Source: an uncultured Treponema sp.
GTDB taxonomy: Bacteria; Spirochaetota; Spirochaetia; Treponematales; Breznakiellaceae
Direction: 5' to 3'
Length of the DNA: 64,000 bases
Assembly: GCA_964425215.1 (NCBI GenBank)
Contig: CAYRLW010000004.1
Coordinates: forward strand, 64,919-128,918
Positions 1 through 64,000 of this stretch are shown here, in pieces. Within the stretch, counting starts at the first letter, position 1. Every line of letters begins with the position of its first letter. The position numbers and the translations under genes are program-made. Under the pieces are notes generated by a model. The model searched no databases. It was not told the origin of the DNA and saw nothing but the letters and a program-made list of their open reading frames with translations.

Positions 1-2
1 AA

Positions 3-419
3 CCGGGGCTATTGCTCGACGTGGATATTACCTCGATTAAACGGAAAAAAGCGACCCTGGATGGGATGGCCAACGTGTTGAACGAGTTCCTCCACGGGGT
101 TTCCAAGGGCTTCCAGGACGCGGCTTTCGCTTCCTTCAGCCGCCGCCGGTCCACGGTCCGCCAGGATATCAACCAATCCTTCGCCGAATCTACGGAAGAG
201 GGCCCCGCAAAGGATCCCGCCAAGGCGTATTTGGACATGCTGAACGCCGACGAAGGGGCGCCTATGATCGCCGATACGGTATCCGAACCGGTTGCAGAAG
301 CAAAACCCCCTCGAAGGGGGCGGGGAAAGGCCTCCGCTGGGGTGGTAGATGAAAAACCCGCCAAACGGAGCACCCGGAGGAGTAGAAACTCCGGTAGCGA
401 CGGAATGAAAGAGGTCTAA
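3..419 (+). CDS. 3' end of a gene that starts upstream of the window; hypothetical protein with a basic, Lys/Arg/Ala/Pro-rich C-terminal tail
   Basis: Reading frame is open to the window edge; the listed ORF only begins at an internal TTG (position 12); followed by an intrinsic terminator; no recognisable family. Confidence 0.35.
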
Positions 420-432
420 ACAACCAAGGTTT

Positions 433-467
433 TAAAAAACGCCCCCGAAATACGGGGGCGTTTTTTC
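433..467 (+). terminator. Rho-independent terminator
   Basis: acgcccccg-aaata-cgggggcgt perfect 9-bp GC stem followed by tttttt. Confidence 0.7.
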
Positions 468-480
468 TAGGAGGTTCGAT

Positions 481-1545
481 ATGGCGCAGATAATTAATAA
501 TTTGGAGATCCTTTCAACTCGAACGGGTTTTAACTCCGCGGTGCGACATATAAAAGGTACCCTAGGGATTTTAGATATTTTAGGCTCCAAAGAAAATTTA
601 GCCGATGCCCTTGCCAGACCGGAGATGGCCGGCGCTTTTCAGGGTGATCAAATTGGCCTGCTTTTACGCATGCTTTTGGTGGATAAATTCGGTTATTCTG
701 TGGTTTCCGAAAACCTAAACTCTCCGGTTTCCGATCCCAGCGAATTGGCCCAAGAATTTGAAAAATGGAAAGCCGTGGATTTGGTGGTGGCGTACCATCA
801 CCCCGATTTAGGTCTTTTAATCGCCAATCCCAAGAGAAAGGACCATTTGATGTCCTTTGGAGCCCTACGGAAACGGGAACTGCTGGTCGTATACGGGGGA
901 AAATTCGATAAGGGGAGCGATCCTCTCTGCGAGGAAGCGGTCATTACGGCCGTAGCCCTGTTTGAGGGCCAAAAGGTAAAGGTTTCGGATGCCTTATACT
1001 CCGGACCATTTACCACTAAAAAACAAGCCCTCCCGTCAAAAAACACCGAAAAGAGCAGTCGGGGAAAAAAAGCCTCCGCCAAGGCTTCAAGCGCCAAAGG
1101 AGCAGTCCGGGGCGCTAAGGCAAAGCCTGCGCCAGCGGAAACGGGTCGCGGTACCCCGTCGGTAGGGGCCATCGCGGAGAAAGCAGTTGCTCCCGCCCCG
1201 GTCGTATCAGGACCCAGGCGGATGACCCCTATGTACTCCGTGGTGGTGCAAAATGAGCTGTTTCATAACGGCAATGTGGAAGCTTGGAAGAGGATTATAG
1301 ACAGCTATACGACCAAGTATCCGGGCCTGGAAGTGTACATTTATTACGATGGGGAGCGGATCATGAATATTAACTCCCTTTTTAAATGGGGAAAGGTAAA
1401 ACACGGCAGTACTATACAATTCGCCGTGGCAGGTTCGGATATCAAGGATGTGGCGAAACTTCAACGGTATCTGATGCAGGGTGCTAGCCCCATGTTTGAA
1501 TCCTTTCTACATGGTCCCGTTAGCACGGCCTTAAAGCTTTTCTAG
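481..1545 (+). CDS. hypothetical protein (354 aa) with a central Lys/Ala/Ser-rich linker
   Basis: Long ORF preceded by GGAGG RBS (471-475) 6 nt upstream of the ATG; no family recognised. Confidence 0.5.
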   Translation: MAQIINNLEILSTRTGFNSAVRHIKGTLGILDILGSKENLADALARPEMAGAFQGDQIGLLLRMLLVDKFGYSVVSENLNSPVSDPSELAQEFEKWKAVDLVVAYHHPDLGLLIANPKRKDHLMSFGALRKRELLVVYGGKFDKGSDPLCEEAVITAVALFEGQKVKVSDALYSGPFTTKKQALPSKNTEKSSRGKKASAKASSAKGAVRGAKAKPAPAETGRGTPSVGAIAEKAVAPAPVVSGPRRMTPMYSVVVQNELFHNGNVEAWKRIIDSYTTKYPGLEVYIYYDGERIMNINSLFKWGKVKHGSTIQFAVAGSDIKDVAKLQRYLMQGASPMFESFLHGPVSTALKLF

Positions 1546-1563
1546 GAGTCGGAGGATACCCCC

Positions 1564-4206
1564 ATGGATCAGAGAATACATTTTTTTAGTCATATCGACG
1601 CGATTCCCAAAAAGGTGGGGCCCGAGCTTTTGGGCATCCGGGGCCGGCAGGCTAACGAGTTCGCCGAATTGGCCTTTCCCATTCTTCCCGGATTTATTAT
1701 CGATACAAGATTAGCAAGCCATTTGGATTCGGAAAATATTTCAAAGGATTTAAAGACCCTATTGGATAAATGTTCCTCCATAGTGGGAAAATCCTTTGGA
1801 AACCCCGAAAATCCCCTTTTGGTAAAAATTGTCATTTCTTCAAATTTGGCGGTGACCAACTACCCGGCTTTGCATAATTTCGGTCTAGTCCGCTCCGTTA
1901 TCCCCGGTTTTGCCAAGTGGGTAGGTCCCTATTTCGCGGCCCACGAGGTGCTTTTCATGCTCCGAGGGATGCTAAAAATAGAGGAGCGGTTGGCGGAATT
2001 GGAAGAGCGGCCAGAGGACCAGGAAAAATTCAAAGAACAGAACAAAAACTTGAGCAAGGATATCAACTCGGACCGTCCCTCCAAAACAGCTTTGGAATAC
2101 ATGGATGAATTCGCCCCCCTGCTCCCGGCGGGTTTTTTTGATTCCGCCGAAGAACAGCTCACCATTACCTTAAAAGAAATTTCTCGAATGCTGGCTAAGG
2201 ATGACCAGAACGACGAAGACACGGCGTTGATGGTTCAACCCATGGTGTACGGAAACTACGGGAAAGATTCTTGCTCCGGGGCCTTTTTTACGAGGAACGT
2301 GGTTACGGGGGATAAAAAACTCCAGGGAGAGTTCTATCGGGAAAAGTTTAACGAGATTGGCGCTTCGGGCCAGGAAATCGAGAAAATCGGTCCTGTTCAT
2401 CTGAAGGAACTCCAGAGGATCGCGAGTACCCTGGAGGATAAGTTTAAAGAGATTAGACAGGTCCGGTTTACCGTGGAAAATGGAAAATTGTGGCTAATAG
2501 AACAACGGGCGGTGGATCAAAAATCTACCCAGGCGGATATAAAGTTATTGCTCGACCTGGCGAAGCGGAAAATAGTGGATGACGCCTACGTTATTAAGTC
2601 CATCGAACCGCTCCGGTTGAACGAAATTCTCCATCCGATTATCGACCCGGGAAGCACCAAGGGTTTACCCCAGTGGAGCGGCGGTATAGCCGGGGCTCCC
2701 GGAGCCGCCATTGGGCGGGTGTACTTTAGCACCGACGCCCTTCTGGAGGCCCGGAAGCTGGCTTTGCAAAAGAACGAGGATCATCGTCTGATCCTGGTAA
2801 TGAACTCTACCTTCGCGGAGGATGTAAAGGCCATCGAGGTTTCTACGGGGGTTCTTACCGGCGAGGGAGGCTACTCGGCCCATGCGTCGGTGGTTGCCCG
2901 ACAGTACGGTAAGGTTTCTCTGGTGGCCCCGGAAATGAAAATACGGGGTAAAAAGGCTACCCTGGGTAGCATTAGCTTTTCCGAGGGGGATTATATCACC
3001 CTTAACGTTCCCTACTACGGTGTTTCGTCGGTGTACCTGGGGACCGCCAAATTGATCGAACCGGATCCTCGGGAATCGGGGCTTTTGGATTTCATCGCCA
3101 TGGCAAAAAAATACGTGAAGGGTTTCCACGTTCGGGCGAACGCCGACAGTCCCCGGGATGCGGCTCTGGCCCTGTCCTTTGGGGCCGAAGGTATTGGGCT
3201 TTGCCGGACGGAACACATGTTCTTTGGCACCGAACGGATCAACGTATTCCGCGAAATGATCCTCTCCGACTCGGTAGAGGAACGGGCCCACGCTTTGGAA
3301 CGTCTACGGCCCATGCAGAGGGACGATTTTTACGGAATATTTAAAACCATGGCGGGAAAGGAAGTCACGATTCGTCTTTTGGACGCACCGCTCCACGAAT
3401 TTCTTCCCCATAACGACGAGGAATTCCAATCCTTTTTGGCCCACCTGGAGAAAAGTCAGGGTAAAAAACCCTCTAAGGCGGAGATCCAAGCCCGGATCGA
3501 AGCCCTGGAGGAATTTAACCCCATGTTGGGTCACCGGGGCTGTCGGATCGCCGTTTCGTATCCGGAAATTTACGCCATGCAAGTAAAGGCTATTTTTGAG
3601 GCCGCGTATAAATTGCGGTCAGAAAAAATAGATGTACGGCCGGAAATTATGGTGCCCATCGTGATGAACGATCAGGAATTAAAACTGATCGCCTACGGGA
3701 AAAAGATCGAGGGAACCAGCTACCACGGTATTATGGACGTGGAAGAGGAATTCCGTGCGGAAGTACGCGGAAAGCCCGTGGATTATAAAATAGGGACCAT
3801 GATCGAATTGCCCGCCGCGGCCCTGGGAGCCGGAGAGATTGCCAAATACGGTCGTTTCTTCAGCTTTGGAACCAACGACCTTACCCAAACCACCTTGGGT
3901 ATATCCCGGGACGACTTTACCGCCTTTATGCCCGACTATACGCTCTTTGACCTGTTGGAGGGAAATCCCTTTAGCACCCTGGACCCCCGGGTCCGGGAGC
4001 TGATATCCATGGCGGTTCAGCGGGGCCGGATGACCCGTCCCGATTTGGTCTGCGGACTCTGCGGAGAACACGGGGCAAACCCGGTAAACGTAAAGTTCTG
4101 TATGGATGCGGGGTTGAATTACGTATCCTGCTCGTCCTATTCGGTGCCCATCGCGCTTTTAGCGGTAGCCCAATTGGAACTGGAGCGGCTAGCCTCACAA
4201 AATTAA
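1564..4206 (+). CDS. ppdK: pyruvate, phosphate dikinase
   Basis: 880 aa; PEP-utilising enzyme signature (GGYSAHASVVARQYG phospho-His region, CRTEHMF, ATP-grasp N-terminus, TIM-barrel C-terminus GTNDLTQ). Confidence 0.93.
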   Translation: MDQRIHFFSHIDAIPKKVGPELLGIRGRQANEFAELAFPILPGFIIDTRLASHLDSENISKDLKTLLDKCSSIVGKSFGNPENPLLVKIVISSNLAVTNYPALHNFGLVRSVIPGFAKWVGPYFAAHEVLFMLRGMLKIEERLAELEERPEDQEKFKEQNKNLSKDINSDRPSKTALEYMDEFAPLLPAGFFDSAEEQLTITLKEISRMLAKDDQNDEDTALMVQPMVYGNYGKDSCSGAFFTRNVVTGDKKLQGEFYREKFNEIGASGQEIEKIGPVHLKELQRIASTLEDKFKEIRQVRFTVENGKLWLIEQRAVDQKSTQADIKLLLDLAKRKIVDDAYVIKSIEPLRLNEILHPIIDPGSTKGLPQWSGGIAGAPGAAIGRVYFSTDALLEARKLALQKNEDHRLILVMNSTFAEDVKAIEVSTGVLTGEGGYSAHASVVARQYGKVSLVAPEMKIRGKKATLGSISFSEGDYITLNVPYYGVSSVYLGTAKLIEPDPRESGLLDFIAMAKKYVKGFHVRANADSPRDAALALSFGAEGIGLCRTEHMFFGTERINVFREMILSDSVEERAHALERLRPMQRDDFYGIFKTMAGKEVTIRLLDAPLHEFLPHNDEEFQSFLAHLEKSQGKKPSKAEIQARIEALEEFNPMLGHRGCRIAVSYPEIYAMQVKAIFEAAYKLRSEKIDVRPEIMVPIVMNDQELKLIAYGKKIEGTSYHGIMDVEEEFRAEVRGKPVDYKIGTMIELPAAALGAGEIAKYGRFFSFGTNDLTQTTLGISRDDFTAFMPDYTLFDLLEGNPFSTLDPRVRELISMAVQRGRMTRPDLVCGLCGEHGANPVNVKFCMDAGLNYVSCSSYSVPIALLAVAQLELERLASQN

Positions 4207-4274
4207 CGCCCCTGAAAGGGTGGATCAAGGTTTTAGCCGTGGTTCACCCTTCCACGGTATCACCCGTAGGGTAC

Positions 4275-4318
4275 AAAAAAGCGGTTCCAGAAAACCAATC
4301 TGGAACCGCTTCCTTTTA
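4275..4318. terminator. hairpin between convergent genes, likely bidirectional terminator
   Basis: aagcggttccag-aaaaccaat-ctggaaccgctt 12-bp perfect stem; A-run upstream and T-run downstream, so a U-tract follows on the minus strand too. Confidence 0.5.
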
Positions 4319-4362
4319 AGCCCCTTATGTATGGGGCCTTTTATGTTATCACACGAGCGGTT

Positions 4363-4929
4363 TTATTCGTCCCGGTATTCGCTTTGAAATGACATGGTGG
4401 CTTTTACTATTTCCACGGTTCGTTTGGCTGCCCGTTTGGCGTCCGCCATGGGGACTGCGGCTTCTTTGTTGTAGGTTTTTTCAAAAAATATCGCCAGGGT
4501 GTCAAAGAGATCCGGAAGCCGGTAGAAGACAAGAGCGAAGTTTATACCCGTGGGCTTGAGGATGGTAAACGAGGAAAAGGAAACGATGGGTTCCTTGGCG
4601 ATCATGATACGGGTCTGATTTTTTGCCACCAGCTGTTCCAGTTCGCTAAAACGTAGGGGAATTTGATCCGCGCTGGATCGAACGTAGGGTTCTATCGCCT
4701 TGTTAGGGTAATTGGGCGGTTCGATCAGCACGTGGATCTTTTTACCGTTTGTCTGAAACGTAATCCCCTCTTCGTTTAAATAAATACTCTTGACCCCCGA
4801 ATAGGATACGATCTCGTATTTTGAGTAGGCCGAATTAGGGTTAAAGAACGAGGATACGATATACCCCTCGTCCTTTGGTAATTTATCCTGCGCGTAGGCT
4901 TCGAATAGGTCCATTGCCTTGCTTGCCAT
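4363..4929 (-). CDS. hypothetical protein (188 aa)
   Basis: ORF with plausible RBS; no family recognised. Confidence 0.45.
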   Translation of the reverse strand: MASKAMDLFEAYAQDKLPKDEGYIVSSFFNPNSAYSKYEIVSYSGVKSIYLNEEGITFQTNGKKIHVLIEPPNYPNKAIEPYVRSSADQIPLRFSELEQLVAKNQTRIMIAKEPIVSFSSFTILKPTGINFALVFYRLPDLFDTLAIFFEKTYNKEAAVPMADAKRAAKRTVEIVKATMSFQSEYRDE

Positions 4930-4989
4930 TGTTCCCTCCGTAATCTACCCAATTATATACTTTTTTCGTTGTTCGGCAACCATTTTTGG

Positions 4990-6942
4990 CTATTTTTTGG
5001 GGGCTCCCGGTTTTTTCTCCGTTCCCTTCGCACGGGGTTCCCGCTTACGGGCCTCTTCGGCGTAGCGCTGGGCCAGTTCCGCTACCCCGGTTTGTTTGTA
5101 CAACGCGGCCATCCACTGGTACGGCCGGGGATCCTGGGGCGCCAGTTCGCTGGCCCTTCGGAAGGCGTCCAGGGCGTCTTCCAGGCGTTTTTGACGGTAC
5201 CGGAGGGTACCTAACGCTAGGGCGACCTGGGCGGTGGTTTTAAAAAGGTCTTGGGCCTTTTCCAAGACCATGGCGGCGTAGTCCATGGCTCCGGATCGTT
5301 CTAAACATCCGGCAAATTCCAAAAGGAGCTTTATATCCCGGGGATTTTCTTTTAAGAGGTTTTTCAGCAGTACCGCAGCTTCCCGGTACCGTTCCATTTT
5401 TCGAAGCGCGTAGGACAACACTCGCCGCAGGGTCGGATTGGAGGGTTCCCAGGCTAGGAGGACCGTCAGCTCTTCGATAGCCCTAGGATAATCCTGGCGG
5501 TTAAAAAGAAAGAGGGCCCATTCCCGGCGAATGGTCCGATTGTCCGGCCACCGGGAGAGGTACAGTTCGTAGAGCCGCCGAAGCCTTGGTTCGGCCTTCC
5601 CGTCGCCCTCGGAAAGCTGGGCCTCCAGGGCGGCGATTTCTCCTAGATACGCCCGTTCGTTCCCCCCTTCCACGGTTCTGGTCTTGGCGTACCAGGTTTC
5701 CGCCAGGTCGCAGAGTCCTAGATGGAGGTACCGCTGGGCCAGGGCGAACATCAATTCGGCGATGGGGCCGGAACTTCGGATTGCCCGGATCAACTGCTCG
5801 ATAACAATTTTATCATCCTGGACGCTATGGTCCGCCCAAAGGGCCCGGAACCGTTCGATTATCACGGGTTCGGCGCCCAAACGATCGGCCTTATCCAGGG
5901 TTCGTTCCAGGGTATCCCAATCCTCCCGTTCCCAGGCCAGGATAATTTGGGCGTACCACAGTTCCGTCTGTTTGGGGGCCAGGGAAAGGGCCCGATCCAA
6001 GTGATTTTGAGCGGCCTCCAGATCCCCCAAATTGCGCAGGGCCTCGGAGTACATGGCGTGGATCGTTGGGTCGGGACGACGATGACGGAGCCAATCCCCG
6101 CAGGCTTGGGCCGCCCGTCGCCAGGAACGGCGTTCTAAAAGGGACCGGATCATAAAGCGATCCACCAATTCCTGGTTCCATGGAATTTCCGGTGGATCAC
6201 CCCCTAATTCTCGAACCGTTTCTATTTCCTGTTCCGCTTCTTTAATCCGTCCAAGGGCCATCAACATGGAACAGCGGTACCAGTGGATGGTCACATCCTG
6301 GGGCGCCAGGGCTACCGCGGCGGTGTACTGGGTCAGGGCTTCCTCTAATTGTCCCGATTCCCGGTACACCCGGCCTAATTCAAGCCGCAAAAGGGGTACG
6401 TCCACGCCGTTATTCAGGGTAAAACGGAGCATCTGGGCCCCCAGGTTTGCATCACCGGAACGGCAGAGCCGAATTCCCCGGATAAAAAGGGCATTAAGGT
6501 AGGCCCGGTAGATCCGAGGGTTATCCGGAGCCGCTTCCACGGCCCGTTCCAAGTATTCCACCGCCTCTTGGGATCGCTTGCTTTTAAGGTAAGCAATCCC
6601 TAAAAGGGCCAGGGTTTGGGTGGATTGGGGGTTTAGTTCCAGGGCTCGCTTTAAGAAGGGGAGGGCGTGGTAGGTCATGTTAAGGGCCAAATACGTCCGG
6701 CCGATGAAAAAATACGGAGATTTGGCCTGGGGACGCTGGGAAAGGTAATCCTTAAAGGTCGCCAGGGCCCGGCCGTAATCCCCCATGGCATGGTAAGAAC
6801 GGCCGAGCAATAACCACGCCTGCGGGGGAGCCGAGTCCTGGGCGACCAGCTCCTCCAAAAGCCGGGCGGCTAGGGGATAGTTCCTCTGTCCCCCGGCCTT
6901 GAGGGCTGGTTTTAGCCTAGGGTCGATTTTTACAGCCCCCAC
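4990..6942 (-). CDS. TPR-repeat protein (650 aa)
   Basis: Repeated 34-residue helical repeats (W/LG/Y/A/F/A/P pattern) throughout; immediately downstream of pta on the same strand (8-nt gap). Confidence 0.7.
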   Translation of the reverse strand: MGAVKIDPRLKPALKAGGQRNYPLAARLLEELVAQDSAPPQAWLLLGRSYHAMGDYGRALATFKDYLSQRPQAKSPYFFIGRTYLALNMTYHALPFLKRALELNPQSTQTLALLGIAYLKSKRSQEAVEYLERAVEAAPDNPRIYRAYLNALFIRGIRLCRSGDANLGAQMLRFTLNNGVDVPLLRLELGRVYRESGQLEEALTQYTAAVALAPQDVTIHWYRCSMLMALGRIKEAEQEIETVRELGGDPPEIPWNQELVDRFMIRSLLERRSWRRAAQACGDWLRHRRPDPTIHAMYSEALRNLGDLEAAQNHLDRALSLAPKQTELWYAQIILAWEREDWDTLERTLDKADRLGAEPVIIERFRALWADHSVQDDKIVIEQLIRAIRSSGPIAELMFALAQRYLHLGLCDLAETWYAKTRTVEGGNERAYLGEIAALEAQLSEGDGKAEPRLRRLYELYLSRWPDNRTIRREWALFLFNRQDYPRAIEELTVLLAWEPSNPTLRRVLSYALRKMERYREAAVLLKNLLKENPRDIKLLLEFAGCLERSGAMDYAAMVLEKAQDLFKTTAQVALALGTLRYRQKRLEDALDAFRRASELAPQDPRPYQWMAALYKQTGVAELAQRYAEEARKREPRAKGTEKKPGAPKK

Positions 6943-6949
6943 GGCGGAA

Positions 6950-7948
6950 CTATTTCGCCCTGGCGAGGGTTACCGCGGCCGTGACGACGATATCGTCCAC
7001 GGAACAGCCCCGGGAAAGATCGCTGATCGGTTTGGCGAAACCCTGCAGGAAGGGACCAAAGGCGTCCGCGTTCCCCAACCGTTGAACCAGTTTGTAGCCA
7101 ATGTTTCCCGCCCCCAGGTCGGGGAAGACCAGGGTGTTGACCTTGCCCCGCACGGGACTTCCGGGGGCCTTTTTATCGGTCACCGAGGGAACGAGCGCCG
7201 CGTCGGCCTGCATTTCCCCGTCCACCAAAAGGGCGGGGGCCCTCGTTTTAATAAGGTCTAAGGCCGAACGGACCTTGAGCACATCCGGATGATCACCCCC
7301 GGACCCCTTGGTGGAGAAGGAGAGCAGGGCTACCGCCGGTTCGACCCCTAAAAATTCCCGGCAGGATTGGGCCGCCGAAAGGGCTATCTCGGCTAACTGT
7401 TCCGCCGTCGGATCCGGGACCACCGCACAATCCGAAAATATCATGGCCCCGTCTACACCCCACTGGGGGTCCTTGGCCTGCATCACAAAGCAGGAGGAAG
7501 CGGTTTTGGAACCCGGTACCGTACCGATAATGGCCAAACCCGCCCGAAGCACATCGGCGGTGGTGCTTTCGGCCCCCGCGACCATCGCGTCGGCTTCTCC
7601 CCGGTGGACCATCATGGCCCCCCATCGGAGCTGGCCGACCATATCTTTTCGAGCCTGTTCTATGGTCATTCCCTTGTGTTTCCGCAGTTCGTAGTAGGTT
7701 TGGGCGTACGTTTCAAGCTGGGCTGAAGCCGCCGGATCCACCACCGTAATACCCGTTAGGGAAACCCCTTCCTTTGCGGCCACCGCTTTAACCGCCTCCG
7801 CGGGTCCCACCAGGGTAACCGATTTGGCGAGTTTTTCATCCACGATAATTCGAGCGGCCTTTACGGTCCTCGGTTCGGTACCCTCCGCTAAAACTAACTT
7901 TTTTTGAAGGTCCTTCGCTTTCTGGCGCATTTCCTTAACAAAATCCAT
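6950..7948 (-). CDS. pta: phosphate acetyltransferase (short, ~330-aa form)
   Basis: 332 aa; PTA_PTB family motifs ([34 protein letters not shown], DxSRGCS). Confidence 0.85.
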
Positions 7949-8082
7949 ACCCTACTCCTCAAAAAACCATTTTTTGGGTCAAAAAAACGGTGAAGTTCCC
8001 TTGACCTAGGATGGTAGAATACTCCCTTCCGGTATCAAATGTCTACTTGAGAGGCTCCGCCATAATCGGCTATAGTGGGTCC

Positions 8083-8859
8083 ATGACCGTGGGGGTGTAC
8101 GGCCTTGGCCGTTTTGGTTCCTTTTGGAGTTCCCTTTTAGCGCAACGGTTTGCCGTTGTCGCCTACGATAGAGACGGGGATAGAAGACCCCCCGAGGGGG
8201 TACGACGGGTAGCCGTGGAAGAGTTGGCCCAGGCTCCGGTGGTTTTTTTGTGCGTTACCATCCGCGCCCTTCCGGAGGTTCTAAAAAGCCTGGGACCCCT
8301 ATTGGGTGCGGACACCCTGGTGGTGGATACCTGTTCGGTTAAATTGTTTCCCCGCCGGTGGATGGAGGAATATTTGCCCCCCCATACGCCCCTTTTGGCC
8401 ACCCATCCCATGTTCGGTCCCGAATCGGCCAAGGATGGACTGGATGGGCTTTCCATTATGCTGGACCCCGTTCGGCTCGATAGGGATAGGTTTCAGTTTT
8501 GGGAAGATACCTTCGCTTCCTTTGGGCTTACCCCGGTCCGGATGACCTGCGATCAGCACGATAGGGAAGCCGCCTATTCCCAGGCGTTGACCCATTTTGT
8601 GGGCCGGTCTTTAGCTTCCCTGGGCTTGGTGGATACCCCCATCGCAACCCGGTGGTACAAAAAACTGCACACGGTGGTGAGGCAGTGCGTGCGGGATTCC
8701 CACGAGCTATTCGAGGATATGCAAAAATACAACCCCTACGCGACGCAAATGCGGCAGGAGGTGTTTCAGGCCCTGGTAGAAACCATGAATTCCCTGGGGG
8801 ATGATTGGCAAGGGCCCTTACAGAACTTTGGAGGATCGAATGACCGACGTTCGGAATGA
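8083..8859 (+). CDS. tyrA: prephenate/arogenate dehydrogenase
   Basis: N-terminal Rossmann GxGxxG (VYGLGRFG), PDH family core (DTCSVK, THPMFGPES, HDREAAYSQALTHF); start moved to ATG 8083 within the longer listed ORF. Confidence 0.7.
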   Translation: MTVGVYGLGRFGSFWSSLLAQRFAVVAYDRDGDRRPPEGVRRVAVEELAQAPVVFLCVTIRALPEVLKSLGPLLGADTLVVDTCSVKLFPRRWMEEYLPPHTPLLATHPMFGPESAKDGLDGLSIMLDPVRLDRDRFQFWEDTFASFGLTPVRMTCDQHDREAAYSQALTHFVGRSLASLGLVDTPIATRWYKKLHTVVRQCVRDSHELFEDMQKYNPYATQMRQEVFQALVETMNSLGDDWQGPLQNFGGSNDRRSE

Positions 8860-9205
8860 GAATTTAGACGATGAGGATTTTGATACGATCCTTTCTTCGG
8901 ATATTGATTTTAACGGGTCTATTAGCTTTGAGAAACCGTTTTTGATTCGAGGCCGGGTTACGGGGCAGATACACGCCCGGGACCTCCTGGTGGTGGACGA
9001 AAACGCCGTGGTAGAGGCATCCATCGAAGCGCCCCGTCTTATTATCCGGGGAACGGTGACGGGGAACGTGGTCTGTACCGAAAAGGTGGAAATAACCGCC
9101 GGTGGAAAATTAGTCGGCGACGTGGCCGCCCCGGAGGTTTTCATGGAGACCGGATGCGTGTTTAACGGTTTTTGTACCATGACTAAAAAGGCAGAATCGG
9201 TTTAG
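8840..9205 (+). CDS. bactofilin (DUF583) family cytoskeletal protein
   Basis: Beta-helical repeats IRGRVTG/IRGTVTGNV/KLVGDV typical of bactofilin; overlaps tyrA 3' end. Confidence 0.65.
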   Translation: MTDVRNENLDDEDFDTILSSDIDFNGSISFEKPFLIRGRVTGQIHARDLLVVDENAVVEASIEAPRLIIRGTVTGNVVCTEKVEITAGGKLVGDVAAPEVFMETGCVFNGFCTMTKKAESV

Positions 9206-9210
9206 AACGT

Positions 9211-9849
9211 ATGTATATCAAAAACATTCCCATGGCATTCACCCTATGGATGCTGATTCTTTTCCCGTTATCCCTTTTCGCCCAGGATAAACCTGACGCC
9301 CTTAAGGAATATCGGGACGGCAATTATCAAACCGCCGTGACCCTATGCCAAGATGAGATAGAAAACGATCCATCAAACCTGGAATCCTACGTGGTCATGG
9401 CTTGGAGTCTGCTTAAGTTGGGCCGGTACGACGAGGCGGCCTCGGCGGCCATAAAAGGTCAGGCAATTAGCCGCTACGATCCAAGGCTCGTGGAAATTCT
9501 AGGGGAAGCAAAGTACTTTCAAGGCAAGAACGCGGAGGCGCTTAAATATTTTCAGCAATACAGCACCCTCGCCCCGGAGGGGGGAAGAATCGATTTAGTC
9601 TATTTTTATATGGGAGAATTATATATTCGTTTTGCCCAATTTAAGCACGCCGATATTGCCCTTTCGACGGCGGTTCGGTACCAGACCGATAACGCTCTTT
9701 GGTGGACCCGCCTAGCCTACGCCCGGGAAAACGCCGGGGAAATTGACGGGGCTATAACCGCGTATGAACGGGCTTTGACCTTGGACGGCCAATCGACGGA
9801 CGCAAAACGGGGGCTGGATCGTACTCGGGAGTCCCGGGGAAACCGGTAA
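9211..9849 (+). CDS. TPR-repeat protein with signal peptide
   Basis: N-terminal hydrophobic signal, TPR-like repeats (YQTAV..C, EAKYFQGKNAEALKYF). Confidence 0.55.
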   Translation: MYIKNIPMAFTLWMLILFPLSLFAQDKPDALKEYRDGNYQTAVTLCQDEIENDPSNLESYVVMAWSLLKLGRYDEAASAAIKGQAISRYDPRLVEILGEAKYFQGKNAEALKYFQQYSTLAPEGGRIDLVYFYMGELYIRFAQFKHADIALSTAVRYQTDNALWWTRLAYARENAGEIDGAITAYERALTLDGQSTDAKRGLDRTRESRGNR

Positions 9850-9852
9850 TCC

Positions 9853-11322
9853 ATGTCTTTGTTTTCCATAGCCTTTCAGACCCTTGGGTGCAAATTAAAC
9901 CAAGTGGAGACCGAATCGGTGGTATCCGCTTTCCTGGCCCAGGGCTTTCGCGTCGTGCCCTGGGGCGAAACCGCGGACCTCTTTATTATCAATACCTGTA
10001 CGGTCACGTCTAAGGCCGAACAGAAGGCCCGAAGGGTTATTCGAAGGGCCCTGAAGGAAAACCCCGCCGCCTGCCTTATCGCCACGGGTTGTTACGCCCA
10101 GCTGGACGGGCCCGCGCTTCGGAGCCTCGGTTCCCCGGGACGCGTTCTGGTGGTTCCGGGGGATCAAAAGGATAGGCTCCTCGATTTGCCCGCTTTTTTA
10201 GCCGATACGGCCTGCGCTTCCGTCGATTTACCACCCCTGGTGGACCAGTGGCTCCGGGACACCGGGGCCGCCGGTACCACCCTATCCGAGAAGGCTGATG
10301 TACCGGCGTCCGGGACCGGCGACGGGCCGTCCCCCCGATTTCGCTTTGATGTACAGGATTTTGCCTTTCATTCCCGGGCTTTTTTAAAAATTCAGGACGG
10401 CTGTGACCATAGGTGCGCCTTTTGCCGGGTCCGATTGGCCCGGGGAAAAAGCCAAAGCCTGCGGAAGGATCTGGTGCTTCAACGCTTGAAGGAATTGGAA
10501 CACCGGGGGTACACCGAGGCGGTTCTAACGGGGGTAAATTTAAATCTCTACCGGGACGTTCCGTTGACCCTCGACGAAGCCGCTTCGATGGATCTGAGCG
10601 GTCTTTTGGCCTACCTGTTACGGGGTACCGAGCGGATTGCCTTACGGATATCCAGCACCGAACCGGAGGGCCTTACCCCAGACTTTGCCCGCATCGCGGC
10701 CCATCGGCGGATTCGGCCCCATTTCCATATTTCGGTCCAATCGGGGAGCGACAGGATCCTAGCGTTGATGCGGCGACCGTACACTGCCCGCCGCGTCGAA
10801 GATGGAATACGCCTGCTCCGTTCCGTCAAGGGGGACCCTTTTTTAGCCTGCGATATCATCACCGGTTTTCCTGGGGAAACGGAGGACGATTTTGAAGCGA
10901 CCTATGGGCTCTGCGAACGAATCGGCTTCGCGTGGATCCACGCCTTTCCCTTTTCTCCCCGGCCGGGGACCGAGGCGGAAACCATGGCCCCCCGGGTTCC
11001 CGAACGCGTGGCGGTCCAGCGCCTTGATCGGTTGATCGAATTGGCAAAGCGTTTACGGAGGGAATACCTGGACCGGTGGGTAGGCCAAGAAGTCTGGGCC
11101 ACCAGCGAAGCCTCCCATCATCTAACCAATTCGGGCCGTATTATGGCGGTTTCGGAGAATTACCTAAAGTTGCTTATCCCGACAACCCAGGCGATTCCCC
11201 CGGGAACCGAACTGCGTTGTCGTATCACCGAGCCGATCCCCTTTGTTCAGGAAATCTCTTCGGAGGATGGAATGGGCGCCGATGGGACCGCCGCCGACGG
11301 GATCGCCACGTTGATCCAGTAG
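9853..11322 (+). CDS. radical-SAM methylthiotransferase, MiaB/MtaB/RimO family
   Basis: N-terminal MTTase Cys triad (GCKLN, NTCTVT, GC) plus radical-SAM CDHRCAFC and Elp3-type core; C-terminal TRAM-like region. Confidence 0.8.
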   Translation: MSLFSIAFQTLGCKLNQVETESVVSAFLAQGFRVVPWGETADLFIINTCTVTSKAEQKARRVIRRALKENPAACLIATGCYAQLDGPALRSLGSPGRVLVVPGDQKDRLLDLPAFLADTACASVDLPPLVDQWLRDTGAAGTTLSEKADVPASGTGDGPSPRFRFDVQDFAFHSRAFLKIQDGCDHRCAFCRVRLARGKSQSLRKDLVLQRLKELEHRGYTEAVLTGVNLNLYRDVPLTLDEAASMDLSGLLAYLLRGTERIALRISSTEPEGLTPDFARIAAHRRIRPHFHISVQSGSDRILALMRRPYTARRVEDGIRLLRSVKGDPFLACDIITGFPGETEDDFEATYGLCERIGFAWIHAFPFSPRPGTEAETMAPRVPERVAVQRLDRLIELAKRLRREYLDRWVGQEVWATSEASHHLTNSGRIMAVSENYLKLLIPTTQAIPPGTELRCRITEPIPFVQEISSEDGMGADGTAADGIATLIQ

Positions 11323-11380
11323 AACCATTAGACAAACGATATGGGGAAACACTATTGAAAAACGATAGTAGAGATTTTGG

Positions 11381-12583
11381 ATGAAAATTTCATCCTATGG
11401 TGGTATAGTTTTAGGTATGCGTAGGATTTTCTCTTCCAGCCTTGTGGTGGGCCTTGTGGTGGGCCTTTTGGTGGTTCTCCCGATTCTTTCCCTTTGGCCC
11501 GATGATTGGTCGTTGCCTACCTGTTCGCCTAAAAACGCAGCGGTTCTGGGAGCGGGGGGCGGACTTACCGCCCTAGACGGCGGTTATCCGTCCCTGTTAG
11601 GAAATCCCGGCTCCTTTTCCAGCTCTAACGCCTCCTTCACCGCCCTGTCGATCAACCCCTGGGTGTACGGTTCTCCCCCCCGGGTCCTCTCTTCGCTTGC
11701 CGGTTCCCAGGATTATACGGACTACCTCCGCTGGGCTTCCCCCGAAGGGGCGGGGTTTGGGGGTTCCCTGGGAATAGGGTACGTGGGGAAAGGGGTAGCC
11801 CTGGCCTTTATTAATTCCACCGATTTTATCCAAAAGGGTAAAAGTTTCCCCTGCGGTACCTCGGGGTACTTGGTTTCCGATTTTTCCCTCCTGGGGGGCC
11901 TCGCGTTTACCCCCCTAACGTACGGGCCCCTAAGTTTGAGCCTGGGGGCGGACCTGCGGCCCACGATCCGCTTCTTTACCCCCCTGGAGGCTCAGACGGT
12001 GGCCGATTACCTATCCCAGCAAAACTCTTCGGTTCTTAATCAAACAAATATGTACCAGGGGGCCGCCCTGGCCTTGGACGCGGGCCTTTTAGTTCGGTTC
12101 GGTAAAACCGGGACCCTTGGTTTTTCGGTTCGCGATATTTTGGACACTAAATACAACATGTCTTTCTATCCCCTGGGAACCTGGCTCGATACCCTGCAAC
12201 GTTCGGGAATTCCGAATAACGGTATTCATAGCGGTGATACACTGTACGTACCCATGTCCTTTAACGTCGGCTTGGCGTACCAGCCTATCCAAGGAACGCT
12301 CGCCTCCCTGGTGGACCCCCGGTTCTCCCTGGACCTGGTCAATATGGAAACCCTGTTTAACGGTTCCTCGGTTTGGGAAAACCTTAGGGGAGGGGTGGAC
12401 CTACGGTTATTTTCCTGGTTTTCCCTCCGGGGGGGCTACGATCAAGGGTCCCTTACCGGGGGGCTGGGTTTTAAAATCCTCGCCCTGGACCTGAACGTGG
12501 CCGTTTTTACCCCCCTGTCGGGTCTTTCTCTCGAAAATGTTCCCTCTTCGGGAATTTCCATGGAAATGGCGTTTCGCTTTTAG
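11381..12583 (+). CDS. outer-membrane beta-barrel candidate, FadL/TodX-like
   Basis: Hydrophobic N-terminus, Gly/aromatic-rich alternating strands, NPG motif near N-terminus, C-terminal ...FRF; paralogous to 13389..14537. Confidence 0.4.
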   Translation: MKISSYGGIVLGMRRIFSSSLVVGLVVGLLVVLPILSLWPDDWSLPTCSPKNAAVLGAGGGLTALDGGYPSLLGNPGSFSSSNASFTALSINPWVYGSPPRVLSSLAGSQDYTDYLRWASPEGAGFGGSLGIGYVGKGVALAFINSTDFIQKGKSFPCGTSGYLVSDFSLLGGLAFTPLTYGPLSLSLGADLRPTIRFFTPLEAQTVADYLSQQNSSVLNQTNMYQGAALALDAGLLVRFGKTGTLGFSVRDILDTKYNMSFYPLGTWLDTLQRSGIPNNGIHSGDTLYVPMSFNVGLAYQPIQGTLASLVDPRFSLDLVNMETLFNGSSVWENLRGGVDLRLFSWFSLRGGYDQGSLTGGLGFKILALDLNVAVFTPLSGLSLENVPSSGISMEMAFRF

Positions 12584-12632
12584 AAGCCTGGACGGATGGA
12601 CCTGAACGTATCATACTGGTAGAAGGAGAACT

Positions 12633-13364
12633 GTGATGAACCGTTTACGATGGGCCCAACAAATCCTCGGGATCGGATTTTTTGCGGTCCTCTCTCTGTT
12701 TCCTCTTTCGTGCAAACAATTTTTTTCCACCTCCCTGGCATCCTGGGCCGCCCGGGACCCCTCGTCCCTGGTACCCTCCGTTTCGGCCAGCAACGTCAAT
12801 GACCTCATCGACCAGTCGGCCAACAATCCAGTCCTGGCGTTGGAGGTTCTTAAGGGTATTCAAAGCGCCGCCGGTAGTGCTTCGGGGCAGGACCTGGTAA
12901 CCCTACAGGTAGCATCCGTCACCGCCGCGTCCAACGCCAGCGGGCTGGGGACGGCGATCCTGCAAAACGCGGGGAATATCGTCGATTCCCTTTCGGGTAG
13001 CAATTCTACCGCGGTAATCGACCTGGTTTCCAACGCCGTTTCGGGGCTAACCCAGCTATCCCCCTCCGGCTCGGCTCTTGTAGCGATCCTTCCGTCCCCG
13101 ACAGACACTACCGCCTTTAACGCCTTTGTATCCCAGGCCACGCCGGAGAACCTGGCCATGGCGGCGGTAACGATTTTGGCGGCCCAGGCCCAGGCGACGG
13201 GAAACGTGACAACGTATATCAATAGTTTTCCCGCAAGTCCCAGCGCCGGTACTCCTGAAGCACTGGCCTCCGCGTTGGCCTCCAGCGCTAAAACGAAATA
13301 CGCCGCCGAAGGCGGGACGGGCCCCCTGGCGGATATTCTTGCGGCTTTAAATTTGACGACATAA
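12633..13364 (+). CDS. Ala/Ser-rich lipoprotein
   Basis: Signal peptide plus lipobox-like FPLSC; low-complexity A/S/T/G-rich mature part. Confidence 0.5.
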   Translation: MMNRLRWAQQILGIGFFAVLSLFPLSCKQFFSTSLASWAARDPSSLVPSVSASNVNDLIDQSANNPVLALEVLKGIQSAAGSASGQDLVTLQVASVTAASNASGLGTAILQNAGNIVDSLSGSNSTAVIDLVSNAVSGLTQLSPSGSALVAILPSPTDTTAFNAFVSQATPENLAMAAVTILAAQAQATGNVTTYINSFPASPSAGTPEALASALASSAKTKYAAEGGTGPLADILAALNLTT

Positions 13365-13388
13365 AACCAAAAAAGAGGAGAATCGGCG

Positions 13389-14537
13389 GTGCGCGCGATA
13401 GCGATTAAAAAAGGTATCCTTGTAGCCCTAGTCCTCGTCCTGGGTATTTCGTGGGTGGGGGCGGAAACCGTCAGCCCCTTTACCCTTCCTTCGGCCCGGC
13501 TGGGAGCCCTGGGGGGACGACACGGTACCCTGAGCGACGATTTTACCACCCTGTTCACCAATCCCGCGGGCTTCGTGGGGGTAAAGGAACAGTTGAGCGC
13601 CGCCCAAATTTCCGCCAGCGCCTACGGTCCCCTGTTTGATATCGCCGATGTGCTGATTAACTACCTCGGTTCCTCCGGTGCCCTGGATATTTCCAAAATA
13701 GTCGGACCCGGGGGCCTCGCCACCGGTTTAAGCCTGGGGGGACCGGTCTCCTTCGGGTGGGTAGGCCGGGGGCTAGGATTTGGCATTTTTAACAGAACCA
13801 CCATGGACGCCGTTACCCTCGGTTCAAATCTAAAAGCGGTCCCCTCGGAGGAACTGCTGATTACCGGAGGGTACGCGTTTCGAATTTTCGATAAGAACAG
13901 CCAGGTTATCGATGCGGGGTTTTTAGGCAAGGGCTTCTTCCGGGGCACCCTGGGACTTCAATCGTCCATATTTACGGTGACCGATTTATTCAGCGGCGAT
14001 CCGCTGGGTTCAAAACCCTTTACAACCGTCGCGGGGGTTGGTGTCGATCTGGGCGTAAAGTACGATTTAGCCAAAACCTTCGACGCCTCGTTGGTATGGC
14101 ACGACGCCTATTCTCCGGCCCTTAAATCGACCTATACCTCCACCGCCGATTTTATCGGCGGGAAGCAACCCCTTTCAAATTCCTACGTAATCGTTTCATC
14201 CGGTTTGGACGTAGGCGTTTCGTACACCCCCAAATACCCCCAGCTGGATCAGTACGTTTCCCGTTTATCCTTCTACCTGGATTATCGGGATATGCTGAAC
14301 CTCTTTGCCCTCATACCCCGAAACCCCATTTTGAACGTGGGCCTGGGCGTGGAGGCCGTGGTCCTGGACGCCCTTAGCCTTAGGGCGGGAATTACGGACG
14401 CCCTGCCTGCTTTGGGCTTTGGCATCGATTTTACCGTTATGCGCCTGGATTTTGCCATGCGGGGGGTCGAGCTGGGCCTGGATCCGGGGGTACAATCCAC
14501 CTATGCTATCGACTTGGACCTCCTTTTCCGGTACTAG
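13389..14537 (+). CDS. outer-membrane beta-barrel candidate, FadL/TodX-like (paralog)
   Basis: Signal peptide, LFTNPAGF motif (FadL family has an N-proximal NPA(G) motif), C-terminal ...LFRY. Confidence 0.4.
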   Translation: MRAIAIKKGILVALVLVLGISWVGAETVSPFTLPSARLGALGGRHGTLSDDFTTLFTNPAGFVGVKEQLSAAQISASAYGPLFDIADVLINYLGSSGALDISKIVGPGGLATGLSLGGPVSFGWVGRGLGFGIFNRTTMDAVTLGSNLKAVPSEELLITGGYAFRIFDKNSQVIDAGFLGKGFFRGTLGLQSSIFTVTDLFSGDPLGSKPFTTVAGVGVDLGVKYDLAKTFDASLVWHDAYSPALKSTYTSTADFIGGKQPLSNSYVIVSSGLDVGVSYTPKYPQLDQYVSRLSFYLDYRDMLNLFALIPRNPILNVGLGVEAVVLDALSLRAGITDALPALGFGIDFTVMRLDFAMRGVELGLDPGVQSTYAIDLDLLFRY

Positions 14538-14628
14538 GAATTGGGCAAACCTGTCCCACCGGTTCGTCTGAAGGCGGTTTATCGGGGTTTGAAAATCTAA
14601 AAATCCTCCGATTCAATCCCCAAAACCC

Positions 14629-14657
14629 TTGACCTTTCGGAGCTATTTCGTTATTGT
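14629..14657 (+). promoter_or_regulatory. sigma70-like promoter for tRNA-Lys
   Basis: TTGACC -17 nt- TATTGT, ending about 10 nt before the tRNA 5' end. Confidence 0.45.
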
Positions 14658-14667
14658 ACCTAACCAC

Positions 14668-14740
14668 GGGCCACTAGCTCAGACGGTAGAGCAACGCCCT
14701 TTTAAGGCGTGGGTCACTGGTTCGAATCCAGTGTGGCTCA
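14668..14740 (+). tRNA. tRNA-Lys (anticodon TTT)
   Basis: Cloverleaf: acceptor GGGCCAC/GTGGCTC, D-arm AGCTCAGACGGTAGAGC, anticodon stem ACGCC/GGCGT with loop CTTTTAA, T-arm CACTG-GTTCGAATC-CAGTG; discriminator A; CCA not encoded. Confidence 0.9.
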
Positions 14741-15179
14741 AAGAAAGAAAAGCCCCTCCGACAGGAGGGGCTTTTCTACGTCCATAAACGCACTGGATTC
14801 GAACGCCCTGAGCGCGCGCCAGGGGCGCGGAAGGCGGACAGGAAGTCCGCCGCCAGCGAAGGGCGCGGCCTGGAGGGCCGAGACAGGAAGTCGAGGGCCG
14901 GAAGGCGAATCCAGTGTGGCTCAAAGAAAGAAAAGCCCCTCCGACAGGAGGGGCTTTTTTACGTCCATAAACGCACTGGATTCGAACGCCCTGAGCGCGC
15001 GCCAGGGGCGCGGAAGGCGGACAGGAAGTCCGCCGCCAGCGAAGGGCGCGGCCTGGAGGGCCGAGACAGGAAGTCGAGGGCCGGAAGGCGAATCCAGTGT
15101 GGCTCAAAGAAAGAAAAGCCCCTCCGACAGGAGGGGCTTTTTTACGCTCCGAAAGGCACTGGATTCGAACGCCCTGAGC
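14724..15179 (+). repeat. about 2.5 tandem copies of a 183-bp unit starting inside the tRNA-Lys 3' end
   Basis: Units 14724-14906 and 14907-15089 differ by one base; partial third unit 15090-15179, more diverged. Each unit has 18 nt identical to the tRNA 3' end (cgaatccagtgtggctca) plus a terminator plus a 130-nt GC-rich structured segment. Confidence 0.85.
14750..14777 (+). terminator. Rho-independent terminator after tRNA-Lys, repeated in each tandem unit
   Basis: gcccctcc-gaca-ggaggggc 8-bp stem plus T-run; re-occurs at 14933.. and 15116.. Confidence 0.6.
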
Positions 15180-15205
15180 TCTTACACTATAAACGGGGGC
15201 AATCT

Positions 15206-15778
15206 ATGGCAAAGGCGGTATTGGAGCTCATGCGGGGGGATATTACCACTCTGGATGTGGACGCTATCGTGAACGCGGCGAATTCGACCCTGTTGGGCGG
15301 CGGCGGGGTGGATGGGGCGATTCACCGGGCGGCGGGGCCGGCGTTGCTGGCCGAGTGTCGTCGCAGAGCCGATGAGATCGGGGGGTGCCCTCCAGGGTGC
15401 GCGGTGATCACCGGCGCGGGCAGGCTCCCCTGTAAGCGGGTTATCCATACGGTGGGCCCGGTTTGGCACGGGGGCAAGCGGGGAGAAGCAGAGCTTTTAG
15501 CTTCCTGTTACCAGGAGAGCCTTCGGCTTGCCCAGAAGGAGGCCCTTCATTGTATAGCTTTTCCCAACATTAGCACGGGGGTGTACGGGTATCCAAAGGA
15601 ATTAGCCGCGCCGGTGGTCCTTCAGGCGGTCCGCTCTTTTCTTCCCCAGGCGAGCGAGGTACAACGGGTCATTTTTGTGTGCTTTGATGAGGAAAATTAC
15701 CGTATATACCGTTCCCTTTTGGATAATCCCGACCAAGGCTCCGAGGAGTTTATCGACCGACAGGTTCCTAGGGCTTAG
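15206..15778 (+). CDS. macro-domain protein (O-acetyl-ADP-ribose deacetylase, MacroD/YmdB-like)
   Basis: [34 protein letters not shown] and [15 protein letters not shown] macro-domain motifs. Confidence 0.8.
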
Positions 15779-16064
15779 AAACCGCGAGGCCATGAACCAT
15801 CGGAGCGAAAATGGCGGGAAAGGAGAGGGTTTTAAGCCGGGATTTTTCCCCCGAAACGATAAGTACGTCCTTTTTGGGGCAACCAACCTTTTTTGCCAAA
15901 AAGGATCGGAGTTCCAGGTTAGCCTTCCCATCTTCGGGGGCGGCGGCGACGCGCAATCGAAGCCTTCCCTCTTGAATATCCATGATTTCGGTTTTAGAGG
16001 CCCCCGGGACGACCTTGACCTCTAGGAATACCCGAGCTTCCGCGTCGGCGTGTGGCTTTTTCAT
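15768..16064 (-). CDS. DUF167 (YggU-like) family protein
   Basis: [14 protein letters not shown]...[33 protein letters not shown] matches DUF167 pattern; start set at ATG forming an ATGA overlap with the upstream gene stop. Confidence 0.55.
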
Positions 16065-16627
16065 ACCGAGGCGTTGGAAGGGAGCCAAGCTAACTGGCCA
16101 ATTTCCCAGGCAAAAGAAAAATCCCTGGTTCCGTAGGGGAGGGGCCGGATTAGAAAATTCGCCAGGGCCGCGGCCCGGAACGTTAGGGGCTTTTCCAGCT
16201 TGTCTAAGAAAAAACGTTCCGAATGGTGTTCCGTATCCGATGGACCGAGGATCGTAAGCCCCAAAACTACGGGACTAAGGGGCCGCGTCCCCAGGGAGGC
16301 TTCCAACTCCAGGGGAGAAAGCCCCAGATTCAAGCCCCCAAGGTGTGGAAACGAGGGAATGGAAACCGTAGCCCAGCCTTGGACCGTAAATTTACCCTCA
16401 CTATTCATGTGGTTGACCCTCTGCCGTAAGGATTTCCCCAATTTTATTAAGTTTTCCCGGGAAAGGCTTTGGGATACCACCGCTAAGGGAGCCACGGGGG
16501 GGAATGAACGGGCTCCAAAGACCCCGGATTGGAATAATTTTTCACCGTAGGCCCTTAAAAGTCTGCGGGTATCCCTATGGGGTACCAGGACCAAAAGGCG
16601 TATTATGGAATTATCGCTGGATTTCAT
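16061..16627 (-). CDS. hypothetical protein (188 aa)
   Basis: ORF translationally coupled (ATGA) to the DUF167 gene; no family assigned. Confidence 0.4.
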   Translation of the reverse strand: MKSSDNSIIRLLVLVPHRDTRRLLRAYGEKLFQSGVFGARSFPPVAPLAVVSQSLSRENLIKLGKSLRQRVNHMNSEGKFTVQGWATVSIPSFPHLGGLNLGLSPLELEASLGTRPLSPVVLGLTILGPSDTEHHSERFFLDKLEKPLTFRAAALANFLIRPLPYGTRDFSFAWEIGQLAWLPSNASV

Positions 16628-16695
16628 ATTCCCAATTTTCCGCTTCCATGATACAGTGATATATCTTTAATGTAAAGGAAAGGTTTAAAGGGCGT

Positions 16696-17475
16696 ATGAA
16701 ACGCAAAACCAAACTATTGGTGGATCGGCTTTCGGAAACCATCGCGTCTTGGCCATCCATCGAGTGTATCTCCCTTAATGAAGCCGCCATCCCCGATACC
16801 TTGGACCCCTATTTCGCGCTTATTTTTGACGTGTACTACCGTAAACCCATCATCGCTCCAGAGGAACGGCGCCGTTTGTACGGGGACGATGTTCTTGCCT
16901 TTGAAACCTCCGCCCAGGGCAACAAGGACCGGTTCCTTATTGGGGATCTGCCGGTTCGAATCGAGTACAAGGACGTGGAAAAGATCCAGGAACTCGTGAC
17001 CATCGCGGATTCCCAAACCGATCACCTCTGGCTCATTAAAGATTCGGGAACCTACGGGTTTTATCGGCTTTCCCAGGGGGAGGTGCTTTTTCATCGGAGC
17101 CCGTGGATCGATGAAATTCGCCAACGGTTGTCCAAACTGGGGGACGATTTTTGGATCCAAATGCGGGATGCCCACCAGTCCAAGATGGAACATTTTTTAA
17201 GCGATTTGGGGGCCGCTTTAATTCAGGGCGACGATTTCCATTATTTGATTTCTTCCGCTGGATTTATCAAAAACGCCTGCGTGGCCCTCTTTTGTATAAA
17301 TCGTCGTTTTGAACCCTCCCACCGAGGATTTTATGAGCAGGTAAAGGACCTTCCTATTTTACCCGAAGAGTTTATAGGACGATTTGAAAGCTTCCTCCGG
17401 AACGATTCGGAAATGACAGCCCAGCGAAAGTATTCCCTGGCCCAATTAATCGCCCGGAGCGTCCTTTCTCTGTAG
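16696..17475 (+). CDS. hypothetical protein (259 aa)
   Basis: ORF with upstream AAGG RBS; no family assigned. Confidence 0.4.
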   Translation: MKRKTKLLVDRLSETIASWPSIECISLNEAAIPDTLDPYFALIFDVYYRKPIIAPEERRRLYGDDVLAFETSAQGNKDRFLIGDLPVRIEYKDVEKIQELVTIADSQTDHLWLIKDSGTYGFYRLSQGEVLFHRSPWIDEIRQRLSKLGDDFWIQMRDAHQSKMEHFLSDLGAALIQGDDFHYLISSAGFIKNACVALFCINRRFEPSHRGFYEQVKDLPILPEEFIGRFESFLRNDSEMTAQRKYSLAQLIARSVLSL

Positions 17476-17491
17476 CTTTAAGAAGGTAGCC

Positions 17492-19291
17492 ATGGTTACG
17501 TCTACTTCCCCGGGGCTTTGGCGTTTAAGTACGGCGGCCTTTTTTTTCTTAAGTATCCTATCCGCCTCCTGGTCCCTCAGTTCCTGCTCGTTTAAAAAGC
17601 CCTCCGGATTGACCGTGGAATTGTACGGAGCTTCCCCTTCCTCGGAGGGGGGGAGATCCTTTATCCTGTACGCCCTGTCCAGGGCTTCCCTCGAACCGAG
17701 GCTCGAGGGGGGAAAAAAAGGACGGCTTGAATACGCCCTCGATCCGGCGCTTTCTATACCCCGGGGCTACGGTCTGGAAGTGGAGTATACCCTGCTTCCT
17801 GGAAAAGAAGACGCCACCACCATGAAGAAGTCCACAGCAGGACCGGGTATGAAAGAGGATCAACCTCATCCCGGCGCTTTCCTGCTGAAGACCGGGGATT
17901 CTGTTTCTTGGATCCTCCCCCAGGACGGCCAATTTTTAGGAATCCCGGAAAAACGTTCCACCCTCCGCTACTGTGTTCCCCTGAGTTCCAATACCCTTGG
18001 TTCTATCATCTTTTCATCCACCGGTACGGAGGGGGTTCTCCAAATCCAAGCCCTTCGATTGGTTCCCCAATGGTTTGGGTTTCAACGGGATGGGCCTGCC
18101 CTAAACATCAGTCCCTTTGTATCCTTTCAACCTGCTAATTCCGGGTCGGGAGGAACCTATAGCATCGATGTCCCGGATCAATTTCGGCTTTCTACCCCCC
18201 TGGCTCTATCGATAGGGGGGATTAAGGGGTCCATGAAGGTGGTCTCCGCTGACGTTGCCTACGATTATAAGGCCGATCTTTTTGGCGATTCGATCCTCAT
18301 CGGTCCAGGAAATCTAGGAACGCCCCCGTTTCCCCTTAGCCTTTCGGCTTCCCGGACTCCCGATTCGATGATTCTACAAGCGGCGATCCCTCCGTCTTCG
18401 CTCCAGAAGGCTATCCCCGCCGATCCGGGTCTAATCCTTTCGTACCAACAAAATTTTTGGCGGGATAAACGGTTCGAGGTCTTTTCGTGGGATCGGTTCC
18501 CCTCGATTTTGATTTTTGATACCGAAAATTACGCAATTCAGGATAAACTATTTAAGCGGCTCGCCTTTTTTGTGGAAAAGACCGGGTACCGGGGGCACTT
18601 AGCGACGGTTACGGAGATGGCCCCCTACCACGGTTGGAACGCCCACGACTATCGGGCCCAAGATTTGGCCGCCTTTTTTGAACAGGCCCGGGCCACTAAA
18701 TTCCCTTTGTCGGAGGAAGAACATGATCTTCTCCGTATCCTTTTGGTCAACGGGCTCGTTACGATTCAAGACCAGGGACTTAAAAGCGAACGGTACGTGG
18801 GGGGTACCGGGGCGATTATCTCCATTTCCCGGGAATCGGAAGGCTATCTCCGTTCCCTGTTTATGGTCCACGAGCTTTTTCACGGGCTTTTTTTTATCGA
18901 TGGGGATTTCCAAGCCTTCGCTAAACAGCGGTGGGATACCCTAGATCCCTTTGCCCGGCGTTTTATTACCGCCTACTTTGATTCCCGGATGTACGACGTC
19001 AGGGATCCCCTTTTGATGAGGAACGAGCTGATGGCCTACTGTCTGCAACAGCCCGTTTCCTTGGCGGCCGCCTATTTTGGAAAAAATATAGCCGGTCGTT
19101 TGGCGGCGGACCCCCGGCGCCGGTCGGTCTTAAGCACCCCCAGCGACCCTTCGGGGCTCTGGGAAGAGCCGGCCCGTCTTTTTACCCAAGAAGCGGCGGC
19201 CTTTTCCTCCTACGTGGAAAAACGCTGGGGCCTCTCTGCCGGCAGAATAGCCCGGATCTACCAAATATCCTGGGCAAAGGGTACGCGCTGA
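17492..19291 (+). CDS. putative lipoprotein with HExxH zinc-metallopeptidase-like motif
   Basis: Signal peptide plus lipobox-like LSSC; FMVHELFHGLF (HExxH) near C-terminal third; otherwise unrecognised. Confidence 0.4.
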   Translation: MVTSTSPGLWRLSTAAFFFLSILSASWSLSSCSFKKPSGLTVELYGASPSSEGGRSFILYALSRASLEPRLEGGKKGRLEYALDPALSIPRGYGLEVEYTLLPGKEDATTMKKSTAGPGMKEDQPHPGAFLLKTGDSVSWILPQDGQFLGIPEKRSTLRYCVPLSSNTLGSIIFSSTGTEGVLQIQALRLVPQWFGFQRDGPALNISPFVSFQPANSGSGGTYSIDVPDQFRLSTPLALSIGGIKGSMKVVSADVAYDYKADLFGDSILIGPGNLGTPPFPLSLSASRTPDSMILQAAIPPSSLQKAIPADPGLILSYQQNFWRDKRFEVFSWDRFPSILIFDTENYAIQDKLFKRLAFFVEKTGYRGHLATVTEMAPYHGWNAHDYRAQDLAAFFEQARATKFPLSEEEHDLLRILLVNGLVTIQDQGLKSERYVGGTGAIISISRESEGYLRSLFMVHELFHGLFFIDGDFQAFAKQRWDTLDPFARRFITAYFDSRMYDVRDPLLMRNELMAYCLQQPVSLAAAYFGKNIAGRLAADPRRRSVLSTPSDPSGLWEEPARLFTQEAAAFSSYVEKRWGLSAGRIARIYQISWAKGTR

Positions 19292-19893
19292 TTGCGGACC
19301 TTCTCCGATTCTTCCAGGGCAACGTTAAAGCGCCGTTCCGCGTCCAAGGACGACGGCGGACCGTGGCCCGGCAGGACCGTATAGTTCCCCGGCAGGGAAA
19401 AGAGTTTTTTCCGTATGGCCATAGCCTGGATGGTGGTCCCGTAGGAACTGGCGGTGCGACCCACCAAGCCGGCGCTTAAGGCGTCCCCGGTAAACAGGAG
19501 GTGTCCGATCTGGTACACCGCCGAATCGGAGGAATGGCCGGGAACAGAGAGGACCCGGACCCCAAAGGGGCCGATTTGTAGATTTTCTTCGTCGTGGACG
19601 ATAATGGCCCGGTGTTCGCAAATGTCGTGGTTCACCGCGTATACCGGGGCGTCGTAAATTTTTCGAAGGGTTTTTAACCCGTGGACGTGGTTAATGTGGT
19701 CATGGGTAACCAGAATACCCCGGATCGTGTACTCGTTTTTTTCGATAAAATTCACGATCTTTTCATCCATACAGCCCGGATCGATTACCAGGGCTTCCTT
19801 TCCCTCCGATCCTTCCGTTCCCAGTACAAAACAATTGGTAAACCCGAACAGGCAGTAATGAAAGTAAAGGCGCATGTTATTCTTCCAACTCAA
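19258..19893 (-). CDS. MBL-fold metallo-hydrolase (glyoxalase-II-like)
   Basis: VTHDHINHVHG (HxHxDH) and downstream His/Asp ligands. Confidence 0.75.
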   Translation of the reverse strand: MSWKNNMRLYFHYCLFGFTNCFVLGTEGSEGKEALVIDPGCMDEKIVNFIEKNEYTIRGILVTHDHINHVHGLKTLRKIYDAPVYAVNHDICEHRAIIVHDEENLQIGPFGVRVLSVPGHSSDSAVYQIGHLLFTGDALSAGLVGRTASSYGTTIQAMAIRKKLFSLPGNYTVLPGHGPPSSLDAERRFNVALEESEKVRNQRVPFAQDIW

Positions 19894-20464
19894 AAATAGC
19901 TTCCGCCGTATTGGAGGATTTAAAGGAAACCCGTTCTTGGCGGGTTTTTATAAAAAAGGTCTTTTTAACGTTGCAATCGATCAGATCTGACGATTCGATC
20001 CGGGAAGATATAAAACGGCTGTTATACAGGTTGGAATTGTTGAATGTACAGTCCCGTATGGCGGAGCCGTTAAAATTCACGTGGACCAGTTCGGAACCCT
20101 CGAAGGTGCAGTCGGTAAAGGAAGCCCCCGCGAAGGAAGAGAATTGGATATCGCTTTTAGAAAAGTCGCAATCGATAAATTCGGCGAATTCAAAAAAGGA
20201 TACCCTAAAAAAGGATTCGGTAAAAACGCACATGGAAAAAACCGTGTGGGAAAAGGTACAACCAAAAAACCGATGATGGGAAAAATCGATCCCTTGAAAT
20301 CGAAGATTTTCGGCGCACAAATCCTTGGTGACTACCCCTTGGAAAATTTCAGAGACGATTCGATCGGCCTCCGCGCTGGGAGAAGCGGTATGAAGGGCGC
20401 AGGTTTTGGTTCCCGATAGAACGTTTCGGCCACAACCGGCGGCGCAGGGGGTAAATTCGTACAT
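19877..20464 (-). CDS. pentapeptide-repeat protein with N-terminal Cys cluster
   Basis: Tandem A(D/N)LxF-type pentapeptides (CTFEGSELVHVNFNGSAIRDCTFNNSNLYNSRF...); N-terminal CAAGCG..C..H. Confidence 0.7.
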   Translation of the reverse strand: MYEFTPCAAGCGRNVLSGTKTCALHTASPSAEADRIVSEIFQGVVTKDLCAENLRFQGIDFSHHRFFGCTFSHTVFSMCVFTESFFRVSFFEFAEFIDCDFSKSDIQFSSFAGASFTDCTFEGSELVHVNFNGSAIRDCTFNNSNLYNSRFISSRIESSDLIDCNVKKTFFIKTRQERVSFKSSNTAEAIFELEE

Positions 20465-20544
20465 GAACCTATTGTAGGGTCTTCGATTACATTAACGCAA
20501 GGCCCCATTGCGATATCCTGGCCCTGTGGGCTATTATTGGTTCC

Positions 20545-20841
20545 ATGTGTTGGTACTGTGGAGCCGCGGTGACGGATCCGGAGCCCCTTGGGCGTAGTCT
20601 CCGTTGTCCCCAATGCGGGCGGGATTTACGGTCCTGCAAAAATTGCAAGTTTTACCTAAGCGGAAGCCGGGGGGACTGCTCGGAAGCCCAGGGAGAGCAC
20701 CCGGCGGATAAGGAACGGGGCAATTTTTGTGATTGGTTTTCCCTTAACCCCCTGTTCAAGGTCCCCAGCGGAGGCCAAAAATCTGCCCAAGCCTCTGAAG
20801 CCAAGGCCCGCTCCGATTTTGACGCCCTTTTTGGATCCTAA
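20545..20841 (+). CDS. small Cys-rich zinc-ribbon protein
   Basis: CxxC pairs (CWYC, CPQC, CKNC, C..C) in 98 aa; immediately upstream of murI. Confidence 0.45.
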   Translation: MCWYCGAAVTDPEPLGRSLRCPQCGRDLRSCKNCKFYLSGSRGDCSEAQGEHPADKERGNFCDWFSLNPLFKVPSGGQKSAQASEAKARSDFDALFGS

Positions 20842-20844
20842 ACC

Positions 20845-21642
20845 ATGGAAAACCGTCCCATCGTTTTTTTAGATTCCGGGGTGGGGGGCCTGCCCTATCT
20901 GGAAAGCTTTCGCGCCTTGGACCATCACGAGGCCCTTGTATACGTCGCCGATCGGCGGAATTTTCCCTATGGCCCCAAACCCAAGGAACTTCTGGTACGG
21001 CTCCTAGTTGATCTGGTTGGTCGGCTTCGATCCGCCTTCGATCCAAAACTCCTGGTGGTGGCCTGCAATACCGCTTCGGTTTCCGCTTTGGACGAATTAC
21101 GAAAAGCCTTTCCCGATTTGCCCTTCGTGGGGACCGTCCCGGCGGTAAAACCCGCGGTTTTATCCAGCCGGAAGCGGTGTATCGGTCTTTTAGCCACCGA
21201 ACGGACGGTGGCCGACCCGTACACCGAAAACCTGGCCCACCAATACGGAAAGGATTGCCGGGTTCTGGGCATCGGAGCGCCGGAACTGGTTGAATTCGTG
21301 GAACACCGCTACCTGGCCGCGGATGAAGCGGAGCGATATGCGGCGGTACGGCCCTACGTGGACCGTTTTAGGAGCGAAGGGGCCGACGCCATAGTTCTGG
21401 GCTGTACCCACTTTCTTTTTTTGACCGATTTGTTTTCCCAAGCCTCTGCGCCGGATCTGAGGGTCTACGATTCCCTGGATGGGGTTGCCCACCGGATACA
21501 TACCATCCTTTCGGACCGCTCCCTTGTAGCCGCCTCTTCTCCGGGAAGTCTCCGGTTTTTTGTTACCGGACAAGGGGAAATTCCCGAATCCTTAGGGGCC
21601 TTTGCCCAGAGGTTCGGTATGAAAGCGGAGCTTTTTCCATGA
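20845..21642 (+). CDS. murI: glutamate racemase
   Basis: FDSGVGGL, VACNTAS, LGCTHF catalytic Cys motifs. Confidence 0.85.
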   Translation: MENRPIVFLDSGVGGLPYLESFRALDHHEALVYVADRRNFPYGPKPKELLVRLLVDLVGRLRSAFDPKLLVVACNTASVSALDELRKAFPDLPFVGTVPAVKPAVLSSRKRCIGLLATERTVADPYTENLAHQYGKDCRVLGIGAPELVEFVEHRYLAADEAERYAAVRPYVDRFRSEGADAIVLGCTHFLFLTDLFSQASAPDLRVYDSLDGVAHRIHTILSDRSLVAASSPGSLRFFVTGQGEIPESLGAFAQRFGMKAELFP

Positions 21643-22580
21643 CCGCCCTGGTGGTATCCGGATCAAAGAATAGGTTTATCGTCCAAGACCTGACCGGGAA
21701 AAACGGACAGAAGCGCTATCTGGAATGCCGCATCAAGGGAAAGGTCTTAAAGGGCGTGGAGGGCTTCTATAACCCCCTGGCCCCGGGAGACCGGGTGGAG
21801 GTGGAGGAGGACCCCGCGACTCCGGGGACGGGGCAGATCGTGGCGTTGGGGGAACGGAAAAATTCCTTTGTCCGCTTTAATCAAAAGGGACAAAGTCCCC
21901 AGCTTTTAGCGGCCAACGTGGACCTGGTCCTCTGCGTCGCCAGCCCCGGGAACCCTCCCTTTCGGCCCCGATTTTTGGACCGCCTGCTCGTCCAGGCGGA
22001 GTATTCGGCGATTTCTTCGGTTATAGTCTTAAATAAATGCGACCTGGAAAGCGACCTGGATGTGGATGAACGCTTAGAGGATTTTGTGCGGATTGGGTAT
22101 CCGGTGGTCCGGGTATCGGCCCGAACCGGCGAAGGGATCCCCGCGTTGCGGAGCCTGCTGGGGGGCACCTATTCGGTTATGGTTGGACAATCGGGGGTGG
22201 GAAAATCGAGCCTCTTAAACGCCCTAATGGGGAATTCGGATTTACGGGTTGGAGGACTATCTGAAAAGTACGATAGGGGTACCCATACAACCACCATGGC
22301 CACCCTCCTTACCGTTCCCACCCCAGAAGGGTTCGGCTGGGTCATCGATACCCCGGGGATACGCCGCTTGGTACCCCACGGTATGACCGCCGACGATCTG
22401 GCCCTCTACTTCCGGGAATTTGCCCCCCTGGTGGGCCGGTGTACCTTTGGTCTTTCCTGTACCCATCAAACCGAACCGGGCTGTAAAATTATGGAAGCCG
22501 TGGACGCGGGGGTCATCCACGAGGATCGCTACGAAAGTTTTCTCCGTCTGCGGGATGAATTGGCCGAAGGAAGATCATGA
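21639..22580 (+). CDS. rsgA: ribosome small-subunit biogenesis GTPase RsgA
   Basis: Circularly permuted GTPase (NKCDL, GQSGVGKSSLLNAL, DTPG) and C-terminal Zn finger CTFGLSCTHQTEPGC; start overlaps murI stop. Confidence 0.85.
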   Translation: MTALVVSGSKNRFIVQDLTGKNGQKRYLECRIKGKVLKGVEGFYNPLAPGDRVEVEEDPATPGTGQIVALGERKNSFVRFNQKGQSPQLLAANVDLVLCVASPGNPPFRPRFLDRLLVQAEYSAISSVIVLNKCDLESDLDVDERLEDFVRIGYPVVRVSARTGEGIPALRSLLGGTYSVMVGQSGVGKSSLLNALMGNSDLRVGGLSEKYDRGTHTTTMATLLTVPTPEGFGWVIDTPGIRRLVPHGMTADDLALYFREFAPLVGRCTFGLSCTHQTEPGCKIMEAVDAGVIHEDRYESFLRLRDELAEGRS

Positions 22581-25000
22581 ACGAACGAACCCTCCGTCTT
22601 TTAGAATTTGACGCCATCCGAGGGCGGGTGGCGGACCTTTGCCTGAGCGAAGAAGCCGCGGACCGATTACGCCAAGAGGTGCCGTACACGGATTCTGAAC
22701 GCGTAGGGGAACTTAAATCCCTGGTGGCGGATTTGGCTTCCCGGATGCTTCGGCACCCCGACGAACCTCGGCAGACCCTGCCTGCGATCGCGCCAATTCT
22801 TTCAAAATTAGCGGTGGAAGGCCTTTCTTTGGACCTGGAGGAGGCTTACGCCCTGGGCCTTTTTCTTCAGCGGGCCGCGGCGTTGAAGACCTGGATTTCC
22901 GTAGATGACGACGATTCCGCCCCCTCCGCCGAAGGAGGGCCCTCCGGGGTAACCATCGCTTCCTTAGCCAAGGGGCTCGTCGATTGTTCCTCCGTGGAAC
23001 GGGAAATATTTAAAATTATCGATAAAAGCGGAAATCTAAGGGATCTTCCGGAGGTACGGGAAATAAAAAGACGAATTCAGAACCTGCATAAGGATTTGGA
23101 TACCCTGGTCCATGGGTACACGCTTTCGGAGGAAAGCCGCCGTTTTCTCCAATCCGAAGTACCATCCCAACGGGATGGCCGTATCGTCCTGGCCGTTAAG
23201 GCTAACTTCCGGAACCGAATTCGGGGCATAGTCCACGAGGTTTCCGATACGGGGCGAACCGTTTTTATAGAACCCGAGGATGTGGTAGAAAAAAACAACG
23301 ATATTTTGCTGGAACAACGGCACCTTGAAGCGGAAATCGCGCGGATTTTTCGGGAGCTGACGGGACGGATAGCCAAGAATCGGGAGGACCTTCAAAGCCT
23401 CCATGGGGGTATCCTCTACCTGGAAAGTCTCCGCGCCCGCTCCCGTTACGGTTTTCAAAACCGCTTTGTTTTTGCCGCCGACGGGACCGGCCCCTCGCCT
23501 TCCTTGGTGATCCTCCAGGGGCGGCATCCTCTTTTGGGTTCTAAAGCCGTTCCCATCGACGTGGTCAGTCGGGGAGAAACCCGAATGGTCATTATCACGG
23601 GGCCCAACACGGGGGGCAAAACGGTAACCCTTAAGACCGTGGGGCTCTTTGCGTTGATGAACCAGTTCGGCCTGGCCCTTCCTGCCAAGGAGGGGACCAT
23701 CCTGCCGGTCTTTGATGGAATTTACGCGGATATCGGGGACGAACAATCCATCAGCCAGTCCTTGTCCACCTTTTCAGCCCACATGGTCCATATTACGGAT
23801 ATTATTTCCCAGGCCACCGACCGTTCCCTGGTTTTGCTCGACGAACTGGGTTCGGGAACCGATCCCGAGGAAGGGACGGCCATCGCCATGGCGGTGTTGG
23901 ATCATTTTATTGAAAAGGGAACCCGTTTGTTTTGTACCACCCACCATGGGGTTTTGAAAAATTATGGCTACAGTAAGCGGGGCGTGGAAAACGCCTCGGT
24001 GGAGTTTGATGGGGCGACCCTTTCGCCGACCTATAAAATAGTAATGGGAATTCCCGGAGAAAGCCGAGCCCTGGACGTGGCGGAACGGAACGGTCTTCCG
24101 TCTTCCATCGTCCAGCGGGCCCGGGGCTATATCGCCGAGGAACGGTCCGACGTTTCTGCCCTGATACGGGGGCTTAAGGAAAAACACCGGGAATTGGAGG
24201 AGGCGAAAAAAAACTATACCTCCGAGGACCTGCGGCTCCGGGAAGAACGACGCCGAACGGACCTGAAAGAACTGCAGCTTAAGCAAAAGGAGCTGGAACT
24301 TCGGTCCGGTTCGGTGGCGGGCTTGCATCGGCTCCTATCGGAAAGTCGAAAAACCCTTGAAAATTTGGTTCGGGAATTAAAGGAAGGGGAAATAAACCGG
24401 GAAAAAACCCTGGCGGTGAAGGAATTTCTAGCGGAATTAGAAAAAACTGTCCAGGAACAGGACCGGCTTTTGGAGCGGGAGGAGGCGGACTTTTATAAAG
24501 AAAAGGAACGCCGCGAGGAACCCCCGGTCGATCGTCTCCTCCCTTCGGAAATCCTAGCGCCGGGGGTTGAGGTCATGGTAAAAACCATGAAACGCCGGGG
24601 CGTGTTACTGCGGAAAGATAAAAAAGATACCTGGGTGGTGGAAGTCGGTTCGGTTAAAATGTCCTTTCCCGAAAAAGATTTAAGCCCCGTGGCCCCGGTT
24701 CGTCAGAAGACTGGTCCCCTGGTAGCCCAGGTGGACCTGGTATCCCAAACCTCCGCCCAACTGGAACTAAACCTGCGGGGCCTGCGCTTGGAAGAGGCCC
24801 TGGAGGTTCTGCGGAAGCAAATCGATGCGGCAACCCTTTCGGGGTTATACGAATTTTCGGTTATCCACGGAAAAGGGGATGGGATACTCCAAAAGGGAGT
24901 CCACGAATTTTTAAAAAATCAGTCCCAGGTAGAACGGTTTTCCTTTTCTCCCCCCGAACAAGGAGGGTTTGGTAAAACCCTGGTAAGCCTAAAGCGTTAA
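22577..25000 (+). CDS. mutS2: endonuclease MutS2
   Basis: MutS ATPase (ITGPNTGGKT, LLDELGSGTDPEEG) and C-terminal Smr domain; start overlaps rsgA stop. Confidence 0.9.
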   Translation: MNERTLRLLEFDAIRGRVADLCLSEEAADRLRQEVPYTDSERVGELKSLVADLASRMLRHPDEPRQTLPAIAPILSKLAVEGLSLDLEEAYALGLFLQRAAALKTWISVDDDDSAPSAEGGPSGVTIASLAKGLVDCSSVEREIFKIIDKSGNLRDLPEVREIKRRIQNLHKDLDTLVHGYTLSEESRRFLQSEVPSQRDGRIVLAVKANFRNRIRGIVHEVSDTGRTVFIEPEDVVEKNNDILLEQRHLEAEIARIFRELTGRIAKNREDLQSLHGGILYLESLRARSRYGFQNRFVFAADGTGPSPSLVILQGRHPLLGSKAVPIDVVSRGETRMVIITGPNTGGKTVTLKTVGLFALMNQFGLALPAKEGTILPVFDGIYADIGDEQSISQSLSTFSAHMVHITDIISQATDRSLVLLDELGSGTDPEEGTAIAMAVLDHFIEKGTRLFCTTHHGVLKNYGYSKRGVENASVEFDGATLSPTYKIVMGIPGESRALDVAERNGLPSSIVQRARGYIAEERSDVSALIRGLKEKHRELEEAKKNYTSEDLRLREERRRTDLKELQLKQKELELRSGSVAGLHRLLSESRKTLENLVRELKEGEINREKTLAVKEFLAELEKTVQEQDRLLEREEADFYKEKERREEPPVDRLLPSEILAPGVEVMVKTMKRRGVLLRKDKKDTWVVEVGSVKMSFPEKDLSPVAPVRQKTGPLVAQVDLVSQTSAQLELNLRGLRLEEALEVLRKQIDAATLSGLYEFSVIHGKGDGILQKGVHEFLKNQSQVERFSFSPPEQGGFGKTLVSLKR

Positions 25001-25506
25001 AAATTCTCCAACGGCGCGTCGACATCCATAAATTCCGGGAAGGTGTACACCAAAGTCCCCGACGAACGGACCCGCAATTCGGCGAACCCCTTGGTTACCA
25101 GCGTATCCAGGGCCTTCTTTGCCTCCTCTATGGGGACGTCGGCCTCCAGGGCTACGTCGCTGGCGGTCGCCATTCCCTGGTTCTTTTTAGCCACCCTAAG
25201 AATGGTTCGTTCAAGGCTTTCCTTCCGGACTATTCGGGCCGCCCCATCGTCGGCGTAGCGCCATTGTACCCTTTGGCCTGTCTGGGTTCCCTGTCCCAGG
25301 GCTTGACGAACCTGTTCCCGTAAATTAGCTTCCTGGACCTGCCGGGGTAGGGTGAAAAAGTCGTAGATGGCACCCACCATTCCCAGTCCTCCGGTACACA
25401 TCCATAAAAGGCCCGTGGGTAGTTTTCCCAGATAAAACCGATGAAACCCCAGGGCTCCGAACCCGGAAACGAACCATAAAAGATAGGCTATTCCAACGTT
25501 ATACAC
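24997..25506 (-). CDS. TM2-domain membrane protein
   Basis: N-terminal paired TM helices with GxxGxHRFYLG-type TM2 signature; 3' end overlaps mutS2 stop by 4 nt. Confidence 0.55.
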   Translation of the reverse strand: MYNVGIAYLLWFVSGFGALGFHRFYLGKLPTGLLWMCTGGLGMVGAIYDFFTLPRQVQEANLREQVRQALGQGTQTGQRVQWRYADDGAARIVRKESLERTILRVAKKNQGMATASDVALEADVPIEEAKKALDTLVTKGFAELRVRSSGTLVYTFPEFMDVDAPLENF

Positions 25507-25532
25507 CGGTACCTCCGGCCTTTAAGATACCA

Positions 25533-27029
25533 CTAGAGGCTTTGATGGACAAGCTTTCCTTGATTTTTATCCAAGCGAAACCGGACCCTTTTTAGGGTCG
25601 TATCCACAAAGTAAGCGATATGACAAATTTCTATAAGGGTTCCCGGCACCACCTCGCCGAAAACCTCGACCACCGCCTGTTCATCCGCGTTAAGCCGGTT
25701 TAATAGGTCTACAATGGCGTTGGAACAGGCGTTTTGTTGTTTTTTTAGTTCCTCCAGCAAAGCCGTGGCTTTTTTAAAATCCCCATCATCGGGAGCACGG
25801 CCCTTGAGCATATCCCGTAGTTTAGCGATTTTAGACGAGAGGACCCGAAGGTTTTCGTTTTGCTTATCCAGCCGCTGTTGGGCCGTAAAATCCACACCGC
25901 AGTGAATTTTAGTACCGTTTCCCTTTTCCTTTCCGATGGATCCGGTTCTTAGCCCCCGGACGGCGAATATTTCTCCTCCAACAATTTTACCCTTATCCCC
26001 CAGGTCCAGGCTATCCAGGGTATAAATTTGGGAATTGATGATCGTCGCGCCTACGGATATTTTCCCCCGGCAGGCGACCTTGCAATTTTGTATAAACTTT
26101 GTCCGCAGGGTACCCCCCACTTTGATGGAAGCCTGGCCCCTTCCGATAAGGCCTCCAGCCACGAGCAGGTCCTTTTTCGCGTTTACATCCGACGCGTCCA
26201 GGGTTTGCTTGGAAACGATGGACCCGCCGGAGTACACTTTAAACCCATCGGCCACGAGCCCATCGATAATGACGTCCCCGGGAAATATGATGTTCCCCGT
26301 GGCGTAATCCACCGAGCCCTTGACCTCCAGGACCTCTTCGACGTTGAGTTCCTTTCCCTTTTCCAACAAGCGGCCGTCCCGGGTCGCCACGATAGCCCCG
26401 TTTTCAAGGCGGGTATTCAGTCCTCCGACCGCGCTTTCCACGGCCCGTACGGTTTTGGGAATCGGTAAACCGTGGATATTTTTGCCCTCTTTTCCCTTGA
26501 CGCTGGCCCTCTGCCGGGCCAATACCTGTCCCTTTTTTACGATGATAAAGGGACTCAGCTCCTTCCAGTCGATGCGGGGAACGTCCCCGTCGGGCAGGGG
26601 GGGCCACTTGCGGAAGGATGGGTCAATCTCAAAATAGGCGGGAATCTCTTCCTCTGGAGGATCTCCATGGGCAATTAGGACATTTTTTATGGGACGATGA
26701 TCCAGGTTGCAGTCCATACTGGATTTTAAGATCAAATCCCAGTCGATTCCGTAGGTAATATTCAGCCGCTCTAGGATTGCGGCGATATAATCGGGGTTTA
26801 ACGGTTGCCCATCGCCGACGGGTGGGATAAAATCCGCCCAGGCTTCCAGGTCGTTTTCCGTAAAGCGGACCACCAGGTTCCCGTCGTTATGGTGAAGCCC
26901 CAGGGCTATTTCTTGAGTTGGGGTCCCAGGGGCCGTCGACGGGCTTTCTTTGTCCGTTTTGGGTGTTATGGGTTCATTTTTTTCGGTTTCCAACGGTTTC
27001 CCCCACTGTACGTATCGGCCAAAAAACAT
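25533..27029 (-). CDS. FapA/DUF342 family (polymer-forming beta-helix) protein
   Basis: Repetitive beta-helix segment rich in G..(I/V)..G motifs plus C-terminal coiled coil, typical of DUF342. Confidence 0.55.
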   Translation of the reverse strand: MFFGRYVQWGKPLETEKNEPITPKTDKESPSTAPGTPTQEIALGLHHNDGNLVVRFTENDLEAWADFIPPVGDGQPLNPDYIAAILERLNITYGIDWDLILKSSMDCNLDHRPIKNVLIAHGDPPEEEIPAYFEIDPSFRKWPPLPDGDVPRIDWKELSPFIIVKKGQVLARQRASVKGKEGKNIHGLPIPKTVRAVESAVGGLNTRLENGAIVATRDGRLLEKGKELNVEEVLEVKGSVDYATGNIIFPGDVIIDGLVADGFKVYSGGSIVSKQTLDASDVNAKKDLLVAGGLIGRGQASIKVGGTLRTKFIQNCKVACRGKISVGATIINSQIYTLDSLDLGDKGKIVGGEIFAVRGLRTGSIGKEKGNGTKIHCGVDFTAQQRLDKQNENLRVLSSKIAKLRDMLKGRAPDDGDFKKATALLEELKKQQNACSNAIVDLLNRLNADEQAVVEVFGEVVPGTLIEICHIAYFVDTTLKRVRFRLDKNQGKLVHQSL

Positions 27030-27089
27030 TGATAGTTTAGCGCTGGGGCTTGCATAAAAAGGGCTCCCACTGTATCTTTATACACGTAA

Positions 27090-27106
27090 TTAGAATAAAT
27101 ATTCGG
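27090..27106. promoter_or_regulatory. ARG-box-like palindrome upstream of argR
   Basis: tTAGAATAAATATTCgg; core GAATA-AA-TATTC is a perfect palindrome resembling TGAATwwwwATTCA ARG boxes; 20 nt upstream of the argR GTG start. Confidence 0.35.
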
Positions 27107-27126
27107 TTTAACCTGCGGAGTTTTGT

Positions 27127-27600
27127 GTGAAAGAACGATTGGCTCGCCTAAAAGCGATACGTAAATTAATAAAAACCTACCGAATAGAGTCCCAGGATAC
27201 CCTTTTAGGGCATTTACAGAAAGAGGGGTTTATCGTAACCCAGGCGACCCTTTCCCGGGATTTAAAACTTTTAAAGGTCGGTAAAATTTCCGATGGCCAC
27301 AACGGGTATATCTATTCTTTGCCCGGGGACGATGAACGGCAGGAAACCGAACGAACCTACGTTCACGATTTTATGCGGGGGTACATCTCCATCGACTGGT
27401 CCGGCAATATGGTGGTTATCAAGACCTACTCGGGCCACTCGGATTCGGTGGCCCTGGCGGTGGACAATCTGGCCTTGGACGATGTACTGGGGACCATAGC
27501 CGGCCGGGATAACACGGTTTTTGTCTGTCTCCGAGAGGGGGTCAGCGGCGAGGACTTTATGACCCAAATGAAAGAAAAAATGCCCGAATTGGAGGATTAA
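27127..27600 (+). CDS. argR: arginine repressor
   Basis: N-terminal winged-helix (QDTLLGHLQKEGFIVTQATLSRDLKLL) plus C-terminal ArgR oligomerisation domain (GTIAGRDNTVFV); GTG start. Confidence 0.85.
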   Translation: MKERLARLKAIRKLIKTYRIESQDTLLGHLQKEGFIVTQATLSRDLKLLKVGKISDGHNGYIYSLPGDDERQETERTYVHDFMRGYISIDWSGNMVVIKTYSGHSDSVALAVDNLALDDVLGTIAGRDNTVFVCLREGVSGEDFMTQMKEKMPELED

Positions 27601-27863
27601 GCATCCATCCGTCCTTTCCGCTTTGGGGCTCGACCATAGAACTTATGGTAATGTGTCTCCTCCGCATGATTATCGTATCGGTATGGCTATCGGTTCCTTC
27701 CCGCTATCGGCCCTGTCTAATCATCGGCCCTGTTCTCCAGGGACCTAGGCCAACCCATTTCTTATCCATGATTTGAAATGGGTTAGGTATTTCAATGTGG
27801 TATAGGTTTTTTTTAAAATTCCTAGTACAATAGGGTTCCAGATATGAAGAAGGAGCTACTAGG

Positions 27864-29447
27864 ATGATCAATTATACCAACTTCGATAAAACCGCTTCCT
27901 ACACAAAATTACTCTCCCTGGCTCCCCGGGGAAGGAATTTTAATTTCGTCGAGCACCTGACCGCCCAGCGGGTTAAAACCTGCGTGGTTCCCATGGCTTC
28001 GGGCTTGACCTATTCCTGGGCCGCCAAGGCGGTGGACGAACCAATTTTAGACGCCCTGCAGGCTCTAGCGGAGGAACAGGAACTGGTAGACAAGTATCTA
28101 GCGCTGGTGGACGGAGGGGTGATGAACCCGGGGGAAAAGCGTCTGGTACTGCACCATCTGCTCCGGGGCCAGGTGGGGAAACCGGTAATCCACGGGGGGA
28201 AAAATTTAGGGGAATTTTACGCGAACCAGGTTGAACGTTTTTCCGCTTTCGCCGACCGGGTGCACCGGGGGGAACTTCGGGGAAGCGGTGATAAACCCTT
28301 TGATACGGTCGTGCAAATCGGTATCGGCGGGTCCGACTTAGGTCCCCGGGCTTTGTACCTGGCCCTGGAGAATTGGGCCGAGGCCCAGGGGCGAAAGCGT
28401 ATGACCGCCCATTTTATTTCCAACGTGGACCCCGATGACGCATCCTCCGTAATCTCCAAGCTTCGTTTGGAAACCACCCTTTTTATCCTGGTTTCTAAAA
28501 GCGGTACCACCCAGGAGACCCTGGCTAACGAACTTTTTGTCCAAGGAAAATTAAAAAAGGCCGGTCTGGATCCGGCAAAGCACCTGGTCGCGGTTACCAG
28601 CGAAACCAGCCCCTTGGCCCACAATCCCCACTATGTGGATTTCTTTTACATCGATGATTTTATCGGGGGGCGATACTCGGCCACCTCCGCCGTTGGAGGC
28701 GTCATTTTATCCCTGGCCTACGGGAAAGAGACCTTCCAGGAGCTTTTACGGGGAGCCCATCAGGCGGACTTGAGCGCCCTTGAACGGGATTGCCGGAAAA
28801 ACCCCGCCCTTTTGGACGCCCTTATCGGCGTGTGGGAACGAAATTTCCTGGGGTACCCCACCACGGCCATTCTTCCCTACAGCCAAGCCCTGTCCCGTTT
28901 CCCCGCCCACCTGCAACAGCTGGATATGGAATCCAACGGCAAACGGGTGAACCGAAACGGGGAGCCCCTGGGTTACTCCACGGGTCCCATCGTATTTGGC
29001 GAACCGGGGACCAACGGGCAACATTCCTTTTATCAACTGCTCCATCAGGGAACCGATCCGGTGCCTCTGCAGTTTGTCGGCTTCCTGGAAAGCCAGAGAC
29101 GGGACGATGTGGAAGTGGACGGTTCTTCCAGCCAAACAAAACTCAAGGCCAACTTGGTGGCCCAAATCGTAGCCTTTGCCAAGGGTAAAACCGATGGGGA
29201 TAAAAACAAGGAGTTTCCCGGCGGCCGGCCTTCCAGCGTCATTGTGGGGCCGTCGCTTAACGCCGAAACCCTGGGAACCCTGCTGGCCCACTTTGAAAAT
29301 AAGGTAATGTTCCAGGGGTTTGTATGGAATATCAACAGTTTTGACCAAGAGGGGGTTCAACTGGGTAAGATCCTTACCAAGAAGGTCCTCTCCGGCGACT
29401 CTGGGGATCCGGCATTGTCGGCCTACTCCCAATTACTCCACGTATAG
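27864..29447 (+). CDS. pgi: glucose-6-phosphate isomerase
   Basis: 527 aa; PGI signatures (IGIGGSDLGP, SKSGTTQET, GGRYS, QQLDMESNGK). Confidence 0.9.
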   Translation: MINYTNFDKTASYTKLLSLAPRGRNFNFVEHLTAQRVKTCVVPMASGLTYSWAAKAVDEPILDALQALAEEQELVDKYLALVDGGVMNPGEKRLVLHHLLRGQVGKPVIHGGKNLGEFYANQVERFSAFADRVHRGELRGSGDKPFDTVVQIGIGGSDLGPRALYLALENWAEAQGRKRMTAHFISNVDPDDASSVISKLRLETTLFILVSKSGTTQETLANELFVQGKLKKAGLDPAKHLVAVTSETSPLAHNPHYVDFFYIDDFIGGRYSATSAVGGVILSLAYGKETFQELLRGAHQADLSALERDCRKNPALLDALIGVWERNFLGYPTTAILPYSQALSRFPAHLQQLDMESNGKRVNRNGEPLGYSTGPIVFGEPGTNGQHSFYQLLHQGTDPVPLQFVGFLESQRRDDVEVDGSSSQTKLKANLVAQIVAFAKGKTDGDKNKEFPGGRPSSVIVGPSLNAETLGTLLAHFENKVMFQGFVWNINSFDQEGVQLGKILTKKVLSGDSGDPALSAYSQLLHV

Positions 29448-29456
29448 GAGGAATAT

Positions 29457-31499
29457 ATGAGATATACCGATTTTCGTATTCGCGCCACGGTGGAACTGTT
29501 TGTCACCTTTATAGTGACCCTGTTGGTTCTGTCGGGGATCGATATAGCCCATTCGGCCATCGTCTGGAACGTATCGGACCTGCGGCCCCTGATGGTACGG
29601 GAATTAAGCCGGATCTTTATCTTTGTTCTTCCCGCTCTTATCCCCCTGGCTCTGTACTTTATTTATTTTTTGGGCCCCTTGCACCGGAGTTTCGTAAAAA
29701 TTATGGGAGGCCAGAGCATCGGCGCGGAGGAACGTTCCCAGGCTTTCGCGGTCCTACGCCGCCTTCGGCCCACCATGGTCGTCTTAACGGTGATCGCCTA
29801 TCTGTTGCCTAGCCTCATGCTCCTGATTACCGAAGCCCAATCCCTCTTTTCCCTTACGGGAATTCTCTCTGCCCTTTTAAAAATCAATATCGCCATCGTG
29901 GTATCCCTAATTATGTCTTCCCTCATCCTTCGGCATATCATGGTACCCCGGCGTCTTTTGGGAATTTACGATTTTGACGAAAAAACGGAACGGGAAATGG
30001 GTTTGCGAAGCCGGATCATCCTTACTACCCTGTTTTTAGTTTCCTTCGTCATGCTGTACTTTGTCTATGAAAATTTGGGGATTATCGATAAACAAATCAG
30101 GTATTCCAAGTACCTGGAACAGGTGGTAGCGGGTACCATGGATATAAAGGGCGCCGAAGGGGCCTTTAAAAAAGAGGGAGCCCAAATTCTTCACGTGAAC
30201 CCTGAATCTATCGAATTTCCCTTTACCGAAAGGGCCGAAGCGATGGTTGAAAATACGCGGTCCATCGAGGCCCTGGGCATCCTGGCTCTGATTCTTCTTT
30301 TTGTGGCGTACCTGGTCCAACGGGTGGTGGCCGAAGAAACCCTGCGGCAGGTTACCTATATGAAAAAAACCTTAAACGACATGCTTGCGGGGTCGGGGGA
30401 CCTGACCAAGCGGATCGATATTACCCAATACGATGAGGTGGGTTCCCTTGCGGCGTCTTTGAACAAACTGTTGAATAAACTGCAGGGGATATTCTTGGAG
30501 ATTAAAAAAGCCGGGCGGACCTCCGCGGACGTATCGGTACAGCTGGGGTCCGAAATAGAGGATACCTCGGCGGTGGCCCAAGAAATGTCAGCCAGCATAG
30601 AACAGGTTAGTCGGAGCGTTAAAGTAAAACAGTCGGTGGTACAGAAAACCAGCGAAGATCTTAAGACGGTGTTCGAATCCCTGGATAGTATTACCGCCAG
30701 CGTGGATTCCCAGGCGGCTTTTGTCAATCAAACCTCCAGTGCGGTAAACGAAATGGCCGCCAATATAAAGTCCGTATCCCAAGCCACCGGTCGGGCGGAT
30801 CAATTGGCCCAGGGCTTGGGAAACGCCGCCCAAGAGGGGGCCAATTCGGTAAATGATTCGATACGGGCCATCCAGGAAATCGAGGCTTCCAGCCGCATGG
30901 TGGCGGATATCGTTACGGTGATTTCTAAGATTTCCGCCCAAACGAACCTGTTGGCCATGAACGCCGCCATCGAAGCGGCCCACGCGGGGGACGCGGGCCG
31001 GGGCTTCGCTGTCGTTGCCGAAGAGGTCCGCAACCTGGCCGAATCCAGTTCCAAGAGTACCAAAGAGATCAGCGCCCATATTAAAGAAATGCTTTCGGCG
31101 GTAAAGAATGGGGTTCACCTTTCCGAGAAAGCCGGTTCTTCCCTGGAAAAAATTTCCACGGACGTACAATCGACCACCAATTTGATCCGTGAGATAGCCA
31201 ACGCCATGGCGGAACAAAATATTGCCGCTACTGAAATTCTCGATTCCATCGGTAATTTGGTCAACGAAACCCAATCTATCCGCCAAAACGCCCTGGAACA
31301 GAAGGAACGGAACGCGGGGATCCGTCAAGAGGTAGACCATATCACCGAAGCGTTTACCGAAATCGTGGGCGCTACAGAAGAACAGATCGAAGGAAGCCAG
31401 CGGATCCTTCACGCCGTGGCGGATTTGGTAAAAATTGAACAAAAGAACCGGGAAATCGCTGAAAAATTAAAGGAGCTGGTGGAGGGCTTTAACCTGTAG
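29457..31499 (+). CDS. methyl-accepting chemotaxis protein
   Basis: N-terminal TM helices, HAMP, highly conserved MCP signalling hairpin ([32 protein letters not shown]). Confidence 0.85.
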
Positions 31500-31503
31500 G
31501 TAT

Positions 31504-31540
31504 TTCAACGAAGATTGAGCAATGCTCAACCTTCGTTGAA
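31504..31540. other. extended stem-loop between convergent MCP and peptidase genes
   Basis: ttcaacgaag-a-ttgagc-aat-gctcaa-c-cttcgttgaa; flanked by an A-run, not a U-tract, so not a canonical terminator. Confidence 0.4.
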
Positions 31541-31549
31541 TAAAAAAGA

Positions 31550-32449
31550 TTACAGTTCCCCCCGCTCAAAACCGCAGAGGATACAGGAAAAGTTTACAAT
31601 CATTTTAAAGCTCGATTCGGTTAACCGTTCCGCCCTATCCCCATCGCCGTGAAGGTCCTTCCACGTCTGGGGATACGCGGGGGACGGGATCCCCCGACTA
31701 GCATCCCCCGAGGCGATAAGGGTTCTGGCTAATCGGGGTTGTCGACGGAGGGCCTGGGCTAAGGGGGCCGCTTCCTCCGCCGGGAGCACCGTGATCGTTT
31801 GGGCCGCCATGCGGGCGGCCAAAAATCCCGCGTCGTCGGAGAATGGGGTGGGCATCAGGAGGATTTTTTCCAGAGATAGCTCCCTGGCGCTCCGGAGGGC
31901 CCGGGAGCGGAGTTCCTGGACCGCCTTCTGGGTCGCCCCCACCCTGGGGCCCCGTTCCCCCCGTAACAGATGGTCCACCGTGGTGGAAATGATCAGGGTG
32001 TCTCCCCGTCCACAGGCGTCAAAAATGTAAAAATGAGCCCCCGCAAAGCCTATGCTTCGGAACGCTACCGCTAGACTATAGGCCCCCTGGCCTCGGATTC
32101 CCCGGTTTTTAGGGATCTCCTCTTGGTCGGTAAAGACGATGGTCCAACCCCGTTTGTCCGCTTTCCGAAGTCTTTGCGCCGCTTCAACCAGCTGAAAAAC
32201 CGCCGCCCCGTTATCGTTGGCCCCGGGACTGGGGGAAACCCTATCGTAATGGGCTATGAGAACCGTGGAAGCGCTGGATTTTTCCGTACCGGTTAGGGAG
32301 CGGGGGGGACCTACGATTATATGCCGTCCCGATCCAAGGGTAACCACCGTAGGATCCAGGTTCCTGTCCCCCAGATACCGGTGTAGTACGGAAAAACGGT
32401 CCGCTTCGGGGGCGATAAATTGGGAAAACCAAGGATCGTGGGGGCCCAT
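31550..32449 (-). CDS. M28-family peptidase-like protein
   Basis: LIAHYDRV...GANDNGAAV (HxD...DNxxG metal-binding pattern of M28/M20 peptidases). Confidence 0.5.
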   Translation of the reverse strand: MGPHDPWFSQFIAPEADRFSVLHRYLGDRNLDPTVVTLGSGRHIIVGPPRSLTGTEKSSASTVLIAHYDRVSPSPGANDNGAAVFQLVEAAQRLRKADKRGWTIVFTDQEEIPKNRGIRGQGAYSLAVAFRSIGFAGAHFYIFDACGRGDTLIISTTVDHLLRGERGPRVGATQKAVQELRSRALRSARELSLEKILLMPTPFSDDAGFLAARMAAQTITVLPAEEAAPLAQALRRQPRLARTLIASGDASRGIPSPAYPQTWKDLHGDGDRAERLTESSFKMIVNFSCILCGFERGEL

Positions 32450-32577
32450 AGAACCTAGCGTTGCCGGGGAATAAACGTTTGGCTGGGACGGATCAATTCC
32501 ATCCTTCCTTCACCAATCTGGAGACCATAATCCCTCATGACGGTGGCACCGCAGTATAGGGTCATACCATTACTTCC

Positions 32578-33498
32578 TTATGAACGATTTTTAAAACGAG
32601 ACCGTAGAAACGAAAGAACGGACATCACTAAATTTTGGGGTTTTTTACCGTATTTATTGGAGAAATCCCGGGCCGCCTCGGTAAGGGAAAATTGTCCCCC
32701 GTACTTTTTTTTCAAAAAATCCCAGTGTTTTACAATCCAGACGTACAGATCCGCCGGGGTTCTGCCGGGGAAACGGGTGTAAAGCCGTTCTTCTTTTATA
32801 ATATCGATAATAGGTTGGTAAACGTTATTATACCAAGAAATAAGGGCGTCTTCAAAACCAATTTCCCCATTAGCCCGTTCGTTTAAAAAGTATTTGTGCA
32901 CCAAAATATGGTTATAGATAACGTCGTACCGTCCGGGGGCCGAAAAGTCCAAATCCTCACAGCCCGTAAGCTCGGCAAATTTTGTTTTTTCGTAGAACAA
33001 TTTTTTTTCAAAATCGATGACCGCTTGACGTAGTTCCTCGGTGGTCATGGACGGATCGATTTGAATTTCGCTGGCTAGGCTGGTAACCTCCGCGTCGATG
33101 GAATAGGACCCCTGGGTTCGGGCTACCGAGACCCTATGGTTGCCGTCCCGAACAAAATATACCCCCCCAATTTCGTAGAGCTGGATAGGGGGCAAAATAA
33201 TATCATTGATATGGGCCATATCCACCCGCTCCCATCTTTGCCGCAGGTGGTCCGATCGGGGCAGAAAAAATTTGTTAAAATCCCGGTAGCGTCCTTCGCT
33301 TCCCACAATTTTATCTAAGGGCACCACCTGCATACCCTTGTAGGTCTCGTTCCTCGGTTTAAGGATTTCCTTTACGTCGTTAAACGAGAGGAGCTTATCC
33401 TTATCCGTATTCATAAAATGTTGAATCCGTGAAAACATGGCCTTGAAACGGGCCTTGGAAAAATCTTCCGACGCTTGCATGCTGTGGGGATCGGTCAT
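32578..33498 (-). CDS. ParB/Srx-fold (ParB-like nuclease domain) protein with unknown C-terminal domain
   Basis: VVPLDKIVGSEGRYRD...IGGVYFVRDGNHRVSVAR matches the ParB N-terminal domain DGxHR motif; ATGA-coupled to the upstream gene. Confidence 0.5.
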   Translation of the reverse strand: MTDPHSMQASEDFSKARFKAMFSRIQHFMNTDKDKLLSFNDVKEILKPRNETYKGMQVVPLDKIVGSEGRYRDFNKFFLPRSDHLRQRWERVDMAHINDIILPPIQLYEIGGVYFVRDGNHRVSVARTQGSYSIDAEVTSLASEIQIDPSMTTEELRQAVIDFEKKLFYEKTKFAELTGCEDLDFSAPGRYDVIYNHILVHKYFLNERANGEIGFEDALISWYNNVYQPIIDIIKEERLYTRFPGRTPADLYVWIVKHWDFLKKKYGGQFSLTEAARDFSNKYGKKPQNLVMSVLSFLRSRFKNRS

Positions 33499-34169
33499 TT
33501 TTGATCTCCTGTTTCGACAATATAATGGCTATAGGCGTTTATTATTTGCGTGTTTTGATACCGGGAAGTTCGAACATCCGCTAAATCGTACAGATGAATA
33601 TGACCATGGATAAGGTATTTGGGCTTAAAAATACGCATAAACCACAAGAAGGCGGAAAAGCCCCTATGGCAGGGGTCATCCTTGTCGTGGATCCCCTTGG
33701 GAGGGGCGTGGGTCAGGAGGATATCCACAAAGCGACCCCGTAAAAGCCGATTAAAAAGCAATTTTGGCAACAGTTTAATAATTTCCAGATTCATCTGAAA
33801 GTTTGTGTACTGGTTTTTTCCGTTGTTGTACCGCAGAGATCCCCCCAACCCCATAAGAATCAGGTTCCCTTCCCGTACAACGCGGGACCCCAGGTGTGTG
33901 GCCCCGGAAGAACGAACCGCCGCTTCGTCTATGGGATTCTGTTGGCGAAACCTATCCTCAAAACCCGGTTTATACAGACCCAATTCGTTTAAGTTATGGT
34001 TCCCAAAGACAAAAAAAAGGGGCTTATTAAGGCTGGTAACGATAAACTCCAGGTATTCCATAGGTAAATCCCCGGCGCTCAAGACCAGATCCACGTCCTC
34101 GAATCGATCTTTTATGGAATTACTGTAGATGAGGGGGTCGATCTGATCGGACACGCAGAGGATTTTCAT
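33495..34169 (-). CDS. calcineurin-like metallophosphoesterase
   Basis: Metallophos motifs: D..(SAGDL), GNHN, THAPP, GHIH; ATGA-coupled on both sides. Confidence 0.75.
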   Translation of the reverse strand: MKILCVSDQIDPLIYSNSIKDRFEDVDLVLSAGDLPMEYLEFIVTSLNKPLFFVFGNHNLNELGLYKPGFEDRFRQQNPIDEAAVRSSGATHLGSRVVREGNLILMGLGGSLRYNNGKNQYTNFQMNLEIIKLLPKLLFNRLLRGRFVDILLTHAPPKGIHDKDDPCHRGFSAFLWFMRIFKPKYLIHGHIHLYDLADVRTSRYQNTQIINAYSHYIVETGDQK

Positions 34170-35551
34170 GATCGGTGTATATTCCCGTAAATGTCCACTT
34201 TATCCAACAGTTCCTGAAGCTGATCCTTATTGATCAATTCTACCGGACGAGAATCGGCGAACTCCATGGCTGAACGGGTAAAGCCCGAACTGGTAACGAT
34301 TACCGCGCGGTTAATATTAAGCTGTTTTATTTTTTCCAAAATGGTCCGTACCGTCGATTCATCCACCATTTCGGGCATCCGGAAAAACCTGATAAGCCGG
34401 GGCATTTTACGGACGTTTCGCCACTTAGCCGAATCGCCCTCCACGGCGATAATATCGCACCCGTTGGGGAGTTCTGTGGTATCCCGTACCTGGAGCGATA
34501 GACCCTGGGATACGAGGGCTTTACAAAATTCCATAAACTCCGCCTGGCTTGCCGTCAGGTAATCTTTCATCTTATCGTCGGTCCGGAATTCCTGGTAGTG
34601 GGAAAGTTTTTCCGCCACGTCTCTAAAATTGGGCTTTTTAGCGTAGATTTTTTCCCATTGTTCCACGGCCCTGTCTAATTCTCTGGTTTTTTCAAAGCAC
34701 ATGGCCAAAAAATACCGGGCGTATAGGGTTTCCTGACTGGATTCTTCGGTGGAAACCTTAATGGCCCGCTCCAATTCGGTTACCGCCTTATCGATGGCGT
34801 TCATGCTCATATAACAGCCCCCCCGTTCGACCAGAGCCTTGACCTTGAGCTGACTGTCCCGTTGGGCCTTTTCAAAGGAAAGTAGGGCCGCCACGTAATC
34901 GTGGGCGTCCTTTTGTAGTTTACCCAAATAATAAAAAGCTTGGGCGTTATCACCCTGATACTTAATCGACGCTTCTAGTTCCGCCTTCGCTTCTATGGTT
35001 CTTTTCTCTTTATAGAGGAGCATTCCCAATTCAAAGTGGGCTTTGGAGTGCTTGCCGTCCAATTCCACCGCTTTACGAAGGTAGTTTTGCGCCATATCGG
35101 AACGGTTTCGTTCAAGGAACAGCTTGCCTGCCCAGTAATAATGTTCCGCTTGGAAGGGATCCAGTTTTACCAACAACAGGTATTCCTTTAGGGCTTCTTC
35201 GGTTTGATTGAAACGAAGGAACAACTGGGCCATGGTCTTACGGAAATCCGTTTCGGGAATCGTGGGGCCGAAAGAACCGATCTGATTGACCGTTTTGTAT
35301 TCCATAAGGGCTAGCTCGTCCTTATGGTCCGCTAGGTAGGCTTGACCCAAAAGATAGTGGGCCTCCGCGTTACGGGGATCCCGGGCGATGATAGCCTTAG
35401 CGCCCTTAGCGGCGGTTTGAACTTTTCCCTGTTTAATCAGTCCTTCCAGCATCTCGATGCGTTTAGGAACCACGAAGGATTTAATTAAAAAAAACGCTAA
35501 AAATCCTACGCCGATTCCGAGAAGGATGATGATTAGAATCGCAATGGTCAT
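34166..35551 (-). CDS. TM-anchored TPR protein with C-terminal Mrr_cat-like restriction-endonuclease-fold domain
   Basis: N-terminal TM helix; about 8 TPR repeats; C-terminal roughly 110 aa (FMEFCKALVSQG...GCDIIAVEGD...AVIVTSSGFTRSAMEFA...ELINKDQL) follows Mrr_cat architecture; catalytic Lys not obvious. Confidence 0.5.
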   Translation of the reverse strand: MTIAILIIILLGIGVGFLAFFLIKSFVVPKRIEMLEGLIKQGKVQTAAKGAKAIIARDPRNAEAHYLLGQAYLADHKDELALMEYKTVNQIGSFGPTIPETDFRKTMAQLFLRFNQTEEALKEYLLLVKLDPFQAEHYYWAGKLFLERNRSDMAQNYLRKAVELDGKHSKAHFELGMLLYKEKRTIEAKAELEASIKYQGDNAQAFYYLGKLQKDAHDYVAALLSFEKAQRDSQLKVKALVERGGCYMSMNAIDKAVTELERAIKVSTEESSQETLYARYFLAMCFEKTRELDRAVEQWEKIYAKKPNFRDVAEKLSHYQEFRTDDKMKDYLTASQAEFMEFCKALVSQGLSLQVRDTTELPNGCDIIAVEGDSAKWRNVRKMPRLIRFFRMPEMVDESTVRTILEKIKQLNINRAVIVTSSGFTRSAMEFADSRPVELINKDQLQELLDKVDIYGNIHRS

Positions 35552-35569
35552 GACGTATACCGCCTCGTT

Positions 35570-36334
35570 GTGCTATCCTTTCTTTACATGAAGAGTAATT
35601 ATTTTAGATCACCCTGTCAAACCGTACGGCGAAGGATAGGGATTTCTCTTTTTATTTTTCTTTCGGTTTCGGTAATGTCGGTTTCTGTAACGGCCCAAAC
35701 GACCTTTTCCAAGGCCGAGGACTTGTTTTTGCGAAATAAACCCCAGGACGCCGTGGCCTACTTGGAAAAGGCGGTGGCCGAAGACCCGGCGAATACCAAG
35801 GCGGCCCTATATTTGGGCATAACGTACCAACAGTTGGGCCGTACCGACGACGCGATCGCCACTCTGAGAAAATTATTGCCCCGGGCGGGGGATCAAAGCG
35901 CCCTGGTGGCTTTTAATTTGGGTAACGTGTATTTTTCCAAAGGGTCCGCCGTGTTCGCGGAGCAGTATTATACCCAGGCCATCCAGGCGGACGGCAACTT
36001 TAGTTCCGCCTTTCTCAACCGGGCAAACGCTCGAATCAAAACGGGGGCCCTTAAGGATGCGGTGTCGGATTATCAAACCTACCTAACCTTGGAACCCTCT
36101 TCGCCCAAGAGGCCCCAGATCGAAAAACTGTTAGCCCTGATCCAGGATCAATTCGCTACGGAGGAACGTCAAAAGGCCGCCCAGGAAGCGGCGGCCAAGG
36201 CGGAGGAAGAACGGCGTAAAAAATTGCTGGAAGAAGTTTCCTCTTCCCTGCAGAGCGCCGCCGACGAAACGAAGGGGCTTCAAGCGGGTTCCGAGGATGT
36301 CAAAACCTACGACGGACAGTTTGAACTGCAATAA
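35570..36334 (+). CDS. TPR-repeat (lipo)protein
   Basis: Signal peptide, 4-5 TPR repeats, C-terminal coiled coil (EERQKAAQEAAAKAEEERRKK). Confidence 0.6.
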   Translation: MLSFLYMKSNYFRSPCQTVRRRIGISLFIFLSVSVMSVSVTAQTTFSKAEDLFLRNKPQDAVAYLEKAVAEDPANTKAALYLGITYQQLGRTDDAIATLRKLLPRAGDQSALVAFNLGNVYFSKGSAVFAEQYYTQAIQADGNFSSAFLNRANARIKTGALKDAVSDYQTYLTLEPSSPKRPQIEKLLALIQDQFATEERQKAAQEAAAKAEEERRKKLLEEVSSSLQSAADETKGLQAGSEDVKTYDGQFELQ

Positions 36335-38387
36335 GGAGCATGGGATGACGGAAAATAACGGGAAGACGGACAAAAATCGATCCTGGATAAAGGGAGCCCT
36401 GGTGGCGGTGGGAATACTCGCGGTGCTGGGATTGGGCATCGGCGCGTACAGTTACCTGGGTCAAAGTCAGGAAGCTAAAGCCCGGTCCAACACCCTGGCC
36501 TTAGCGCAGGATTATATTAACAGGGGAGACTACCAGCGAGCCCTGGATTTGCTGGACAAGCTCCTTATCGCCAACGCGGGGGACCAGGAGGCGAAAAAAC
36601 TCCGGGATCGGGCGATGGACGCCTCTAAAACCTCGGGGTCGCCGCAAAACGCCGGGACTTCCGCTGGGGATACGAACAAGGAGGTCGCTTCGGCGCTCCA
36701 GCAGATTAGCAAGGCCGTGGAAAACGCTACCCAAGCGGCCCAGAGCGTTAAGGCCCTAAGTCCCCAGGAAGCGGCGGCCCAGCAGAAGGCCGAAGAGGCG
36801 CGGAAGCAGGCGGCGGCGGAACAAAAGGCCAAGGCCGAAGCCGAAGCGGCGGCCAAGGCGGAACAGGCGGCGGAACAGCGGGCCGCCGCGGAGGCCGAAG
36901 CGGCCCGTAAAAAGGCCCAGGAGGCTGAGCTGGCTCGGCAATCCAAAGAATTGCAGGATAAAATGCGCCTGGTAAACGATTTGGTCGCCCAGGGCCGTCA
37001 GGCGGTACAGCAAAAAGACTATACCACCGCCCAAAACTCTTTTTCCGAGGCCGTTTCCCGATTCCCCGAGGGGGAAAACCATTTTCAGGGGCAAAAATTG
37101 GCCGAAATCGCCGATTCCTACTACGGCGGATTTTCCCAGGATAGGGATGGGGAACAGGGGCAGGAAGCCTTAAAATCATCCATAAAGTACGCCCGGGACG
37201 CGATCAAAGCGGACAACGGTCAGGCTATGCCCCACTATACCCTGGGGAAAATTAACGGGGATTTAAAACAGTGGGATAACGCGGTGACCGAACTTAAGGA
37301 AGCCAACCGGCTGGATCCTAAAAATTACCTCTACGCCTTTGAATTAGGCCGGGCCCTCTTTAACGCCCGAAAATTCGCCGACGCCCGGCAGGCCTTTGAA
37401 ACCGCCACGTCCTTGAATTCCAACTTCGAGCCCGCTTGGTACAACCTGGGGGGAACCCTGCGGGTTCTGGGACGGCCTGACGACGCCCTCGCGGCGTACC
37501 GTAAGGCCGTGGCGGTTAAACCCGATTACGCGTTTGCCCATCGGGAGATCGGTCGGCTTCTCTTTGCCAAGGGTGACGTACCGGGGGCCATCGCCGCCTT
37601 TAACCGGGCCCTTCAGTTTATGCCTACCGATGGGGCTTCCCTCCGGGAATTGGGGGTTGCCCAGAGCGCTTCCGGGGACCTTAAGGCCGCAGAAGCATCC
37701 TTTACCAAGGCCCTGGCCATTTCTTCGGACGATGACCTAACCTGCTACAACATGGCGGTGGTAAAGCTTGGGCTTAACAAAAACGACGAAGCCTTAAGCT
37801 ACGCCCAAAAAGCGGTAACCCTAGCTCCATCGAACCCTGTGTACAACTATACCTTGGGCCTGGCCTATGAATCCCAAAAGAACCTGGACGGAGCCATTAC
37901 CGCCTACACCAAGGCCGCTGGGTTGGATAAAAAGTACATAAAACCCCGGATCAACTTGGGGGGCCTTTATTTAGCCAACGGCTTTCCCGACAAGGCGCTG
38001 GATTACCTTTTGGAAGCCTACGCCACGGATCCCAATTCCTTTGAAGTAAACAATAACCTGGGATCCGCCTACGCCCGTAAGGAACTGTGGGATAAAAGCA
38101 TCGAACATTACGAAAGGGCCTTGGCTTTGGAGCCAAAAAATGGCATAGTTCGACTCAATTTGGCCCGATCCTACGTCAGCGCGGGAAAATTAACCCAGGG
38201 AAGGGACGCGTACCTGGAATTGTTAAAGCTTGACCCCAAAAATTGGGACGCCCAGTTTGAGCTGGGAAAAACCTACGCCGCCCTGGGGGATACGGTTTCG
38301 GCAAAGCAACGATTAACGGATTTAATCAACAAAAATCCCTCCTACGAACGGAGGGCTGAGGCAGAAAAGATTATAGCGGGCTTATAA
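36297..38387 (+). CDS. large TPR-repeat protein with Ala/Glu/Lys-rich coiled-coil linker
   Basis: TM anchor; low-complexity AEQKAKAEAEAAAKAEQAAEQRAAAEAEAARKKAQEAE segment; at least 10 TPR repeats. Confidence 0.65.
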   Translation: MSKPTTDSLNCNKEHGMTENNGKTDKNRSWIKGALVAVGILAVLGLGIGAYSYLGQSQEAKARSNTLALAQDYINRGDYQRALDLLDKLLIANAGDQEAKKLRDRAMDASKTSGSPQNAGTSAGDTNKEVASALQQISKAVENATQAAQSVKALSPQEAAAQQKAEEARKQAAAEQKAKAEAEAAAKAEQAAEQRAAAEAEAARKKAQEAELARQSKELQDKMRLVNDLVAQGRQAVQQKDYTTAQNSFSEAVSRFPEGENHFQGQKLAEIADSYYGGFSQDRDGEQGQEALKSSIKYARDAIKADNGQAMPHYTLGKINGDLKQWDNAVTELKEANRLDPKNYLYAFELGRALFNARKFADARQAFETATSLNSNFEPAWYNLGGTLRVLGRPDDALAAYRKAVAVKPDYAFAHREIGRLLFAKGDVPGAIAAFNRALQFMPTDGASLRELGVAQSASGDLKAAEASFTKALAISSDDDLTCYNMAVVKLGLNKNDEALSYAQKAVTLAPSNPVYNYTLGLAYESQKNLDGAITAYTKAAGLDKKYIKPRINLGGLYLANGFPDKALDYLLEAYATDPNSFEVNNNLGSAYARKELWDKSIEHYERALALEPKNGIVRLNLARSYVSAGKLTQGRDAYLELLKLDPKNWDAQFELGKTYAALGDTVSAKQRLTDLINKNPSYERRAEAEKIIAGL

Positions 38388-38421
38388 AAGGTCTTGCGTA
38401 GGTTTTTACAAGGAGCGAGGA

Positions 38422-38691
38422 ATGAACGCCATCATCACCGTTGTGGGTACCGATCAGGTCGGTATCATCGCTAGGGTTAGCGCTTTTTTAGCGGAACGGA
38501 ATATCAATATCGAGGATATTAGCCAGACCGTCCTTTCGGGGAATTTCGTTATGATGATGATGGTAGATCTGTCCCAGGCCGCCCAGGGCCTGGCCACGGT
38601 AAAGGACGATTTAAAAGCCCTGGGAGATACGATGGGGGTTTCCATAAGCATGATGCACGAGGGCGTTTTTAGCGCCATGCACAGGATTTAG
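38422..38691 (+). CDS. ACT-domain protein (UPF0237 family)
   Basis: 89 aa; ACT fold signature ([29 protein letters not shown]); conserved partner of UPF0210. Confidence 0.7.
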
Positions 38692-38702
38692 GAAAGTCCC
38701 CT

Positions 38703-40064
38703 ATGATTTTTACACCCTTCGAAATTAAAGAAACGGTGGACATGTTCCTCCGGTATAAATTGGATATCCGGGCGATTACCCTGGGAATATCCCTTTTGGA
38801 TTGCGTCTCCTCCTCCGGCGAGGAAACCCGGGGTAAAATAAGGGATAAACTGCTCCGCCTTGCGGGGCCGCTGGTTCAAGTGGGCCGGGATATCGAGGTG
38901 GAATACGGCATCCCTATTATCAATAAACGGGTCTCCGTAACCCCCATCGCCCTGGTGGCGGGGGCCTCGGAGGATAGGGACTATACCCCCTACGCGGAGG
39001 TTTTGGACTCGGTGGCCAAGGAACTGGGGATCGATTTTGTGGGGGGCTTTTCCGCCCTGGTTCAAAAGGGGTTTACCACGGGGGATCAACGGCTTATCGA
39101 TTCCATACCCCGGGCCCTGGCCACTACCGAACGGGTCTGCGCTTCCGTAAACGTGGCCACCACCAAAAGCGGTATCAATATGGACGCAGTTCGCCGAATG
39201 GGCGAGGTGGTAAAGGAAACCGCCGCCCTTACGGCGGATCGTGATGGATTGGGGTGCGCTAAACTGGTGGTATTTTGCAACGCCCCGGAGGATAACCCCT
39301 TTATGGCCGGGGCCTTTCACGGTCCCGGGGAGGGGGAATCCACGCTAAACGTGGGGGTTTCGGGCCCCGGGGTCGTGAAGGCGGCCCTGGAATCCTATCG
39401 GGGCGCGAGCTTTGACGATTTAGCCGACGCCATCAAAAAAACGGCCTTTAAAATTACCCGTATGGGCCTTTTGGTAGGCCAGGAAGCGGCCAAGCGGCTC
39501 CACGTACCCTTTGGTATTTTGGACCTTTCATTAGCCCCGACCCCCGAGGTGGGAGATTCGGTGGCCCGGATTTTGGAAGAGATGGGGCTGGAGTCGGCGG
39601 GAACCCACGGAACCACCGCCGCGTTGGCCATGCTCACCGATATGGTTAAAAAGGGTGGTGTGATGGCCTCTACCCATGTGGGGGGCCTGTCGGGGGCCTT
39701 TATTCCCGTGTCGGAAGACGAAGGCATGGTCGCCGCCGTTCGAGCGGGGTCCCTTTCCCTGGATAAACTGGAGGCTATGACCTGCGTATGTTCGGTGGGT
39801 TTGGACATGGTCGCCGTTCCCGGGGATACGAGCGCCGCCACCCTTTCGGCGATCATGGCCGACGAAATGGCCATTGGTATGGTAAACAACAAAACCACCG
39901 CGGTCCGTATCATCCCTGTTCCCGGGAAAAAGGCGGGGGATTGGGCCGAATTTGGGGGGCTTCTGGGAGGGGCGCCCATTATGCCCGTCCACCGCTTTAG
40001 TAGCGACGCCTTTATAGCCCGGGGGGGACGTATTCCCGCTCCCATCCATAGTTTTAGGAATTAG
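38703..40064 (+). CDS. UPF0210 family protein
   Basis: 453 aa; typical UPF0210 N-terminus ([14 protein letters not shown]) and Gly-rich core; pairs with upstream ACT protein. Confidence 0.7.
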
Positions 40065-40066
40065 GG

Positions 40067-41233
40067 ATGGACCTAAAAAAAACACTTTGGGATCGGCGCT
40101 TTTATTTTGTCGCCATCGTGGCCATGGGTCTGGGCGGGGCCATGGTGGATTCCTCTTTCAATAATTTTTTAAAATCCAATTGGGATATGGGGGGACTTGC
40201 GCGAAGCAGTTTGGAGCTACCCCGGGAATTGCCGGGGTTTTTAAACGTCTTTGTAGCCGCCCTGTTGGCCTTCTTGCCCGGAAGAAGGGTAGGGGCCGTG
40301 GCTTTTGCCCTGCAAGCCCTGGGAATTGCCCTGCTGGGCCTCTTTTCTTCGGGCTTTTCGGTGATGACCCTGTGGCTTTTTACGTACAGCCTGGGTCAAC
40401 ATCTGTTTTTACCCCTCCAGCAGTCCATCGGTATGGAACTTTCCAGCGAAGGGGGCGAGGGTAGCCTGTTGGGCCGGGCGAACGCCGTCAAAAACGGAGC
40501 CCAATTGGTCGGAGGCCTTCTGGTTTTGGTGGCCTTTGGGTTTTTCCGTATTACCTTTACGGCAAACTTTATGGCCGCCGCTCTGGTCTTTCTCTTTGGC
40601 GCCCTGGCGCTTTTTTCCATGTCGGCGCCTAAAAGGGATCGGCGGACCTCATCCCTCATTTTAAAAAAGCGGTACTCCCTTTTTTACGTTCTTTCGATTC
40701 TCTACGGTACCCGGAAGCAACTGTTTATCACCTTTGCTCCCTGGGTTATCGTTACCATTTACGGTAAGCCCACCTCCGTCATGGCGGCCCTGTATTTAGC
40801 CGGAGGGCTTGCGGGGGTCATTTTTCAACCGATTATCGGCAGGGCGGTGGACCGGCGGGGCGAACGGTTTATGCTGGGTTTGGAAGCCCTTCTGCTTATT
40901 CCGGTGTGTTTTTTTTACGGCTTTTCCCATTTTATTTTTCCCGAGGCCATCGCCTTCGCCCTGGTGTGTATCTGTTACGTGATGGATTCCCTGCTCATGT
41001 CCTTCGGTATCGCCCGCTCCATTTGGCTTAAAAAAATCGCCCTAAACCCTTCGGACGTGGCTCCTACCTTGGCCATGGGGGTTTCCATCGACCATATTTT
41101 TTCAATCACCGTGGCCCTGTTGGCGGGGCTTCTGTGGGATAGGGCGGGCTACCAGTTCGTGTTTTTAAGCGGGGCTGGAATCGCGGTCCTTAATTTTATC
41201 GCTACCCGGTTTGTCAGCGCCTCGAAGGCCTGA
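40067..41233 (+). CDS. MFS-type transporter
   Basis: About 12 predicted TM segments; MFS-like loop motif (GRAVDRRGER). Confidence 0.6.
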   Translation: MDLKKTLWDRRFYFVAIVAMGLGGAMVDSSFNNFLKSNWDMGGLARSSLELPRELPGFLNVFVAALLAFLPGRRVGAVAFALQALGIALLGLFSSGFSVMTLWLFTYSLGQHLFLPLQQSIGMELSSEGGEGSLLGRANAVKNGAQLVGGLLVLVAFGFFRITFTANFMAAALVFLFGALALFSMSAPKRDRRTSSLILKKRYSLFYVLSILYGTRKQLFITFAPWVIVTIYGKPTSVMAALYLAGGLAGVIFQPIIGRAVDRRGERFMLGLEALLLIPVCFFYGFSHFIFPEAIAFALVCICYVMDSLLMSFGIARSIWLKKIALNPSDVAPTLAMGVSIDHIFSITVALLAGLLWDRAGYQFVFLSGAGIAVLNFIATRFVSASKA

Positions 41234-41774
41234 AGAAACCGAACAGGCTTCCGAAGAATCCTCCCACGATATGGGCAAACTCGGAAATATTGTTGCTTTG
41301 AAACGAGTTGAACAATTCCCGGCCCAGGTAGAGCACCAAAATAAGGATAAAGGTTAGGGGAATTTCCCCCTTGTTAAAATTAGTAAAGGACGCCAAAAGG
41401 ATCATCATAAACACGATGCCCGAGGCTCCTAAAAGGGCGGTGGGGAACAGAAAGGCGTTCAGGATCCCGGTTATAAAGGCCGTGACCACCATCATAAAAA
41501 GAAGGGAAAGGGACCCGTAGGTTTCTTCCAAAATGGGGCCGATAAGCAGGATAAAAGAAAAATTGGAAATCAGGTGGTTCCAATTCGCATGGCCAATCAC
41601 GTGGGTAAAGAGACGCACCCAGTCCCCCCACCGGTGGGCGGAAAAGGTACGGTTCCCCGGTACCATGAACCAATTCTCGGTCAGGTGGGGTACGATCGTT
41701 TGGGATAGTACCAGCACGAGGGCGCACACAAAGGCGTAGGTTAGTACCGTGGGGGAGTTGTATTTGATCCGCAT
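41214..41774 (-). CDS. rhomboid-family intramembrane serine protease
   Basis: GHANWNHL...GASGIVF (GxSG catalytic Ser) and downstream His-containing TM helix. Confidence 0.7.
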   Translation of the reverse strand: MRIKYNSPTVLTYAFVCALVLVLSQTIVPHLTENWFMVPGNRTFSAHRWGDWVRLFTHVIGHANWNHLISNFSFILLIGPILEETYGSLSLLFMMVVTAFITGILNAFLFPTALLGASGIVFMMILLASFTNFNKGEIPLTFILILVLYLGRELFNSFQSNNISEFAHIVGGFFGSLFGFFRPSRR

Positions 41775-41784
41775 AATCTATCCT

Positions 41785-42603
41785 TTAAACGGTTAGTTCT
41801 ATCTCTACGGGGCAATGGTCGGACCCCATAACGTCGCTTCGTATAATCGATTTTGTTACGGCCCCTAAGAAAGTCCGGTTGACACAGTGGTAATCGATTC
41901 TCCAGCCGATATTCTTTTCCCGGGCCCGCATACGGTAGGACCACCAACTGTAGTGTCCCCCCTCGCTTGGTTTAAAATGACGAAAGGTATCCACGTACCC
42001 CGAGGCGGTAAAGGTATCCATCCAGGCTCGTTCTTCGGGCAAATACCCCGGATTCCCCTCGTTTTCCTTGGGCCGGGCCAAATCGATGGGCTTATGGGCG
42101 ATATTATAGTCTCCGCAGAGGAGGATGTTTTTTCCCTTCTTGGTTAGGGCTTCGCAGGTTTCCAGCATGGCTTGGCAGAAGGCCAGCTTGTAATCCAGCC
42201 GGGCCCCCGCTTCCTGAGAATTGGGGAAATAGGCGTTAATAAGGGTAAAGGCGGGAAACTCGGCCAGCAAAACCCGGCCCTCGTCGTCAAAGTCCTGGTA
42301 TCCCATGGTACGGACGTCCAGGGGTTCTACTTTTGAATAAATCACCACCCCCGAGTAGCCTGGCCGTTTTGCGGAGGCCCAGTAGGACCTGTAGGGGGTC
42401 CCCTGGCCGTCCACCGGCTGGGCCAGTTCTTCGGATACCTGGTCGGGCCGGGCCTTTGTTTCCTGCAGGCAGAGCAGATCCGGGGATTCAGTACGGATCC
42501 ATTCGGCCAGGCCCTTTTTTTCTACCGCCCGGATTCCATTGACGTTCCACGAAGCTATACGCATAGTAGAACATAGTATAGAAAGAACGGGGACCCGGCG
42601 CAA
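41785..42603 (-). CDS. xth: exodeoxyribonuclease III
   Basis: MRIASWNVNGIRA, LCLQETK, DxNxxH and C-terminal SDHCPV motifs of the Xth/APE1 family. Confidence 0.9.
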   Translation of the reverse strand: MRRVPVLSILCSTMRIASWNVNGIRAVEKKGLAEWIRTESPDLLCLQETKARPDQVSEELAQPVDGQGTPYRSYWASAKRPGYSGVVIYSKVEPLDVRTMGYQDFDDEGRVLLAEFPAFTLINAYFPNSQEAGARLDYKLAFCQAMLETCEALTKKGKNILLCGDYNIAHKPIDLARPKENEGNPGYLPEERAWMDTFTASGYVDTFRHFKPSEGGHYSWWSYRMRAREKNIGWRIDYHCVNRTFLGAVTKSIIRSDVMGSDHCPVEIELTV

Positions 42604-42682
42604 TAGCGCCGGGGAGTTTGTCGGCCCAGGCCCGACAAACTCCCCGGTTTCCTAAAAATTACGATAAACCCGGCTCCAGGTT

Positions 42683-43168
42683 TTACTTTTTACCCCCCGA
42701 GGATCCCGAACTAGACGACCCCTGGCCGCCGGATCCCTGATTGCCCGATTGGGTTCGAGTCTGGGTCTGGTTTTTGGTTTCCTCTCCGGTTTGCAGGCGT
42801 AGCCGCTCCCTATCCTGCTGGGTAAGCTGGATCGCCTTTTCCACCTTCAGGGTTTTGCCCGCCGCTACCACTTCCCGGGCGTACAGACGAACCTGCTGGC
42901 CCACCGTAGGATCGGCGTTGATCATAACTCCCCGGATTTGCAGTTGTTCTTGATCCCGAATCTGGAGCTGGTTCAATTCCCCCCCGGGGACCATCACTTC
43001 CACCTGGCTCCCATCCCGCAGTTGAAGCATTACCCGATTTTGTACCGCCGACTCGGGAGCCACGATTACCGTGCCTTCCATGGTCGTTACCTTTTCCGCG
43101 TTTCCGTTAGCCCAAAGGGCTCCGGTGGCTACCGCGAAAACCGCAAAAATCGTAAGTATCCGTTTCAT
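42683..43168 (-). CDS. secreted protein with Gln/Gly/Ser-rich C-terminal tail
   Basis: Signal peptide; low-complexity C-terminus; no family. Confidence 0.4.
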   Translation of the reverse strand: MKRILTIFAVFAVATGALWANGNAEKVTTMEGTVIVAPESAVQNRVMLQLRDGSQVEVMVPGGELNQLQIRDQEQLQIRGVMINADPTVGQQVRLYAREVVAAGKTLKVEKAIQLTQQDRERLRLQTGEETKNQTQTRTQSGNQGSGGQGSSSSGSSGGKK

Positions 43169-43282
43169 GTTGACCTCCTGATTGTCCGCTTGATCGATCT
43201 CTTGATAGATCGTTCTACCCTTGTATACTCACCGAGAGCCCGAGGGGTTGCATAAATTTTTTTTGTGATATAGTTAGGGGTT

Positions 43283-43876
43283 GTGGGTACCATAAGCGTC
43301 GATGATGAAACCAGGGATCTGGTGGCGATCCAAAAAACCCTTTCGGGAAACCCCGAAGCCTTTCGTACCATCGTGGAGGCGTATCAAAAACGGTTGTACC
43401 AATTTTGTCTGGTCCGTTTGGGGGACAGCGACGCCGCTTCCGACGCTACCCAAGAAATTTTAATCCGGGCGTACAAATCCCTGGCTACCTTTAAAATAGG
43501 TCGAAACTTTCGAGCCTGGATTTTTTCTATCGCGTTCCACCATCTCTATTCGGGATGGAAACGAAAAAAAAGGGACGAGGAAAAGCTCCAACGGTCCTAC
43601 TACCCTGAAGAAGTGGGGGCCACCAATCCGGAAGAGACTCTGCTCTCCTTAGAAAACGCCCGGGAACTTCAGAGGGCCTTGGGAAAGCTAAAGGAAGAAC
43701 AGGCCACGGTCTTGTATCTCCATTATTTTGAAGGTCTATCCGTAGCGGATATCGCCGCTACTTTACATATGGGGGAAGAAAACGTCAAAACCCGGCTCTT
43801 TCGGGGGCGAAAAAAATTGAGGGAATTATTGGAAAAATCGCAACCCACCTTTCCCTGGGGAGGTATAGGTATATGA
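43283..43876 (+). CDS. ECF (sigma-70 family) RNA polymerase sigma factor
   Basis: Region 2 (RLYQFCLVRLGD...ATQEILIRAYKSL, FRAWIFSIAFH) and region 4 HTH (LSVADIAATLHMGEENVKTRLFRGRKKL). Confidence 0.8.
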   Translation: MGTISVDDETRDLVAIQKTLSGNPEAFRTIVEAYQKRLYQFCLVRLGDSDAASDATQEILIRAYKSLATFKIGRNFRAWIFSIAFHHLYSGWKRKKRDEEKLQRSYYPEEVGATNPEETLLSLENARELQRALGKLKEEQATVLYLHYFEGLSVADIAATLHMGEENVKTRLFRGRKKLRELLEKSQPTFPWGGIGI

Positions 43877-44565
43877 TGAACTGTCAAGAGGTTTCGACCA
43901 TAGTAGATCGATGGGAAGCCGGCGAAACGATCCACCCCTCCACGTTCGCCGAAGTGGAAGCCCACATCCGCTCCTGCCCCTCTTGCACGCGGAGTCTGGA
44001 AGGCCTATTACCCCTCCTTCGCGCCGACGTTTCCCACGCGGTTCTCCGTTTTCCCGGGGTAAGCGATTTTTCCATCGCCGACCGGGTTATGGACGGGATC
44101 CTCCAAAAGGGTAGCCGATCTTCCAGGCTGTCCGGGAACTCGGCTCCGAAGGGCGTGTATGGCCGGCACCTTTCCCTAAGGCCCTTTCTCCGCCCCGGCC
44201 GTATCGGAGCCTTCGCGGCGGCCTTCGCGGCGGTCCTGGTCCTTGCCCTTGGGATTTCCCGGTTTATGGTCAACCCCGCCGTAGCGGCCGCCGCGGCGGA
44301 TCGGGTGACCGTTACCTTCGTGCTGGAGGCCCCCCAGGCAAAAAGCGTGGCGGTGACGGGAAACTTTGATAATTGGTCGGACCAGGGGATACCCTTGCGG
44401 AAGCAGGGGGATGGGAAAACGTGGAAAGCCACGGTTACGTTGAAACGATCTTTAGAGTATCGCTATAATTTTGTGATCGACGGGGAACGGTATATCAGCG
44501 ATCCACGGGCGGTGCTGTCGGTGGACGACGGATTTGGCGGTCAAGTGTCCCTTTTAGACCTATAG
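43873..44565 (+). CDS. anti-sigma factor (zf-HC2) with C-terminal CBM48-like (AMPK-beta glycogen-binding-like) domain
   Basis: N-terminal C..H...C..C zinc finger (CQEV...HIRSCPSC), one TM segment, C-terminal VTVTFVLEAPQAKSVAVTGNFDNWSDQGIPL...WKATVTL...YRYNFVIDGERYISDP; ATGA overlap with sigma gene. Confidence 0.6.
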   Translation: MMNCQEVSTIVDRWEAGETIHPSTFAEVEAHIRSCPSCTRSLEGLLPLLRADVSHAVLRFPGVSDFSIADRVMDGILQKGSRSSRLSGNSAPKGVYGRHLSLRPFLRPGRIGAFAAAFAAVLVLALGISRFMVNPAVAAAAADRVTVTFVLEAPQAKSVAVTGNFDNWSDQGIPLRKQGDGKTWKATVTLKRSLEYRYNFVIDGERYISDPRAVLSVDDGFGGQVSLLDL

Positions 44566-44575
44566 GAGCTCCAGT

Positions 44576-45016
44576 ATGAGGGATAGGAAGTTTATTTTGG
44601 GCCTTATTTTGGTAGGGTCTTTGAACATTGGTCTTTTTGCCATCGAGGATCCTCTGGATCTGGCCTTTTCCTTGGCAAAGAAAAACTGGATTTCCCTCAA
44701 CGCAACCGCTGAACAGGGCGTCGTGACGGCTAGAACCCCTTCTTTGGAGCCCCTTCTCCGTCCCTACGCCCTGGAAATTCGATCCCTGATGGCCCGGGGC
44801 TATTCGGCCCAGGAAAGCTCCGCGGCGGTTCGCCAAAAAATGGCCCTGGATCTGGGGCCTTCCCAGGACCGGCAAATTCGGACACGGTTAAAGAGTCTGG
44901 AAGAAAAGCAAGCCCTTCGTACTATGGAGAACCCTTCCCGCGGAACTTCGGGCCAGGGTCTTTCTTCGATGGGTCAGTGGGGGCCGGATCACCGGAACCC
45001 CGGGGGACGGAACTAA
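44576..45016 (+). CDS. small secreted hypothetical protein
   Basis: Signal peptide; in operon after anti-sigma. Confidence 0.4.
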   Translation: MRDRKFILGLILVGSLNIGLFAIEDPLDLAFSLAKKNWISLNATAEQGVVTARTPSLEPLLRPYALEIRSLMARGYSAQESSAAVRQKMALDLGPSQDRQIRTRLKSLEEKQALRTMENPSRGTSGQGLSSMGQWGPDHRNPGGRN

Positions 45017-45019
45017 AAC

Positions 45020-45751
45020 GTGAAAGCCCAGGGCCTACCTATCCTTTCATGGTTGCGGATCTCAACGGTAATGCTACTTTTAGCCCAATTTTTTGTTCCC
45101 CCGGCAGTGGGCGCGGAAGTCCAAACCTACGCCCCCCTGGCCTGGCTGGACAGTCCTAGCGCCAGCCCCTACCAGGAAATTCGGGGGGAGCTGGAAGCCC
45201 TTTTTTCCCAAGCCCAGGGGGCGGGCCTTCCTGCGGAGGTCCTAATGGATACCCTGCGGGAAGGGACGGCAAAAAGGGTCGCGCCCCCCCTGCTTCTGAG
45301 AGCCCTCCGGTCCGAATGGGATCGGGACCGGTTCTTGCTGTCCCTCTTTCAATCGATTCGAATTACCACACAAGCACCCTTAGGAGAACTGATCCGTCGC
45401 GGATCGGTGCTTTTACGGGGGGGGATTTCTATGGATACCCTGGATGCCCTTTTGGATTATACGCTGATTCTTGGAAAAACCGCCGATAGGGCCTTGTCCG
45501 CGGCGGGGGCGGCCCTGAGGATTGTGGCCATAAGCGAAGGGGACCCTTCCATGGTGGGACCCCTGGCCCAATGCCTGGTCCGCAGTACCCTGGGGGAAGA
45601 AGATTTTACCACCCTCGTATCGGTGGCCCTTAAGGGCAAACGCTTAGGAATTACCCGGGAATCCTTTATTCGGCTTGTACAGGGAACCCTGGATAGGGGC
45701 GGGGGCATTAGCATGGTGGATAGGGAATTGGAACGGAGGGGAAAAAATTGA
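45020..45751 (+). CDS. secreted hypothetical protein (243 aa)
   Basis: GTG start 4 nt after previous stop; signal peptide; Leu/Arg-rich helical. Confidence 0.4.
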   Translation: MKAQGLPILSWLRISTVMLLLAQFFVPPAVGAEVQTYAPLAWLDSPSASPYQEIRGELEALFSQAQGAGLPAEVLMDTLREGTAKRVAPPLLLRALRSEWDRDRFLLSLFQSIRITTQAPLGELIRRGSVLLRGGISMDTLDALLDYTLILGKTADRALSAAGAALRIVAISEGDPSMVGPLAQCLVRSTLGEEDFTTLVSVALKGKRLGITRESFIRLVQGTLDRGGGISMVDRELERRGKN

Positions 45752-46659
45752 ATAACCGTGGGGCAAAATATCTTTTGGCGTTCGTCGTCCTCCTATGCGT
45801 TCCTCTGCTTACCATGCACGCCCAAACCTATGTGGAACCGGCCTTAGGAGCGGACCTGGTCAGCCCTTCCGCCCTTTTTGGGGAGCTTAAGGGAGGGCTT
45901 TCTGCGGAAAGTCCCGCCGAATCGGAAACCTACGGCCGGATCTTCGGGACCTACGACCTATCCGGCCCCTCGGTAACCGCCCTTAGGCCCCTAAAGGCCG
46001 ACGTCGGGGCGGAAACGTCCTTTTTTGTCGGTACCTGGGTTCCCCTTGTGGGCCTGTACGGGGGCCTCAGTTCCCCCGACGGTTCTACCGGTACGGCGTA
46101 TAGCCGCGTATCCTTCTCCCTTACCGGAAATGGGGAAGATGCCTCGATTCTGATGGCTACCGATGGGACCCTGTGGTACGGAGTCGAAGCAGGGGCCGAG
46201 CTCGCGGGTCGATTAGGCTTTTCTTACCTGGCGGGTCCCCTGGTTATCAAACCCCTTTTGGGCGCTTCGGCCTTTTATGTCTCGGGGCTTTTGCGGTCCT
46301 GGACCCTCCGGCCCGCGCTTTCCCTTTCCTGGTACCCCACCTTCCCGCTCCAAGCCGACGTGGGCGGGGGTTGGAAACACTCCCTGGATACCCCTGGCAC
46401 CTCCGGGGATTCTTTCCCCTGGTCCCTCCGCATATCCGCCCAAAGCGCCGACCGCTGGGGTTTTATGGTTTCCGCGGAAGGGGAGTCCTCTGTTGATAGG
46501 TTTTTCGGAACCGTTGAAGGGGAACTGACCTTTGACCTGGTCCGGCGTGCTTCCTATTCATCCTGGATCTTCCTTCGATCCATCGGCGGTTTTGATACCT
46601 CCGTTTCTTCTAGTCCCACGGGGTGGTACCTCTGTAGCGGTGTGGCCTTTAATTTTTAA
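45748..46659 (+). CDS. outer-membrane beta-barrel candidate (303 aa)
   Basis: Signal peptide, alternating amphipathic strands, C-terminal ...GVAFNF; TTG start overlapping previous stop. Confidence 0.4.
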   Translation: MNNRGAKYLLAFVVLLCVPLLTMHAQTYVEPALGADLVSPSALFGELKGGLSAESPAESETYGRIFGTYDLSGPSVTALRPLKADVGAETSFFVGTWVPLVGLYGGLSSPDGSTGTAYSRVSFSLTGNGEDASILMATDGTLWYGVEAGAELAGRLGFSYLAGPLVIKPLLGASAFYVSGLLRSWTLRPALSLSWYPTFPLQADVGGGWKHSLDTPGTSGDSFPWSLRISAQSADRWGFMVSAEGESSVDRFFGTVEGELTFDLVRRASYSSWIFLRSIGGFDTSVSSSPTGWYLCSGVAFNF

Positions 46660-46831
46660 GAATTTTAAGACTTCTAGAATCTACGACCCATAATTCCGGA
46701 TGCCGACCGCCGTACCCGCCTTCTATTACCTCCGATTGGTTGATTGGCTTCGGTCCGACCGGCTTGCTCATTGTTTTATCGATGGTTTTTTGCTATCTTA
46801 TATGTTGAGATTAAAACTAAGGATTTTACGG

Positions 46832-47143
46832 ATGCCCGTTATAAAAGATTTTGGTACCGAATTGGCGGTGGAGGATAATCAAAAGCTGAAGGAACCCGAA
46901 AATTATCGGGTTATTTTGCTAAACGATGATTTTACCACCATGGAATTTGTGGTTCATGTGCTGGTTACGGTATTCCGAAAATCCGAAGCGGATGCTCAAC
47001 GGATCATGTTGGACGTGCATCGAAAAGGCCGGGGTGTCGTGGGGGTGTATACCTGGGATATAGCGGTTACTAAGGCCGAAGAAGTTCATATCATGGCCCG
47101 TAAAGAGGAATTTCCCCTCCGTTGTGTGGTGGAAAAAGCGTAA
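46832..47143 (+). CDS. clpS: ATP-dependent Clp protease adaptor ClpS
   Basis: YRVILLNDDFTTMEFVVHVL...AQRIMLDVHRKGRGVVGVYTWDIA is a near-canonical ClpS core; listed ORF extends further 5' but the ATG at 46832 gives the usual ~103 aa. Confidence 0.85.
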   Translation: MPVIKDFGTELAVEDNQKLKEPENYRVILLNDDFTTMEFVVHVLVTVFRKSEADAQRIMLDVHRKGRGVVGVYTWDIAVTKAEEVHIMARKEEFPLRCVVEKA

Positions 47144-47173
47144 GGGCGACGAAGAGAGAGGAGTAGCGGAACT

Positions 47174-49579
47174 ATGAAAATCAGCCGCCATGTGCAGGCT
47201 ATAATTAACGCGGCGTATAACGAAGCCAAAGTCCGGTCCCATGAGTACCTAACCCCGGAACACGTTCTCTACGCCGCCCTGTCTTTTAGCGAAGTTCAAG
47301 AGATTTTTACCGCCTGCGGGGCCGATTTGGACCAAATTAGAAAGGGCATGGAGAATTATTTTGAACAGAAGGTCCCGGTAGTTCAAAACGCCGAACCCAC
47401 CCAAACGGTGGGGTTCCAAAGCGTCCTTGAACGGGCGGTTCTCCACAGCCAGTCTTCCCAAAAGGATCAATTGGATGTTTCGGATATCCTGGTTTCCCTT
47501 TACGACGAGGAACGAAACTACTGCGCCTATTACCTGCGGAAAGCGGGGGTCAAACGGCTAGAATTATTGGAAGTTCTCTCCCACGGCACACGGTTTTCCG
47601 ATGAGGGGGACTTTGACGTACATAAGGATGAAACGGCCAATTCCTTGGAAGACGAACTCGACGGGGCCGACGACGAGGAAGAGCCCAAAATCGAACAGGA
47701 ATCCCCCGTCAAACCGGCTCGCAAAGGAGCCCTGGAGCGATTTTCCATCAACCTTACCACCTTGGCTAGGGAGGGAAAACTAGAACCGGTTATCGGCCGG
47801 GAGCGGGAATTGGAGCGGACCATTCAGGTCCTGTGCCGCCGGCTTAAAAATAACCCCATCCACGTGGGCGATTCGGGGGTCGGCAAAACCGCTATCACCG
47901 AAGGGCTCGCGCAGATGATCGTGGCGGACCAGGTTCCCCCCACCTTACGGGGCTTTTCAATTTACGCTCTGGATATGGGGGCCCTGGTCGCTGGAACCAA
48001 GTATCGGGGTGATTTTGAGGATCGGATTAAAAAAGTCGTGGACGATATCGTAAAAAAAGAGAAGGCCATCCTCTTTATCGATGAGATCCACACCCTTGTC
48101 GGGGCGGGCGCCGTTTCCGGCGGTTCTCTGGACGCGTCGAACCTTTTAAAGCCCGCGTTGACTTCGGGAAAGATCCGGTGCATCGGATCCACCACCCACG
48201 AAGAATACACCAAATACTTTGAGAAGGACCGGGCCCTTTCCCGACGCTTTCAAAAAATCGATATAAACGAACCCTCCGAATCCGACGCCATACTGATACT
48301 GAAGGGCCTGCGAAAAAATTACGAGGAGTTCCATCGGGTGACCTACACGGACGACGCGCTGGAAACCGCGGTTCGCCTTTCGGCCCAATATATCAACGAC
48401 CGGCGGCTTCCCGACAAGGCTATCGACGTGATCGACGAAGCGGGGGCCTTTGCTCGGATCGAGGCGTATAAAAACGATGCTTCTAAAAACAAAGGGTCTA
48501 AAAGTGAAGGTACCCCAAAGAACCTGGAGGAAGGCTTATTACCCCCGGAGCCGGAAGCCTCCGGGGCTCTGGAAAAATCGGAAGAACCTATCGTCATCGA
48601 TGTCCCTAAAATAGAGACGGTGGTGGCCCGAATCGCCCGTATCCCCGAACGGTCGGTGGGGGAAAGCGAAAAGGATAAGCTAAAGTATCTGGAATTCCGT
48701 TTAAAAGAACGGATCTTTGGGCAGGATCAGGCGGTTTTAGCGGTGGTGAACGCGGTCAAACGGTCCCGGGCTGGTTTCCGTTCGGCGAACAAGCCGGTGG
48801 CCAACTTCCTCTTCGTGGGTCCCACGGGGGTGGGGAAAACCGAATTAGCCCGTTCCCTAGCCGACCTGCTGGGCGTATCGCTTCATCGCTTTGATATGAG
48901 CGAGTACCAGGAAAAGCATACGGTGAGCCGGCTGATCGGTTCACCTCCGGGGTACGTGGGTTACGAAGAGGGGGGACTCTTGACCGACGCGATACGGAAA
49001 CAACCCCACGCGGTGGTTCTTTTGGATGAAATAGAAAAAGCCCACTCGGATATTTATAACATCCTATTACAGATAATGGATTACGCGACCTTAACCGATA
49101 ATAACGGTAGAAAGGCGGATTTTAGGAACGTGGTATTGATTATGACGAGCAACGCCGGCACCCGGGATATAGGGAAGAGTCTTATCGGCTTTGGGGAGCG
49201 GAAGGTGGATGAAACCGCCGTGGACGGGGCCCTGGAGCGGATCTTTACCCCCGAATTCCGTAACCGGCTCGACGCGGTGGTTCGCTTTAACCACCTATCC
49301 CAGGAAGTCATGACCTCCATCGTCCGTAAAGAATTGGACGCCTTCAGCCGTCAGCTCGCGGAGAAAAAGGTTTCCTTGGATGTTTCGGACGAATGCGTGG
49401 CCCACCTGGCCCAGGATGGGTACAGCGCCGAGTTTGGCGCCCGAAACGTGGCCCGCTTGGTGGAAGATAAGATCAAGGCCTTCTTTGTGGACCAGGTCCT
49501 TTTTGGGGAACTAAGCGACGGCGGAAGGGCTAAAGCGGATTGGAAAGACGGGGAATATCGAATAACGGTGGTTGCTTAA
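47174..49579 (+). CDS. clpA: ATP-dependent Clp protease ATP-binding subunit ClpA
   Basis: Clp N-domain, two AAA+ modules (GDSGVGKTA Walker A D1; GPTGVGKTE Walker A D2), ClpA-type linker; directly after clpS. Confidence 0.9.
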   Translation: MKISRHVQAIINAAYNEAKVRSHEYLTPEHVLYAALSFSEVQEIFTACGADLDQIRKGMENYFEQKVPVVQNAEPTQTVGFQSVLERAVLHSQSSQKDQLDVSDILVSLYDEERNYCAYYLRKAGVKRLELLEVLSHGTRFSDEGDFDVHKDETANSLEDELDGADDEEEPKIEQESPVKPARKGALERFSINLTTLAREGKLEPVIGRERELERTIQVLCRRLKNNPIHVGDSGVGKTAITEGLAQMIVADQVPPTLRGFSIYALDMGALVAGTKYRGDFEDRIKKVVDDIVKKEKAILFIDEIHTLVGAGAVSGGSLDASNLLKPALTSGKIRCIGSTTHEEYTKYFEKDRALSRRFQKIDINEPSESDAILILKGLRKNYEEFHRVTYTDDALETAVRLSAQYINDRRLPDKAIDVIDEAGAFARIEAYKNDASKNKGSKSEGTPKNLEEGLLPPEPEASGALEKSEEPIVIDVPKIETVVARIARIPERSVGESEKDKLKYLEFRLKERIFGQDQAVLAVVNAVKRSRAGFRSANKPVANFLFVGPTGVGKTELARSLADLLGVSLHRFDMSEYQEKHTVSRLIGSPPGYVGYEEGGLLTDAIRKQPHAVVLLDEIEKAHSDIYNILLQIMDYATLTDNNGRKADFRNVVLIMTSNAGTRDIGKSLIGFGERKVDETAVDGALERIFTPEFRNRLDAVVRFNHLSQEVMTSIVRKELDAFSRQLAEKKVSLDVSDECVAHLAQDGYSAEFGARNVARLVEDKIKAFFVDQVLFGELSDGGRAKADWKDGEYRITVVA

Positions 49580-50399
49580 GATGAGTCGACAATGGAAAAG
49601 AGGATCCGATCCCCAGTTTCCCCATTTAACGGAACGGGAACGGTTCTCTTTTCCCGATCCCGAGGTTACTGAAGACGGTGTGGTGGGAGTCGGCGGCAAT
49701 CTTTCTCCGGGGATGCTTCTTTCGGCCTACGAACAGGGCGTATTTCCCTGGTATGGCCCCGCGGACCCCATCGTTTGGCATTCCCCCGACCCGCGTTTTG
49801 TTTTATTCCCCGCCAATTTACACATTTCCCAATCCATGCGGAAGGTTTTTAAGAAGCGCTATTTCGAATTGAGCCTGGACCGGGATTTTAACGGGGTTAT
49901 TCGAAATTGCGCTTTGGTCGAAAGGCCGGGTCAAAACGGAACCTGGATTACCAAAGAAATGATCGAATCCTACACGGAACTCCACCGCCTGGGTTGGGCC
50001 CATTCGGCGGAAGCGTACCGGGATGGAGAGCTCGTGGGGGGCTGTTACGGCATTAGGCTCGGGAACGCTTTTTTTGGGGAATCCATGTTTGCCCTCCAAC
50101 CCAACGCCTCAAAAGCCGCCTTTTTAGCCCTAGCCCAGCTTCTCTTCTCCGACGAAGTACGGTTTATCGATTGTCAGGTTCCCACGGAACACCTTCGGAG
50201 CCTGGGAGCCCAGGAAATTAGCCGCCGAGAATTCCTTGCCCGGCTGTATTCCGCCCTGGCCGTCCGAAATTCTTCCATCCGCATGGAATCCATCATCGCC
50301 GGCCCCAACGCCAATACCCACGCCGCTTCCGACGAAGCGGACCGCCGGGGCAATTGGGGACACCGCTACGTCCGTTTCCCAGAGATGGATAGCCTATAG
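49572..50399 (+). CDS. aat: leucyl/phenylalanyl-tRNA--protein transferase
   Basis: Conserved FPW...VWHSPDPR, GGCYG, ESMFA motifs; overlaps clpA stop. Confidence 0.85.
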   Translation: MLKMSRQWKRGSDPQFPHLTERERFSFPDPEVTEDGVVGVGGNLSPGMLLSAYEQGVFPWYGPADPIVWHSPDPRFVLFPANLHISQSMRKVFKKRYFELSLDRDFNGVIRNCALVERPGQNGTWITKEMIESYTELHRLGWAHSAEAYRDGELVGGCYGIRLGNAFFGESMFALQPNASKAAFLALAQLLFSDEVRFIDCQVPTEHLRSLGAQEISRREFLARLYSALAVRNSSIRMESIIAGPNANTHAASDEADRRGNWGHRYVRFPEMDSL

Positions 50400-50416
50400 G
50401 GTGCCCCGTTTTTCTT

Positions 50417-51289
50417 CTACTTCTCTTCCTCTTTTTTAGAAGTAACGCCGGCTAAATCGCCGATGACGTTTACCAGTTGACCATTTTGGGGCAACACGAT
50501 TTTAGCGTTGTTCTTTAAGGCCTCTTCCACCGTTTGGAGCCTTCGCAAGAGCTGGGCGTTTCCGACGAAATACTTATCCGCCGCCTCGTTGACCAGCTTA
50601 ATCGCCTGGGCTTCCCCTTCGGCCTTGAGAATTTCCGCTTGCCGGAATCCTTCGGCCTTTTTAATCTCCGCCCTCTTTTGGCCGTCCGCCATGGTTTCCG
50701 TGGCGGTGGCAAAATCGATGGCGGCGATTTTTTCGTTTTCCGCTTTGACGACCTTGTTCATCGTCTCCTGCACGTCCTTCGGCGGATCGATTTCCTTAAG
50801 TTCCGTGCGGACCACCGCGATACCCCAGTTTTTTGTTTCGTTCAGCAGGGTCTCCAGCAGTTCCGAATTTATTTTTGACCGCTCGCTGTTGGCGCTCTTT
50901 AGCGTCATGGTTCCGATGATATTACGCAGGGTTGTCCGGGCTAGGTTTACGATCTGCCATTGATAGTTATTCACGTTATACTGGGATGCCTTGACGCTTT
51001 CTTCGTCCGGTTTTACCCGGAAATAGACTTGAGCATCCACCCGGGCGTTCAAATTATCGTTGGTAATAATTTCCTGGGGTTCCGCGTCCACCATCTGTTC
51101 GGTGGTGTTAATTTGGTACATTCTTTTGATGATGGGAAATATCCAGTGGAAGCCCGGTTCCGCGAAGCCGGAATATTTTCCCAAGGTTTCGATTAAGCCC
51201 CTATGGGTTGGCCGGATGATCCGGATACCCGAAAAAAAGAGAACGAGTACCGCGAGAATTACAACGTACAGTATGGGTAAGGTGAACAT
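50417..51289 (-). CDS. SPFH/band-7 (stomatin/HflC-like) membrane protein
   Basis: N-terminal TM, SPFH core (IRPTHRGLIETLGKY...NDNLNARVDAQVYFRV), C-terminal coiled coil; start set at ATG preceded by AAGGGGG RBS. Confidence 0.75.
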   Translation of the reverse strand: MFTLPILYVVILAVLVLFFSGIRIIRPTHRGLIETLGKYSGFAEPGFHWIFPIIKRMYQINTTEQMVDAEPQEIITNDNLNARVDAQVYFRVKPDEESVKASQYNVNNYQWQIVNLARTTLRNIIGTMTLKSANSERSKINSELLETLLNETKNWGIAVVRTELKEIDPPKDVQETMNKVVKAENEKIAAIDFATATETMADGQKRAEIKKAEGFRQAEILKAEGEAQAIKLVNEAADKYFVGNAQLLRRLQTVEEALKNNAKIVLPQNGQLVNVIGDLAGVTSKKEEEK

Positions 51290-51380
51290 AACAGGATCCC
51301 CCTTTATTGTAAGTATACTTCTCTTTCGTCCTGGGGTCACTAAAATTGATACGTCCGGGGTTTTATGGTATATTTTTTGC

Positions 51381-51803
51381 ATGATATCGATTATTGAACG
51401 GGATACCCAGTGTTTTTGTTGCGGAACCGAAAACGATAGGGGGCTCCACCTCCAGTTTTCGTACCCGAATACCGGGGAAGCCGAAACTTACCTAGTAATT
51501 CCGGATTATTTTTCCGGCTGGAAACGAACGACCCACGGGGGCTTCCTTTCCATGCTGTTGGATGAAATTATGGCCCACGCTATCCTGTATTCCCAAAGGG
51601 GTGGGGAAGGGGTGGAAAAAACCGCGGTTACCGCTGAAATAACGGTTCGTTTTAAAAAGCCCGTAGAAACGGGGAGTCGAGTTCGGGTCGTCGGTAGGGT
51701 CGTGGAAACCAAGGGTCGGCTCGTAACGACCGAGGCGTGGGTCTACGACCAAAACGGCGACGTCGCGGCGGAAGGGAAGGCCCGATTTTTGGTTACGGGA
51801 TAA
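51381..51803 (+). CDS. PaaI/YbgC-like hotdog-fold thioesterase with N-terminal Cys motif
   Basis: HGG...LDE hotdog motif (THGGFLSMLLDEIMAHA); C..CC N-terminus; in-frame ATG chosen inside the longer listed ORF. Confidence 0.65.
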   Translation: MISIIERDTQCFCCGTENDRGLHLQFSYPNTGEAETYLVIPDYFSGWKRTTHGGFLSMLLDEIMAHAILYSQRGGEGVEKTAVTAEITVRFKKPVETGSRVRVVGRVVETKGRLVTTEAWVYDQNGDVAAEGKARFLVTG

Positions 51804-52533
51804 ACTGGTACCCCAGACCCCGGACCGTCACAATATGCCGCCCTTGACCCTCCGTATCCCCGATTTTTTTCCGTAACCAGGCGATATGGACGTCCACGGT
51901 CCGGGTAGAGGTGTCGTTCCCGTAACCCCAGACCGTTTCTAACAGCTGTTCCCGGGAGACAATTTGCAGGGGATGGTCCGTAAGAAACGAAAGGAGTTTG
52001 TATTCCTGGGCCGAGAGGGTAAAGCGCTCCTGTCCCCGCTTTACCTCGGCGGTGGCGAAGTTGATAGAAAAGCCTTCGTACCGTTCTTCTCCCCGTTTGG
52101 TTATAGTTTTATCCAAAACCAGCGGATCCGGGGCGCCTTTTGTAAGGCTTCGCCGGATAATAGCTTCCATCCGGGCCAACAGCTCTTCCATTTCAAAGGG
52201 TTTACAAAGGTAATCGTCGGCCCCAAGCTTTAGCCCCGCTACCTTGTCCACCGTCTGGCCCCGGGCGGTGAGCAGAAGGATAGGGCTTAAAATCCCTAAA
52301 GAACGAAGATCCTGGCATACGTCAAAGCCGTTTTTCCGGGGAAGCATCACGTCTAAAAGGATGATATCAAAGGGCTGGGTTTTAGCGGTTTCAAAGCCCT
52401 CTTGGCCATCCATGGCCGACGTGACCTGGTAACCCTCCGCTTCCAATCGATCGGTTAGGGTCATAACAAGGCCCGGTTCGTCTTCTACCACGAGAACCCG
52501 GATTTTTTGGGAAGCAACGGCGTCATTCCACAC
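51793..52533 (-). CDS. OmpR-family two-component response regulator
   Basis: Receiver domain (VVEDEP...D51-like LLDVMLP...K) plus winged-helix trans_reg_C (TVWGY...VDVHIAWLRKKI). Confidence 0.85.
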   Translation of the reverse strand: MWNDAVASQKIRVLVVEDEPGLVMTLTDRLEAEGYQVTSAMDGQEGFETAKTQPFDIILLDVMLPRKNGFDVCQDLRSLGILSPILLLTARGQTVDKVAGLKLGADDYLCKPFEMEELLARMEAIIRRSLTKGAPDPLVLDKTITKRGEERYEGFSINFATAEVKRGQERFTLSAQEYKLLSFLTDHPLQIVSREQLLETVWGYGNDTSTRTVDVHIAWLRKKIGDTEGQGRHIVTVRGLGYQFIP

Positions 52534-54346
52534 GGCTTAAGTCCCCGGGAAATGTAAGTATAAAAAGGGAACCCGATTCCCCCACCGCCCTATACTGTAC
52601 CGTTCCTCCGTGGATTTGAACAATACGGCGGACCACGTTTAGCCCCAAACCGCTTCCCCGACGCTGGGAGGCCCGGGCCTCTTCTCCCCGGTAAAAGGGT
52701 TCAAAGATCAAACGCCGTTCCCGTCGCGGAACCGGCTTGCCCCGATCCTGGACCCGTAACACCGCCCAAAACGATTTTTTCCAACTCCTATGGTGCCGTA
52801 ATTCCGAGTCCAGAGCCAATGAAAGGTACTTCCCCTGGGCCGCGTGTTTTATGGCGTTGGAAATCAGGTTCCCCAAAGCCATTTCTAAGGCGCTTTTATC
52901 CCCTTGGATCCAAATATCCTGTTTAATCGATACTTCTACAGAAAAATTCATCGCCTCCAAATCCTTCCGGTAGGAATCCAACACCTCGGTTACCAGGTCT
53001 CCTAAATTCAAGGATTCAAAGCTTGGCCCCTGGGCATCCCCCAAACGGGCGTACAGGAGAAGACGGTCGATTAGTTTGGTTAGCCGTTTGCTTTCCCCCT
53101 CGATGGTCTGGCCGTATTGGACCGTCCGTTCGGTATTCTTAATAATACCCGAGGCCAAATTATTGGCGGCGGAATAGATAACCGCGATGGGGGTTTTTAG
53201 CTCGTGGGTTACCGACGCGATAAACTCCCCCTGCCGTTCCGCCAGCTCTTGGGTTCTCCGGACCGCCACCGCCAGAATCCCCAGCACCAGGGCTAACAGC
53301 AGTAGAATCGCCGAACTGATGATCATGTTCCGGATCGTCGTAAGACGGACCACCGCCGCCAGGGACCCGGATCGGTGCGTCGCTTCCAGTACCCACAGGG
53401 CCCCTTCAAGACGGTCCCGGTTGCGGACCGAATAGGGGGTTAGGTAGCCTTCAGAGCGCCGATCCGGATCACCCTGGGCTATCAGACTTTCTCGGCGGGC
53501 CTGGAGCAGGGTGATAATAGGTTCGGTGGATGTCCCCTTGAGGGCTTCGGCTTTGTAGGGGGCCTGGGAAAGTTCGGTTTTTAAAAGGGGATATTGAAAA
53601 TCCGGATGTTCGAACAGCCGTGGATCCGTATCCGAACTGGATGTATACAGGATGGTCCCCCGCTTTCGGTCTATTACCCTGAAATAGTAATCCGATTTGC
53701 CAAAGAGTAGCCGTTCAGCAAGGACGGGAAGGAGCCTTTGGGCAAAGGCCTCCCGGTTTATTTTTATCCCGAGCCAAAAATAATCGCTCCCCTCACCCAA
53801 AGGGAGGGGAACCAGGAAAAGCTCCCCCTCCGCGGGATTTTTTTCCCCGTCGAAAAACCCAAACTCCATGGGATAGGTGTTGATAATCGAGGTTAAAAGC
53901 TCGGAAAATCGCAGGTCCCTTTTGGGTATAAACCTTTGACCGTCCCATTGCCAAAGGGTGGAGGGAACCCCCTGGGTTTGGGGACGTTTGAACAGGTACA
54001 AGCCATCGACAATAGAACTTTCCATTGAGTAGGCCTTCCAAATATCCCAACGGCGTTTAAAATCGGTCCAATCGTTATGTTTAAACGAATTGCTTGCCTC
54101 GTCGGCCCCCACGCCGAACACCAGGGGAAGCACGGCCACCTCGTCTTGCAGGGCCGTACTCAACCGGTTCGCGGTGCTGTACAATCCCTGGACCAGCCGA
54201 TACCGTTCCCGCTCTCCCATGTCATGGATCCATCGAAATTGAAAAAAGGCCAGCAGTATCAGCAGGGGAACCAGAGCGACGCTTATCCAGAGGGACCAGA
54301 ACCGGAATACTATCCGCATAAGGCGATTGTACCGCAAGGCTTCCAT
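52523..54346 (-). CDS. sensor histidine kinase
   Basis: Two TM segments flanking a periplasmic domain, HisKA (SVTHELKTPI), HATPase_c (N-box ISNAIKHA, G-boxes); overlaps RR start. Confidence 0.85.
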   Translation of the reverse strand: MEALRYNRLMRIVFRFWSLWISVALVPLLILLAFFQFRWIHDMGERERYRLVQGLYSTANRLSTALQDEVAVLPLVFGVGADEASNSFKHNDWTDFKRRWDIWKAYSMESSIVDGLYLFKRPQTQGVPSTLWQWDGQRFIPKRDLRFSELLTSIINTYPMEFGFFDGEKNPAEGELFLVPLPLGEGSDYFWLGIKINREAFAQRLLPVLAERLLFGKSDYYFRVIDRKRGTILYTSSSDTDPRLFEHPDFQYPLLKTELSQAPYKAEALKGTSTEPIITLLQARRESLIAQGDPDRRSEGYLTPYSVRNRDRLEGALWVLEATHRSGSLAAVVRLTTIRNMIISSAILLLLALVLGILAVAVRRTQELAERQGEFIASVTHELKTPIAVIYSAANNLASGIIKNTERTVQYGQTIEGESKRLTKLIDRLLLYARLGDAQGPSFESLNLGDLVTEVLDSYRKDLEAMNFSVEVSIKQDIWIQGDKSALEMALGNLISNAIKHAAQGKYLSLALDSELRHHRSWKKSFWAVLRVQDRGKPVPRRERRLIFEPFYRGEEARASQRRGSGLGLNVVRRIVQIHGGTVQYRAVGESGSLFILTFPGDLSRVE

Positions 54347-54487
54347 CCCGGTCCCCCATTTTTAATGCTTTCCCAAGGGATTTTACAAAGACTTAACAAT
54401 GTAAACGTCGACGACCCTATCAACAGCCCTCCGCCCTGGGTTTCGACGTACAGGCTTAACTCGGCGCTTTAGATTTTAATCCACCCG

Positions 54488-55507
54488 CTACAGACTAAGG
54501 ATCACCTTTCCGCTTTGTCCGCTGAGCATGGCGTCAAAACCCTTTTGGAAATCGTCAAAAGAGAATCGATGGGTGATTACCGGCGCGATATCAAGACCGC
54601 TGGTTAACATGGCCTGCATCTTATACCAGGTCTCAAAAATTTCCCGGCCATAAATTCCCTTCAGGTGTAATCCCTTAAAAATCACCTGGTCCCAATCGAT
54701 TTTAGTCTCCGGCGGAAGGATTCCCAGCAGGGCTATGCGGCCGCCGGGGTACATGCCCTCCAGCATGGATTCGAAGGCGGACCCAGAACCGGACATCTCT
54801 AGGCCTATATCAAAGCCCTTCATTCCCTCCCGCTGTATAAAGGCCTTTACCGAATCTTCCGTCGCGTTGATCACGTGGGTTGCCCCCATTTTAGCGGCCA
54901 ATGCGAGCCTCCAGGGGTTGATGTCCGAAACGACCACCCGGCGGGCCCCCACGTGTCGGCAGATCGCGGTGGCTAAACACCCGATGGGTCCCGCTCCGGT
55001 GATAAGTACATCCTCCCCGATCATTTCAAAGGAAAGGGCCGTGTGGGTCGCGTTCCCAAAGGGGTCCAAAATGGCCGCCACTTCGTCGCTAATGGACGGG
55101 TGGAGGCGCCAGGCGTTGCTCGCGGGAATGGACAGGTACTCGGCAAAACAACCATCCCGGTTAACCCCGATACCTTGGGTATTGGGGCAAAGGTGCCGGC
55201 GGCCTGCCAGACAGGAACGGCAGGTTCCGCAGACGATGTGCCCCTCCCCGGAGATCCGTTCTCCTATTTCCCACCCGGAAACGGAGGACCCGAGCTCCAC
55301 TATTTCCCCCACAAACTCGTGGCCTATCACCATGGGCGGTTTTATCGTTTTTTGGGACCAGCTATCCCATTTATAGATGTGCACGTCGGTGCCGCAGATG
55401 GCTACCTTTTTAATTTTAACCAAAAGATCGTTGGGACCAATGGTCGGCATGGGTACTTCTTCCATCCAGATCCCTACGCCGGCGGAACGCTTCACCAGGG
55501 CTTTCAT
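54488..55507 (-). CDS. tdh: L-threonine 3-dehydrogenase
   Basis: Very high similarity to enterobacterial Tdh along full length (MKALVK...[17 protein letters not shown]...GHE.VGE...CG.CR.C..GR.HLC....G); start moved to ATG after GGAGG RBS. Confidence 0.9.
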
Positions 55508-55650
55508 CGTAGAGCCTCCATAGAGAAAAAGTATACCCGCTTCAACCAAGGGTGGGCAACCCACTTTTCACAAAACCCCCCAGGGTCTCCCAGGGGCCTC
55601 TTTTCGCGGCCTTGGTTTGCAATTATCCGTTGTTTCTGTATACTCTTGGT

Positions 55651-58600
55651 ATGATACTCCGTTTCTTTTTTTTCCTTTGGATGGGATTCCTCGCTACCGT
55701 TGGCGCTTTTGCCCAGGATAGCTTGTTTTTTAGCACCCTTAGCACCCGGGATGGGCTTCCGAATTCGTCTATCGCCGCCATCGCCCAGGATGATCGGGGG
55801 TTTTTGTGGTTTGGGACCCAGGGGGCCCTGGTTCGGTACGATGGGTACACCTATAGGGTCTACGAAAACGAACCCTTCGAGGAAAACGCCCTAAGCCATA
55901 ATCAGGTTCAAACCATGCTTATGGAAAAGGATGTCCTATGGATAGGTACCTACGGCGGGCTGGACCGGCTGGATTTAAAAACCGATAAAATTACCCCGTA
56001 TTTGCACGATCCTGAAAATCCCGATAGTTTGTCCGGGGATCTGGTGGTCTCCCTGGTCAGGGATCGGGATGGACGGCTTTGGGTGGGAACCTCCAAGGGC
56101 CTGGATCGGCTGGACGAAAAATCGGGCAAGTTTATCCACTATAAGCCCAGCGAGACGGATGTTCACGCGGTTCCGCCGGGGATTATCCGTTCTCTTTTAG
56201 TCGATACCCAGGGGACCCTCTGGGTTGGAACCGGAGGCGGGGGGCTTCTGTTTTACAACCGGGATACGGATGATTTTACCCGACTCCCCTGGAATAAAAA
56301 CGACCCTTCCCAGTTGCCCAGTCCCTACGTTATGAGCCTTACCGAAACCCCCGACGGGGAACTGTGGGTTGGTTCCTGGTACGGTGGCATTTCTCGGCTC
56401 GTGGACCGTAAGACCCTGCGCTTCCAAACCGTATATTTGGCCGATGACCGGATCTATTTTGTAAAATCCATGACCCGGAACGAGCTGTTTGTGGGGACCT
56501 GGGGAGGCGGCCTGTTTGAATATAACCGTTCCACCGGAGCGGTTATCCGGCACCAACACACCGATGGGCCCGGCTCCATTCCCAACGATGTGGTGTACTC
56601 GGCTTTTCTGGATTCCAACGATGTCTACTGGGTGGGTACTAACGGGGGCGGGGTTGCCCGTTCCGAACGGAGGACCGTGCAGTACCAGGCCTACCTGCAT
56701 AACCCAGAACGGAAAGATAGCCTGCCGGCGGGTAAGGTGTCTTCCATAGTGGAAGATCATACGGGTAAACTCTGGGTAGGGGTCTACAACGGGGGCCTTA
56801 ACCGGCTGGATAGGGAAACGGGAACCTTCCGACATTATTTTCACGATCCAAAAAATCCCAAAAGTTTTCCCAACGATATCGTCAACGCGTTGTACGAGGA
56901 TAGGGAAGGGCGCCTCTGGGCGGCCACCAACGATGGTCTAGCGCTGTACAACCGGTCAACCGATGATTTTACCGTGTACCGTCACGATCCCAACAAGGCG
57001 GATAGTTTAGCCGATTCGGTGATTTACGCGATCAAAGAAAGTCCCGATGGTTTTTTGTGGGTGGGCACCTATACCCAGGGGTTGGAACGGTTTAACCCCC
57101 TCACGGGAACGTCCAGTCACGTCTTCTCTACCGCCGATTCCCTGGTGTACGCCCTAGAATACGACCGCCACGGGAATTTGTGGATAGGAACCAATAACGG
57201 CCTGGATCGTATGGAAAACGGTCAGGTGGTCCACCGTTATCGCTACGATATCAAAAACCCTAAGGGCATATCCTCCAATACGATTCGCATTATTTTTAGG
57301 GACTCCACGGGCCGCCTTTGGATGGGAACCGTCGGCGGGGGACTACTCCGCTACGATGAAGATACCGATACCTTTGTCCATTTTACTAAAAAGCAAGGTC
57401 TGCTGGATAATACGGTCCGATCGATTTTAGAAGTGGACGATGGATCCCGCTGGATCGGTACCGCCACGGGAATTGGGGTTATCGATAAATCGGGTTCCTT
57501 TTTCCGGGGGTACTCGGTGTACAACGACCTTAAGGATAGGGAATTTCACACGGGGGCGTGGAAGGCCAGGGACGGAAAGCTCTACTTTGGGGGACAAAAC
57601 GCCCTGTACGTTTTAAATCCCCGGGATGCCCTCAAGGACCTTAAGCCACCGAAGGTTTTAGTTTCGGAGATCCAGGTCAACGGGAAAAATATAGTCAATA
57701 CCCAGATCTCGTCCATCGCCGCGCCGTACATTCAAAAGCTCCGGCTCCCCTACGATAAGAATAATGTTTCCGTTTCCGTTGCCACCGTCGATTTCCGCGA
57801 ACCCCTACGGAACCTCTATTCGTATAAATTAGAGGGCTTCGATAAGGACTGGTCTAGTCCCTCCGTGGCTCGAAGGGTGGCGTATACCAACCTGCCGGGG
57901 GGGCACTATACCCTCAGGGTTCGGGCGGCGGACAACGACGGAGTCTGGAACGATAACGCCATCAATCTTCCCATCACCATCGACTCTCCTCCCTGGGCTA
58001 CCCCCTGGGCCTACGGGCTCTACATCCTTCTCCTTTTGGGTGTGGGTTTTCTCATCACCAAGGCCTGGGGCCGAAGGGTACTCCAACAGCGGATAGAGGA
58101 ATTAACCAGGTTGCAGGAGGAACTCCAACGGGCCAATCAACGGCTGGACGACCTGTCCATGCTCGACGGCTTGACCGGGATTCCAAATCGGCGCCGTCTT
58201 GATCAGGTTTTAGGGCTCCTCTTTGCCGACGCGGTACGGGAACGGAAACCCCTGGCGGTCATCATGTTCGATATCGATTATTTTAAAGCCTTCAACGACC
58301 TGTATGGACACCTAAGGGGAGACGAAACCCTAAAGCAGGTGGCCCAATCCCTCCAAAGGTCCGTTGAACGGGCTACGGACTTTGTCGCCCGTTTTGGGGG
58401 CGAGGAGTTCATCGCGGTCCTTTCCAATACCGACAGGGAAGGCGCCCGTACCGTGGCCGAACGGATCCGTACCGCCGTGGCAGACCTGGGGATTCCCCAC
58501 GAAGGATCCGCTGTCGCGGATGTGGTCACCCTGAGCGCGGGCCTTTTTGTGGGGGTCCCCGAACCAAACCAACAGGGAACCGATTTTATCGCCCAGGCCG

Positions 58601-58671
58601 ACACGGCCCTGTATCAGGCTAAATCTAGCGGGAGAAATAGGCTTTGCGATGGCACCACCGTAAGGACCTAG
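55651..58671 (+). CDS. periplasmic two-component-regulator-propeller/Y_Y_Y sensor diguanylate cyclase (GGDEF)
   Basis: Signal peptide, repeated beta-propeller blades (LWVGT/LWIGT), Y_Y_Y-like region, TM, coiled coil, GGDEF domain with RFGGEEF active site. Confidence 0.8.
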   Translation: MILRFFFFLWMGFLATVGAFAQDSLFFSTLSTRDGLPNSSIAAIAQDDRGFLWFGTQGALVRYDGYTYRVYENEPFEENALSHNQVQTMLMEKDVLWIGTYGGLDRLDLKTDKITPYLHDPENPDSLSGDLVVSLVRDRDGRLWVGTSKGLDRLDEKSGKFIHYKPSETDVHAVPPGIIRSLLVDTQGTLWVGTGGGGLLFYNRDTDDFTRLPWNKNDPSQLPSPYVMSLTETPDGELWVGSWYGGISRLVDRKTLRFQTVYLADDRIYFVKSMTRNELFVGTWGGGLFEYNRSTGAVIRHQHTDGPGSIPNDVVYSAFLDSNDVYWVGTNGGGVARSERRTVQYQAYLHNPERKDSLPAGKVSSIVEDHTGKLWVGVYNGGLNRLDRETGTFRHYFHDPKNPKSFPNDIVNALYEDREGRLWAATNDGLALYNRSTDDFTVYRHDPNKADSLADSVIYAIKESPDGFLWVGTYTQGLERFNPLTGTSSHVFSTADSLVYALEYDRHGNLWIGTNNGLDRMENGQVVHRYRYDIKNPKGISSNTIRIIFRDSTGRLWMGTVGGGLLRYDEDTDTFVHFTKKQGLLDNTVRSILEVDDGSRWIGTATGIGVIDKSGSFFRGYSVYNDLKDREFHTGAWKARDGKLYFGGQNALYVLNPRDALKDLKPPKVLVSEIQVNGKNIVNTQISSIAAPYIQKLRLPYDKNNVSVSVATVDFREPLRNLYSYKLEGFDKDWSSPSVARRVAYTNLPGGHYTLRVRAADNDGVWNDNAINLPITIDSPPWATPWAYGLYILLLLGVGFLITKAWGRRVLQQRIEELTRLQEELQRANQRLDDLSMLDGLTGIPNRRRLDQVLGLLFADAVRERKPLAVIMFDIDYFKAFNDLYGHLRGDETLKQVAQSLQRSVERATDFVARFGGEEFIAVLSNTDREGARTVAERIRTAVADLGIPHEGSAVADVVTLSAGLFVGVPEPNQQGTDFIAQADTALYQAKSSGRNRLCDGTTVRT

Positions 58672-58769
58672 TTCCGTACCCCTCCCATGGACGAGGAGGC
58701 CCCTCTTTCGGTATAGTAAAACGGTATTGCACCACTGGGTTTCATGCTAAACGTTGAGGGAGTTATTCC

Positions 58770-60260
58770 ATGGAAGTACGAGTTCGCTACGCCCCGTCCC
58801 CCACGGGGCTTCAACATATCGGGGGGCTACGGACCGCCCTGTTTAACTATCTGTTTGCCCGTTCCCAGGGGGGGAAGTTTATCCTCCGGTTGGAAGATAC
58901 GGACCAAAGCCGCTCCAGTCCCGTTTTTGTGCAAAACCTCTACGATACCTTCGCGTGGCTGGGTTTCCATTGGGACGAGGGTCCCGATGTGGGGGGGCCT
59001 TCGGCTCCCTACGTCCAATCCGAACGGTTCGACCTGTATCGAACCTACGCCGAACAGTTGGTAGCCCAGGGGCAGGCGTACTATTGTTTTTGTACGGAGG
59101 AGCGTCTGGACGCGATCCGAAAGGATCGGGAGGAGTCCAAGTCCAGCGAAACGGGGTACGACCGTCATTGTCGAGCCCTTTCAGCCTCGGAAGCCGCCCA
59201 ACGGGCCGCTACAGGGGAACCCCACGTAATCCGTCTTAAAATACCCCTGGGAGAAACGACCCATTTCCACGACCATCTTTTAGGGGACATCGAGTGGAAG
59301 AACGACGACGTAAACCCCGACCCGGTCTTATTAAAAACCGACGGCTTTCCCACGTACCACCTGGCTAACGTGGTGGACGATCATTTGATGGGCATTACCC
59401 ACGTTCTCCGGGCCCAGGAATGGGTTCCCTCCACTCCCCTGCACGTCATCATGTACCGGGCCTTCGGGTGGGACCACCCGGAATACTGCCATCTGCCCAT
59501 GGTGATGGGTCAGGACGGGAAAAAGCTTAGCAAGCGCCACGGGGCCACCAGTATCGATGAGTTCCGCAAATCCGGGTACCTGCCGGAAGCGCTGATCAAC
59601 TACGTCGCCCTGCTCGGGGCTTCATACGAAGAGGGAAAGGATCTGTACACCCTGGAAGAGCTGGCCTCCCGATTCCGTTTGGATAAACTAAACAAAGCCC
59701 CCGCGGTCTTTGATTATAAAAAACTAGAGTGGTACAACGGCCAGTATATTCGCATGAAAAGCGACGACCAATTGGCCGACCTGGCCTTGCCCTTCGCCGT
59801 TTCTTCGGGCCTCTTCGGTGGCGGCGTCGACGGTTCTGGGAACCCCAGCGATACCCAACGGGCGGCCTTCAAAGCCGCCATGCCCCTGGTCAAAGAACGG
59901 GCCGTGTTTATTCAAGAGATTCCCCAAAAGGTGGCTTACCTATTTTCCGACCCCCCCGTTCCAGCGCCGGAGGAGTTTATCCCCAAAAAACTAGATCAAA
60001 ACGCCGCCCGGGAACTTTTAGAGCTGGCCCGTACCCTGGTAGAACCCTTGGCCCAGGGGAGCGACGAAGAGGACGAGGCTCTGATAAAGCAGGTTTCCCT
60101 GGAGCGGAACGTAAAAATGGGGGATCTGATGATGCCCCTCCGGGTCGCCATAACCGGTTCCCGCGTTAGTCCCCCCCTGTTCGGTTCTCTTCGTATTTTG
60201 GGAGTTAAGCGGAGCCTGGAACGGGTGGACAGGGCTCTGGCGGTTTTGAAGAAGGCCTAG
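58770..60260 (+). CDS. gltX: glutamate--tRNA ligase
   Basis: Class I HIGH (PTGLQHIGGLRTALFNY) and KMSKS (KLSKRHG) motifs with GluRS-specific core. Confidence 0.9.
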   Translation: MEVRVRYAPSPTGLQHIGGLRTALFNYLFARSQGGKFILRLEDTDQSRSSPVFVQNLYDTFAWLGFHWDEGPDVGGPSAPYVQSERFDLYRTYAEQLVAQGQAYYCFCTEERLDAIRKDREESKSSETGYDRHCRALSASEAAQRAATGEPHVIRLKIPLGETTHFHDHLLGDIEWKNDDVNPDPVLLKTDGFPTYHLANVVDDHLMGITHVLRAQEWVPSTPLHVIMYRAFGWDHPEYCHLPMVMGQDGKKLSKRHGATSIDEFRKSGYLPEALINYVALLGASYEEGKDLYTLEELASRFRLDKLNKAPAVFDYKKLEWYNGQYIRMKSDDQLADLALPFAVSSGLFGGGVDGSGNPSDTQRAAFKAAMPLVKERAVFIQEIPQKVAYLFSDPPVPAPEEFIPKKLDQNAARELLELARTLVEPLAQGSDEEDEALIKQVSLERNVKMGDLMMPLRVAITGSRVSPPLFGSLRILGVKRSLERVDRALAVLKKA

Positions 60261-60995
60261 GTGATCCCCGGATCTATTCGTTCCGTTGTGTTGATCCTTC
60301 TGCCCCTCCTTATTCTTTCTCCCATGGCAGGGGCCCAGTCGGTGTATCTCCCTGCCTCGGTGGAGGAGCGGCTTGCCACGGAGCCCCTGGTATCCTCGTT
60401 TCAATTCAACCCCCAATCCCTACGCCTACTGCCCCGATACTCCGGAAGCGGCGAGTTTGCCGCCCGCCACGGAGCCCTCCGGGCCCACGCCCTTCAAGAG
60501 GCCCTTTTTGCCCTTAAGCCCCTGGGCATACGGATGGATAGGTCTACGGCGTACCGTATCCTGCTCCAGGCTCCTTCCTTGAGCAACCTAACCTTCCACC
60601 AGGCGGGAGAAGATCCGGTAGTTGTTTTTGGCAAGGTCCGCTTTATCCAGGAACCCCAGGGGGATGACCTCCATTGCGTGGTGGAAATCCACGATAAGGA
60701 TTTCGGAACCGCCCGCTTTAACGGAAAGTTTATCAACACGGAAAATCGTTTCGAGTTGCGGATGATTAATCTGGATTCCCTTCATTATTTAATTTTCCCC
60801 GCCGTCCCCCCCCGTCACGCCCTGGTGGACCTCCTCTACTTTGACGACCCCCAGCGGCCGTTGGTGTACACCGCTTGGAGCGTCAGGGCATATTTTTTTG
60901 TGCCAGGGGTGGTGGATATCGAAAAATTATTGTACCGCCGAGCCATGGCGTTAAAGGATTGGTTTACCGATGTGTTGGAGCGTACCGCACAATGA
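60261..60995 (+). CDS. secreted hypothetical protein (244 aa)
   Basis: Signal peptide; starts at gltX stop; no family. Confidence 0.4.
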   Translation: MIPGSIRSVVLILLPLLILSPMAGAQSVYLPASVEERLATEPLVSSFQFNPQSLRLLPRYSGSGEFAARHGALRAHALQEALFALKPLGIRMDRSTAYRILLQAPSLSNLTFHQAGEDPVVVFGKVRFIQEPQGDDLHCVVEIHDKDFGTARFNGKFINTENRFELRMINLDSLHYLIFPAVPPRHALVDLLYFDDPQRPLVYTAWSVRAYFFVPGVVDIEKLLYRRAMALKDWFTDVLERTAQ

Positions 60996-61900
60996 AAATT
61001 AGGGTGATAGAACTACCCCTCGATTTTGGCGCAAGCCGACGGGGGAGCGATATGGGCCCCTCGGCCATGCGGCTGGCGGGTTTAAAACAAGAATTGATAG
61101 ACCTGGGCCACCAGGCGGAGGAATCTTTTCCCGGCATCCCCGTGAGCGCCCAGGAGTTCCTGGAGGAAGGGGATCGGGACGCGAAGTTCCTGGCCCCCAT
61201 CGCCGAGGCCTGCGCCCAGCTGGCCCAACGGGTGGAAGAAGCCGTGGACGATGGGGTTTTTCCCCTCGTGCTTGGGGGGGACCATTCTATCGCCATCGGT
61301 ACCCTTTCTGGTTTAGGAGCCGCGTACGCCAAGCGTCAACTTCGGTGGGGCACCCTTTGGGTAGACGCCCACGGGGACTTTAACACCCCCGAAACGACCC
61401 CCTCGGGGAATATCCACGGCATGTCCCTGGCCGTGGCCTGCGGGTACGGCCGAAGCGAACTGACGGGGCTCCACGGAAACTTCCGAAAGCTCGACCCCGC
61501 CAACGTGGCCCTCATAGGGGTACGGGACCTGGACCGCTACGAAAAGGATACCATGCGAAAAGCCGGGGTCCGGGTGTTCACCATGACCGACGTGGATCGC
61601 CTGGGAATCGCCGAGGCATCCCGTCAAGTGGTGGCCTTTTTTAAAGAACGGGTCGATAGGCTTCACGTCAGCGTGGATATGGACGTGATGGACCCCATGA
61701 TCGCTCCCGGGGTCGGCATTCCCCTTTCGGGGGGCTTCTCCTACCGGGAAGTGCTTCTTTTGGCGGAAGATTTGGCCGCCTCCGGGCTCTTAGCCTCGGC
61801 GGAACTGGTGGAAGTGAACCCGGTCCTTGACGTGCGCAACCAAACCGCCCGCATGGCCGTGGAAATCGCCGGCCGTCTGTTGGGCGGCCGGGTGTATTGA
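60992..61900 (+). CDS. arginase-family (ureohydrolase) enzyme, arginase-like
   Basis: GGDHSIAIG, DAHGDFNTPETTPSGNIHGM, SVDMDVMDP Mn-binding motifs; start set at MKIRVIEL ATG overlapping upstream stop. Confidence 0.8.
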   Translation: MKIRVIELPLDFGASRRGSDMGPSAMRLAGLKQELIDLGHQAEESFPGIPVSAQEFLEEGDRDAKFLAPIAEACAQLAQRVEEAVDDGVFPLVLGGDHSIAIGTLSGLGAAYAKRQLRWGTLWVDAHGDFNTPETTPSGNIHGMSLAVACGYGRSELTGLHGNFRKLDPANVALIGVRDLDRYEKDTMRKAGVRVFTMTDVDRLGIAEASRQVVAFFKERVDRLHVSVDMDVMDPMIAPGVGIPLSGGFSYREVLLLAEDLAASGLLASAELVEVNPVLDVRNQTARMAVEIAGRLLGGRVY

Positions 61901-61927
61901 ATATCCCGGTTCAAACCTACTACCCTT

Positions 61928-61951
61928 GTAATCCCCATAAGCGGGGATTAC
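61928..61951 (+). terminator. hairpin after arginase gene (weak U-tract)
   Basis: gtaatcccc-ataagc-ggggattac 9-bp perfect stem; followed by gttccttt. Confidence 0.35.
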
Positions 61952-62028
61952 GTTCCTTTAACTACCAAATAGGAAGCGGGTTTTAGGCGGGAATCTGGGG
62001 TATACTGGTAAAAACAGGAGGCCGTGTT

Positions 62029-63045
62029 ATGAAAAAGTCTTGGTATTTTTTCGTCTTCCTTTTTCTTCCCGTTTTCCTGTTTTCTCCCCTTATGGTTGAT
62101 GCGGCGCCGCTGACCGAGGATTTAGCCCGTACGCTTGACGCCATGGCGGCCAAGTATTGGGATTCCCGCATCCAAGCGGCCTTTGGGACCTTTACCTACG
62201 AATACTCGGGCCTGGCCACACCCTTTTCCCGGTGGCTGGAGGATCAACTGATTAAGGCCGCCTCCCGAACCGAGCGGCTAACCCTTTTTAACCGAAGCGC
62301 CGCGGCGGCGATGGACCCGGCTTTTAGGGGTATGTACGGCGATTTTTTCGCCACCAACCAGGTTGATGGGCTTTTGACGGGTAAATTTTTTGTGGAACCC
62401 CCGGGGGTACGGCTTCAGTTGGAGCTGACGAGCCTTCGCAACGGGGACCTTATTGACGCCCGGGACGTTATCGTCCCATCCTCCGCAATCCCCCGATCGA
62501 TTTCCCTAAGCCCCTCTTCGGAGATCGTGGACAGGGCAAAGACCCTGGCCACATTATCCGGGAGTCCTTCGGCTCCGGGAGGCCTGACGGTCTCGGTCAG
62601 TACCGACCGGGGGGTAGGGGCGGCCTACTACGACGGCGAAAAGATGACCGTTTTTGTTTCGGTGAACCGGGACGCATACGTCAAACTGTACAGCATCGAC
62701 GCCCAGGGAAAAACCCAGCTCATTTGGCCCAACCGTTTTAGCGGCGGCCGGGGCTTTATTGCCGCGGGGTCTCCGGTCCGTATCCCCGGCGCTAAGGATC
62801 CCTTTTCTTTCCTATTGGGGGCTCCCTACGGGACCGAGTTTATTAAGGCCGTCGCATCCACCGACCCCTTCGCGGAAAAGGAGGAAGACTTCGCCGACTT
62901 GGACGGGGACGCCCCCTCGGTGATCAAACGAGGTTTGCTGGTGTCCCGTAACACCCCCCAGGGGGACACCCCCCAGGGGAGCAGTAAAACCAATTCCTTG
63001 GGCACAGCGGAAGCCCTGGCCAGCTATGTCATCGCAAAAAAATAG
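62029..63045 (+). CDS. secreted/lipoprotein with DUF4384-like C-terminal domain
   Basis: Signal peptide; C-terminal VFVSVNRDAYVKLYSIDAQGKTQLIWPN...FIAAGSPVRIPG resembles DUF4384. Confidence 0.4.
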   Translation: MKKSWYFFVFLFLPVFLFSPLMVDAAPLTEDLARTLDAMAAKYWDSRIQAAFGTFTYEYSGLATPFSRWLEDQLIKAASRTERLTLFNRSAAAAMDPAFRGMYGDFFATNQVDGLLTGKFFVEPPGVRLQLELTSLRNGDLIDARDVIVPSSAIPRSISLSPSSEIVDRAKTLATLSGSPSAPGGLTVSVSTDRGVGAAYYDGEKMTVFVSVNRDAYVKLYSIDAQGKTQLIWPNRFSGGRGFIAAGSPVRIPGAKDPFSFLLGAPYGTEFIKAVASTDPFAEKEEDFADLDGDAPSVIKRGLLVSRNTPQGDTPQGSSKTNSLGTAEALASYVIAKK

Positions 63046-63088
63046 GGAAGCTACATCAAAAAAATCCTCGTCCGGGCCCGCTAAACGC

Positions 63089-63874
63089 TTATTTTATAGG
63101 CATACCGGCGGACAAGCCCAGGGTAAAGGCCCTATTCGTGTCCAAGGCGTCGGTGAGCATGGCGTCGATGACGAATTTATACTTACTCAACGCGGGGTAC
63201 GATGCAATATCTATACGAATCCCCGTATTTAAACTGCCCCGTTGGGAAGCGTTGGCCCCCACCGCCTGGGTGCTATAGGAAAAATTGGCGAAATCCGTGA
63301 GCCAGTGGATATAATTTTGAAAGACCTTGGGGAACAGGACCATATCAAAACCCATCCCAAAATCGATATTGCTATCGTTACTGTCCTTTACAAACGTCTT
63401 CCCCACCACCACCGTGGTATCCGCGGGCATATTAAAAAAGGTGGCCGGGTAGGTGGCCGACAAATAAATTTGGGTGGCGTTGGAACTGGTGCCCCCCTGT
63501 TGTAGCAACTGAACGTTCCCACCGATCGCCACGGCGGTTCCCGTGGTGGGAAGCTGAAGTTTGCCGCCGATCAGGGTATCCCCGTTTTTATCCCCGATCT
63601 GATTATCGTAGGCCAGGGAAACCTCGAACCATTTAAAAAGACTGACACTGGCGGCAGGAATATGGGCCACATCGCTTTGGTCAAAAATCCCATGGTACCC
63701 CAGATCCACGGCCACATCGGCGCTCTTTTCCCATCCAATCCTACCCGTGGGGATCGAAATGAGGCCCGTGGCCCCGTTAAGGCTCATCCCCTTAAGGGAT
63801 TGGGCCGTTACCCCAGGGACCCATAGCGAAAAAACAACCAGGGCGATTAAAAGATTTTTTGTTCCCTTCATCAT
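63089..63874 (-). CDS. secreted hypothetical protein (261 aa), possible outer-membrane protein
   Basis: Signal peptide, Gly/Thr-rich beta-strand-like composition. Confidence 0.4.
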   Translation of the reverse strand: MMKGTKNLLIALVVFSLWVPGVTAQSLKGMSLNGATGLISIPTGRIGWEKSADVAVDLGYHGIFDQSDVAHIPAASVSLFKWFEVSLAYDNQIGDKNGDTLIGGKLQLPTTGTAVAIGGNVQLLQQGGTSSNATQIYLSATYPATFFNMPADTTVVVGKTFVKDSNDSNIDFGMGFDMVLFPKVFQNYIHWLTDFANFSYSTQAVGANASQRGSLNTGIRIDIASYPALSKYKFVIDAMLTDALDTNRAFTLGLSAGMPIK

Positions 63875-63946
63875 TTTCTCCTTTTAAAACGTTATAATAA
63901 AACACTTAAGAGTACTATATCGAGCAATTTCGCTTTTTTCAATAAA

Positions 63947-63980
63947 GGCTCTTTCAAAACTCCCTTAGTTTTGAAAGAGC
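63947..63980. other. perfect 14-bp inverted repeat with 5-nt loop
   Basis: gctctttcaaaact-ccctt-agttttgaaagagc; located about 75 nt 5' of the minus-strand gene start at 63874. Confidence 0.5.
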
Positions 63981-64000
63981 AACCTTAGATGTACATGCAG

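Follow-up and report, generated by a model that had tools for sequence, protein, structure and literature searches.

In the window, which is the whole 64,000-nt stretch analysed here, a tRNA-Lys(UUU) gene is followed on the same strand by a tandem array of 183-bp units (Table 1). ARAGORN and Rfam agree on the gene (69 bits, CCA not encoded), which had already been recognised as an intact tRNA-Lys(TTT) in the initial annotation made from the sequence. Tandem Repeats Finder delimited the array to positions 14723-15179, with a period of 183, 2.5 copies as assembled, 98% matches and a score of 877. The arrangement proposed in the initial annotation, two units differing by one base and a partial third, was recovered, but the repeat begins one base earlier than had been proposed. 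Units 1 (14723-14905) and 2 (14906-15088) differ at a single position (14776 C versus 14959 T), and the third copy comprises 91 nt (15089-15179) with five differences from unit 2, all in the linker. Each unit opens with the 18-nt 3' end of the tRNA, CGAATCCAGTGTGGCTCA (at 14723, 14906 and 15089), which is identical in all three copies, and carries the same terminator hairpin, GCCCCTCC-GACA-GGAGGGGC (at 14752, 14935 and 15118). These two features had been described correctly, as had a pair of CAGGAAG-looped hairpins (14833-14851 and 14875-14899) that recurs in unit 2, and the long open reading frames expected from a period divisible by three, which extend for 187 aa on the plus strand and 142 aa on the minus strand across the repeat. 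TTGACC-17-TATTGT is the sole promoter-like site within 14300-15400. The array ends 27 nt upstream of the start codon (15206) of a Macro-domain gene, whose protein product gave no result in a look-up.

Table 1. Coordinates of the tRNA-Lys gene and of the parts of the tandem array in the window.
Feature	Position	Strand	Remarks
Promoter-like site of the tRNA gene, TTGACC-17-TATTGT	14629-14657	+	Block kept in L002, unlike the rest of the upstream spacer
tRNA-Lys(UUU); last 18 nt, 14723-14740 (T-loop C56 to discriminator), are the segment copied in each unit	14668-14740	+	ARAGORN, Rfam
Spacer 1: tRNA trailer with intrinsic terminator (A-tract, hairpin 14752-14771, TTTTCT)	14741-14790	+	
Left arm, element 1: inverted complement of tRNA 14720-14733 (T-loop and T-stem 3' strand)	14791-14804	+	Perfect match; P1 5' strand in MFE fold and consensus
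Core, element 1: P2 enclosing two hairpins, including GGCGGA-CAGGAAG-TCCGCC at 14833-14851	14805-14905	+	
Core, element 1, 3' portion: GCGGCCUGGA (P3 5' strand, 14865-14874), P4 with CAGGAAG loop (14875-14899), GGAAGG		+	
Element 1, covariance-model match	14782-14925	+	89.5 bits
Right arm, element 1: direct copy of tRNA 3' end; first 11-13 nt are P1 3' strand, acceptor part is 3' tail	14906-14923	+	
Spacer 2: copy of trailer and terminator (hairpin 14935-14954, T-tract TTTTTT)	14924-14973	+	
Element 2: left arm 14974-14987, core 14988-15088, right arm 15089-15106	14974-15106	+	
Element 2, covariance-model match	14965-15108	+	89.5 bits
Spacer 3: third copy of trailer and terminator (hairpin 15118-15137, 5 linker substitutions)	15107-15156	+	
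Element 3, truncated: left arm 15157-15170 and initial 9 nt of core	15157-15179	+	

Besides the direct copy of the tRNA end, every unit contains CACTGGATTCGAAC (at 14791, 14974 and 15157), a perfect reverse complement (14/14) of the tRNA segment GTTCGAATCCAGTG. The initial annotation had taken this stretch for a direct match to the 5' half of the T-arm, a reading under which one of 13 letters fails to match and a 1-nt insertion has to be assumed. The element proper (~14788-14923, plus strand) has a minimum free energy (MFE) of -77.6 kcal/mol (z = -5.0), and its fold is the consensus structure of the family described below. The left and right arms pair as P1, a closing helix of 13 bp, the long stem P2 bears two hairpins, and a second domain, P3/P4, is capped by the CAGGAAG loop; the acceptor portion of the tRNA copy protrudes as an unpaired 3' tail. 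The units are accordingly tRNA-derived at their ends and structured in the middle, the anatomy that had been described from the sequence. The minus strand folds less stably (-69.0 kcal/mol). A minus-strand small RNA with anti-Shine-Dalgarno loops was also considered and is disfavoured by this weaker fold, by the GNRA loops of the family, which lie on the plus strand, and by the terminator of another locus (L008), which is functional on the plus strand only.

The orthologous tRNA-Lys locus was then compared among relatives, a comparison that the initial annotation had recommended. The best named match of a neighbouring protein belongs to Gracilinema caldarium (65% identity), which places the window among Treponemataceae. 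In L002 and L003, where the neighbouring protein is 93% identical, we found the same arrangement with 1.5 units of 188 bp, and the array stops within one base of the end point seen in the window. The promoter, tRNA, terminator hairpin, arms and core are conserved between the window and L002, while the spacer upstream of the promoter and the linkers flanking the terminator are essentially unalignable. The two cores are ~91% identical and display a compensatory exchange in P4 (GAC/GUC to CAC/GUG); judged from this alignment, the core is under purifying selection. In four more distant, syntenic, Gracilinema-like loci (L006, L104, L105 and L106), the tRNA and terminator are present and the element is absent. 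Short-read contigs of close relatives (L001, L004 and L005) stop within the tRNA.

A genome scan for two arms lying 85-115 nt apart retrieved a Treponema MAG (tRNA-Lys) and a Spirochaetaceae MAG, in which the element follows tRNA-Val(GAC) and rebuilds the 3' end of the Val tRNA; one further hit (L009) was a chance or unrelated match. The first four sequences have GCGGCCTGRA-N25-GGARGGCGAATCC in common, and metagenomes were scanned by this motif, which leaves the T-stem and acceptor unconstrained. The motif scan returned 94 loci, including seven chance matches in coding DNA (L020, L023, L031, L039, L066, L082 and L103). At every motif locus with an upstream tRNA, the bases past the motif are the 3' end of that tRNA, be it a Lys, Val, Ser (four anticodons), Arg, Tyr, Ala, Asn or Pro tRNA. 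A covariance model, R1, built on 55 distinct elements (alignment A1) identified ~130 copies of 50-140 bits over 647 kb, many of which had been missed by the pattern, and found only two full element copies in the window. By pattern scan and covariance model together, these ~130 copies are distributed over ~85 metagenome or MAG loci, the two with a taxonomic label being spirochaete MAGs. Without exception, they share the strand of a tRNA gene and follow immediately on its 3' side, in runs of one to three in tandem and often within tRNA clusters. At least 15 tRNA species bear elements of the family (79 distinct elements). Two size classes occur, ~140-147 nt (the window type) and ~160-166 nt. No copy was found in viral contigs. 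An Rfam scan, which the initial annotation had suggested for the unit, gave nothing beyond tRNA in the region, the whole window and 22 related loci; the weak matches to the rnk leader and isrJ were driven by the terminator and fell far below threshold. Rfam 15 has no entry for the family, and the literature that we searched contained no account of such elements in spirochaetes.

The arms of each element are matched to its own host tRNA. The right arm is identical to the 3' part of the host tRNA in 53 of the 79 distinct elements and departs from it by one mismatch in another 16. Over these elements, all with a recognisable upstream tRNA, the identity is 94% within the tRNA part versus 51% over the following 12 nt. 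The left arm, which mostly starts 48-87 nt past the tRNA end, always includes GGATTCGAA, the inverted T-loop, and usually complements the entire 3' strand of the T-stem; in five loci (L017, L087, L088, L027 and L057), it is complementary to the acceptor strand as well. Two loci (L028 and L049) bear on the origin of the left arm. The 5' strand of the T-stem reads GGAGG in their tRNAs and the left arm reads GCAGG, the exact complement of the 3' strand, so that the left arm is either an inverted copy of the 3' strand or has been selected to pair with it. The initial annotation had instead supposed a T-loop split by an insertion with a short cgaa duplication. That model fails across the family on the extra A of the inverted T-loop, which the left piece always has, on the left arms that run on into the complement of the acceptor 3' strand, and on L028 and L049. 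L013 and L035 resemble a direct insertion into tRNA-Ala and proved to be a rearranged copy without the 5' strand of P2. We also rejected a retrovirus-like primer-binding site, as no complement of CCA occurs and the trailers were copied from the gene and not from mature tRNA. In most copies, the acceptor portion of the right arm lacks a pairing partner, and in a few (L048, L054 and L089) it has decayed; the tRNA-like end may be a by-product of the origin of the element and not a functional feature.

The family consensus structure is supported by covariation. In the MAFFT alignment, 96.4% of cells are paired against 77.5% in shuffles, and none of 500 shuffles came up to this figure. Covariation scored 0.489, compared with 0.145 after shuffling and 0.06-0.13 for controls with slid partners. 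Covariation is strong in helices P2, P3 and P4, with 9-30 sequences showing double changes per pair in P2 and P4. The strands of P3 are invariant in A1, an invariance imposed by the search pattern; the model-based alignment also contains copies identified independently of that pattern, and there P3 shows exchanges of CG to GC. As for the strand, the longer size class has GNRA tetraloops on the plus strand, where internal loops with tandem G·A are also found, and both features point to this strand as the putative RNA, while the excess of G-U over A-C pairs (13 versus 7) is only suggestive of the same. The P4 loop conforms to CA(G/C)GAN. Family-wide, both the P4 loop and that of the second inner hairpin carry GGA, although about one-fifth of P4 loops are CACGAU, which has no GGA.

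The architecture of the window array is identical to that of RtT of Escherichia coli. In the tyrT/tyrV region of strain K-12, a 178-bp unit is repeated 3.1 times, and one additional unit lies between the two tRNA genes. The E. coli unit ends in 19 nt of the 3' end of tRNA-Tyr and includes the complementary GGGGAAGGAT; the units score 133-137 bits with the Rfam model of RtT (RF00391, gathering threshold 45 bits), in whose consensus exactly these arms pair as the closing helix, a stem bearing two hairpins lies inside it, and a 3' tail ending in CCA stays free. The annotated rttR RNA extends from just past tyrV to the CCA of the first copy, and E. coli genomes contain 1-14 places matching one RtT unit. 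The window array likewise lies directly 3' of its tRNA on the same strand as ~180-bp tandem units (183 bp, 2.5 copies), each ending in a direct copy of the upstream tRNA 3' end (18 nt) that pairs with an upstream inverted complement into a closing helix around a core with several hairpins. Both families occur as one to several units in tandem and in variable copy number (between strains in the case of RtT), and possess an inner long stem with two hairpins and another hairpin ahead of the right arm. In RtT, ~56 nt separate the tRNA from the left arm, comparable to the range found in most spirochaete copies. RtT even contains a spurious-looking ORF (tpr), like the long false frames of the window. 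Nevertheless, RF00391 matches nothing in window positions 14300-15500 at E up to 10, no hit over the full window attains its gathering score, and 16 spirochaete loci likewise gave no match at E up to 1. Conversely, R1 gives only ~8 bits on the E. coli units, though in register. The array therefore does not belong to RtT by covariance-model score, and we do not file it under RF00391, although by analogy it may well work like RtT. As each model fails to recognise the other family, a shared ancestry with RtT is unproven, and the design common to the two could be convergent.

We consider that the array is probably a divergent variant of the RtT-like tRNA-trailer element, and not an integrase scar, a coding sequence or a neutral satellite; on the same footing, the 183-bp unit is on balance best described as one such element plus a duplicated tRNA trailer and terminator. 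Among the alternatives listed in the initial annotation, an array of tRNA-derived small RNAs comes nearest to this reading; its observation is confirmed and its interpretation partly supported. In the working that we propose, the element would be a plus-strand RNA of ~135-145 nt with its ends paired in P1. The 3' strand of P1 is the direct copy of the host tRNA (T-loop position 56 to discriminator) and the 5' strand the matching inverted copy, and P1 closes a junction bearing P2, the long stem with two hairpins, and the P3/P4 domain. Such an RNA would be produced via read-through from the tRNA promoter, would be excised from the precursor by tRNA-processing enzymes, and would carry a tRNA-like tail at its 3' terminus, a feature that has been reported for RtT of E. 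coli. Unequal recombination between the repeated tRNA ends and trailers would shift the copy number (2.5 in the window, 1.5 in the nearest relatives, and 1-3 elsewhere), and the element would spread among the tRNA genes of one genome. A good intrinsic terminator stands between the tRNA and the element in the window and at the other tRNA-Lys loci, and no promoter-like site was found in the spacer of these loci; transcription there would thus have to rely on read-through. The release of the window element from the tRNA transcript is uncertain because the terminator separates the two. In the tRNA-Ser clusters, the element sits between tRNA genes, for which co-transcription is the simplest assumption. 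The most that we would commit to is, by analogy, an RtT-type RNA cut from the tRNA transcript, to which the tRNA-derived arms would give a stable closed fold.

There is nevertheless a real possibility that tRNA genes carry the family chiefly as a self-propagating passenger. In its strongest form, which we regard as possible but rather unlikely, the element is a selfish, non-autonomous mobile element aimed at tRNA 3' ends, its fold serving its own propagation and its arms being products of insertion; the intermediate, put forward just as tentatively, might be a small circular or single-stranded form that recombines with the tRNA 3' end. Several observations speak for such mobility. Occupancy at the same tRNA varies between contigs, as illustrated by the empty tRNA-Lys sites of the Gracilinema-like loci, and cores are more alike at different tRNAs within one contig (median similarity 78%) than at the same tRNA across contigs (57%). 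The elements behind Ser(UGA) and Ser(GCU) in L062 have near-identical cores but unrelated spacers, and their arms are fitted to their respective tRNAs. Behind different tRNA-Ser isoacceptors from different samples, L017 and L087 have an identical 10-nt spacer, of which L088 carries a one-base variant, and an identical 20-nt left arm, with one mismatch in L088; the 18-nt direct repeat stops exactly at the discriminator. L038 is a footprint, with the left arm fused to the remainder of the right arm and no core in between, and breakpoints are concentrated just past a left arm, where the arrays of the window, L002 and L062 come to an end. This pattern of similarity and occupancy fits spread within a genome or concerted evolution, together with unequal recombination between tRNA ends, and gene conversion between copies predicts the same similarities as transposition would. 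Moreover, no transposase, integrase or reverse transcriptase adjoins the copies examined, viral contigs gave no match, and GNRA loops and the strict co-orientation with tRNA suit a cellular RNA at least equally well. To our knowledge, no mechanism templates an inverted copy of the target. Nor does the family resemble miniature inverted-repeat transposable elements (MITEs), which have fixed inverted repeats, short target duplications and dispersed sites: here, the inverted repeats vary from one host tRNA to another, what is duplicated is a tRNA 3' end of 18 nt or more, and all copies lie behind a tRNA. The selfish reading is compatible with the RtT-like reading, as RtT itself could be such an element.

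The remaining explanations are less probable. A decoy RNA titrating a protein would draw on the eight GGA (against four TCC) in each 183-nt unit and on the GGA-bearing loops found family-wide, and CsrA is the obvious candidate for the protein, as the loops CAGGAAG, AUGGAU and CAGGAUG resemble the CsrB repeats, CAGGA(U/C/A)G. We consider this reading improbable: the match to rsmX is weak (17.4 bits) and lies far under the gathering score of 56, the CACGAU loops of P4 lack GGA, so that a model match and an invariant GGA in most loops, as expected of a CsrB/Rsm RNA, are both missing, and neither the tRNA-matched arms nor the location would be explained. Still less probable is an array of integrase attachment scars or a decayed CIME-like element, which supposes repeated integration at the T-loop of tRNA-Lys followed by deletion of the interior. 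Such integration classically leaves a tRNA 3' end directly repeated, and the duplicated stretch at times takes in part of the trailer (L008, 52 nt; L016, L047 and L060, 28 nt). However, the flanking gene order is conserved on both sides and is the same in relatives without the element, no island or integrase is present, and only ~165 nt without a conserved ORF separate the repeats, unlike in a tRNA-integrated island with an integrase, cargo and one tRNA target. The same conserved 100-nt core lies behind at least 15 tRNA species, to which the arms are matched, and a single attP site of an integrase is thereby ruled out; covariation in internal helices would also be unexpected for att arms. An equally slight chance is left to a neutral tandem satellite, an assembly artefact or a protein-coding repeat. 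The period divisible by three, with its long ORFs on both strands, and the relatives' short-read contigs that break at the repeat might suggest one or other of these, but the 188-bp unit of L002 and L003 loses the reading frame, the linkers bear indels, and the unit has no plus-strand ATG. The arrays of 1.5 units come from two independent assemblies, and neutrality is ruled out by the helix covariation; the core, with its compensatory changes, is under purifying selection, conserved while the linkers diverged past alignment.

Among known systems, small RNAs freed from tRNA spacers provide one point of comparison. The 3'ETS-leuZ-type RNAs are short, unstructured save for a terminator, and base-pair with small RNAs. 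The spirochaete element would resemble them in being a functional small RNA freed from a tRNA trailer by tRNA processing, a step that is part of our proposal; 3'ETS-leuZ, however, neither copies the tRNA 3' end nor forms tandem units. As in tRNA-integrated islands and CIMEs, an intact tRNA is followed in the array by a direct repeat of its 3' end, and tandem accretion is possible in both; the window unit differs in being just 183 bp, without integrase or cargo, and the spirochaete family differs in having the same core behind many tRNA species, adapted arms, and an inverted copy of the tRNA end. CsrB/RsmZ sponges likewise present several GGA in hairpin loops and close with a terminator, as the unit does, but they have no counterpart to the tRNA-derived closing helix, and, in the spirochaete family, the model match is insignificant and GGA is not invariant.

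RtT is the closest of the known systems. Its expression was shown by Bösl and Kersten (1991), as cited in PMC4986893, and homologues of RtT in Actinobacillus, beside Asn and Lys tRNA genes, are visible on Northern blots (PMC4986893). RtT is released from tRNA operon transcripts (PMC4986893; bioRxiv 10.1101/2024.07.17.603846), and copy changes have been reported in Erwinia (PMC4986893, PMC7542023, bioRxiv 10.1101/2024.07.17.603846). The function of RtT is termed unknown in PMC7542023; these secondary sources link RtT only to amino-acid starvation or the stringent response (PMC4986893, PMC7542023, bioRxiv 10.1101/2024.07.17.603846). The spirochaete element differs from RtT in several respects. 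Neither family is detectably similar to the other by sequence or covariance model; the tRNA copy begins at T-loop C56 and not at A58; no CCA is copied, because the tRNA genes concerned do not encode it, whereas RtT copies CCA; the P3/P4 domain with its CA(G/C)GAN loop is seen in the spirochaete family only; and an intrinsic terminator lies within each unit at the spirochaete Lys loci.

RtT has been an orphan curiosity since 1991, albeit one named in genome annotation. We now have a second family with the design of RtT, unrelated to it in sequence and located in a distant phylum, with ~130 copies, at least 15 tRNA species and rich covariation. It provides comparative data on why the tRNA 3' end is re-created and how the arms come to match the host tRNA, as well as on whether such elements have a regulatory role, assist processing or ride in tRNA operons as selfish passengers. 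There is a practical side as well, as the repeats break short-read assemblies at tRNA genes and generate long false ORFs. More speculatively, and with the odds against it, RtT and the spirochaete family might be two cases of a general, unrecognised class of small structured elements that propagate among tRNA genes by copying the host tRNA 3' end in direct and inverted orientation. If this is the case, the class would represent a mobile RNA or DNA element templated by tRNA 3' ends, which uses the recombination or tRNA-processing enzymes of the host and no transposase of its own. Regardless of whether such a class exists, the recurrence of the RtT design in a second family indicates that the design was selected or mechanistically generated, and is not an accident of the tyrT locus.

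The left arm of the element is fused to what remains of the right arm (GGGATTCGAAC followed by CCTCTCTCCG), with the core absent, at one inter-tRNA site in L038, a related locus. The full element occupies the same site in another related locus (L060), and the core-less junction looks like the footprint of a deletion or excision. A pair of palindromic hairpins lying ~100 nt apart was also noticed in L009, a Chloroflexia MAG locus with no tRNA nearby. The left and right arms of the window element, if joined, would yield exactly the first of these hairpins (TCACTGGATTCGAATCCAGTGA).

In four related loci (L012, L041, L044 and L055), only the portion of tRNA-Lys from the anticodon loop onward (cttttaaggcgtggg...) remains before the element, and unrelated sequence stands in place of the 5' part. 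Neither ARAGORN nor Rfam called a tRNA from these partial genes, and the four loci gave no match to a group I intron. An element that integrated in the anticodon loop could have displaced this 3' part of tRNA-Lys and left it behind.

Three loci (L037, L038 and L016) carry a long variant of the element, 225-230 nt in length, of which ~65 nt are an additional insertion within the AUGGAU-loop hairpin (CACCGCCGAATGGCGGTG... CCTTTCGGCAAACGGACCGAAGGG). The spacers between tRNA and element contain a recurring hairpin pair in many loci, GCTCAAAAATCC-NNN-GGATTTTTGAGC and then GGAGTTTTGCGAAGCAAAACTCC or variants, and these hairpins may be conserved terminators or form another small family of repeats. 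Two stretches of another locus, L088, weakly match the Treponema TD-2 RNA motif (RF03162), at 32 bits where the gathering score is 48.7. In L104 and L105, Gracilinema-like syntenic relatives lacking the element, the tRNA-Lys terminator is followed by a GC-rich and apparently structured leader of ~120 nt that precedes the Macro-domain gene, and no Rfam match to this leader reached the gathering score.

Two long ORFs run through the window repeat because its period is a multiple of 3, and gene callers would annotate false repeat proteins at the array. In L004, a compared locus, one caller has already placed a 49-aa gene across the tRNA region.

Positions of the features noted in and around the elements
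Feature	Locus	Position	Strand	Remark
Core-less arm junction	L038	~330-345	minus	between tRNA-Ser(CGA) and tRNA-Ser(GGA)
Palindromic hairpins	L009	838-972	minus	first TCACTGGATTCGAATCCAGTGA (perfect palindrome), second TCACTGGACACGAATCCAGTGA
Partial tRNA-Lys upstream of element	L012	~420-500
	L041	~1300-1380
	L044, L055
Long variant	L037	1325-1554
	L038	1515-1744
	L016	1155-1379
Spacer hairpin pair	L034, L043, L056, L068, L075, L085, L095
Weak TD-2 matches	L088	1665-1751, 1885-1968	minus	directly adjoin elements and tRNA genes
Leader	L104	2600-2730
	L105	2830-2945
ORFs through repeat	window	14679-15107	minus	142 aa
	window	14709-15272	plus	187 aa

Places matching one RtT unit, the E. coli repeat of the same architecture, numbered from 1 to 14 per genome in the E. 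coli genome collection, with a median of 3. Besides the inverted arm, the RtT unit of E. coli K-12 (L107, 1285800-1288000) also has CAAGGTTCGA, apparently a degenerate direct copy of the 5' half of the tRNA-Tyr T-arm.

Follow-up and report, generated by a model that had tools for sequence, protein, structure and literature searches.

An ECF sigma locus of an uncultured Treponema with a CBM48-fold domain on a putative transmembrane anti-sigma factor and a conserved third gene

ECF sigma/anti-sigma pairs are a major signaling mechanism of bacteria, although for most groups the signal that acts on them has yet to be identified. In Bacillus subtilis, the ECF sigma factor SigW is followed by RsiW, a single-pass anti-sigma factor with an HxxxCxxC N-terminal domain. 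The order sigma factor, transmembrane anti-sigma factor, and periplasmic protein is found in the RpoE-RseA-RseB system of Escherichia coli, in which the periplasmic RseB acts with the anti-sigma factor RseA. In Clostridium thermocellum, the membrane anti-sigma factor RsgI carries CBM-type (CAZy families CBM3 and CBM42) and PA14-type sensor modules in its extracytoplasmic part. Its partner, SigI, is not of the ECF type, and RsgI has an N-terminal domain of its own and an autoproteolytic periplasmic domain; signaling proceeds via regulated proteolysis (PMC10328401, PMC12203970, PMC6852018). ECF signaling is also tied to carbohydrates in the ECF/FecR-like/SusC-like systems of Bacteroidetes (ECF10, now ECF240), which comprise a FecR-like anti-sigma factor and a TonB-dependent transducer (PMC7826278). 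In the literature, we found no description of CBM48, AMPK1_CBM, or a "glycogen recognition site" in association with an anti-sigma or sigma factor; such a domain is mentioned neither in the main text of the ECF reclassification paper nor in the class I anti-sigma paper, and nothing relevant was found on ECF systems of Treponema.

The locus described here lies in a 64-kb stretch of DNA from an uncultured Treponema sp. (the window, the whole stretch that was analyzed) and consists of five co-directional open reading frames on the plus strand. They encode an ECF sigma factor (43283-43876, 197 aa), a putative transmembrane anti-sigma factor (43873-44565, 230 aa), g3 (44576-45016, 146 aa, predicted to be secreted or membrane anchored), g4 (45020-45751, 243 aa, a predicted periplasmic helical-repeat protein), and g5 (45748-46659, 303 aa, predicted to be secreted and a candidate outer-membrane β-barrel). 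The genes are tightly packed, as a preliminary description of this DNA had reported: the sigma and anti-sigma genes overlap by 4 nt, as do g4 and g5, and gaps of 10 and 3 nt precede g3 and g4, respectively. Upstream, a divergent gene, which we call up (42683-43168, minus strand), encodes a predicted secreted protein of 161 aa. The gene order is kept in two relatives, whose anti-sigma factors are 64% and 44% identical to that of the window; beyond close relatives, the five-gene layout is one of positional conservation only. A scan with Rfam models yielded no RNA family in positions 42000 to 47500. Neither the FecR-like anti-sigma factor nor the TonB-dependent transducer of the Bacteroidetes systems is present.

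The sigma factor matches Pfam Sigma70_r2, Sigma70_r4_2, and Sigma70_ECF, has no match to region 3, and scores 97.3 bits against the ECF superfamily model TIGR02937 (cutoff of 42.9); with σ2 and σ4 domains only, it belongs to the ECF (group IV) sigma factors. An NCBIfam model for SigW is its second-best match, yet the protein falls below the cutoffs of the SigW equivalog models NF007223 and TIGR02948 (101.8 versus 209 bits and 91.8 versus 243, respectively). By these profile scores, it is SigW-like and not an orthologue of SigW. Its pairing with the anti-sigma gene directly downstream is kept in 50 loci.

The second gene encodes a putative ZAS-type transmembrane anti-sigma factor. A ZAS-type domain (residues 1 to 56) is followed by a disordered linker, by a single hydrophobic helix at about residues 108 to 131 (nucleotides 44194 to 44265), and by a CBM48-fold domain (residues 144 to 230, nucleotides 44302 to 44562). 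The N-terminal domain, modeled by AF2 as helices spanning residues 4 to 56 at a pLDDT of ~90, holds an HxxxCxxC motif with an upstream cysteine (C4 and H31-x3-C35-x2-C38), and these four residues are kept in at least 90% of the sequences in our anti-sigma alignment (A1). The preliminary description had proposed a zf-HC2 anti-sigma factor with one transmembrane helix; the zinc motif and the single transmembrane segment hold, but the Pfam zf-HC2 match is under threshold (E of 0.014; 15.9 bits versus a GA of 22.2). The NCBIfam anti-sigma model NF052375 is likewise below its cutoff (25.3 bits versus 100). In a profile search, the only PDB matches of the N terminus are the anti-sigma factors RsiW, RslA, and ChrR, all weak (E of 0.36 to 0.73), and RsiW (5wuq_C, E of 0.36) is the best of them. 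To our knowledge, RsiW has neither a CBM48-fold extracytoplasmic domain nor a g4-like partner. No RsgI-type Pfam match was found in the window protein, whose sigma factor is of the ECF and not of the SigI type.

This architecture, first thought to be an unusual design, turned out to be common: a profile search of a sequence library gave 16,017 matches at E ≤ 1e-3 (498 at E ≤ 1e-30), and among 98 short family members, 90 carry HxxxCxxC and 80 combine the zinc motif with a transmembrane segment. It occurs in hundreds of 50%-identity clusters and in at least 351 genomic relatives, and extends over many poorly studied phyla (Spirochaetota, Gemmatimonadota, Nitrospirota, Acidobacteriota, and deltaproteobacterial/Myxococcota MAGs). 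Public annotation gives such anti-sigma factors no name or only that of an "isoamylase early set domain-containing protein."

The assignment of the C terminus to AMPK-β/CBM48-like modules, already made in the preliminary description, was borne out by profiles and fold alike. The last 87 residues match Pfam CBM_48 (E of 4.1e-9; 37.1 bits, GA of 22.4) and AMPK1_CBM (E of 3e-8; 34.2 bits, GA of 26.8), both significantly, and the profile search of the PDB gives the CBM48 of RmGH13_47A (E of 9.5e-9). The AF2 model proposes a β-sandwich at residues 144 to 229 (pLDDT of 77 to 94 per 10-residue block), whose top Foldseek match in the PDB is the AMPK β2 CBM (4yee; E of 4.9e-7, TM score of 0.77, 28% identity); the CBM48s of SEX4, Sip2, GlgB, and a feruloyl esterase match as well. 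The closest folds are sugar-binding CBM48s, several solved with ligand, including one cocrystallized with xylobiose (8bf3). Judged by profile and model, the extracytoplasmic domain is a CBM48/AMPK-β-type module.

It shares with the AMPK β CBM and the CAZy CBM48s (SEX4, the GlgB N-domain, GH13 amylases, feruloyl esterases) both stacking aromatics, W168 and Y207 being the equivalents of W100 and W133 of AMPK β1. It differs from them in its periplasmic location, its fusion to an anti-sigma domain, a family-specific D-D-G-F-G-G motif, and its binding site: of the sugar contacts of AMPK β1 (W100, K126, W133, L146, and N150), K126 is replaced by N199 and N150 by V225. Among 99 family members, the W100 equivalent is always Trp and the W133 equivalent always Trp or Tyr, while the K126 equivalent is mostly Asn or Gln and is Lys in one protein only. 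In sigma-linked genomic loci, the latter position is Met, Ala, Asn, or Gln, and its six commonest residues (45 of 48) exclude Lys; in sigma-independent copies of the domain, it is Lys in 278 of 332 repeats, and the N150 equivalent is also kept as Asn. A switch from Lys to other residues thereby separates the sigma-linked from the sigma-independent copies. Since this lysine is missing from the anti-sigma-linked domains, canonical α-glucan sensing by them is doubtful, and the glycan-sensing role first ascribed to the window domain is not supported. The ligand might nonetheless be a glycan, given that W168 is invariant, that the second aromatic is nearly so, and that a xylobiose-bound CBM48 exists.

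The preliminary description had overlooked g4 as a third component shared across phyla. Of the loci tallied, 50 have a sigma gene directly upstream of the anti-sigma gene and a g4-like gene directly downstream, 32 have neither, and 2 are truncation artifacts; of the 52 loci with a sigma gene or g4, 50 thus have both, and g4 is missing from all 32 sigma-less loci. The conserved core of the module is therefore three genes, for the sigma factor, the anti-sigma factor, and g4, with g3 and g5 being lineage specific. The g4 protein has a single N-terminal, signal-peptide-like hydrophobic segment and a G-[LIV]-P-x8-K-x2-E-G-x-A-K motif, and its AF2 model, built from 14 sequences only, predicts an all-α helical repeat. 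Neither g4 nor seven relatives match a Pfam family, MucB_RseB included, and a structure search of the PDB with the model returned designed helical repeats and no natural relative. Because the gene order parallels RpoE-RseA-RseB, we suggest by analogy that g4 modulates the periplasmic domain of the anti-sigma factor. The likeness is one of position, with no kinship in sequence or fold: g4 is predicted to be all-α, and the window anti-sigma factor is ZAS-type with a CBM48 fold. Their co-occurrence need not mean that g4 touches the CBM48-fold domain, and g4 may just as well be one of the system's outputs.

The motif GCAACC-N17-GTATA has exactly two matches in the 64-kb window, versus 0.11 expected from shuffles, and both lie at the sigma gene. 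One (43224-43251, minus strand) faces the divergent gene; the other (43840-43867, plus strand), within the sigma gene's 3' end, stops 5 nt short of the anti-sigma ATG. On the divergent strand, the same motif recurs at equal spacing, and with another spacer sequence, in the related loci L001 to L004, L006, L012, and L014, and L010 has the variant GAAACC-N16 on that strand; in all, about ten independent loci carry the motif at matching positions. In an alignment of eight loci at the sigma 3' end, nothing but G-AACC and GTATA is shared by all, with spacers that differ between loci, which argues that conservation inside the gene is not a coding constraint. The motifs resemble the ECF-class AAC/(C)GTA promoter form, as for B. 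subtilis SigW, and relatives carry TGAAAC-N16-CGTATA, of the SigW consensus type (PMC5758882). In the window, the -10 element is A/G-GTATA and not CGTA, and, unlike in SigW-RsiW, the motifs are found in the sigma 3' end and on the divergent strand, not upstream of the sigma gene. We predict that both are ECF-class promoters used by the window sigma factor, consistent with the small local envelope regulon first envisaged. A relaxed scan of the window added nothing besides these two sites (8 matches versus 3.2 expected, 4 of the 8 being those sites).

Of the ECF sites anticipated upstream of 43283 and of the operon genes, the one before the anti-sigma gene was found, and none on the plus strand upstream of 43283. 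An autoregulatory promoter at the latter place was considered and rejected: the GGTTGC there reads as an ECF -35 element on the opposite strand, and the plus strand offers only a sigma70-like TTGCAT-N15-TGATATAGT. Its extended -10-like part, TGATATAGT (43266-43274), stands 8 nt before the sigma GTG; L003, L012, and L014 have TGCTATA[CG]T 7 to 10 nt before the sigma start, and L005 has CGCTATACT. A housekeeping promoter may lie here, in which case the sigma mRNA would be almost leaderless. In a de novo count upstream of the sigma gene in 37 non-spirochaete loci, the bipartite motif GTGAC...GTCT occurred in 11, versus 8 for the best shuffled pair.

We propose that, at rest, the ZAS-type domain of the anti-sigma factor keeps the SigW-like sigma factor bound at the inner membrane. 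The periplasmic CBM48-fold domain, with its sugar-binding ancestry, retained aromatics, and remodeled site (Lys and, here, also Asn lost), would be the input module, most likely acting with g4 in the way RseB acts with RseA; what it senses could be either a noncanonical glycan or g4's own state. Signaling would free the sigma factor, presumably via regulated proteolysis of the anti-sigma factor, and the free sigma factor would transcribe from the two local promoters. One would serve the divergent secreted protein and the other anti-sigma-g3-g4-g5, providing negative feedback and an envelope output that includes a candidate outer-membrane protein. That the window locus is one member of a widespread, uncharacterized three-component ECF envelope-signaling module working in this manner has, in our estimate, an even chance of being correct. 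Going further, one may speculate that an ancestral sugar-binding CBM48 module was repurposed through Lys loss to dock g4, so that g4 would represent a novel type of RseB-like co-sensor with control over the proteolysis of the anti-sigma factor, in an undescribed cross-phylum three-component system; this we advance tentatively and would sooner bet against. The system is tractable by experiment, with its conserved third partner, diagnostic residue switch, and predicted target promoter, and provides a case in which the recruitment of a carbohydrate-binding fold to signaling can be put to the test.

The domain might instead bind a polysaccharide directly (α-glucan/maltodextrin, the glycan strands of peptidoglycan, or some other glycan of the envelope), with binding alone gating the sigma factor and g4 a mere product of the regulon. 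The CBM profile matches above threshold, the ligand-bound nearest folds, and the fully conserved aromatics speak for this, as does the polysaccharide-sensing precedent of RsgI (PMC10328401, PMC6852018). However, the lysine systematically replaced in sigma-linked domains is one whose mutation (K126Q) abolishes glycogen binding by AMPK (PMC6274970), and the window protein also has Val at the N150 position. Glycogen is cytoplasmic, whereas the domain is periplasmic; the conserved neighborhood has no carbohydrate-utilization genes; and the co-occurrence of g4 would go unexplained. We consider direct glycan gating unlikely.

A cytoplasmic or redox signal, by which oxidation of the zinc site would free the sigma factor as in RsrA-type anti-sigma factors while the CBM48-fold domain only anchors or localizes the protein, would agree with the four conserved putative zinc ligands and with the prevalence of HxxxCxxC in the family. 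Yet in Gemmatimonadota the Cys motif is absent from many sigma-linked relatives, which retain both the CBM48-fold domain and g4, and it is the periplasmic domain that is the best-conserved region of the anti-sigma factor (alignment A1). As far as we know, RsiW and similar membrane-bound ZAS proteins do not sense redox state, and we regard this scenario as quite improbable. An accidental juxtaposition, with a CBM48-like match or promoter motifs arising by chance, could draw on the sub-threshold profile matches behind the N-terminal assignment; it is effectively refuted by the gene order kept across phyla, the CBM scores above curated thresholds, and the recurrence of a motif so rarely expected at the same positions in independent loci.

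In the proposed module, the remaining genes would contribute to the output. No Pfam or NCBIfam model matches g3, g4, g5, or the divergent gene above threshold. Like g4, g3 and g5 each have one N-terminal hydrophobic segment resembling a signal peptide, in line with the two signal-peptide proteins (g3 and g4) noted at the outset. Homologues of g3 were found only in L001 (67% identity) and L003 (26%), and no homology to it could be detected in the proteins of ~200 aa at its position in L007, L009, L010, and L013. Similarly, g5 has homologues only in close relatives, in L003, and, as a weak match, in L005, and none was detectable among its positional analogues in L007 to L010; when g5 and g3 were aligned profile to profile with the same-position proteins of L007 to L010 and L013, no homology emerged (hhalign probability of 0.5%). 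The g5 protein is rich in Ser, Gly, and aromatic residues (12.9% aromatic), has a dominant β-amphipathic moment, and ends in ...GVAFNF, the AFNF terminus picked out earlier; it is plausibly an outer-membrane protein, with the barrel a candidate. The product of up has an N-terminal hydrophobic segment, a β-rich composition, and a Gly/Ser/Gln-rich tail, and homologues occupy the equivalent position in L001 to L004. We predict that up is a regulon member; AGGAGG lies 6 nt before its ATG, downstream of the promoter motif.

The module is an uncharacterised, widespread three-component ECF system, with a remodelled CBM48-fold input domain on the anti-sigma factor and a novel helical-repeat partner, g4. 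In the window, it lies within a run of five genes, sigma (43283-43876, 197 aa), anti-sigma (43873-44565, 230 aa), g3 (44576-45016, 146 aa), g4 (45020-45751, 243 aa), and g5 (45748-46659, 303 aa), in which sigma and anti-sigma overlap by 4 nt, as do g4 and g5, and gaps of 10 nt and 3 nt precede g3 and g4, respectively; the ORFs called here agree exactly with the coordinates in the preliminary description. The sigma protein matches Pfam Sigma70_r2 and Sigma70_r4_2 and passes the ECF superfamily model TIGR02937 (97.3 bits; cut-off, 42.9), and SigW-type models are among its top matches, yet it scores below their equivalog cut-offs. The products of g3, g4, and g5 have a single N-terminal hydrophobic segment apiece, and the Ser/Gly/aromatic-rich composition, beta-amphipathic signature, and GVAFNF C-terminal end of g5 fit a candidate outer-membrane protein. 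Housekeeping genes surround the module (38703-43168 and 46700-50399) in a conserved neighbourhood, with DUF711, an MFS transporter, a rhomboid, and exonuclease III genes upstream and those of ClpS, ClpA, and Leu/Phe-tRNA-protein transferase downstream. No carbohydrate-utilisation genes adjoin the module, except for a SorC-type "Sugar-bind" regulator just past the transferase gene in L001 (L numbers denote genomic loci of relatives compared with the window).

The anti-sigma carries C4 and an H31-x3-C35-x2-C38 motif, followed by one hydrophobic helix at residues about 108-131, which the AF2 model places as a TM helix at 112-131. Its C-terminal domain matches both CBM_48 (E = 4.1e-9; 37.1 bits; GA, 22.4) and AMPK1_CBM (E = 3e-8; 34.2 bits; GA, 26.8); because both scores exceed GA, the CBM48-like character first read from the sequence alone is upheld. 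In the AF2 model, built from ten homologues, the N-terminal helical domain is confident (pLDDT about 90), and residues 144-229 form a beta-sandwich (block-mean pLDDT, 77-94). When this model was compared with the PDB using Foldseek, the AMPK beta2 CBM ranked first (4yee; E = 4.9e-7; TM, 0.77), with SEX4, yeast Sip2, a Rhodothermus GH13 CBM48, feruloyl-esterase CBM48s, and GlgB at later ranks. The anti-sigma family profile gave the same CBM48 result against PDB sequences, its N-terminal part retrieving only the anti-sigma factors RsiW, RslA, and ChrR, every match being weak. By profile and by fold, the periplasmic domain belongs to CBM48/AMPK1_CBM, but it failed the sugar-contact residue test.

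Residue equivalences, for the anti-sigma family and the sigma-independent copies alike, are based on what we take to be the AMPK beta1 sequence. AMPK beta1 W100, Y125, K126, W133, L146, and N150 correspond to W168, Y198, N199, Y207, F221, and V225 of the window anti-sigma, and the beta2 alignment from the PDB supports the register at the W100, Y125-K126-F127, and W133 positions. All 99 anti-sigma-type family members have W at position 168, and at position 207, 96 have W and 3 have Y; N, Q, and K occur 52, 33, and 1 times at position 199, and S, N, and V 40, 39, and 8 times at position 225. An independent set of sigma-linked loci, in which the CBM48-like protein adjoins an ECF sigma gene, has M, A, N, Q, T, or S at position 199 in 45 of 48 cases, with K not among these. 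The pattern differs in same-subfamily domains that do not adjoin sigma: of 332 repeats from 62 long multi-repeat proteins, 278 carry K at position 199, 226 carry W at 207, and 176 carry N at 225; in the 58 domains of 32 sigma-less loci, position 199 is K in 29 and R in 18. Since K is rare at 199 in the sigma-linked subclass and the substitutions W100G and K126Q each abolish glycogen binding by the AMPK beta1 CBM (PMC6274970), the residue needed for canonical alpha-glucan binding is, judging from these alignments, systematically lost there, with the aromatic platform kept. This pattern, together with the obligatory g4 partner, points to a remodelled binding site, and the ligand of the input domain could be another glycan or g4 itself. 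The glycan-sensing design put forward in the preliminary description is partly supported: the ECF module with a CBM48-fold domain stands, whereas in the window anti-sigma the equivalents of the sugar-contact residues K126 and N150 are lost.

Giant proteins of 1,800-2,450 aa with up to 18 tandem CBM48-like domains were also encountered in the profile search (P0020, P0022, P0034, P0065, and P0076). Because their domains, unlike the anti-sigma copies, retain all AMPK-type sugar-contact residues, they are probably genuine glycan binders.

The architecture had also been considered unusual, and its distribution contradicts this. Full-length relatives were few by word-indexed search; the five-gene order of the window is shared by two metagenomic relatives (64% and 44% identical), as are xth, rhomboid, and a divergent small gene upstream and ClpS and ClpA downstream. 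When 1.84 billion cluster representatives were searched exhaustively with a profile, 16,017 matched at E<=1e-3, of which 498 reached E<=1e-30; many of the top 150 matches were full length (200-270 aa). Among 98 short proteins pooled from both searches, 90 have HxxxCxxC near the N-terminus, and 80 have a TM-like segment as well. With each species represented by a single genome, a scan recovered at least 351 relatives, and the 80 best belong to Spirochaetota (Treponemataceae, Pleomorphochaeta, Sediminispirochaetaceae), Gemmatimonadota, Nitrospirota, Acidobacteriota, deltaproteobacterial/Myxococcota MAGs, and others. Given these counts and this spread of phyla, the architecture is widespread. The literature searched held no published description of a CBM48-type anti-sigma/ECF architecture, and the sole public annotation name encountered was "isoamylase early set domain-containing protein".

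The conserved core consists of three genes: sigma, anti-sigma, and g4. In 84 loci, where every stop-to-stop ORF was translated and searched with the window proteins, the gene immediately upstream of the CBM48-like protein is in most cases an ECF sigma gene, and this holds across phyla. HMM iteration starting from g4 detected a domain of ~175 residues just downstream in 52 loci (E-values of 1e-12 to 1e-49, most <1e-27), with profile coverage nearly end to end in almost all. Sigma and g4-like genes occur together in 50 loci and are jointly missing from 32, the two discordant loci being interrupted by contig ends. The g4 alignment contains invariant P71 and E81, near-invariant K85 and G135, and the motif G-[LIV]-P...K..EG.AK; no Pfam family matched g4 or seven diverse relatives. 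Homologues of g3 and g5 occur only in close relatives; in the other spirochaetes L007-L010, similar-sized secreted proteins occupy the g3/g5 positions with undetectable homology. In Gemmatimonadota, the gene of a second CBM48-like secreted protein, about 370 aa long, separates anti-sigma from g4-like (L019 5477-6586; L030 5310-6440; and similar loci); like the anti-sigma, this protein is without K at the K126-equivalent position.

Among the spirochaete loci inspected, TGAAAC-N16-CGTATA, which has the ECF-class form of B. subtilis SigW promoters (PMC5758882), lies upstream of the sigma genes in L007-L009, with a near-match in L010. In the 64-kb window, G[CA]AACC-N15-18-GTATA occurs at exactly two sites, against 0.11 expected from shuffles. 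One predicted site (43251 to 43224, minus strand) is upstream of the divergent gene for a 161-aa secreted protein and is followed by a ~50-nt leader with AGGAGG 6 nt before the ATG; the other (43840-43867, plus strand) falls within the last codons of sigma and ends 5 nt before the anti-sigma ATG. Both positions recur in L001-L004, the internal one also in L005 and L007-L010 and the divergent one also in L006, L010, L012, and L014. Because only G-AACC and GTATA are invariant in an eight-locus alignment, the spacer being free, a promoter is favoured over a coding constraint.

Ahead of the sigma gene, at a distance of 8 nt from the GTG start, lies TTGCAT-N15-TGATATAGT; the extended -10-like TGATATAGT, within 43266-43285, leaves no space for a normal leader, and the sigma mRNA may be leaderless. 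Similar elements are found in relatives: in L003, L012, and L014, TGCTATA[CG]T precedes the sigma start by 7-10 nt, and L005 carries CGCTATACT. This arrangement suggests that sigma is expressed near-leaderless in a housekeeping mode, whereas anti-sigma-g3-g4-g5 and the divergent gene depend on sigma for their expression. In contrast, sigma of Pleomorphochaeta L007 is predicted to be autoregulated, GAAACC-N16-CGTATA being present upstream of sigma (4262-4288), inside it (4557-4583), and before anti-sigma (4944-4970). Since the predicted divergent targets differ between genomes, namely an SCO1/SenC-like thiol-disulfide protein with CxxxC (L006 3370-4140, minus strand), a 304-aa lipoprotein (L010 176-1090, minus strand), and small secreted proteins elsewhere, such as a helical one in L014 (3544-3990, minus strand), the core module seems to be connected to envelope outputs that vary. 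For the high-GC branch, GTGAC-N15-18-GTCT/CGTC is a possible promoter, found within 250 nt upstream of sigma in up to 11 of 37 non-spirochaete sigma-linked loci versus 8 for the best shuffled pair.

The system resembles SigW-RsiW in sigma type, ZAS anti-sigma, and promoter class, although sigma is not a SigW equivalog by score, and RpoE-RseA-RseB in the order sigma, anti-sigma, periplasmic protein, although the fold of g4 is not RseB-like. SigI-RsgI of cellulolytic clostridia provides a precedent for a CBM on an anti-sigma; membership in that family was ruled out, since the window sigma is ECF and the anti-sigma has no RsgI domain. Sigma would be released by regulated intramembrane proteolysis, an assumption based on how transmembrane anti-sigmas generally behave (PMC10202637). 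The overall logic is conventional, the points of specialist interest being the cross-phylum partner and the K-to-non-K switch.

Within the CBM48-coding part of the anti-sigma gene, TTGAAA-18-TATAAT (44440-44469) matches the sigma70 consensus at 11/12 positions and may either serve g3-g5 as an internal promoter or have arisen by chance. L001 and L002 have an insertion of ~75-90 bp relative to the window, between the GGTTGC element and the sigma start, that carries a GCTGTCCC...GGGACAGC hairpin (L001 5200-5280; compare window 43255-43265). Low-complexity Gly/Ser/Gln/Pro-rich tails are a recurrent C-terminal feature of the module's small secreted proteins: the divergent gene (43100-43168, minus strand), g3 (44970-45016), and, in other phyla, the g4-like proteins of L017, L019, L021, L030, and L033.
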